This document shows, in pieces, positions 1-30,108 of a stretch of DNA of 30,108 bases. A program made the position numbers and the translations under genes. Position 1 is the stretch's first letter. Every line of letters begins with the position of its first letter. The notes beneath the pieces were generated by a model. The model did no database searches. It was not told the DNA's origin and was given only the letters and a program-made list of their open reading frames with translations. Source of the stretch: Actinomycetota bacterium (GTDB taxonomy: Bacteria; Actinomycetota; Acidimicrobiia; Acidimicrobiales; CADCSY01). Location: NCBI GenBank assembly GCA_016178435.1, contig JACOTK010000067.1:1-30108 (forward strand). The letters are read 5' to 3'.

Positions 1-1
1 C

Positions 2-1039
2 GCAGCCACCTGTGCGGTTTCCCAGCGGGACATCAAGAAGGTTCTTGCCTACTCCACGGTGTCGCAACTGGGGTTCATGTTCCTCGCCGTCGGCTCGGGC
101 GCTTATGTGGCCGCCATCTTCCATATGGTGACCCATGCTTTCTTCAAGGCCTTGCTATTCCTGGGTGCGGGCTCGGTGATCCACGGCATGGATCACGAGC
201 AGGACATGCGTTTCATGGGCGGGCTGCGCAAGCTGATGCCGATCACCGGAGCCACGTTCATCGTCGGTTGGTTGGCGATCGCGGGCGTCCCACCCTTTGC
301 CGGGTTCTGGTCGAAGGACGAGATTCTTGCCGCGGCGTTCGACAAGAGTCCTGCGCTCTGGGTCATCGGCCTGGTGACGGCCGTTCTGACCGCCTACTAC
401 ATGAGTCGCATGGTCTTCATGGTGTTCTACGGTGACCTCGGCGCTCGGGCGCCCGAGGTGCACGAAGGCGCCGAGGACACGCATACCAACCACGACGGTC
501 ATGCGTCGGCGCCCCACGAGTCACCGTTGCTGATGTGGGTGCCGTTGGTGGTCCTTGCCATTGCCGCCGCCCTGGCAGGGGGTTTGAATCTGCCGGGGGT
601 CCTCACCCTCGAGCACTTCCTCGATCCCATCTTCCTCGGGCATGTTCACGAGCTGGACATCAGCGGAGCGGGGCAGGTGACTCTGGGGGCCCTTGCGGTG
701 ATCGGATCCGTGGTGGGCATCCTTGCAGCCCGTGCGTTCTACCTGCGTGGGGCCAAACCTGTCGAGGGCATCGAGCCGGAGCTATTGCGCCGGGCCTGGT
801 TGGTCGACGAGGGCATGGCGGCGTTCTTCGGCGGCCCGGGCCGTGCCATCGCGCAAGCTGCGGCAGACGTGGATCGCGAGGTTGTCGACGGGGCGGTCAA
901 CGGTGTGGCCGTGGCCGTACGCGAGGCAGGGACCCAACTGCGGCAGGTTCAGACCGGGAACGTGCGTCAGTATGCGCTCGGCATGGCAGGTGGCGCTGCG
1001 CTCCTGCTCGGTTTCTTCTTTCTGAGGATGGGCTCGTGA
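2..1039 (+). CDS. nuoL: NADH-quinone oxidoreductase subunit L, first cluster (5' end outside the window)
   Basis: Frame is open from base 2: QRDIKKVLAYSTVSQLGFMF, HAFFKALLFLGAGSVIH, GFWSKDEIL and C-terminal QTGNVRQYA are NuoL/ND5 motifs. Confidence 0.97.
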   Translation, partial: AATCAVSQRDIKKVLAYSTVSQLGFMFLAVGSGAYVAAIFHMVTHAFFKALLFLGAGSVIHGMDHEQDMRFMGGLRKLMPITGATFIVGWLAIAGVPPFAGFWSKDEILAAAFDKSPALWVIGLVTAVLTAYYMSRMVFMVFYGDLGARAPEVHEGAEDTHTNHDGHASAPHESPLLMWVPLVVLAIAAALAGGLNLPGVLTLEHFLDPIFLGHVHELDISGAGQVTLGALAVIGSVVGILAARAFYLRGAKPVEGIEPELLRRAWLVDEGMAAFFGGPGRAIAQAAADVDREVVDGAVNGVAVAVREAGTQLRQVQTGNVRQYALGMAGGAALLLGFFFLRMGS

Positions 1040-2673
1040 ACGTGCTTCCGGTGCTGTCAACCCTTGCCACGGAAACCACGGGCGATGCGGCCGGCGGGAC
1101 CGGCTTTCCACTGCTCACCGGCCTGGTGGTGCTCCCGGTGATCGGCGCTCTTCTTGTCGCGATCGCACCGCGCGGGCGCGGCGAACTCGCCCGCCTGATC
1201 GGGCTGCTGACGACGGTTTCGGTTGGAGCGATCGGCCTCTACCTGTTGACGCAGTTCGACGCGGCCGATGCCGGGTTCCAGTTCACGACGCAACACATCT
1301 GGATCGAGCAACTCGGGATCTCGTGGCATCTCGGCGTTGACGGCATCTCCTTGTTCCTGGTGATCCTGACCGGACTGCTGTTTCCGTTGGTGATGGTGGG
1401 TGTGACCCCGCACCACGATCCGAAGCCCTACACGGCGTGGTTGCTTCTGCTCGAAGCCGGCTGCATGGGCGTCTTTCTGTCGCTGGATCTCTTCCTGTTC
1501 TTCGTGGCCTTCGAGATCGTGCTTGTGCCGATGTACTTCCTGATCGGCGGCTGGGGCTACAGCGAGCGTGTCTACGCGGCGCTGAAGTTCTTTCTCTTCA
1601 CCATGGCCGGGTCCGCACTGATGCTGGTTGGCATCCTGACCCTGGTTTTCCTTCACCAGAAGGCCACCGGCGTTCTCACCTTCGATCTCGTCACCCTCGC
1701 TGATTCCCAGTCGGTGGCAGAGGGAACGGCGCGTTGGCTCTTTCTGGCATTCGCCCTGGCATTCGCCGTCAAGGTCCCGATCTTCCCGTTGCACACGTGG
1801 CTGCCCGATGCCCATACCCAGGCGCCGACGGGAGCGTCGGTCATCCTCGCGGGCGTCATGCTCAAGCTCGGCACCTACGGACTACTGCGTTTCGGCCTGT
1901 ATCTGTTCCCCGAGGCGGCATCGCATTTCGCGCCTCTGCTCGTCACCCTTGGTGTCATCGGCATCATCTACGGGGCAGTGGTCGCAGCGATGCAACGCGA
2001 CCTGAAACGGCTCGTGGCCTACTCGTCGGTCGCCCACTTGGGTTTCATCGTCCTCGGGACCTTCGCCTTCACCACGCAGGGACTCGAGGGCGGCATTCTG
2101 CAGATGGTCAACCACGGAATTTCGACGGGAGCACTGTTCCTGTTGGTCGGCATGATCTATGAGCGGCGACACACTCGAGAGATCTCCGAGTTGCACGGCC
2201 TGCAGAAGGCAGCGCCGGTCCTCGCCGTCGTGTTCACGGTGGTGATGTTCAGCTCCATCGGTCTGCCCGGCCTGAACGGTTTCGTCGGCGAGTTCCTCAT
2301 TCTGATCGGCAGTTTCCTGACCCGCCGTTGGTGGGCCATCGCAGCAGCCAGTGGGGTGATCCTTGCGGCGCTGTATCTGCTGTGGGCCTATCAGCGGGTG
2401 TTCCACGGCGAGCCCGAGGGGGAGAATGCCACGATGCCCGACCTCACCTGGCGGGAGGGTTTCGTGCTGGCTCCGCTCCTGGTGGCGATCGTGGGCCTGG
2501 GCGTGTATCCCAAGCCGATGCTCGAACGGATTGAGCCGGCCGTGGAGCGATTGATCAGCCACGTTGAGGACAACAGTGATTTCGATCGCCCGGCAGCGGA
2601 GTCCACAAGGCCGACAGGCGCCTCGGTGTCCGAGCGCACCCTGCATGAACGCATGGGAGGAAACGGCCGATGA
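1036..2673 (+). CDS. nuoM: NADH-quinone oxidoreductase subunit M, first cluster
   Basis: GTG at 1036 overlaps the nuoL stop (GTGA). Motifs HLGVDGISL, FEIVLVPMYFLIG, KVPIFPLHTWLPDAHTQAP, LKRLVAYSSVAHLG, PGLNGFVGEF. The upstream part of the 535 ORF is a GC-rich shadow of nuoL. Confidence 0.96.
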   Translation: MNVLPVLSTLATETTGDAAGGTGFPLLTGLVVLPVIGALLVAIAPRGRGELARLIGLLTTVSVGAIGLYLLTQFDAADAGFQFTTQHIWIEQLGISWHLGVDGISLFLVILTGLLFPLVMVGVTPHHDPKPYTAWLLLLEAGCMGVFLSLDLFLFFVAFEIVLVPMYFLIGGWGYSERVYAALKFFLFTMAGSALMLVGILTLVFLHQKATGVLTFDLVTLADSQSVAEGTARWLFLAFALAFAVKVPIFPLHTWLPDAHTQAPTGASVILAGVMLKLGTYGLLRFGLYLFPEAASHFAPLLVTLGVIGIIYGAVVAAMQRDLKRLVAYSSVAHLGFIVLGTFAFTTQGLEGGILQMVNHGISTGALFLLVGMIYERRHTREISELHGLQKAAPVLAVVFTVVMFSSIGLPGLNGFVGEFLILIGSFLTRRWWAIAAASGVILAALYLLWAYQRVFHGEPEGENATMPDLTWREGFVLAPLLVAIVGLGVYPKPMLERIEPAVERLISHVEDNSDFDRPAAESTRPTGASVSERTLHERMGGNGR

Positions 2674-4214
2674 TCGCCGGCATGTTCGCCCAACTCGGCG
2701 TCCCGACCGACGCCCCTTTCGCTGTGCCTGAGGTGGCCTGGTCGGCGCTCACCCCGCTTCTCATCCTCATCGTCGGAGCACTGGCCCTGCTGGTGGTCAC
2801 CGCTCTCGTGCCGCGGACGTTGCCCGTCGGGTTCTTCACGGTCACCACGGTGGCCGTTGCCGCCGGCGCGGCAGTCGCCTCTTTGGGTTCGTGGGATCGC
2901 GTGACCGACCCCGATCGGGGCCCTTACATGGCGGTTGCCGGCGCGATCACCCTCGATGGATTCTCCGTGTTGGTGACCGCGCTCCTGGCCATCACTGTGG
3001 TCCTGGTCGCTCTCCTCGCCGATGGCTATCTGCGTCGAGAAGGCCTCGGCGCGGCGGAGTTCTCGGTGCTCGTGCTGCTCTCGGCATCGGGCGGGGTGAT
3101 GATGGCGCTGGCCAACGACCTCATCGTCATGTTCCTCGGCCTGGAGGTGCTTTCGATAGCGCTGTACGTGCTTGCAGGCTTCCAGGGCGACCGTCGCGAG
3201 TCGCAGGAGTCGGCGATGAAGTACTTCCTCCTCGGCGCCTTTGCCTCGGCCTTCCTGTTGTACGGCATCGCGTTGGTCTACGGCGCGACCGGTTCGACGA
3301 ATCTCGGCGAGATCGCCGGTTTCCTGGCTCGTGACGTACCGAGTGAACAGGGTCTGCTGCTCGGCGGCATGGCCATGTTGATCGTGGGCTTCGGCTTCAA
3401 GATCGGGGTGGTGCCCTTCCAGAGCTGGGTTCCCGACGTCTACCAGGGCGCGCCGACTCCGGTGACGGCTTTCATGGCCTCCGGGGTCAAGGTTGCCGGA
3501 TTTGCTGCGCTCCTGCGGGTGATCGTCTCGGCGCTGTCGGTTCAGGCTCAGGATTGGCGGCCGGTCATGTGGGTTCTCGCGATGCTCACCCTGGTGGTCG
3601 GACCCGCGATGGCCATCGTTCAGACCGATGTGAAGCGGATGCTTGCCTACAGCTCGATCAGCCACGCGGGGTTCATCCTGATCGGCGTGCAGGCTGCATC
3701 CGACCGGGGAACCGCCGGCGCCTTGTTCTATCTGTTCGCTTATTCCTTCATGGCCCTGGGGGCCTTTGGCGTGGTCAGTCTCGTCGCACGACAGGGCGAC
3801 GTCGGCGTGGACCTCGACCGGTTTCGGGGACTGTCGAAACGTCGACCCGGCCTCGCGCTCGTGTTCGCCGTCTTTCTTCTGGGCCAGACGGGGGTACCCC
3901 TGACGTCGGGCTTCATGGCCAAGTTCTCGGTCATCGGTGCAGCGGTCGCCTCCGAGAGTTATGCCCTTGCGATGGTTGCGATGCTCACCTCGGTGGTCGG
4001 GGCGTTCGCCTACCTGCGGGTGATCGTGGCGATGTACCTCGGTGACGACGAGGAGATGGCGGAAGAGGGCACCAGGCGCGTTCAGATCCCTGCAGCAGCC
4101 GGACTGGCGCTGGGGCTCGCCCTTGCCGTCACCGTCACCCTCGGTGTGTTGCCCTCCACCGTCCTCGATGCGGCCCGTGACGCGGTGCCCGCTCGCCTCA
4201 GTCCCAGCCGTTAG
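2670..4214 (+). CDS. nuoN: NADH-quinone oxidoreductase subunit N, first cluster
   Basis: ATGA overlap with nuoM. Motifs LGLEVLSIALY, ESAMKYFLLG, FKIGVVPFQSWVPDVYQGAPTP, KRMLAYSSISHAG. Confidence 0.96.
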   Translation: MIAGMFAQLGVPTDAPFAVPEVAWSALTPLLILIVGALALLVVTALVPRTLPVGFFTVTTVAVAAGAAVASLGSWDRVTDPDRGPYMAVAGAITLDGFSVLVTALLAITVVLVALLADGYLRREGLGAAEFSVLVLLSASGGVMMALANDLIVMFLGLEVLSIALYVLAGFQGDRRESQESAMKYFLLGAFASAFLLYGIALVYGATGSTNLGEIAGFLARDVPSEQGLLLGGMAMLIVGFGFKIGVVPFQSWVPDVYQGAPTPVTAFMASGVKVAGFAALLRVIVSALSVQAQDWRPVMWVLAMLTLVVGPAMAIVQTDVKRMLAYSSISHAGFILIGVQAASDRGTAGALFYLFAYSFMALGAFGVVSLVARQGDVGVDLDRFRGLSKRRPGLALVFAVFLLGQTGVPLTSGFMAKFSVIGAAVASESYALAMVAMLTSVVGAFAYLRVIVAMYLGDDEEMAEEGTRRVQIPAAAGLALGLALAVTVTLGVLPSTVLDAARDAVPARLSPSR

Positions 4215-4262
4215 GGTTCGAGCCCCGAGGACCTCCGGTCCGGTTGTCCGGTAGGGGGTGTC

Positions 4263-7200
4263 TCAGTTGTGGTTGTCCGATTGGATGGTTCCCACGTCTC
4301 GCACATGGCGGGAGGGCGTCTTACCGGTCAAGGTCAGGTCCAACAGGTTGACCGGCATGGGTCGGGCGAAGAGGTAACCCTGACCGAGGACACAACCGAG
4401 TCCCTGGAGGATTTCGAGCTGCTCGGGTGTCTCGATGCCCTCGGCCAGAGGATGGGCGCGCATCTGGTGCGCAAGCTCGATGATCGAGGTGATCAACCGC
4501 AGATCGGGCGCCGGTCCCTGCAATGCGTGAACGAAGCTCTTGTCGATCTTGATCACGTCGAAGGGAAATTGCTGCAGGTAGCCGAGAGAGGAATACCCGG
4601 TCCCGAAGTCGTCGACACCCACCATGACCCCAGCCGTTCGCAGATCCCTCAGGGTCTGCTCGTTGTTCGTCCCGTCGACCATGGTGCGTTCGGTGACCTC
4701 CAGGTGGAGACACGTCGGTTCGAGGCCGAATCGATCAAGGGCATCGAGGACATCGGCCGCAAATGTCTCGTCCAACTGCCCCGCCGCGACATTGACCGCC
4801 ACCGAGGACGGTGCGGCTTCTCCCAGCTCCAGTTGCCACGAACGAAGCTGTTGGCAGGCCTCCTCCAACACCCACCGCCCGAGAGGTACCACGAGACCGG
4901 TTTCCTCGGCGAGTGAGATGAAGCCATCGGGCATGAGCAGTCCACGTTCGGGATGTTGCCAGCGCACGAGTGCCTCGACCCCCACGATATCGAGGGTCGT
5001 CAGTGACACGATCGGTTGGTAGTGGAGTACGAGTTGGTGGTTGCTGATGGCGCCCTCCAGCGCACTGCGCAGAGCCAGGTGTTCGAAGACCTGGGCACGG
5101 AGATCCTCCTCGAAGACCTGGCTCTGCGCCTTGCCCTTCTCCTTGGCAAGGTAGAGCGCCATGTCCGCGTTGCGCATCAGCTTCTCGGGCAGGACCTCCT
5201 CACGGTGCCGGGCGTTGGCCACGCCGATGCTTGCGGTCACGACAATGTGGTGACCGTTGATCGTGACCGGTTCGGCGATGACGGCGTGAATGCGATCCGT
5301 CACCGAAAGGACCTCCTGTTCGGTGGCGGACTGGTGCAGGAGAACGGCAAACTCATCGCTTCCGAGACGAACCGCGATGTCATGGGTGCGCAGGCATGAA
5401 CGAAGGCGATCAGCGGTGATCCTGAGCAGGCGGTCGCCGATACTGTGTCCGAGCTGCTCGTTGATCGCCTTGAAGTCGTCGAGATCTACCACCAGCACGA
5501 CCAGTGCTTCCAGGTCCTCGTCGGTCCAGGTAAGCGCCTCACCGAGTTGCTCGACGAACATGGTTCGATTTCCGAGGCCGGTCAGCGTGTCATGCCGGGA
5601 CTGGTAGGCAAGATCGTCCTCGAGCACTCTGTTGACCGTCACGTCGCGCGCGTTGATGACGAGTCCATTGACGGCAGGTTCATCACGCAGGTCGGTGACC
5701 ACCAGGTCGATGGCCCTCGGTCGGTTGTGCTGGTCGACGAAGCGCACCTCTGTCGAGAAGCTCTCGGTTGACCCGGAAAGGAGTGCGGCCCAGTCACCTT
5801 CGAGTCTGCTGCTCTCTTCGACGGGGAGCATGGTGAAGAGATCGCCCCCCAGGAGCTCCTCGGACTGGTAATGGAGCACCTTGGTCACCGACGGGCTGAC
5901 ATAGGTGATGATGCCCGTCGGGTTCACGATCGCCACGACATCACTGGAGTTCTGCACCAAGGCACGAAAGCGCGCTTCGCTGTGTGCGAGCTGCTCCTCG
6001 GCGTGCTTGCGTTCGGTGACGTTGCGGGCATTGATGAGTATGCCCCTGATGTCGGCCTGATCGGTCATGTTCGAGGCGATGAGCTCAAAAGGAAGGTATG
6101 ACCCATCTGCCAGACTGATGCGTGCCTCGGCCGATGATGTCGTTCCGACCGCTGCCCTCACCTCCACCATCATCTCCTGTACCCGCCGAAGATCGTCGGG
6201 GTGAACGAGATCGGCGCCCGGCATCGCCGTCAGTGCTTCCTCGCTGAAGCCGAGCAGGTGTTGAGCGGCAGGGCTCATGAAGGAGAACCCTCCGGTCTGG
6301 CCGGCAACGCAGACGATGTCCGAGCTGTGCTCGATCAGGGCTCGGAACCGTCGTTCGTCCTCCCGTCGGTGCAGATCGCGGGCCAGCAGGGCGCTCTCCA
6401 TGGCAAGTGAGACCTCGGACGACAGTGCCTCGAGACTCCGCAACACGGGGGTCGGGATGTCGGCTGGACTGGAGACGATCAGGATTCCTCGGAGATCCCC
6501 CTGGGTGCCCAGGGGCATCAGGGCGGTACTGATGGTGCCGCTCTGCACACCGATGATGGCACGTCTCGGGAGGTCGACGGGGGGGGATGCCGGGACGTAC
6601 ACAAGTTGTCGTTGGCGGATGCCGTCCAGAAATGGCGGGGCGAGATCACTGGTTCGAACCACGGTGCCGGTCGCCTCGAGTGCTTGACTCCCCGTGGCCG
6701 CAATGACGGTCATGGACTCCTCGGGTCCGATGGCAAGGCTTACCCGTATCGTCCTCTCGTTTCCCATCAGTGCCGTGGCGGCGGTGATCGCTCCGACATG
6801 GATCTCCTCATCGGTGGTGGCGGCGACCAGGGTCAATCCGGCCTCGTGCAGCGCCCGCTCCCTCAGAGCGATCTCCTCGGTTGCCCTGACGAGCTCGACG
6901 AGCCGTGCCACGACGAGTCCGGAAAGCACCACAGAGGCGGTGACGATGACGGGCAGGTCAACGGTGAGGTCGCGAGCGATCTCGAAGACGAGGACGGCCG
7001 GGGTCACGAGCAGGGGGGCTGCCAACATCGCCACACGACGAAATCGCAACGTCTGGGTCTGCCGGGGGGGCGAGTCGGTGAGCACTTTTGCCGAGGGGTG
7101 CAGGATGCCGACGGCTCCCAGGACGTAGGAAAGCGACGATATCGGAGCGATGAAGCCCCCCTCGTAGATGCCGGCCGTCGACATGGTGAGCAGGAGATCC

Positions 7201-7799
7201 GAGATGAAGATCGCAGCAAAGGATCCAACGAGAAAATAGAAGCTGGGATTGCGCCAACCGGGACCGATGATCAGGAAGACGATGGCGGTGAGGAGAGCCA
7301 GGGTGAGCCCTGAGTATCCGGTATTGACCAAACGATCCGCAAGAGGGACTGTCGTATCGCGCACATAAGGTGAAAGCAGGGCCGCCCACGCGACAACGCC
7401 GAGACTGGAACTGATCAGAAGCGAATCATAAAGATGCGCACGTTCCAGTTTCCTTGTCCGCATCCGTACCAGGCGGATTGTGCCTATGAAGAGGCACAGA
7501 TAACCGGCAATAAAGAAGAAATCTGCCGGCGAGGGGAAACGGAGATCATCAATCGTTGGACTCAAGATGCCCAGCAGGATGTTTCCGCTGATGATCAAGG
7601 CGCCGCCGGACCCAAACCATGACCATGCCTCCTTGCCGGGGCGGTCCATTGTGCGCGCGCATCGAAACACGGTCGCCACGGCAACCGTGCCGATCGCCAG
7701 GGTGAGAACCTCAGCTGCCTCCTCGGTCAGGAACAGGGCGAGGACGACAAAGGCGAGACCCAGCGCCAAGAATTGTCTCCAGGTCGGTTCGATCGCCAT
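4263..7799 (-). CDS. Membrane-anchored GAF-like/PAS/PAS/GGDEF/EAL c-di-GMP signalling protein
   Basis: N-terminal multi-TM sensor region (FPSPADFFFIAGY), two PAS repeats (RFRALIEHSSDIV, RFRALVQNSSDVV), GGDEF domain with GSDEF and an RTHD I-site, EAL domain with EALVRW, LEVTE, DDFGTGYSSL, IKIDKSFV, AEGIE, QGY. ATG 7799 has GAGGG upstream; the alternative start is GTG 7877. Confidence 0.95.
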   Translation of the reverse strand: MAIEPTWRQFLALGLAFVVLALFLTEEAAEVLTLAIGTVAVATVFRCARTMDRPGKEAWSWFGSGGALIISGNILLGILSPTIDDLRFPSPADFFFIAGYLCLFIGTIRLVRMRTRKLERAHLYDSLLISSSLGVVAWAALLSPYVRDTTVPLADRLVNTGYSGLTLALLTAIVFLIIGPGWRNPSFYFLVGSFAAIFISDLLLTMSTAGIYEGGFIAPISSLSYVLGAVGILHPSAKVLTDSPPRQTQTLRFRRVAMLAAPLLVTPAVLVFEIARDLTVDLPVIVTASVVLSGLVVARLVELVRATEEIALRERALHEAGLTLVAATTDEEIHVGAITAATALMGNERTIRVSLAIGPEESMTVIAATGSQALEATGTVVRTSDLAPPFLDGIRQRQLVYVPASPPVDLPRRAIIGVQSGTISTALMPLGTQGDLRGILIVSSPADIPTPVLRSLEALSSEVSLAMESALLARDLHRREDERRFRALIEHSSDIVCVAGQTGGFSFMSPAAQHLLGFSEEALTAMPGADLVHPDDLRRVQEMMVEVRAAVGTTSSAEARISLADGSYLPFELIASNMTDQADIRGILINARNVTERKHAEEQLAHSEARFRALVQNSSDVVAIVNPTGIITYVSPSVTKVLHYQSEELLGGDLFTMLPVEESSRLEGDWAALLSGSTESFSTEVRFVDQHNRPRAIDLVVTDLRDEPAVNGLVINARDVTVNRVLEDDLAYQSRHDTLTGLGNRTMFVEQLGEALTWTDEDLEALVVLVVDLDDFKAINEQLGHSIGDRLLRITADRLRSCLRTHDIAVRLGSDEFAVLLHQSATEQEVLSVTDRIHAVIAEPVTINGHHIVVTASIGVANARHREEVLPEKLMRNADMALYLAKEKGKAQSQVFEEDLRAQVFEHLALRSALEGAISNHQLVLHYQPIVSLTTLDIVGVEALVRWQHPERGLLMPDGFISLAEETGLVVPLGRWVLEEACQQLRSWQLELGEAAPSSVAVNVAAGQLDETFAADVLDALDRFGLEPTCLHLEVTERTMVDGTNNEQTLRDLRTAGVMVGVDDFGTGYSSLGYLQQFPFDVIKIDKSFVHALQGPAPDLRLITSIIELAHQMRAHPLAEGIETPEQLEILQGLGCVLGQGYLFARPMPVNLLDLTLTGKTPSRHVRDVGTIQSDNHN

Positions 7800-8006
7800 G
7801 GGTCGCCCTCGTCCAGATGTCCTGTGGAAGTGCAGATTCTCGGCCCGCTGAGGACTGCGACGGCGATTCCTGAACACAACGGCAACACGATGCTAACGGG
7901 TTGACCATCGGAAACACACCATTTCGCTCAATTCGTAGCCATCTACCTACGCTGGGTCTCAAGAAGTCGGTCGGTCGCCGAGACCCTGACGACACCGGGT
8001 GCTCTA

Positions 8007-8495
8007 CTACCAGGAAGCCGTGTCGTACACCGCTGCCACAAGCGCACACACGGGCTGATCCCGACAGGCCACCCCCTCGACGCGGAGTTGTGGAGGGCCG
8101 AAGCTCGATGTCGGGCGCCCGGCAGACATCGCGGCGAGGCTGGCCTCGATGTCGCTTTCCACCTGCTGACGACTGGTTCCATCGTGCTCGACGAACAGTC
8201 CTTTGCCTGAACCGGGTTCCTGTACCCAGCCGATGCCCGCAAAGCCATGGTGGGCCGGCGTGGTGACGCGCGTCTGGGCCATCACCAGGTACAGGCGGTC
8301 ACCCCACCTTCCCGGGAGCGTAGCGGGCTCGTCATTCGAGATGATCTCGGAGTGGGCGGGGATGATGGAGCTGAGTTGCAGCAAATTGTAGTTGGCGATC
8401 GACGCGTCACGGAGCGCTGCATCAAAAGCAGCGATGGCCGTGGGTCCGGTCCCGACACCTGAGACAATCTTGATGGACAAACGCCTGCAGTGCAT
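8007..8495 (-). CDS. pdaD: Pyruvoyl-dependent arginine decarboxylase (PdaD/PvlArgDC family)
   Basis: SGVGTGPTAIAAFDAALRDASIANYNLLQLSSIIP with the Ser-Ser self-cleavage site (S42-S43), the conserved Asn, GLFVE with the catalytic-type Glu, and C-terminal CALVAAVY. Substrate is inferred from family membership. Confidence 0.88.
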   Translation of the reverse strand: MHCRRLSIKIVSGVGTGPTAIAAFDAALRDASIANYNLLQLSSIIPAHSEIISNDEPATLPGRWGDRLYLVMAQTRVTTPAHHGFAGIGWVQEPGSGKGLFVEHDGTSRQQVESDIEASLAAMSAGRPTSSFGPPQLRVEGVACRDQPVCALVAAVYDTASW

Positions 8496-8505
8496 GAAGC
8501 GCTAC

Positions 8506-9141
8506 CTACGAGTCTGCTATTCGGTGCTCGAGCTCCGGCTCATCATGAAGCTCCGCTGGATGGTCGCGGAGATCAATGACGTCCTCTGGGAGCTCGCTCA
8601 GTGTGACGGCGTAATAGTGCTGGCAATCGATTTCATCGATCTGTACATGAGCGACCTCTCTGGCGATCGCTGTTACGAGATCGGGCAGGCCAACTTCGTT
8701 CACGTTGTAGGCGCAACAGTCGAAAGCGGTCATGCCCCGGTTGTTCATAATGAAGCCGGCGATCTCGTGGAGCATGGCTCGAACCCAGGGCCCGCCCTGT
8801 ACGTCGGGTCGGACGAGGAGCGCACTGATGTAGTAGATGACACCTCGGTCGTAGTGGTCGGGGAAGTGATGTCGGTAATAGGTGGGGTTGATCCAGGGAA
8901 GGGTCGCGAGCTCGGTGGCCAACGTGGCGAGGGCACAGGGCCGCCCGTGCTCATCCCTCCCGATGAACTTGACGACAGCGTCGGATGCCATCTCGTGTCG
9001 GAACTCGTCGTCGGTGAACCACTGTCGAATCGCACTGCGGGTGGCGAGCGGAGCAAAGGACTGACGGTAGAGATCCAGGAAGGGCTCGACGGCGTCCTGA
9101 TCGACATGGCGATCGATCGTGATCGACAGCGCGTCGTTCAT
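8506..9141 (-). CDS. GNAT-fold hypothetical protein (putative acyltransferase)
   Basis: 211 aa from ATG 9141 (MNDALSITIDRHV). YYISALLVRPDVQGG resembles GNAT motif A (acyl-CoA binding). The 9369 extension only translates repeats. It ends 10 nt before the pdaD start. Confidence 0.7.
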   Translation of the reverse strand: MNDALSITIDRHVDQDAVEPFLDLYRQSFAPLATRSAIRQWFTDDEFRHEMASDAVVKFIGRDEHGRPCALATLATELATLPWINPTYYRHHFPDHYDRGVIYYISALLVRPDVQGGPWVRAMLHEIAGFIMNNRGMTAFDCCAYNVNEVGLPDLVTAIAREVAHVQIDEIDCQHYYAVTLSELPEDVIDLRDHPAELHDEPELEHRIADS

Positions 9142-9194
9142 GATCGTCCGATGAGCGACAGCGGGGGGTGCATCATGACCGTCCGATGAGCGAC
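9138..9194. repeat. 22-bp direct repeat, 2 copies, 35-bp period
   Basis: TCATGA[T/C]CGTCCGATGAGCGAC at 9138-9159 and 9173-9194, one mismatch. Confidence 0.9.
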
Positions 9195-9228
9195 GACTGG
9201 GGAGTTGGGTGTGACCGTTCGGTTGTGT

Positions 9229-9240
9229 GACACCGGTGTC
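9229..9240. promoter_or_regulatory. Perfect 12-bp palindrome, candidate operator
   Basis: GACACCGGTGTC in the divergent intergenic region. The palindrome is directly seen; its function is inferred. Confidence 0.4.
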
Positions 9241-9242
9241 TC

Positions 9243-9288
9243 CGGCGGGTAGCGGCGGGTAGCGGCGGGTAGCGGCGGGTAGCGGCGG
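9243..9288. repeat. 10-bp tandem repeat (CGGCGGGTAG) x4.6
   Basis: Four perfect units plus CGGCGG. Gives GGG-N7-GGG-N7-GGG-N7-GGG at 9247-9279. Confidence 0.95.
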
Positions 9289-9418
9289 ACCCAACCGTAG
9301 CCCGGCGAAAGCCGGCGGGGAGCGCGCGATCGCTGATTTCCGTGCTCGACCCGCTCCGCCGTCCGGCATTGTCTCCCTCCCTCGAAAGGCCCACGCGTCG
9401 GACCCTCGACGCTTCGAT

Positions 9419-9447
9419 CTGACAGGTCGGTCGATGCGCTTTAGGCT
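9419..9447 (+). promoter_or_regulatory. Housekeeping-sigma promoter of the second nuo operon, probably leaderless mRNA
   Basis: CTGACA (9419-9424), 17 nt spacer, TAGGCT (9442-9447). GTG start 8 nt later with no Shine-Dalgarno. Confidence 0.6.
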
Positions 9448-9455
9448 CCCTCGAC

Positions 9456-9821
9456 GTGTCGGAGCTGCTACGCGCTTATCTCACCGTGGTCGTGTTCCTT
9501 GCTGCCGCAGGGATGCTGGTCGGAGTGTCACTGGGCATGGGTAGGTTGCTGCGTCCAAAACGCCCGTCTGCCCAGAAGGCGATGACCTATGAGAGCGGGG
9601 TGGACCCGGTCGGTTCCATCTTTGGTCAGAGTCAGGTCAGGTATTACATTTTTGCTCTGCTCTTCGTGATGTTCGACGTGGAGGCCGTGTTCATCTTTCC
9701 CTGGGCCCTGGGTCTGGAGGTCTACGGCGTGTTCGGTTTGGTCGAGATGACGATCTTCATCGTCATCCTTGCTCTTGGCCTGCTCTACGCATGGCGCAAA
9801 GGGGTTCTTCGGTGGGTCTAG
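9456..9821 (+). CDS. nuoA: NADH-quinone oxidoreductase subunit A, second cluster
   Basis: [44 protein letters not shown]. Confidence 0.97.
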
Positions 9822-10312
9822 TCGAGAAGGGTCTCATTCCCAAGCCCCTCACACATCTGCTCAACCTCAGTCGCAAGTACTCGCTCTGGGTGTACCAATG
9901 GGGATTGGCCTGTTGCGCGATCGAGATGGGTGCGGCGTTCGGCTCGCCGCGTTACGACGTCATGCGCCTCGGTGTGATCCCTTTTCCCGCCGGCCCTCGC
10001 CAGGCCGACCTCGTCGTCATCTCCGGCACGGTCACCGACAAGATGGCGCCGGCCATTCGCCGCCTCTACGAGCAGATGCCCGACCCCAAGTACGTGATCT
10101 CCATGGGCAGCTGTGCCAACTGCGGCGGCCCGTACTGGGACTCCTACTCGGTGACGAAGGGTGTCGACCAGATCATTCCCGTCGACGTCTATGTTCCCGG
10201 CTGTCCCCCCCGACCCGAGGCGCTCCTCGAGGGCATCGTCCTGCTCCAACAACTGATCGGCAACGAGGACATGGCCGAACGCTGGCGAGGTGATCCCATT
10301 GTCGTCTCCTGA
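9812..10312 (+). CDS. nuoB: NADH-quinone oxidoreductase subunit B
   Basis: [40 protein letters not shown] (all N2 ligands). GTG 9812 (MGLVEK) is preferred over ATG 9791. Confidence 0.96.
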
Positions 10313-11000
10313 GGCTCCCGAGGTGGTCGGCACGCCCGAGGTCGATCACGCTCGTCAACACCTGATCGACGTGCTGCGCGCCGAGTTGGGCGCAGGGCTC
10401 ATCGACACCTACCTCAAGCCCGGCCTCGACGTTTGGGCACGGGTGAGCCCCGATGCCTGGTGCCGAGCAGCGGAGGTTTGTCGGGACAAGCTGCACATGC
10501 GCTATTTCTGCTTCCTCTCCGCCGTCGACTGGCTTCCTTCCCCATTCGGCAAGAGCGAGGACGGTGTGTCGCGCACCGGCGACGAAGTGCGTGCGCTCAC
10601 CGCGGCGAACCTGGCCGAGGGTCTCGACCACGGCTACTGCGGTGGGGACACGCGCTTTCAGCTCATCGCTCGCCTTCACTCGGTGACGACCCATCTCGGC
10701 ATCCATCTCAAGATGGACGTTTCCGACTCCGACCTCACCGCACCGTCGTGGATCCGCGCCTTCGCCGGAGCGAACTGGCATGAGCGGGAGGTCCACGAGA
10801 TGTTCGGCATCGTGTTCACCGGCCATCCCAACATGGCGAACCTCTACCTGCCGGGTGATTTCGTCGGGCATCCTCTGCGCAAGGATTTCCCGCTGCTGGC
10901 TCGTGAGGTGAAGCCCTGGCCGGGTCTGGTCGACGTCGAGCCGATGCCCGGCGAGCCCGCCGGCGAGGAAGACGGTGAAGTGTCGGGAGAAGAGGCATGA
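10290..11000 (+). CDS. nuoC: NADH-quinone oxidoreductase subunit C
   Basis: [36 protein letters not shown]. Start could be TTG 10299. Confidence 0.95.
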
Positions 11001-12169
11001 ACACCCTGACCGAGCGCCAGAAGCTGGCCTACATCGCCGGACAGGCCGCCGAGGCGCGTATCAACGTGGAGCTCGAGACCGAGGGCATGACCCTCAACAT
11101 CGGACCTCAACACCCCGCAACGCACGGCACCTTGCGGGTGGTGGCAAAGCTCGACGGCGAGCAGGTCGTGTCGGCCAATCCGGTGATGGGCTACATGCAC
11201 CGGGGATACGAGAAGCTCACCGAGGTGCGCACCTATCCGCAGGTCACCACGTTGGTGAACCGCATCGACTGGCTGGGCAGCTTCGCCAACGAGGTGCCCT
11301 TCATCCTCGCGGCCGAACAGCTCATGGAGGTCGAGGCGCCCCCTCGCGCCCAGTGGATCCGCACCATCCTCTTCGAGCTCTCCCGCATTGCCAACGTCGC
11401 ACTGTTCCTCGGCGACATGGGAGTCCAACTCGGCGCCATCACGCCCGTCTTCTACGCGTTCCGGGATCGTGAGTACGTGCTCAACCTGATCGAGTCGGCA
11501 ACCGGCGGGCGGTTCCACCCCAACTTCGACCGTATCGGTGGCATCAAGGACGATCTCCCCAAGGGCTGGATCGAGGAGACCCGTGGCGTCATGGTCAAGG
11601 TCCGGCGGTTCTGCGATGAGCTCGAGGAGCTGATCCTGGGCAATCCGATCTTCGCCGCACGCACTCGTGGTGTCGGCGTGATCCCCGGAGAGACGGCGTT
11701 GCACTACGGCCTCTCGGGCGCGAACCTCCGTGCGAGCGGTGTCGACTGGGACCTTCGTCGGGACGGCGCCTCGCCCCTCGCGTGGAACCAGGTCGACTGG
11801 AAGGTGTGGACCCATCCCGACGGCGATTCCTTCGCCCGCTACTGGGTGCGCCTGCAGGAGACGCGTGAAGCGTCGTACATCGTCGAGAAGCTGCTGGACG
11901 GCCTTCCCTCCGGCCCGATCATGGCGAAGGTGCCACGCATCATCAAGGTCCCCCAGGGCGAAGCCTGGGTCTCGACGGAAAACCCCCTGGGTGAGATGGG
12001 CTACTACGTTGTGAGCAAGGGCGACCTCGGTCCCTTCCGGGTCAAGATCCGCTCGGCCTCGTTCAACAACATCTCGATCGTGCCCTGGGTGCTCAAGGGT
12101 GTCTACGTTCCGGACATCATCACCATCCTGGCCAGCCTGTATTTCATCCTTGGAGACATTGACCGGTGA
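10997..12169 (+). CDS. nuoD: NADH-quinone oxidoreductase subunit D (divergent type)
   Basis: NIGPQHPATHGTLR, GYMHRGYEK, ELSRIA, ENPLGEMG, C-terminal GDIDR. No CxxC NiFe motifs. Confidence 0.96.
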   Translation: MNTLTERQKLAYIAGQAAEARINVELETEGMTLNIGPQHPATHGTLRVVAKLDGEQVVSANPVMGYMHRGYEKLTEVRTYPQVTTLVNRIDWLGSFANEVPFILAAEQLMEVEAPPRAQWIRTILFELSRIANVALFLGDMGVQLGAITPVFYAFRDREYVLNLIESATGGRFHPNFDRIGGIKDDLPKGWIEETRGVMVKVRRFCDELEELILGNPIFAARTRGVGVIPGETALHYGLSGANLRASGVDWDLRRDGASPLAWNQVDWKVWTHPDGDSFARYWVRLQETREASYIVEKLLDGLPSGPIMAKVPRIIKVPQGEAWVSTENPLGEMGYYVVSKGDLGPFRVKIRSASFNNISIVPWVLKGVYVPDIITILASLYFILGDIDR

Positions 12170-13200
12170 TGATTGCTGTTGCATTGTCCGATTACTGGGT
12201 CCAGACCGCCATCAAGACCGGTGTGGTGCTGGCGGTCATTCCGACGGCTGCGCTCATCCTCGGCTACGTCTTCCTGTTGAAGATGATGAGCCACATGCAG
12301 AGCAGACTGGGTCCCATGGAGGCCGGGCCCCACGGTTTGCTCCAACTCGTGGCCGACGGCCTGAAGTTCATTCAGAAAGAGGACCTGTTCCCCGATCGCG
12401 CCGACCGATTCGTGTTCGCTGCCGCTCCACTGGTGGTGCTGTGCTCAACCTTCTTGCTCTACGTGGTGGTTCCCGCGGGCCCGACCCTCATCGTCGAGGA
12501 CCTCAGCACGGGCGTCTTCTACGCACTGGCAGTCTCGTCAATCTCGGTTCTCGGTGTGTTGATGGCGGGGTGGGCATCGGCGAACAAGTATTCGCTCATG
12601 GGTGGTCTGCGTGCGGCCGGCCAGCTCATCGCCTACGAGCTTCCGATGGTCCTCGCCGTGGTGGGTGTGGTGATCCAGGCGGGAACCCTGAGCCTGCAGG
12701 GAATCGTGACGTCCCAGGCCAACGGCGAGATCTTCGGTATCGGACTGATCGGCAATCCGTTCATCCTCACCCAGTTCGTCGGGTTCGCGATCTTCCTCAT
12801 GGCAACGCAGGCCGAGCTCACCCAGCCCCCGTTCGACATGCCGGTGGCGGAGAGCGAGATCGTCGGCGGCTATCAGGTCGAGTACACCGGGTTTCGCTTC
12901 CTGATCTTCTTCATCGGCGAGTTCGGCACCGCCTTCGTGTTTGCCGGCATTGCCGCCACCCTCTTTCTGGGTGGCTGGTACGTGCCCGGGCTCGATCTCG
13001 ACGGTGGCTTCCTCTCGAACCTGATCGGCCCCGGCGTGTTGTTCGCCAAGATCATGTTGGTCGCGTTCCTGATCTTCTGGGTCCGCTTCACCTATCCCCG
13101 ACTCCGAGAGGACCAACTGCAGACCTTTGCGTGGAAGTATCTGATCCCGATCTCACTGCTGAACATCCTGGCGACCGCTGTGCTGAAGGTGGTGCTCTGA
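12166..13200 (+). CDS. nuoH: NADH-quinone oxidoreductase subunit H
   Basis: [60 protein letters not shown]. Confidence 0.97.
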
Positions 13201-13201
13201 C

Positions 13202-13690
13202 ATGCCCCAGATCCCCGGCCTGTTGAAAGGTCTCGGTGTCACGTTCAAGACCATGCTGCAGCCGACCGTCACGGTGCAGTATCCGCACGAGAAGGAAGAC
13301 GTCGCCCCACGCGCCCGGGGTGTCATCGCGCTCAAGGAGGACAACTGCACGGTGTGCATGCTGTGCGCCCGAAGCTGTCCCGATTGGTGCATCTACATCG
13401 AGGGTCACAAGACCAAGGCCCCGCCCCGTCGCGAGGGGGGCAAGCCACGTACCGTGCAACTGCTCGATCGTTTCGACATCGACTACAGCCTTTGCATGTA
13501 CTGCGGCATCTGCGTCGAGGTCTGTCCGTTCGACGCGCTGTTCTGGAGTCCCGAGTACGAGTACTCCGAGGTTCGTATCGCCGATCTGCTCCATGACAAG
13601 GACAAGCTCGGCGAGTGGATGGAAGGCGTTCCCGACTTCGAGTCGTACGAAGCAGGCTCGGAGCAAAAGGTCAAGAAGGTGCCGCGCTAG
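13202..13690 (+). CDS. nuoI: NADH-quinone oxidoreductase subunit I
   Basis: TVQYP and two ferredoxin motifs, [12 protein letters not shown] and [12 protein letters not shown]. Confidence 0.97.
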
Positions 13691-14208
13691 TGGTTGCACA
13701 GAACATCGCCTTCGGCGTCCTTGCCGCTGCAACCTCGCTTGCCGCTATTCGTGTGGTCACCACGCGCAACGTCGTGCACGCCGCCCTCTATCTGGTCGTC
13801 GTGCTGGCAAGCGTCGGCGCTCTCTACATCCTGTTGACCGCCGAGTTTGTCGCCGCGGTGCAGATCCTGGTCTACGTGGGCGCCATCGTGGTGCTGCTCC
13901 TGTTCGGCGTCATGCTCACCAAGGCAACCCTGGGCGAGGACGACCAGCTCGACAACGACCAACGTTGGCTCGGAGCGGTCATCGCCCTGTTCCTTCTCGG
14001 CACGCTGAGCTTCGTTCTCGTCGACGCCTTCGGCGACGACAAGCTTCCGTCACTGGAAGGTGTCAGTCGGGCCACACTCGAGGCGCAGCGTGGCAGCGGC
14101 GCAGTCGGTGACGCGATCTTCTCGACGTTCCTGGTGCCGTTCGAGGTGGTGTCGGTGCTCTTGCTGGCCGCGTTGGTCGGCGCCATCGTTCTGGCCCGTC
14201 GGGACTGA
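13690..14208 (+). CDS. nuoJ: NADH-quinone oxidoreductase subunit J
   Basis: GTG at 13690 overlaps the nuoI TAG. NVVHAALYL, AEFVAAVQILVYVGAIVVLLLF, PFEVVSVLLLAALVGAIVLAR. Confidence 0.95.
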   Translation: MVAQNIAFGVLAAATSLAAIRVVTTRNVVHAALYLVVVLASVGALYILLTAEFVAAVQILVYVGAIVVLLLFGVMLTKATLGEDDQLDNDQRWLGAVIALFLLGTLSFVLVDAFGDDKLPSLEGVSRATLEAQRGSGAVGDAIFSTFLVPFEVVSVLLLAALVGAIVLARRD

Positions 14209-14223
14209 GGAGAGGTCACGATC

Positions 14224-14532
14224 ATGTTGCTCAACCAGTTTCTCCTGCTCGGCGCTGTGCTCTTCTGCACCGGCGTCTACGGCGTTCTCGCCCGACGAAA
14301 CGCCGTGTTGGTGCTGATGTCGATCGAGCTGATCCTCAATGCCGTCAACATCAATCTGCTTGCCTTCGGCGCGATGCACGGCGAAGCGGCAGCGGTGGCG
14401 AGTCAGGTGTTCGCCCTTTTCGTCATCACCGTGGCAGCAGCAGAGGTTGGCGTGGGGCTTGCCATCGTGCTGCTCATCTATCGCAACCGAACAAGCGTCG
14501 ACCTCGACCAGGTCGATCTGATGAGGGGCTGA
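14224..14532 (+). CDS. nuoK: NADH-quinone oxidoreductase subunit K
   Basis: [28 protein letters not shown]. Confidence 0.97.
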
Positions 14533-14535
14533 CCG

Positions 14536-16713
14536 ATGCTGGAAAACGCGTGGATCATCCCCGCGATCACGTTCGTGTCGTTTTGGATCATCCTCTTCTT
14601 CGGCAAGCGTCTGCCCAGAGGCGGCTCCGAGATCGGGGTTGCCGCGTTGGTGCTGACCTTTGTGCTCTCGTGTGTCGCGGTCTTCCAATGGGTTGACCGG
14701 CCGGCCGACACGATCATCCAACCTGTCGGTGCATCACATGCATCCGCCGACGAGGGAGAGTCTCCCGCCGGCGGCCACGAGTCCCCTGCAGCCGGGATGG
14801 ATGAGATGGAGGAGGGTCATTCGCTCGGGATGCGGGTGGTGCCGGCGGCTGCCGGAGGCGAGACCGATGTCGAGGGTGAGGCGGAGGGCCACGAGGTGGA
14901 GCCCATCCGGGCCGCCGTCGACAAGTCGACGACGTGGTTCAAGCTCGGCTCGCTCGAGGTCAAGGCCGGCATTCACATCGACGGCCTCGCGGTGACCATG
15001 CTCTTTGTCGTCACGCTCATCTCGCTCCTCGTGCACATCTTCGCCACCAACTACATGCAAGGTGACGTGCGCTTCACCCATTTCTTCGCTGCGCTGTCGC
15101 TCTTCACGACGGGCATGTTGGTTCTGGTGGTGTCGAGCACCACGCTGCAGATGCTCTTCGGCTGGGAGCTGATGGGTCTCTGCAGCTTCATGCTCATCGG
15201 TCACTGGTGGGAGAAAAAGGAGAACTCCAACGCGGCGATGAAGGCATTCCTCACCACCCGCACGGGCGACATCGGTCTCCTGGTGGGTATCAGCACCTTG
15301 TTCTTCGCGGCCGGGCGCACCTTTGACATCGCGACCATCAATGCCGCTGCGCTGGGTGGGGGCATGAGCGAAACCGCGTTGAAGGTCGGTGCCGCCGCCC
15401 TGCTCGTGGCGGTGATCGGCAAGTCCGCCCAGTTCCCGCTGCACACCTGGTTGCCCGACGCGATGGCCGGCCCGACGCCGGTGTCGGCCCTCATCCACGC
15501 CGCCACGATGGTGGTTGCCGGGGTGTACCTGGTCGCCCGGCTGTACGGGGTCTTCTGGCAGGGCTTCGACATCTCGGCGGGCGGCGCCAATCCCATCGCC
15601 ATCGTCGGCGGGGTGACCGTTGTCATCGCGGCGTTGCTCGCGTTCGTGCAGAACGACATCAAGAAGGTGCTTGCCTATTCAACGGTGAGCCAGCTCGGCT
15701 ACATGGTCATGGCGCTCGGCGTCGGCGCCTGGACGGCGGCGGTGTTCCACCTCTTCACGCACGCATTCTTCAAGGCGCTGCTGTTTCTGGGTTCGGGGTC
15801 GGTGAGCCACGCGGTGCACAGCTTCGACATGCGAAAGGAGATGGGCGGGCTGCGCAAGCACATGCCCACGACCTTCGCCACCTTCATGATCGGTTCCGTG
15901 GCTCTCGCAGGCGTCTTCCCGTTTGCCGGCTTCTGGTCCAAGGACGAGATCTTGTTGGGTGCCGGCAAGAACGGCTACGAGTTCTTCATGTACGTGGGTC
16001 TCGTCGGAGCCTTCATGACAGCGGCCTACATGACCCGTTGTGTGTACCTCACCTTCTTCGGCGAGTACCGAGGGCACGGTCATCCGCATGAATCACCCAA
16101 GGCCATCACCGTGCCGCTGATTGTCCTCGCGGTGTTCTCCGTCGGTGCCGGATGGCTCAACGCTCCTTTCCTCAACTACTGGTTCGGGGAGGTGACGCGG
16201 AACGAGACGGGTGTGATGGCCGGTCTTTCCCATCACCCATTCGAGATAGGCGCGGCCCTTGTCTCGACGGTTGTCGTGTTGGTTGCCCTGGGTCTGGGCT
16301 ATGTCCTCTTCTTTCTCGACAAGTTGCCAACAGGGGTCACGCAGCGCAACGCGTTGGCCCGAGTGGGATATCGCATTCTGGACAACAAGTACTACCTCGA
16401 TCGCCTGTACACCGACTGGATTGTTGGTTCCGTCAAGGGGGCCATTGCCAAGGCGGCGTACTGGATCAACCAACGGGTTCTCGACGGCGTCGTGAATGCC
16501 GTCGGCGTGGGCGCCAAGCGCCTGGGCCGTTGGGTCTATGACACCATCGACCAGGGCCTGGTCGATGGTGCCGTCAATGGGGCGGGAACAGGCGCGGAGG
16601 GTGCCGGCGGCGCGCTTCGCACCATCCAGTCCGGCCGTGTCCAGCAATACGGAGCGCTGCTCTTCGGAGCGGCAACCGTGTTTGCCTTTGTCCTCGCGAT
16701 CCTGGCCGTCTAG
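14536..16713 (+). CDS. nuoL: NADH-quinone oxidoreductase subunit L, second cluster
   Basis: GWELMGLCSFMLIG, GKSAQFPLHTWLPDAMAGPTPVSALIHAATMV, NDIKKVLAYSTVSQLG, IQSGRVQQY. Carries an acidic/His-rich insertion after TM2. Confidence 0.97.
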   Translation: MLENAWIIPAITFVSFWIILFFGKRLPRGGSEIGVAALVLTFVLSCVAVFQWVDRPADTIIQPVGASHASADEGESPAGGHESPAAGMDEMEEGHSLGMRVVPAAAGGETDVEGEAEGHEVEPIRAAVDKSTTWFKLGSLEVKAGIHIDGLAVTMLFVVTLISLLVHIFATNYMQGDVRFTHFFAALSLFTTGMLVLVVSSTTLQMLFGWELMGLCSFMLIGHWWEKKENSNAAMKAFLTTRTGDIGLLVGISTLFFAAGRTFDIATINAAALGGGMSETALKVGAAALLVAVIGKSAQFPLHTWLPDAMAGPTPVSALIHAATMVVAGVYLVARLYGVFWQGFDISAGGANPIAIVGGVTVVIAALLAFVQNDIKKVLAYSTVSQLGYMVMALGVGAWTAAVFHLFTHAFFKALLFLGSGSVSHAVHSFDMRKEMGGLRKHMPTTFATFMIGSVALAGVFPFAGFWSKDEILLGAGKNGYEFFMYVGLVGAFMTAAYMTRCVYLTFFGEYRGHGHPHESPKAITVPLIVLAVFSVGAGWLNAPFLNYWFGEVTRNETGVMAGLSHHPFEIGAALVSTVVVLVALGLGYVLFFLDKLPTGVTQRNALARVGYRILDNKYYLDRLYTDWIVGSVKGAIAKAAYWINQRVLDGVVNAVGVGAKRLGRWVYDTIDQGLVDGAVNGAGTGAEGAGGALRTIQSGRVQQYGALLFGAATVFAFVLAILAV

Positions 16714-16731
16714 AGAGCTGAGCAGGGAATC

Positions 16732-18255
16732 ATGGAGAATTTCGAAGATATTGCACTTTCAACGGCAGTGTTTCTGCCTCTGGTGGGAGCGTTGCTGCTC
16801 ATGGTGGTTCCTCGTGAGAACGAGGGAGCCCAAAAGCTCATTGCGCTGTTGACGACACTCGCGACCATGGGAGTGGGTATCTATCTGCTCGCGGAGTTCG
16901 ACTACGCGGCGAGCGGGGACACCATGCAGTTCGTCGTCAACCGGCCATGGATCGACGTCATCTCCAGCCGCTACATCGTGGGCATCGACGGCATCTCTCT
17001 GCCCCTGCTCGTGCTCTCGATGTTCATCTGTGTTCTGGTGGTCCTCTACTCGTGGAACCATTTCCCGTCGCCACACAACCCCAAGGCGTTCCTGGCGCTC
17101 ATCCTTTTGCTTGAGACCGGCATGAACGGCACGTTCGTGGCACAGGATCTCATCCTCTTCTTCGTCTTCTTCGAGGTGGTGCTCCTGCCGATGTACTTCA
17201 TGATCGGGGTCTGGGGCGGGGAGAATCGTCAGTACGCCTCGATCAAGTTCTTCCTCTACACCCTGTTCGGCTCCGCGCTGATGATCCTCAGCTTCCTCGC
17301 CCTGTTCTTCAAGGGGGGAGCCGAAAGCTTTGCCATCGCCGATCTCGCCCAGTCGTCGAGCGCCATTGCCCACGGCACCCAGCTGTTGATCTTCGGCGGA
17401 CTGTTCATGGGCTTCGCCATCAAGGTGCCGATGTTCCCGTTCCACACCTGGCTTCCCGATGCCCACACGCAGGCGCCGACCCAGGGTTCGGTCATCCTGG
17501 CCGCCATCCTCCTGAAGCTCGGCACCTACGGCTTCATTCGTATCGCGATCCCGATCCTTCCCGAGGCGGCGGTGTCATGGGCTCCCTGGATCGGTGGCCT
17601 GGCCGTGGTGGGCATCATCTACGGCGCGCTGGGCTGCCTTGCTCAGACCGATCTGAAGCGACTCATCGCCTTCTCGTCGGTCGCGCACATGGGCTTTGTC
17701 ATGTTGGGTATCGCAACGCTCACCGATTTCGGCATCAATGCCGCCGTGTTCGGCATGGTTGCCCACGGGCTCATCACCGGCATGCTCTTCTTCCTCGCCG
17801 GCTCGATCAAGGATCGTTTCCACACGCTCGAGTTGTCCCGACTCGGCGGCCTGCTGATCAAGGCTCCCAAGATGGGTTGGATCCTCGGCTTCTGCGTCAT
17901 GGCCTCGCTGGGCCTGCCGGGCCTTGCCGGCTTCTGGGGTGAGTTCCCGGCGATACTCTCCGCCTACAACCCGGCTGCCGGTGTCTCCGAGGAGCTCTTC
18001 CGTTTCTACATGGTTGTCGCCGCCGTCGGCACCGTTCTGGCGGCGGGTTATCTGCTCTGGATGTTCCAGCGGACGGCCTTCGGTGAGCCAACCGAGGAGT
18101 TCTCCCACGAGCCCATTCCGGACATGCAGTGGCCCGAGTATGCGGCATGGGTCCCGTTGCTGATCCTCATCCTCGTGCTGGGGGTCTACCCCAACCTGCT
18201 CTTCGGCATCACCCAAGAGGCGGTCCAACACGTTGTTTCCGCAGTGGGAGGCTGA
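16732..18255 (+). CDS. nuoM: NADH-quinone oxidoreductase subunit M, second cluster
   Basis: GIDGISL, FEVVLLPMYFMIG, KVPMFPFHTWLPDAHTQAP, LKRLIAFSSVAHMG, PGLAGFWGEF. Confidence 0.97.
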   Translation: MENFEDIALSTAVFLPLVGALLLMVVPRENEGAQKLIALLTTLATMGVGIYLLAEFDYAASGDTMQFVVNRPWIDVISSRYIVGIDGISLPLLVLSMFICVLVVLYSWNHFPSPHNPKAFLALILLLETGMNGTFVAQDLILFFVFFEVVLLPMYFMIGVWGGENRQYASIKFFLYTLFGSALMILSFLALFFKGGAESFAIADLAQSSSAIAHGTQLLIFGGLFMGFAIKVPMFPFHTWLPDAHTQAPTQGSVILAAILLKLGTYGFIRIAIPILPEAAVSWAPWIGGLAVVGIIYGALGCLAQTDLKRLIAFSSVAHMGFVMLGIATLTDFGINAAVFGMVAHGLITGMLFFLAGSIKDRFHTLELSRLGGLLIKAPKMGWILGFCVMASLGLPGLAGFWGEFPAILSAYNPAAGVSEELFRFYMVVAAVGTVLAAGYLLWMFQRTAFGEPTEEFSHEPIPDMQWPEYAAWVPLLILILVLGVYPNLLFGITQEAVQHVVSAVGG

Positions 18256-18258
18256 TCC

Positions 18259-19773
18259 GTGGACGTGCTGAGCGGACCGGTGGCAGGGGTGTTCCGGGCC
18301 CCCGACGTCGACTATCACGCCTTTGCCCCGGAGCTCGTGCTCGTGGCGGTGCTGGTGGCTGTTCTCGTGGTCGATCTCGTCCTCGAGGGCCGAGGCCGAC
18401 GTCTCGTCGGAGGTCTGGCAGGCATCGGTCTTCTGGCGGCGATGGTGCCCGTGTTGACCCTGGCGGTCGACGGCGCCAATCGCTCGATGGTCGGGGGGGC
18501 CTACGTCGTCGATGATTTTGCCCTCGTCTTCAAGGGCCTGTTCCTCATTGCCGGCTACGTCACCATGTTGCTCAGCAGCGACTATCTCGCCGATGACGAC
18601 TACTACGAGGGCGAGTACTACTTCCTCTTATTATCCTCGGTGCTGGGCATGATGGTCATGGCATCCTCCCGTGACCTCATCAGCATCTTCGTGGCCCTCG
18701 AACTGCTCTCCATCCCGGCCTACATGCTGGCCGGATGGCGAAAGCGTGACCTGAAGGGCAACGAGGCCACGCTCAAGTACTACCTGCTCGGCGTTTTCGC
18801 CACCGGCGTCATGCTCTACGGCATGTCACTGATCTTCGGCATCACCGGCGAGACGGTGCTCACCGAGATCGGCTCGAAGCTCCAGGGCCCGGGTGCAAGC
18901 CTGCCGCTGGTGAGTCTCGGCATCGTCTTCGTGATCGTCGGCTTCGCCTTCAAGATCTCGGCTGTTCCCTTCCACAGTTGGGCGCCCGACACCTATGAGG
19001 GGGCCCCGACACCGATCACCGCCTTTCTCTCGGTGGCATCGAAGGCCGGCGGGTTTGTCGCTCTCATGCAGCTCGTCTTCATCGGGTTCCTGGGTCGCGA
19101 CGATGTGTGGCAGCCCATGTTCTGGGTGCTCGCCGCGCTCACGATGACCGTTGGCAACCTCATCGCACTGCGCCAGACCAACATCGTGCGCATGCTGGCG
19201 TACTCGTCGGTGGCACAGGCCGGCTACATGTTGTTGCCCTTCGCCGTCGCCGGTGACCTTGCGAAGGGTCCGGGTGCTGCGATGGGGCCCATGACCACCT
19301 ACCTGCTGATCTACGCAGCGATGAACCTCGGCGCCTTCGCCCTGGTGCTGGCTGTGGCCCGCAAGACGCGGTCGGGCGAGATCGCCTCGTACGGCGGGCT
19401 CTTCGAGTACGCGCCCGGCTTGACCGTCCTCATGAGCATCTTCGTGTTTGCTCTCGCCGGCATCCCCCCTCTCGGAGGTTGGTACGGCAAGTTGGTGGTG
19501 TTCAAGACCCTGCTCGATGCGAACACACCCTGGGCCATCGTGCTCGGTGTGATCGCCGCGGTGAACTCCGTGATCGCGCTGTATTACTACGCGTCGGTCG
19601 CGCGCGAGATGTGGATGCGGCCTGTGCCCGATGGTGACACCACCCCGGTTCGGGTTCCCGCAGGCTTGACTGCGGCACTCTCGCTGTGTGCGGTTGCCAC
19701 GGTGGTGATCGGCGTCTATCCCCAGGTCGTCGCCCGATTCGGCGACCTCGCCGTCTTCAGCCTGCTTCCCTGA
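18259..19773 (+). CDS. nuoN: NADH-quinone oxidoreductase subunit N, second cluster
   Basis: LELLSIPAY, EATLKYYLLG, FKISAVPFHSWAPDTYEGAPTP, RMLAYSSVAQAG, LAGIPPLGG. Confidence 0.97.
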   Translation: MDVLSGPVAGVFRAPDVDYHAFAPELVLVAVLVAVLVVDLVLEGRGRRLVGGLAGIGLLAAMVPVLTLAVDGANRSMVGGAYVVDDFALVFKGLFLIAGYVTMLLSSDYLADDDYYEGEYYFLLLSSVLGMMVMASSRDLISIFVALELLSIPAYMLAGWRKRDLKGNEATLKYYLLGVFATGVMLYGMSLIFGITGETVLTEIGSKLQGPGASLPLVSLGIVFVIVGFAFKISAVPFHSWAPDTYEGAPTPITAFLSVASKAGGFVALMQLVFIGFLGRDDVWQPMFWVLAALTMTVGNLIALRQTNIVRMLAYSSVAQAGYMLLPFAVAGDLAKGPGAAMGPMTTYLLIYAAMNLGAFALVLAVARKTRSGEIASYGGLFEYAPGLTVLMSIFVFALAGIPPLGGWYGKLVVFKTLLDANTPWAIVLGVIAAVNSVIALYYYASVAREMWMRPVPDGDTTPVRVPAGLTAALSLCAVATVVIGVYPQVVARFGDLAVFSLLP

Positions 19774-19791
19774 GGTTCGAGAGCCCCGGCC

Positions 19792-20979
19792 ATGAGTGCG
19801 GAGGCCATGGCGGCGGTGCGCGAACGGGTCCGTCGTCTCGGGTCGCTTCCCTATGACGACATCGTGGATGCGGCGCTCTACGGCTCGGGTGGATTCTTCG
19901 CCGAGGGTGGGGGAGCGGGGCGGCGAGCGGATTTTCTCACGAGCCCTGAGGTGGGCCCGTTGTTCGGAGCGGTGGTCAGTCGATTCCTGGACGAGGAATG
20001 GGATCGTCTGGGCCAACCCGATTTCTTCGTCGTCGTCGAGGCCGGAGCGGGCAGGGGGGCGCTGGCTGCAGGCGTTCTCGCTGCCAAGCCGCGTTGCCTG
20101 AAGGCCTTGCGCTATGTCTGTGTCGAACGGTCCCAGGTGCTGCGGGCGCGGATCGAATCGTCCCTTGCCGTTGAGCCGGCGATCAACATCTTCGGCACGC
20201 TCGACCATGACGACGATGACTTCATCGCTCCCTCGGTGGCGGCGAGCCTTGCAGGTTCCCGGGGGCCGATCGTCACTGTCCTCGATGATCTGCCCGCTCT
20301 CTCGTTCTCCGGGGTCCTGTTCGCGAACGAGCTCTTGGACAACTTGTCCTTTCGGCTGATGGAGCGCGTCGGCCCTCGCCATGAGGGGTCGGATCTGCGT
20401 CCGCGCTGGGCGGAGGTGCGCGTCGGGCTGTCCGATGACGACCAGACGCTGGTGGAGGTGCTGGTGGAGGCATCGGGCGACCTCGAGGCAGAGGCCGAAC
20501 GTCTTGCTCCCGATGCGCCGGTCGGTGCACGCCTGCCTCTCCAGGCAGGAGCCCAGTCCTGGCTGCACCGTGCACTGAGCATTCTCGACCGAGGTCGCCT
20601 GGTGGTCATCGACTACGCCGACCACTCGTCGTCGCTCGTGACCCGACCGTGGCGGGACTGGGTCCGAACGTACCGCGCGCAGGAGCGCGGCGGCCATCCC
20701 CTCGATGATCTCGGCGAGCAGGACATCACCTGCGAGGTTGCCGTCGATCAGCTCGCCCGGGTTCGTGCGCCCGACCTGGACATCAGCCAATCCGAGTGGC
20801 TCACACGCCATGGCGTCGGCGTGCTGGTCGCCGAAGCCAGGGACACCTGGCACGAACGAGCCGCCATCGGTGATCTCCGGGCAATGGTTGCCCGGAGTCG
20901 TATCGGCGAGGCGGACGCCCTCACCGACCCCAAAGGCCTCGGCGCCTTTCGCGTGCTCGAGTGGGTCATCGACGGATGA
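19792..20979 (+). CDS. MidA/NDUFAF7-family SAM-dependent (protein-arginine) methyltransferase
   Basis: ALYGSGGFF, DFLTSPEVGPLFG, SAM motif VVEAGAGRGALA, ANELLDNL, IDY, QDITCEV, LTDPKGLGAF. Confidence 0.88.
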   Translation: MSAEAMAAVRERVRRLGSLPYDDIVDAALYGSGGFFAEGGGAGRRADFLTSPEVGPLFGAVVSRFLDEEWDRLGQPDFFVVVEAGAGRGALAAGVLAAKPRCLKALRYVCVERSQVLRARIESSLAVEPAINIFGTLDHDDDDFIAPSVAASLAGSRGPIVTVLDDLPALSFSGVLFANELLDNLSFRLMERVGPRHEGSDLRPRWAEVRVGLSDDDQTLVEVLVEASGDLEAEAERLAPDAPVGARLPLQAGAQSWLHRALSILDRGRLVVIDYADHSSSLVTRPWRDWVRTYRAQERGGHPLDDLGEQDITCEVAVDQLARVRAPDLDISQSEWLTRHGVGVLVAEARDTWHERAAIGDLRAMVARSRIGEADALTDPKGLGAFRVLEWVIDG

Positions 20980-21101
20980 TCAGTGCTCGAGCCCTCAGGA
21001 CCGGATTCGATGTCCTCGGCTGTGCGGATGAAGTGCCGGACGTGCTCGCCTAGGCTCAGGCTGCTCGTACTTCATCGTCATTTGCCAGGGGGAAAGACGT
21101 C

Positions 21102-23064
<1,963 letters not shown>

Positions 23065-23087
<23 letters not shown>

Positions 23088-23571
23088 CCTGTTCCCCGAT
23101 CACTGGAGGCAGCGTCCCGGTGGTTGTCCGCCGGGTCCGACGGTCGTCTTCGACATGGACGGGGTCCTGTCGGACGCGGCCACCCGTCAGCACTATCTGA
23201 CCAGTCCTCGGCCCGACTGGAAGGGGTTCTTTGCCGCGTGCGGTGACGACCCACTTGTGGACGAGGTGGCGCGGCTCACCGAGTTGCTCGACCCCGATCT
23301 GCGCCTCGTGCTCCTGACCGCTCGTCCCATGTCGGTGCAGCCGCAGACCCTGGCATGGCTCGAGCGTTACGAGTTGCGTTGGGACATGCTCATCATGCGC
23401 CAGACGAGTTCGTACGTCCCGTCATCCACCTTCAAGCGTGAGACGGTGCACGCGTTGCGGGCTGCCGGCTACGACCTGCAGTTGGCCTTCGAGGATGACC
23501 GCCGCAACGTCGACATGTTCCACAGTGAGGGCGTGCCCTGCATCTACATTCACAGCGGCTACTACGACTGA
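23065..23571 (+). CDS. HAD-superfamily phosphatase (PNKP C-terminal-like)
   Basis: VFDMDGV (DxD), LTAR, FKR, FEDDRRN HAD motifs. Start is uncertain; ATG 23065 overlaps the acs end. Confidence 0.8.
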
Positions 23572-23643
23572 GCGCACGTACACGGAGGGCAGCTACACAG
23601 AGGGTGGCTTCGCGCCAACCGGAGTTGCCCGTCGTGCAGCCCG

Positions 23644-23669
23644 GGAACGTTTGGGACCGCCCGGACGTT
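23644..23669 (+). promoter_or_regulatory. ECF sigma (SigE/SigH/SigR-type) promoter upstream of htpX
   Basis: GGAAC (23644-23648), 18 nt spacer, GTT (23667-23669), matching the actinobacterial GGAAY-N18-GTT consensus. Confidence 0.55.
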
Positions 23670-23718
23670 GGGAGTGACGAGGAGTGGTCCCACTCCGAGG
23701 CGAGAAAGGTTTCGGTAG

Positions 23719-24561
23719 ATGTTGAACAAGAACAATCTCAAGACCGTGGTCATGCTGGCCGGCCTCGCCGGTCTCTTGATCCTGATCGGCGGTCAGTTCG
23801 GCGGCCGGTCCGGTGCGACGATCATGTTCATGATCAGTCTCGTCATGGTCGGCAGCTCCTACTGGTTCTCCGACAAGCTGGCCATCAAGGCGGCGAGGGC
23901 AGTTCCGGTCACCGAGGTGGAGATGCCCGAGTACTACGCGATCGTGCACGAGCTGACCCGGGCAGCGGGCCTGCCGATGCCCAGGCTCTACGTCACCCCC
24001 GACGCCCAGCCCAATGCCTTTGCCACCGGACGTAACCCTGAGCACGCCGCGGTGGCCGTGACCCGAGGACTGGTCGACCTGTGCGATCGCGATGAGCTGC
24101 GCGGCGTGCTGGCCCACGAGCTCAGCCATGTCGCCCATCGCGACATCCTGATCGGCTCGGTGGCAGCGGCGGTGGCCACGGCGATCATGTATCTGGCGAC
24201 CATGGCGCAATGGGCAGCGATCTTCGGCGGACGTCGTGATGAGGACAGCAACCCGTTGGCGCTTCTCGCCATGGCCATGCTGGCGCCCACGGCGGCAGGT
24301 CTCCTGCAGATGGCACTGAGCCGCAGCCGCGAGTTCGAGGCGGACCGCTCGGCAGCACGCCTCATCGGCACGGGTGAGCCACTGGCCCGAGCGCTCCTCA
24401 AGCTCGAGAGCTACGCGAAGGCGATCCCCATGAACATCGACCCTGCCCATGCCTCTGCCTTCATCATCAACCCGTTGACCGGGCGCAAGGCGAACTTCTC
24501 CAATCTCTTTCGTACTCACCCGTCGACGGAGGAACGAATCGCTCGCCTGCGCGCCTTGTGA
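23719..24561 (+). CDS. htpX: Zinc metalloprotease HtpX (M48)
   Basis: QPNAFATGRNP, GVLAHELSH (HExxH), SRSREFEADR, FRTHPSTEERI. Confidence 0.95.
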   Translation: MLNKNNLKTVVMLAGLAGLLILIGGQFGGRSGATIMFMISLVMVGSSYWFSDKLAIKAARAVPVTEVEMPEYYAIVHELTRAAGLPMPRLYVTPDAQPNAFATGRNPEHAAVAVTRGLVDLCDRDELRGVLAHELSHVAHRDILIGSVAAAVATAIMYLATMAQWAAIFGGRRDEDSNPLALLAMAMLAPTAAGLLQMALSRSREFEADRSAARLIGTGEPLARALLKLESYAKAIPMNIDPAHASAFIINPLTGRKANFSNLFRTHPSTEERIARLRAL

Positions 24562-24670
24562 TGGAACGTCGCGCTGACTGATGAGTACCCGGACCGTGCA
24601 GCCCGAGCGACCGCCGCGCTGAGTCTCCTCGCATTGGACCGTTCCCGGGGCTTTCCCCTATCCTGTGACG

Positions 24671-25972
24671 ATGGTCACCATTCTGGGGAAGCGACGCGCC
24701 GCGGGGATCGTGGCGGTTGTCGTGGCCGCCGTCGTGGTTGCTCCGTGGGCCATCAGTGGCGCCCGGGCTGTGACGGTGACGGAGTTCTTCGGTGGCACCA
24801 CCACCACGACCACCACGACCGTCAGCTCCGTGCCGGACCCGGCCGCAACGGCTGGGCCGGAGGAAGCACCGGCTTCCACGGTTCCGGGTCCCGATGTGAC
24901 GACGCCGCCCTCCTCGGTGCCCCCTGTCCCCGGCGATACTCTCGCACCCGGCGATGTCCCTTCTCCCGCTGAGCCTCCGGCCGTCGCGACCCCGGACCTG
25001 GTCCCACTTGTGGATCCACCGCCTCCGACGGAGGGCAGCGGTGACGGCGCCGAGCTTTCCGGGATGGGCTCGAACGGATTCCCCGCCGATCTCCAGGCCC
25101 TGACCGACTCGGTGGAGCGCACCCCGTCGAGAAGCACTCGCCCGCTTCTCGACGCACTGGCTCCCCTGGCCCAGTACGGAATCTCCCCCGAACAGGCTGT
25201 GCTTGGGGGGTTCGGCCGATTTCCGGTCGCCGGCCTGGCCGGTTACTCCCACGACTGGTGGTTCCCTCGGTTCGGTCCCGGGTGGCGGTTGCATCAGGGC
25301 ACCGACATCTTCGCCGCGTTCAACACACCCATCCGCGCCCCGGCGGCAGGACGGGTTCACATCACCATGGGTGGACTTGGTGGCCTGGCCGTCTATGTGA
25401 TCGAGCCCAATCGCACTTACTGGTATCTCGCCCATCTTGGCGGTCTTGCGCCGGGGCTGGTCGAGGGCTCAGAGGTCACGATCGGCCAGGTGGTCGGGTT
25501 CGTCGGTGACTCGGGCAACGCTCGGGGAGGAGCGCCGCACCTGCACCTCGAGTTTCACCCCGGCGGCGGTCCGGCCGTCGACCCCAAGTTTGTGCTCGAT
25601 CAGTTCCTGGACGAGGCAATGGCGGGGGTGCCACAGCTCATCGCAACCGCGGCCCAACAGGCAGCGGCAGGGGCCGCTGCACAGGCTCAGGCACAGGCCG
25701 ATCTGGCCGCACGTTCGGCGCCTGATCCGTTGACGCTCGACGGACCGGGTCGTTCGGCGCTGCTCTGGGCCTCCTCGATGAACCCCGCCAGTGGCGCCAT
25801 CGAGGTCGCGCAGGCAGAGGCGCTCCGCGCCGTCACGCACATCGATTGGCAGCGCTTCCAGCGAGAGGAGCAGGAAGCGGAATGGGACAGGATGTTGGCC
25901 AAGGGCATGGTTCAGGCCTGGCTCAACCGGCTCACGCCGCCTGCGCTTGCCTCGTTGCTCGGTTCTCACTGA
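24671..25972 (+). CDS. Secreted/anchored M23-family peptidase
   Basis: N-terminal signal/TM, poly-Thr and Pro-rich linker, HQGTDIF (HxxxD), YLAHL, PHLHLE (HxH). TATCCT at 24659-24664 lies 6 nt before ATG 24671, suggesting a leaderless start. Confidence 0.9.
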   Translation: MVTILGKRRAAGIVAVVVAAVVVAPWAISGARAVTVTEFFGGTTTTTTTTVSSVPDPAATAGPEEAPASTVPGPDVTTPPSSVPPVPGDTLAPGDVPSPAEPPAVATPDLVPLVDPPPPTEGSGDGAELSGMGSNGFPADLQALTDSVERTPSRSTRPLLDALAPLAQYGISPEQAVLGGFGRFPVAGLAGYSHDWWFPRFGPGWRLHQGTDIFAAFNTPIRAPAAGRVHITMGGLGGLAVYVIEPNRTYWYLAHLGGLAPGLVEGSEVTIGQVVGFVGDSGNARGGAPHLHLEFHPGGGPAVDPKFVLDQFLDEAMAGVPQLIATAAQQAAAGAAAQAQAQADLAARSAPDPLTLDGPGRSALLWASSMNPASGAIEVAQAEALRAVTHIDWQRFQREEQEAEWDRMLAKGMVQAWLNRLTPPALASLLGSH

Positions 25973-26071
25973 ACGAGCCTCCGGTCAACCCCGACCTGCC
26001 GACGGTCTCTTGCGCCGTCCGCCCCGGTCCTGAAGGAGTTGGCGCGACTCCTCGGGTTGTCGTGTGTTCCC

Positions 26072-27454
26072 TCAGGGGGTTGGCTCGCCGACGAGTTCAC
26101 CGAAGTTGAGTCGGGCCCGGTCCGCAGCAGATCGGCCTTCTGCCCAACCGGCCGGGTCGTAGCCACTCCGAACCCGGGAGCTCGTCAATTCGCCGAATCG
26201 CTCGGCCACCACGTCGTCGACCTCCGCCGACCTCGAGTGAAGGACGGGTAGAAACGCCGAGCCGTGCTCGGCCTCGACCTCGGCGAAGACCGCCTCGTTG
26301 ATCTCGCTCAGGCGGTCACCGATTCGGCCGGCGTAGGCGACGAGGAACGCGGAGCGATACGACTGGCTGCGCGTTCGAGTGCCGGCAGGCGCTCGTTTCG
26401 CGGCATCGGTCAGAGCGGTTTGAGCCTGGAGAAGGAGTGAGGTGAACAGCAGCTCCACGCCGGCGAGATCGCCGGCAAAGCCGACAACGCTCGACATGGC
26501 CAAGTCCGCATCAAAAACGGAACGACACCGACCTGCCCGAGCGACGGTCTGCAACAGAAACGACTTGGCATCGGCGTAGGGAGCATCGATCGGGACGCGG
26601 ATGGTGACCGGATGCTCGTTGTTCCGTCCGGTTTGGCCCTGGAGCAGTGCGGCATCGATGGCGTGGCGGGTCATCAAGGCCTGAGCCTTGGCGGTGAACG
26701 CCGTGGCCTCGGCCTCGAAGGTGGTGGACTCGGCCATGGCCAGGAGAGCCCGGATGCGATCGAGGATCGGGTTGGTCTCGGCGCCGGCGCCGCCACGGGG
26801 TCGAGATGACGGTACGGCGCGAGGTCCGGACCCGGCCGAACCGGGCAGGGGGAGCAGCGGATCAAGGGGTGGGAGTTGCATGAGGTTGGCGAGCGCATCC
26901 ACCATGCCCGCAACCGTGGTGGTTCGGTCAAAGCCCTCCAGGCTCACCCAGCGACCGACCCAGCCCTCCCGGCCGTTCACCGCCGGGAGGGCCAGACCCT
27001 CGATCTGGGAGATCCAGCGTTGGTCAAGGGTGACCGACCGACGACCGACATGGTCGGTGGCCATGGCCAGGTGCACGAGCCTGGCACCGGCGGCCGTGGG
27101 ACAGCCCAAACGTGCCTGGCGGTGGAGCTCGCTGGGTTGCCAGCCCCGAATCCACACGGAGTCCACCTCGTCGAGCAGCGCCGCCTCGGCCGCACGATCG
27201 ACAACGTCGGGAGCCATCTGCGTCAGTCTGAACAGCCCCTGGCCGGCAAACCCGTCACGCCGATGCCGGGCCTGAGCGGTGAGCCACAACAGACCGCGTG
27301 CATCCTCGGTCTCGGTGAATCGGGATTCGCCGGCGGTCGGGGGCGGGCGCCGTGACCCGGGGTTCTCGTTCGACCCCCACGAGGAAGGGCCATTCCCTCG
27401 TTGTGCTCGGGTCTTCGCCTTGGCGGCACGACGTGCCTTGTTGTTCTTTCCCAT
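26072..27454 (-). CDS. DUF2786 domain-containing protein (long actinobacterial form)
   Basis: ILDRIRALLAMAESTTFEAEATAFTAKAQALMTRHAID, YADAKSFLL, RSAFLVAYAGRIGDRL. TAGTGT lies 6 nt upstream of the ATG (leaderless). Confidence 0.85.
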   Translation of the reverse strand: MGKNNKARRAAKAKTRAQRGNGPSSWGSNENPGSRRPPPTAGESRFTETEDARGLLWLTAQARHRRDGFAGQGLFRLTQMAPDVVDRAAEAALLDEVDSVWIRGWQPSELHRQARLGCPTAAGARLVHLAMATDHVGRRSVTLDQRWISQIEGLALPAVNGREGWVGRWVSLEGFDRTTTVAGMVDALANLMQLPPLDPLLPLPGSAGSGPRAVPSSRPRGGAGAETNPILDRIRALLAMAESTTFEAEATAFTAKAQALMTRHAIDAALLQGQTGRNNEHPVTIRVPIDAPYADAKSFLLQTVARAGRCRSVFDADLAMSSVVGFAGDLAGVELLFTSLLLQAQTALTDAAKRAPAGTRTRSQSYRSAFLVAYAGRIGDRLSEINEAVFAEVEAEHGSAFLPVLHSRSAEVDDVVAERFGELTSSRVRSGYDPAGWAEGRSAADRARLNFGELVGEPTP

Positions 27455-27550
27455 GACCGGACACTATCGGCCACGAGTGACACCCGAGTTGCCCGGCGCC
27501 TCAGCGGCCGTGAGCAACGGCGCAACCGCGGCGTTGCGGTGTCGGAGGCG

Positions 27551-27570
27551 AAAACGGTCCTGCGGGACCG
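27551..27570 (-). terminator. Intrinsic terminator-like hairpin
   Basis: Minus strand CGGTCC-CGCA-GGACCG followed by TTTT, about 19 nt after TGA 27589. Confidence 0.5.
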
Positions 27571-27588
27571 CCCTCGCCCGATGTTGCC

Positions 27589-28281
27589 TCAGTCCGAGAT
27601 CGCTTCCCTCAGTTGGCGAAGGGCATCGACGGTTTGGTGCGTGACCATTTCCTAAGCCTGACCCCAATCCGGTGGGTAGGAGATGCCCAGTACTGCGAGG
27701 CTGTTGGGAAGTTTGGAGGAGGCACCGGAGTGGAGGAAGTGGTTCCGTAGCATCCGAATCTGTTGAAGTTTCTTGAGGGCTTCAATCGCTTGTGCCTGGT
27801 CATCCTCCTGCAGCGAAGCCATGGCCCATGCCTTGAACCGTTGGAGTGAACCATCTCGGCTCTGCTTCGTTGCCTCTTGAGATAGCAGTTCGTCACCGAT
27901 CTTCATGTGATCGAGAAGGTCGGCGAGCGACCCGTTGAATCTCTGGAACTCATCCCGGTTGGTACAGGCAAGGCCAAGAATTCCCGTGCTGTACGCGGAC
28001 TTGAGCTCGACGAGTCGCGGATGATTGGCGCCACGTGCTCGCCATACAGCGTCAAGGTGATCGAAGGCCTCGAGAATCGCCAGTGGGCCCAGCGACGGCG
28101 CAGCCCCCACCGGTGGTGGGGCGACGACTTGTTCCCAGCAGTCGTGGCCCCCAGGCCGACATTTGGTCGCGGTGCTCACGCGGTCGTCATGCCCTGCGCG
28201 ACACAATGCAGTCTGGAAGTGTCTCGATGTCTGATCAACCTTCATGGCGACCTGAGGGTGGGAAAAGTGTGAGCACAGCAC
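27589..28281 (-). pseudogene. HEPN-motif (RxxxxH) protein with an in-frame amber codon near the C-terminus
   Basis: LQQIRMLRNHFLHS motif at 27730-27747. After TAG 27654-27652 the frame continues EMVTHQTVDALRQLREAISD to TGA 27591-27589. The N-terminus looks degenerate and the region is more A/T-rich than the nuo genes. Confidence 0.55.
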
Positions 28282-28495
28282 ACTTTCTGACGGAACTTCG
28301 CAACCGCGACACAGCGATGGAGTTGTTGGGGCAGCCCGTTGGCCTTTCTTCGTCAGGCGGACTGTTACGTCCTCGGAAGAAGGAGCCAGACAGAAGAGGT
28401 CCCGACCTTCGTCAACCTGCCAGAGGCACTGTTTGTCTCCGTCACGCAGCGCACGGATCGCGGCGAAGTCTTCTGCCGAAGAGCTGTCGATCGTG

Positions 28496-28984
28496 TCAGT
28501 CGCGGAAGTTGTTGAACTGCAGCGGGAGCTCGATGTCCGCCTCTTTCAGCACAGCGATGACCTCCTGGAGGTCGTCACGCTTCTTGCCCGTGACACGAAT
28601 CGACTCACCCTGGGTCGACGACTGAATCCCCTTGAGGCCCATGGCCTTGATCCGCTTGTTCAGGTCTCGCGCGGCATCACTCGATATCCCTGCCTTCAAG
28701 GTGACCACCTGGCGGACCGCCTGGCCGCTCGCCTCCTCGATCTTTCCCCAGTCGAGCACCTTGAGCGACAGCTTGCGCTTGACGAACTTCTCCTCGATGA
28801 CCTGATGCAGCGCTCGCAGGCGGTCCTCGCTGCCCGACCGCAAGGTCAGCTCACCCTTTCCGAGCTCAATGCTGGAATTGGTGTCCTTGAAGTCGAATCG
28901 GGTCGTGATCTCGCGCTGGGCCTGATCGACGGCATTGCGGACTTCCTGGTCGTCGATCTCTGAGACGATGTCAAAACTGGGCAC
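28496..28984 (-). CDS. yajQ: YajQ-family nucleotide/c-di-GMP-binding protein
   Basis: MPSFDIVSE, EVRNAVDQAQREITTRFDFK, RVTGKKRDDLQ, LQFNNFRD. Confidence 0.97.
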   Translation of the reverse strand: MPSFDIVSEIDDQEVRNAVDQAQREITTRFDFKDTNSSIELGKGELTLRSGSEDRLRALHQVIEEKFVKRKLSLKVLDWGKIEEASGQAVRQVVTLKAGISSDAARDLNKRIKAMGLKGIQSSTQGESIRVTGKKRDDLQEVIAVLKEADIELPLQFNNFRD

Positions 28985-28990
28985 AAGGGA

Positions 28991-28996
28991 ACATTA
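28991..28996 (-). promoter_or_regulatory. -10 element of a leaderless yajQ transcript
   Basis: TAATGT, 6 nt, then GTG start. A divergent TATCGT at 29026-29031 precedes the tRNA. Confidence 0.55.
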
Positions 28997-29380
28997 CCGG
29001 TCGCGGCTCTCGCCGCGCCGCACGCTATCGTTGCCGGCCAGGGGTCGGTGCCCGAGCGGCCAAAGGGAGCAGACTGTAAATCTGCCGGGAGACCTTCGGA
29101 GGTTCGAATCCTCCCCGGCCCACATGTTGGTGGCCTTGCAGGACGTCCAAACGCTCCTGCAAGGCCACCGTTGTTCTTTGGCCGCCTTCCGTATCGCATT
29201 CGGGTTGTCGCAGCGGGGGCATGGGCCGCCTGGCCCAATGCGGCGACACCCTGTGTTGCACTCGGTACACCGCCGGCCACCGAGGTAGCGGCTCTCACAT
29301 CGGGGGCACTCGTAGACCTGGCCGCGCTCCATCGTCGTGGCATCGTTGTGCACGGCGGACACGATGGCCTCGTGGGTCAT
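28994..29380 (-). CDS. Small Cys-rich zinc-ribbon protein; only 29380 to about 29190 is credible
   Basis: YECPRCESRYLGGRRCTECNTGCRRIGPGGPCPRCD has three CxxC pairs, of a type I recall near actinobacterial integrases. GAAGG RBS precedes the ATG. The tail runs antisense through the hairpin and tRNA. Confidence 0.55.
   Translation of the reverse strand: MTHEAIVSAVHNDATTMERGQVYECPRCESRYLGGRRCTECNTGCRRIGPGGPCPRCDNPNAIRKAAKEQRWPCRSVWTSCKATNMWAGEDSNLRRSPGRFTVCSLWPLGHRPLAGNDSVRRGESRDR
29042..29122 (+). tRNA. tRNA-Tyr(GTA)
   Basis: Acceptor GGGTCGG/CCGGCCC with discriminator A, D-arm CCCGAGCGGCCAAAGGG, anticodon arm GCAGA-CTGTAAA-TCTGC, long variable arm, T-arm GGAGG-TTCGAAT-CCTCC. CCA is not encoded. 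Confidence 0.97.
29129..29180 (+). terminator. 15-bp stem hairpin after tRNA-Tyr
   Basis: GGTGGCCTTGCAGGA (29129-29143), 11-nt loop, TCCTGCAAGGCCACC (29155-29169), followed by GTTGTTCTTTG. Confidence 0.75.
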
Positions 29381-29683
29381 GCGACCTTCTTCTCCCGACC
29401 ACCAGTGAAGAACTGGTCGCTGGCCGATCTCGCACGGTCCAGCGGGATCGAATTGGAAGCGGCGGTCTGTTCCGGCATCACGGGCTGGTCGAAAACGGGA
29501 TTAAATCACGGTCTCAAATGACATCAGTAGGTGGTCCAAAGTGGCATCGTGGTCGATGGACCGGACGGCTGATCCGTCTCAACATGTGGGGACTCTCTGA
29601 ACGGGTGATAGTCGGGTCCACGGCCGCCCCGAGTCCGCTCAGGGTCCTGGGCGAGGCCGACCCCGGAATGCTTGCCGCTCCCA

Positions 29684-29929
29684 CATCGGCTCTTCGCCAA
29701 TTTCTTCGTCCTTGACATCGTGCCGGCGTGGCTGACGAATCGGCTGTAGCGACTCGTCAAGACGCCGAAGCGGTACATCACGGATCCATCGCTCATCGCG
29801 GCGGTACTCCGAATGGACTCCCGAAGTGTCCTACGTGACGGGGGTGTCCTGGGTCGTGTCCTCGACACCTTCGTCGCCGCGCAGCTTCGACCCGAACTGG
29901 CGGTCAGCAGTCTGCGGCCGAGGCTCTTC
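29684..29929 (+). pseudogene. Internal fragment of an AAA+ ATPase/DUF4143-type gene
   Basis: Not in the ORF track. Reads HRLFANFFVLDIVPAWLTNRL*RLVKTPKRYITDPSLIAAVLRMDSRSVLRDGGVLGRVLDTFVAAQLRPELAVSSLRPRLF, with TAG at 29747-29749 and both ends missing. Confidence 0.75.
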
Positions 29930-30108
29930 CGACCGGCCCGCGGCGTGGCCGGCCTCGACCAGCGCGATGCGCAGCCACTTGGAGCCGTGGCGTGTCCGGC
30001 CCGACCCGCGTTTGCCGGCGGACTCGTTGTTGCCGGGGCACATGCCTGCCCACGACGCGAGGTGTCCGGCGGTTGGGAAGCGGGACATGTCGGTGCCGAT
30101 CTCGGCCA
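29930..30108 (-). mobile_element. IS110-family recombinase/transposase, C-terminally truncated; 5' part outside the window
   Basis: AEIGTDMSRFPTAGHLASWAGMCPGNNESAGKRGSGRTRHGSKWLRIALVEAGHAAGRS is the IS110 C-terminal domain. Similarity stops at about 29930. Confidence 0.9.

Follow-up and report, generated by a model that had tools for sequence, protein, structure and literature searches.

What three minus-strand genes do between two nuo clusters is the question raised by the window, the 30,108-nucleotide stretch of DNA analysed here. The ORF listing and Pfam identify them as the gene for X211, a PvlArgDC-family (pdaD-like) gene and the gene for a membrane c-di-GMP enzyme. This agrees with the sequence-only reading, which had described three co-oriented genes between nuo clusters with the first two 10 nt apart. 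That spacer covers positions 8496–8505, and 129 nt separate the pdaD-like gene from the receptor gene. The trio may form one functional module, to which we give about an even chance, in which an amine from the decarboxylase is made into an amide by X211 and read by the TMN domain of the receptor to set c-di-GMP. Features are collected in Table 1; genome G000 carries the window's block, and G001 and G003 belong to the same genus.

Table 1. Features of the locus, in window coordinates.
Feature	Position	Strand	Remark
Proton_antipo_M genes (flank)	535–4214	+	Pfam
Whole 5.2-kb block	4215–9412		In G000 and G003; missing at the same site in G001
Membrane PAS-PAS-GGDEF-EAL receptor gene	4263–7877	-	1204 aa
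EAL domain	4359–5063 (aa 939–1173)	-	Pfam, 232 bits
GGDEF domain	5127–5597 (aa 761–917)	-	Pfam, 146 bits
TMN, unclassified sensor domain of ~10 TM helices	6843–7790 (aa ~30–345)	-	Hydropathy profile
PvlArgDC-family (pdaD-like) gene	8007–8495	-	162 aa; downstream of X211
Putative self-cleavage site, Ser42/Ser43	8367–8372	-	Alignment to M. jannaschii PdaD
X211 gene	8506–9141	-	ORF 8506–9369; conserved start, ATG at 9141; 211 aa
Leader upstream of X211	9142–9412	-	Holds palindrome and 10-mer repeat
nuoA/B/C/D (flank)	9456–12169	+	Pfam

The X211 leader contains a perfect 12-bp palindrome, GACACCGGTGTC, at 9229–9240. The same palindrome occurs in the G003 leader and is a candidate operator. A 10-mer repeated 4.6 times (9243–9288) is seen in G000 only. 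A look for RNA runs containing the locus returned none.

The 162-aa protein is a PvlArgDC homolog (PF01862, 92.6 bits; cut-off, 22.7) that scores under the NCBIfam equivalog cut-offs. Alignment places D35, N47 and S52-S53 of M. jannaschii PdaD at D25, N37 and S42-S43 of the window's protein. All 19 X211-linked homologs aligned retain these residues as well as E103, with Ser or Thr at position 42, and the alignment points to conservation of the catalytic and guanidinium-binding equivalents. Arginine specificity is not assured, because this PvlArgDC is of a divergent subfamily and falls under the equivalog cut-offs; in the phylum sample the X211-linked copies are the lowest scorers among full-length PF01862 matches. 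As the first step of the proposed pathway, this divergent pyruvoyl decarboxylase would convert a basic amino acid to a primary amine, most likely arginine to agmatine. The PvlArgDC family is the biosynthetic arginine decarboxylase of archaea, and in two Actinomycetota families all or nearly all sampled genomes have a high-scoring copy (f36, 10/10 genomes; f38, 19/21), as would suit housekeeping polyamine synthesis or acid resistance by a gene whose neighbours are unrelated. We find this hardly credible for the window's gene: the sample's three X211-linked copies are members of a separate low-scoring subfamily, the same-genus G001 has no PvlArgDC gene at all, and the block is without an antiporter. 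The lack of an adjacent agmatinase, noticed from the sequence, extends to the whole genome in G000, G001 and G003, where searches returned neither a member of the arginase/agmatinase family nor an agmatine deiminase; routine putrescine synthesis is therefore no explanation for the gene.

X211 on its own matches no Pfam or NCBIfam model, and its family comprises 554 representative relatives. Its AlphaFold (AF2) model has a pLDDT of 90.8, Foldseek assigns this model confidently to the GNAT fold, and 25 of 101 relatives match PF00583 weakly. The earlier label "GNAT-like" thus stands for the fold, although not for any match of the protein itself to a family model. On the predicted structure, X211 is confidently placed as a GNAT-fold protein of a new, unclassified family, and it is presumed to be an amine N-acyl- or N-acetyltransferase. 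Alignments A1 and A2 show near-invariant Y25, E46, F47, K58, W83, P94, Y104, D141, D172 and Q174; D141 sits within an FDCC motif, which is one of the family's own motifs together with VPWISP and DxQxYY.

The closest folds are small-amine N-acetyltransferases, including the polyamine acetyltransferase DpA, and not LuxI or FeeM, to which X211 had been likened. A LuxI-type synthase ranks 29th (TM 0.46 by query, 0.50 by hit), and neither autoinducer-synthase nor Acetyltransf_5 families occur among the family-wide Pfam matches of X211 relatives. X211 shares the GNAT fold with SpeG, DpA and AgmNAT, the last of which produces N-acetylagmatine in Drosophila (PMC5647378). AAC(6') enzymes and DpA (PDB 8a9n) are among its best structural matches, but sequence identity is 9–16% and X211 is a separate family with motifs of its own. 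The abstract on DpA, in which diamine acetylation alters motility and biofilm in Acinetobacter, describes no fixed decarboxylase and membrane-sensor partnership like that of X211 (PMC10267138). The GNAT pyrophosphate loop, usually Q/RxxGxG/A, is QGGPW in X211 and differs among family members, which leaves the identity of the acyl donor uncertain. The second step would be N-acylation or N-acetylation by X211 of the amine from the decarboxylase.

The receptor is composed of TMN, a region without assignment, two PAS domains (aa 510–618 and 642–748 by Pfam), GGDEF and EAL; its start may alternatively be the ATG at 7799. The order proposed from the sequence alone, GAF/PAS/PAS/GGDEF/EAL, is confirmed by Pfam except for its first member, as residues 350–500 have no Pfam match and a GAF domain was not detected. 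The GGDEF motif is degenerate (GSDEF), with an RTHD I-site (RxxD) five residues upstream, while GGDEF is intact in most orthologous receptors. In the EAL domain, the EAL, DDFGTGYSSL and EGIE motifs are all intact, and this domain is a probable phosphodiesterase. The TMN domain has no Pfam match and conserves D151, D227, H260-P261 and R281. By hhalign, the TMN of the triad loci is homologous to that of Ilumatobacteraceae (99.8%, E 1.8e-28). In the third step, the amide, or the balance of amine and amide, would act on the 10-helix TMN in or at the membrane. The receptor would then set c-di-GMP via its EAL domain, mainly as a phosphodiesterase in the window because its GGDEF motif is GSDEF.

Is the association of these genes more than local? 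The sequence-only reading had listed a lack of co-occurrence in other genomes among the results that would refute it, and the opposite was observed: the trio of X211, PvlArgDC and TMN-PAS-PAS-GGDEF-EAL is present in about 17 diverged lineages (loci L065–L073 and L075–L084; X211 38–48% identical to the window's), in co-directional and divergent layouts, with fusions and as a genus-level block. The block recurs in many uncultured Actinomycetota. The phylum sample holds 24 X211 loci in 401 genomes, neighboured by TMN-GGDEF(-EAL) in 13, by a HisKA_7TM kinase in 10 and by neither in one. The adjacency far exceeds chance: of the roughly 20 GGDEF genes in G000, the receptor gene of the block is the only one with a TMN domain, and G030 has two GGDEF genes in 2 Mb, one of them the neighbour of X211.

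The decarboxylase partner also recurs in more than one form. The X211 and PvlArgDC genes overlap in some relatives and are fused in metagenomic protein P0041, with a remnant in P0046. In other Actinomycetota classes, a PLP-dependent Orn/Arg/DAP decarboxylase, non-homologous to PvlArgDC, is fused to X211 (L058, L061, L062); it adjoins X211 in L055, L056, L057, L059, L063 (a fragment only), L064 and L089, and X211 loci with a PLP decarboxylase lie beside a 7TM histidine kinase. All four Ilumatobacteraceae genomes searched, including I. coccineus, pair X211 with TMN-GGDEF-EAL and contain zero PF01862 matches; I. coccineus has a SpeA-like gene in place of PvlArgDC. X211 thus usually has a decarboxylase, of either of two unrelated folds, fused or next to it, and it repeatedly adjoins membrane sensors of two unrelated kinds, which lends independent support to the earlier idea of a synthase and its receptor.

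These arrangements bear on what X211 acts upon. PanZ (PanM) is a GNAT-fold activator, encoded with and acting on the pyruvoyl-dependent decarboxylase PanD, and X211 could likewise mature or regulate a pyruvoyl pro-enzyme, a role that the close spacing or overlap of the genes and the PvlArgDC-X211 fusions would accommodate. We consider it highly improbable: unlike PanZ, X211 persists in the four Ilumatobacteraceae genomes searched, where no PvlArgDC match was found, and elsewhere it is joined in one protein with PLP-dependent decarboxylases, enzymes for which maturation of this kind is unnecessary. Distinctly unlikely, too, is that X211 acetylates a protein, or serves as a non-catalytic partner, with the receptor or the decarboxylase as target instead of a small amine. 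The protein N-terminal acetyltransferases NatD and RimI among its fold neighbours, its degenerate pyrophosphate loop and its co-diversification with TMN fit that role, but the recurrent pairing of X211 with decarboxylases, fused or neighbouring and of two unrelated folds, points to a shared small-molecule product.

X211 and TMN trees contain the same three clades (patristic r = 0.87), and the two X211-TMN pairs of I. coccineus are split between clades in the X211 tree and the TMN tree alike; such mirroring is expected of any two tightly linked genes, interacting or not. In the window's genus, the 5.2-kb block is gained or lost as one unit, and at the empty site of G001 a nuoM-like gene lies about 125 bp from nuoA. 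Inheritance, loss and duplication thus affect the trio genes jointly. Further enzymes are encoded in sub-lineages, a FadD11-like acyl-CoA ligase upstream and a PrmA-like methyltransferase within the block, as would suit a small-molecule pathway.

The same parts could be wired in reverse, with the sensor taking another cue (envelope, redox, or light via PAS) and controlling, through c-di-GMP or, in the kinase version, a phosphorelay, production of an acylated polyamine as an end product, which might be an osmolyte, a detoxified amine or part of the envelope or matrix. The receptor's two PAS domains and its cytoplasmic region without assignment could accept such inputs, and the DpA abstract links polyamine acetylation to motility and biofilm (PMC10267138). 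TMN receptors without X211 also occur in G001, G002 and others, so X211 is not required by every TMN protein. We regard this arrangement as rather unlikely, as it requires two unrelated output chemistries, c-di-GMP and a histidine kinase, to act on one set of enzymes, beside which neither a c-di-GMP effector nor a response regulator is conserved. The conserved unit, an enzyme pair with a polytopic sensor, is more simply taken to be a ligand source with its receptor.

If taken as a ligand source with its receptor, the block has partial counterparts. In the NspS-MbaA system of Vibrio cholerae, polyamines control c-di-GMP by way of a membrane GGDEF-EAL protein, as is proposed here for a polyamine-type amine, but sensing there goes through the periplasmic binding protein NspS; the block has no binding-protein gene, has a 10-helix membrane domain as its sensor and encodes its own biosynthetic enzymes (decarboxylase and GNAT) beside the receptor. 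With LuxI/LuxR and FeeM/N-acyl amino acid synthase modules it shares a GNAT-related synthase gene beside a presumed receptor, and cognate pairs that duplicate and diverge jointly. It differs from them in the fold ranking and lack of a Pfam match of X211 and in a substrate that would be a decarboxylated amino acid, and from LuxI/LuxR in a receptor that is a membrane c-di-GMP enzyme or kinase instead of a LuxR regulator. The bioinformatically defined exosortase-A-associated set follows the same logic of acyl-CoA ligase (TIGR03098), PLP decarboxylase (TIGR03099) and GNAT-type acyltransferase, including a GNAT-like N-acyl synthase. X211-linked PLP decarboxylases reach 115–142 bits on TIGR03099 and the L084 FadD11-like ligase 123 bits on TIGR03098, both far under cut-off; X211 matches no NCBIfam model, its loci lack exosortase context, and the exosortase set is not known to be tied to GGDEF-EAL or 7TM kinases.

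Full-text literature searching found no paper describing an X211-decarboxylase-receptor module, in line with the sequence-only reading, which knew of no such system and whose overall interpretation is partly supported. We infer the substrate and its agmatine chemistry, the acyl group and its donor, the direction in which the enzymes feed the sensor, and an intracellular or intercellular signal, including any quorum-sensing role. The block is probably a link between a small molecule derived from an amine and second-messenger signalling.

ORF calling and Pfam searches confirmed three co-oriented minus-strand genes between two nuo clusters, with the block bounded at about positions 4215 and 9412 of the window. 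The genes encode X211, a GNAT-fold protein; a protein of the PvlArgDC family (PF01862), whose gene is here called pdaD; and a membrane receptor. X211 and pdaD are separated by 10 nt, and pdaD and the receptor gene by 129 nt.

Positions of the three-gene block, its leader and related features in the window and at other loci
Feature	Location	Strand	Evidence
nuo/Mrp-like cluster, Proton_antipo_M genes	window 535-4214	+	ORFs and Pfam
Receptor, 1204 aa, TMN-PAS-PAS-GGDEF-EAL	window 4263-7877	-	ORFs and Pfam
PvlArgDC-family protein, 162 aa	window 8007-8495	-	ORFs and Pfam
X211, 211 aa	window, ORF 8506-9369, conserved start ATG at 9141	-	ORFs and conservation of the start
Palindrome in X211 leader	window 9229-9240		
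10-mer repeat in X211 leader	window 9243-9288		
nuoA-led cluster	window 9456 onward	+	ORFs and Pfam
Extra base after X211 start codon, G003	L005:10450-10480		
PrmA-like SAM methyltransferase	L067:1781-2698; L084:5263-6195		
FadD11-like acyl-CoA ligase	L084:2233-4056		
Small membrane protein	L068:7321-7848; L072:4207-4722		
FDIC-type X211 upstream of TMN-GGDEF-EAL gene	L086:1-1387		
PLP decarboxylase fragments, G373	L063:10563-11263		
TMN receptor beside nuoA, G002	L091:11728-13554		

The receptor carries two PAS domains, one GGDEF and one EAL domain by Pfam. Up to residue ~345, its hydropathy profile shows about ten closely spaced hydrophobic helices joined by short loops; this membrane domain, termed TMN, has no Pfam match. 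Residues 350–500 also have no Pfam domain match, and the GAF domain that the sequence-only reading had placed there is absent from both Pfam (E <= 0.01) and the 25 of 37 NCBIfam matches listed. At the active site of the GGDEF domain, the window receptor reads GSDEF in place of GG[DE]EF, as does that of G003, a genome of the same genus, and an RxxD I-site lies five residues upstream of GSDEF in the window receptor. Among complete triad receptors having the domain, GGDEF is intact in 13 of 14 and the remaining motif is unreadable. The EAL-domain motifs are intact (VEALVRW, DDFGTGYSSL and EGIET; PF00563, 232 bits). The receptor does not fit the NspS–MbaA type of polyamine sensor, which has a periplasmic solute-binding partner and a periplasmic sensing domain: the block contains only three genes, and the receptor's N-terminus consists of the ten helices. 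No transporter is encoded in the block.

X211 matches no Pfam or NCBIfam model. The window protein does not reach the Pfam GNAT gathering score, and weak PF00583 matches occur in 25 of 101 relatives (best E 1.3e-5). A word-indexed search of 5.8 billion proteins returned only one cluster, at 91%, and an exhaustive HMMER search recovered 554 representative clusters at E <= 0.001, mostly stand-alone proteins of 180–240 aa. An AlphaFold model built from a 101-sequence alignment had a pLDDT of 90.8, where single-sequence AF2 reached only 37. Foldseek searches of PDB and Swiss-Prot with this model returned the GNAT fold with probability 1.00 and TM scores by hit of 0.6–0.7, and on this basis X211 is firmly predicted to belong to the GNAT alpha/beta fold. 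The nearest folds are the small-amine N-acetyltransferases AAC(6')-I, AAC(3), GNA1 and the DpA polyamine acetyltransferase, with NatD also close. A likeness to LuxI or FeeM, raised from the sequence, found no support: autoinducer-synthase and Acetyltransf_5 models are absent from the Pfam results for X211 and its 101 relatives, and the LuxI-type VanI ranks 29th in Foldseek (TM 0.46 by query, 0.50 by hit).

Family alignments show Y25, E46, F47, K58, W83, P94, Y104, D141, D172 and Q174 to be near-invariant. At the acyl-CoA pyrophosphate loop (Q/RxxGxG/A, after strand 4), X211 reads V110-R-P-D-V-Q-G-G-P-W, a stretch that is weakly conserved and variable across the family. Three proteins, P0109, P0124 and P0143 (L088), are duplicated GNATs with two tandem X211 domains, the second of which keeps an FDCC motif. 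A further subfamily has an FDIC motif and a C-terminal domain of ~260 aa that lacks a Pfam match and contains a conserved VRPxxKxRYPL (P0063, P0080, P0110 and P0114); one FDIC member lies directly upstream of a TMN-GGDEF-EAL gene. G003 carries a single additional base directly behind the X211 start codon, and its annotated protein (P0163) is an N-terminally shortened form of 161 aa; the additional base reflects a long-read indel error or a genuine frameshift.

The window decarboxylase passes PF01862 (92.6 bits, cut-off 22.7) and falls short of the NCBIfam equivalog cut-offs for PdaD, pyruvoyl arginine decarboxylase (55.8 vs 106.95 bits and 50.1 vs 207 bits). In Methanocaldococcus jannaschii PdaD, S52/S53 is the self-cleavage site, N47 is needed for processing, D35 binds the guanidinium group and E109 is catalytic. 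Aligned to this enzyme, the window protein keeps D35, N47 and S52/S53 as D25, N37 and S42/S43. All 19 X211-linked homologues aligned retain D25, N37, S43 and a glutamate, E103 of an FVEH motif, with Ser or Thr at position 42; E103, invariant among them, may be the counterpart of E109. In a phylum sample of 401 genomes, 41 have PF01862. Full-length copies in families without X211 score 119–147 bits and the three X211-linked copies 86–92 bits, the lowest of the full-length matches, which marks them as a dedicated, divergent PvlArgDC subfamily. The substrate of the window enzyme is likely arginine, which would give agmatine. No arginase/agmatinase family gene or agmatine deiminase was found in the window's genome (G000, 90% complete) or in its congeners G001 and G003 (98% complete). 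For agmatine made here, no onward route to putrescine is known, and pdaD is missing from a sister species.

An Rfam scan of 3900–9700 returned no riboswitch or other RNA family. Promoter and terminator scans had no hits beyond shuffled expectation and none that fell in an intergenic gap, and sequencing runs containing the locus were DNA metagenomes only. The leader contains, ~90 nt upstream of the X211 start, a perfect 12-bp palindrome, GACACCGGTGTC, which also occurs in the G003 leader and is therefore a candidate operator. Beside it, the 10-mer CGGCGGGTAG is repeated 4.6 times; G003 has one copy only.

Linkage of the trio is strongly supported. It is present on contigs whose X211 is only 38–48% identical to that of the window: L065/66, L067, L068-70, L072 and L073, and also L075-L084, recovered by a related-locus search with a six-sequence alignment and derived from MAGs labelled Acidimicrobiales, Iamiaceae, Acidimicrobiia, Mycobacteriales or Actinomycetes. 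On the short contig L071, X211 precedes the beginning of a PvlArgDC gene. Recurrence of the GNAT-like gene with pdaD and GGDEF/EAL genes, proposed as a check in the sequence-only reading, is thus seen across diverged lineages. Two layouts occur, one all co-directional as in the window and one with the receptor divergent from X211-pdaD (L065, L076, L078, L080 and L081), and in G421, which belongs to another family, the genes run pdaD-X211-TMN-GGDEF. Carriers are Acidimicrobiia of groundwater, soil, sediment and fresh water, which are abundant and poorly known.

Accessory genes appear in sub-lineages: one for a PrmA-like SAM methyltransferase, inserted between pdaD and the receptor gene (also in L077 and L079); on the upstream side of X211, genes for a FadD11-like acyl-CoA ligase (immediately adjacent) and for a small membrane protein (171–215 aa); and, downstream, an RDD-family gene in convergent orientation. 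An AMP-binding gene near X211 in G421 was not counted in the module because it is a steroid-24-oyl-CoA synthetase equivalog.

Across the 401 genomes, 24 X211 loci were found in 23 genomes. X211 neighbours a TMN-GGDEF(-EAL) gene at 13 of them, a PLP decarboxylase plus a 7TM kinase at 10, and neither at one. Background rates are low against this adjacency. Of the ~20 GGDEF genes in the window's genome, only the one beside X211 encodes a TMN; of just two in G030, one adjoins X211; and the best TMN match was the X211 neighbour in all five genomes searched.

In Ilumatobacteraceae, X211 adjoins a GGDEF-EAL protein of 750–820 aa whose N-terminus is homologous to TMN (hhalign 99.8%, E 1.8e-28). PF01862 has no match anywhere in the four genomes of this family searched. 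One of these hosts is culturable, Ilumatobacter coccineus NBRC 103263 (G341; X211 is WP_015441954.1), and it carries a SpeA-like gene and arginase-family genes. X211 and TMN trees of 29 pairs have the same three clades, share most sub-clades and have correlated patristic distances (r = 0.87). I. coccineus has two X211 genes, WP_015441954.1 at ~2.668 Mb and a copy at ~1.989 Mb. In both trees its two X211–TMN pairs belong to separate clades, which indicates duplication or acquisition of the pair as a single unit. The mirrored trees show co-inheritance and not interaction, since tightly linked genes would mirror each other anyway. Within the window's genus, the block is present in G003, and the site is empty in G001, where ~125 bp separate the nuoM-like gene from nuoA. 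In G002, nuoA adjoins a TMN receptor gene, and X211 and pdaD are both absent. This receptor is only 44% identical to that of the window, whereas the flanking nuoABC proteins are 79–98% identical, and it may have been replaced, or have diverged quickly once the enzymes were absent.

X211 is also joined directly to decarboxylases. P0041 is a PvlArgDC-X211 fusion and P0046 the remnant of such a fusion. On the P0041 contig (uEnuFrRV, JGI 3300043331), two genes come after the fusion gene, one for a stand-alone receiver-domain protein and one of the saccharopine-dehydrogenase family, a family that includes polyamine-pathway enzymes. In other Actinomycetota classes, three loci (L058, L061 and L062) encode X211 as a fusion with a PLP-dependent, LysA-like Orn/Arg/DAP decarboxylase, and X211 lies just downstream of one at seven more (L055, L056, L057, L059, L063, L064 and L089). 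The decarboxylase in L063 is reduced to two short fragments and may be a pseudogene. All 10 PLP-decarboxylase loci have, convergent to X211, an orphan histidine kinase of ~715 aa with a HisKA_7TM membrane domain (genomes G211, G071, G115, G250, G198, G171, G237, G373, G340 and G328). P0021, a closer relative, is followed co-directionally by a 7TM protein of the same kind. The 7TM kinases have no conserved response regulator beside them, and TMN has no detectable homology to their 7TM domain (hhalign, probability 0.1%). X211 is the constant element, while the decarboxylase, of two unrelated folds, and the polytopic sensor, of two unrelated kinds with two outputs, vary.

A GNAT next to a pyruvoyl pro-enzyme could also be a maturation pair of the PanZ–PanD type, in which case the GNAT would be expected only together with its pro-enzyme. 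X211 does not follow this pattern: it is found in the four Ilumatobacteraceae genomes without PF01862, and fusions to PLP decarboxylases occur as well. That X211 is fused to decarboxylases of two unrelated folds rules out a purely PanZ-like role and argues for coupling of X211 to the decarboxylase. Members of three X211 subfamilies lie next to sensors, of two types in all, which indicates coupling to the sensor. The most economical reading would have three steps: decarboxylation to a primary amine, N-acylation or acetylation of this amine by X211, and sensing of the amide product or the amine/amide ratio by the adjacent membrane sensor. Output in the window's genome would be mainly c-di-GMP hydrolysis, given the GSDEF motif. 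The fold neighbours of the X211 model suggest an acetyl group, and the FadD11-like ligase at some loci together with the membrane-embedded sensor suggests a longer chain. In this reading the enzymes would feed the sensor, as opposed to the sensor controlling the enzymes, and the molecule may act between cells. Of the synthase–receptor module proposed from the sequence, the gene linkage stands and is broader than could then be seen; the mechanism is plausible but unproven.

A bolder reading, which we consider rather unlikely, is that X211 represents a widespread, undescribed class of Actinomycetota signal synthase. With a pyruvoyl or PLP decarboxylase, it would make an N-acyl polyamine or N-acyl-agmatine autoinducer, perceived in the membrane by cognate polytopic receptors, which would be TMN-GGDEF-EAL proteins in Acidimicrobiia and, in other classes, 7TM histidine kinases. 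As in LuxI/LuxR, where synthase and receptor co-diversify, X211 and its receptor would then do likewise.

Full-text literature searches turned up neither an account of this gene set nor any signalling chemistry in the carrier Acidimicrobiia. To our knowledge, most membrane GGDEF/EAL proteins and orphan 7TM kinases have no known ligand. Comparative genomics here links two unclassified sensor domains to a specific pair of enzymes as the source of a candidate ligand, which makes the question of what the receptor senses directly testable, and identifies a culturable host for the X211–receptor pair in I. coccineus. The analysis also defines a new GNAT family outside the Pfam and NCBIfam models and TMN as a new membrane sensor domain, and sets the dedicated PvlArgDC subfamily apart from biosynthetic PdaD. 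If the autoinducer reading were true, these bacteria would have a lipid-amine system for cell–cell or envelope signalling.
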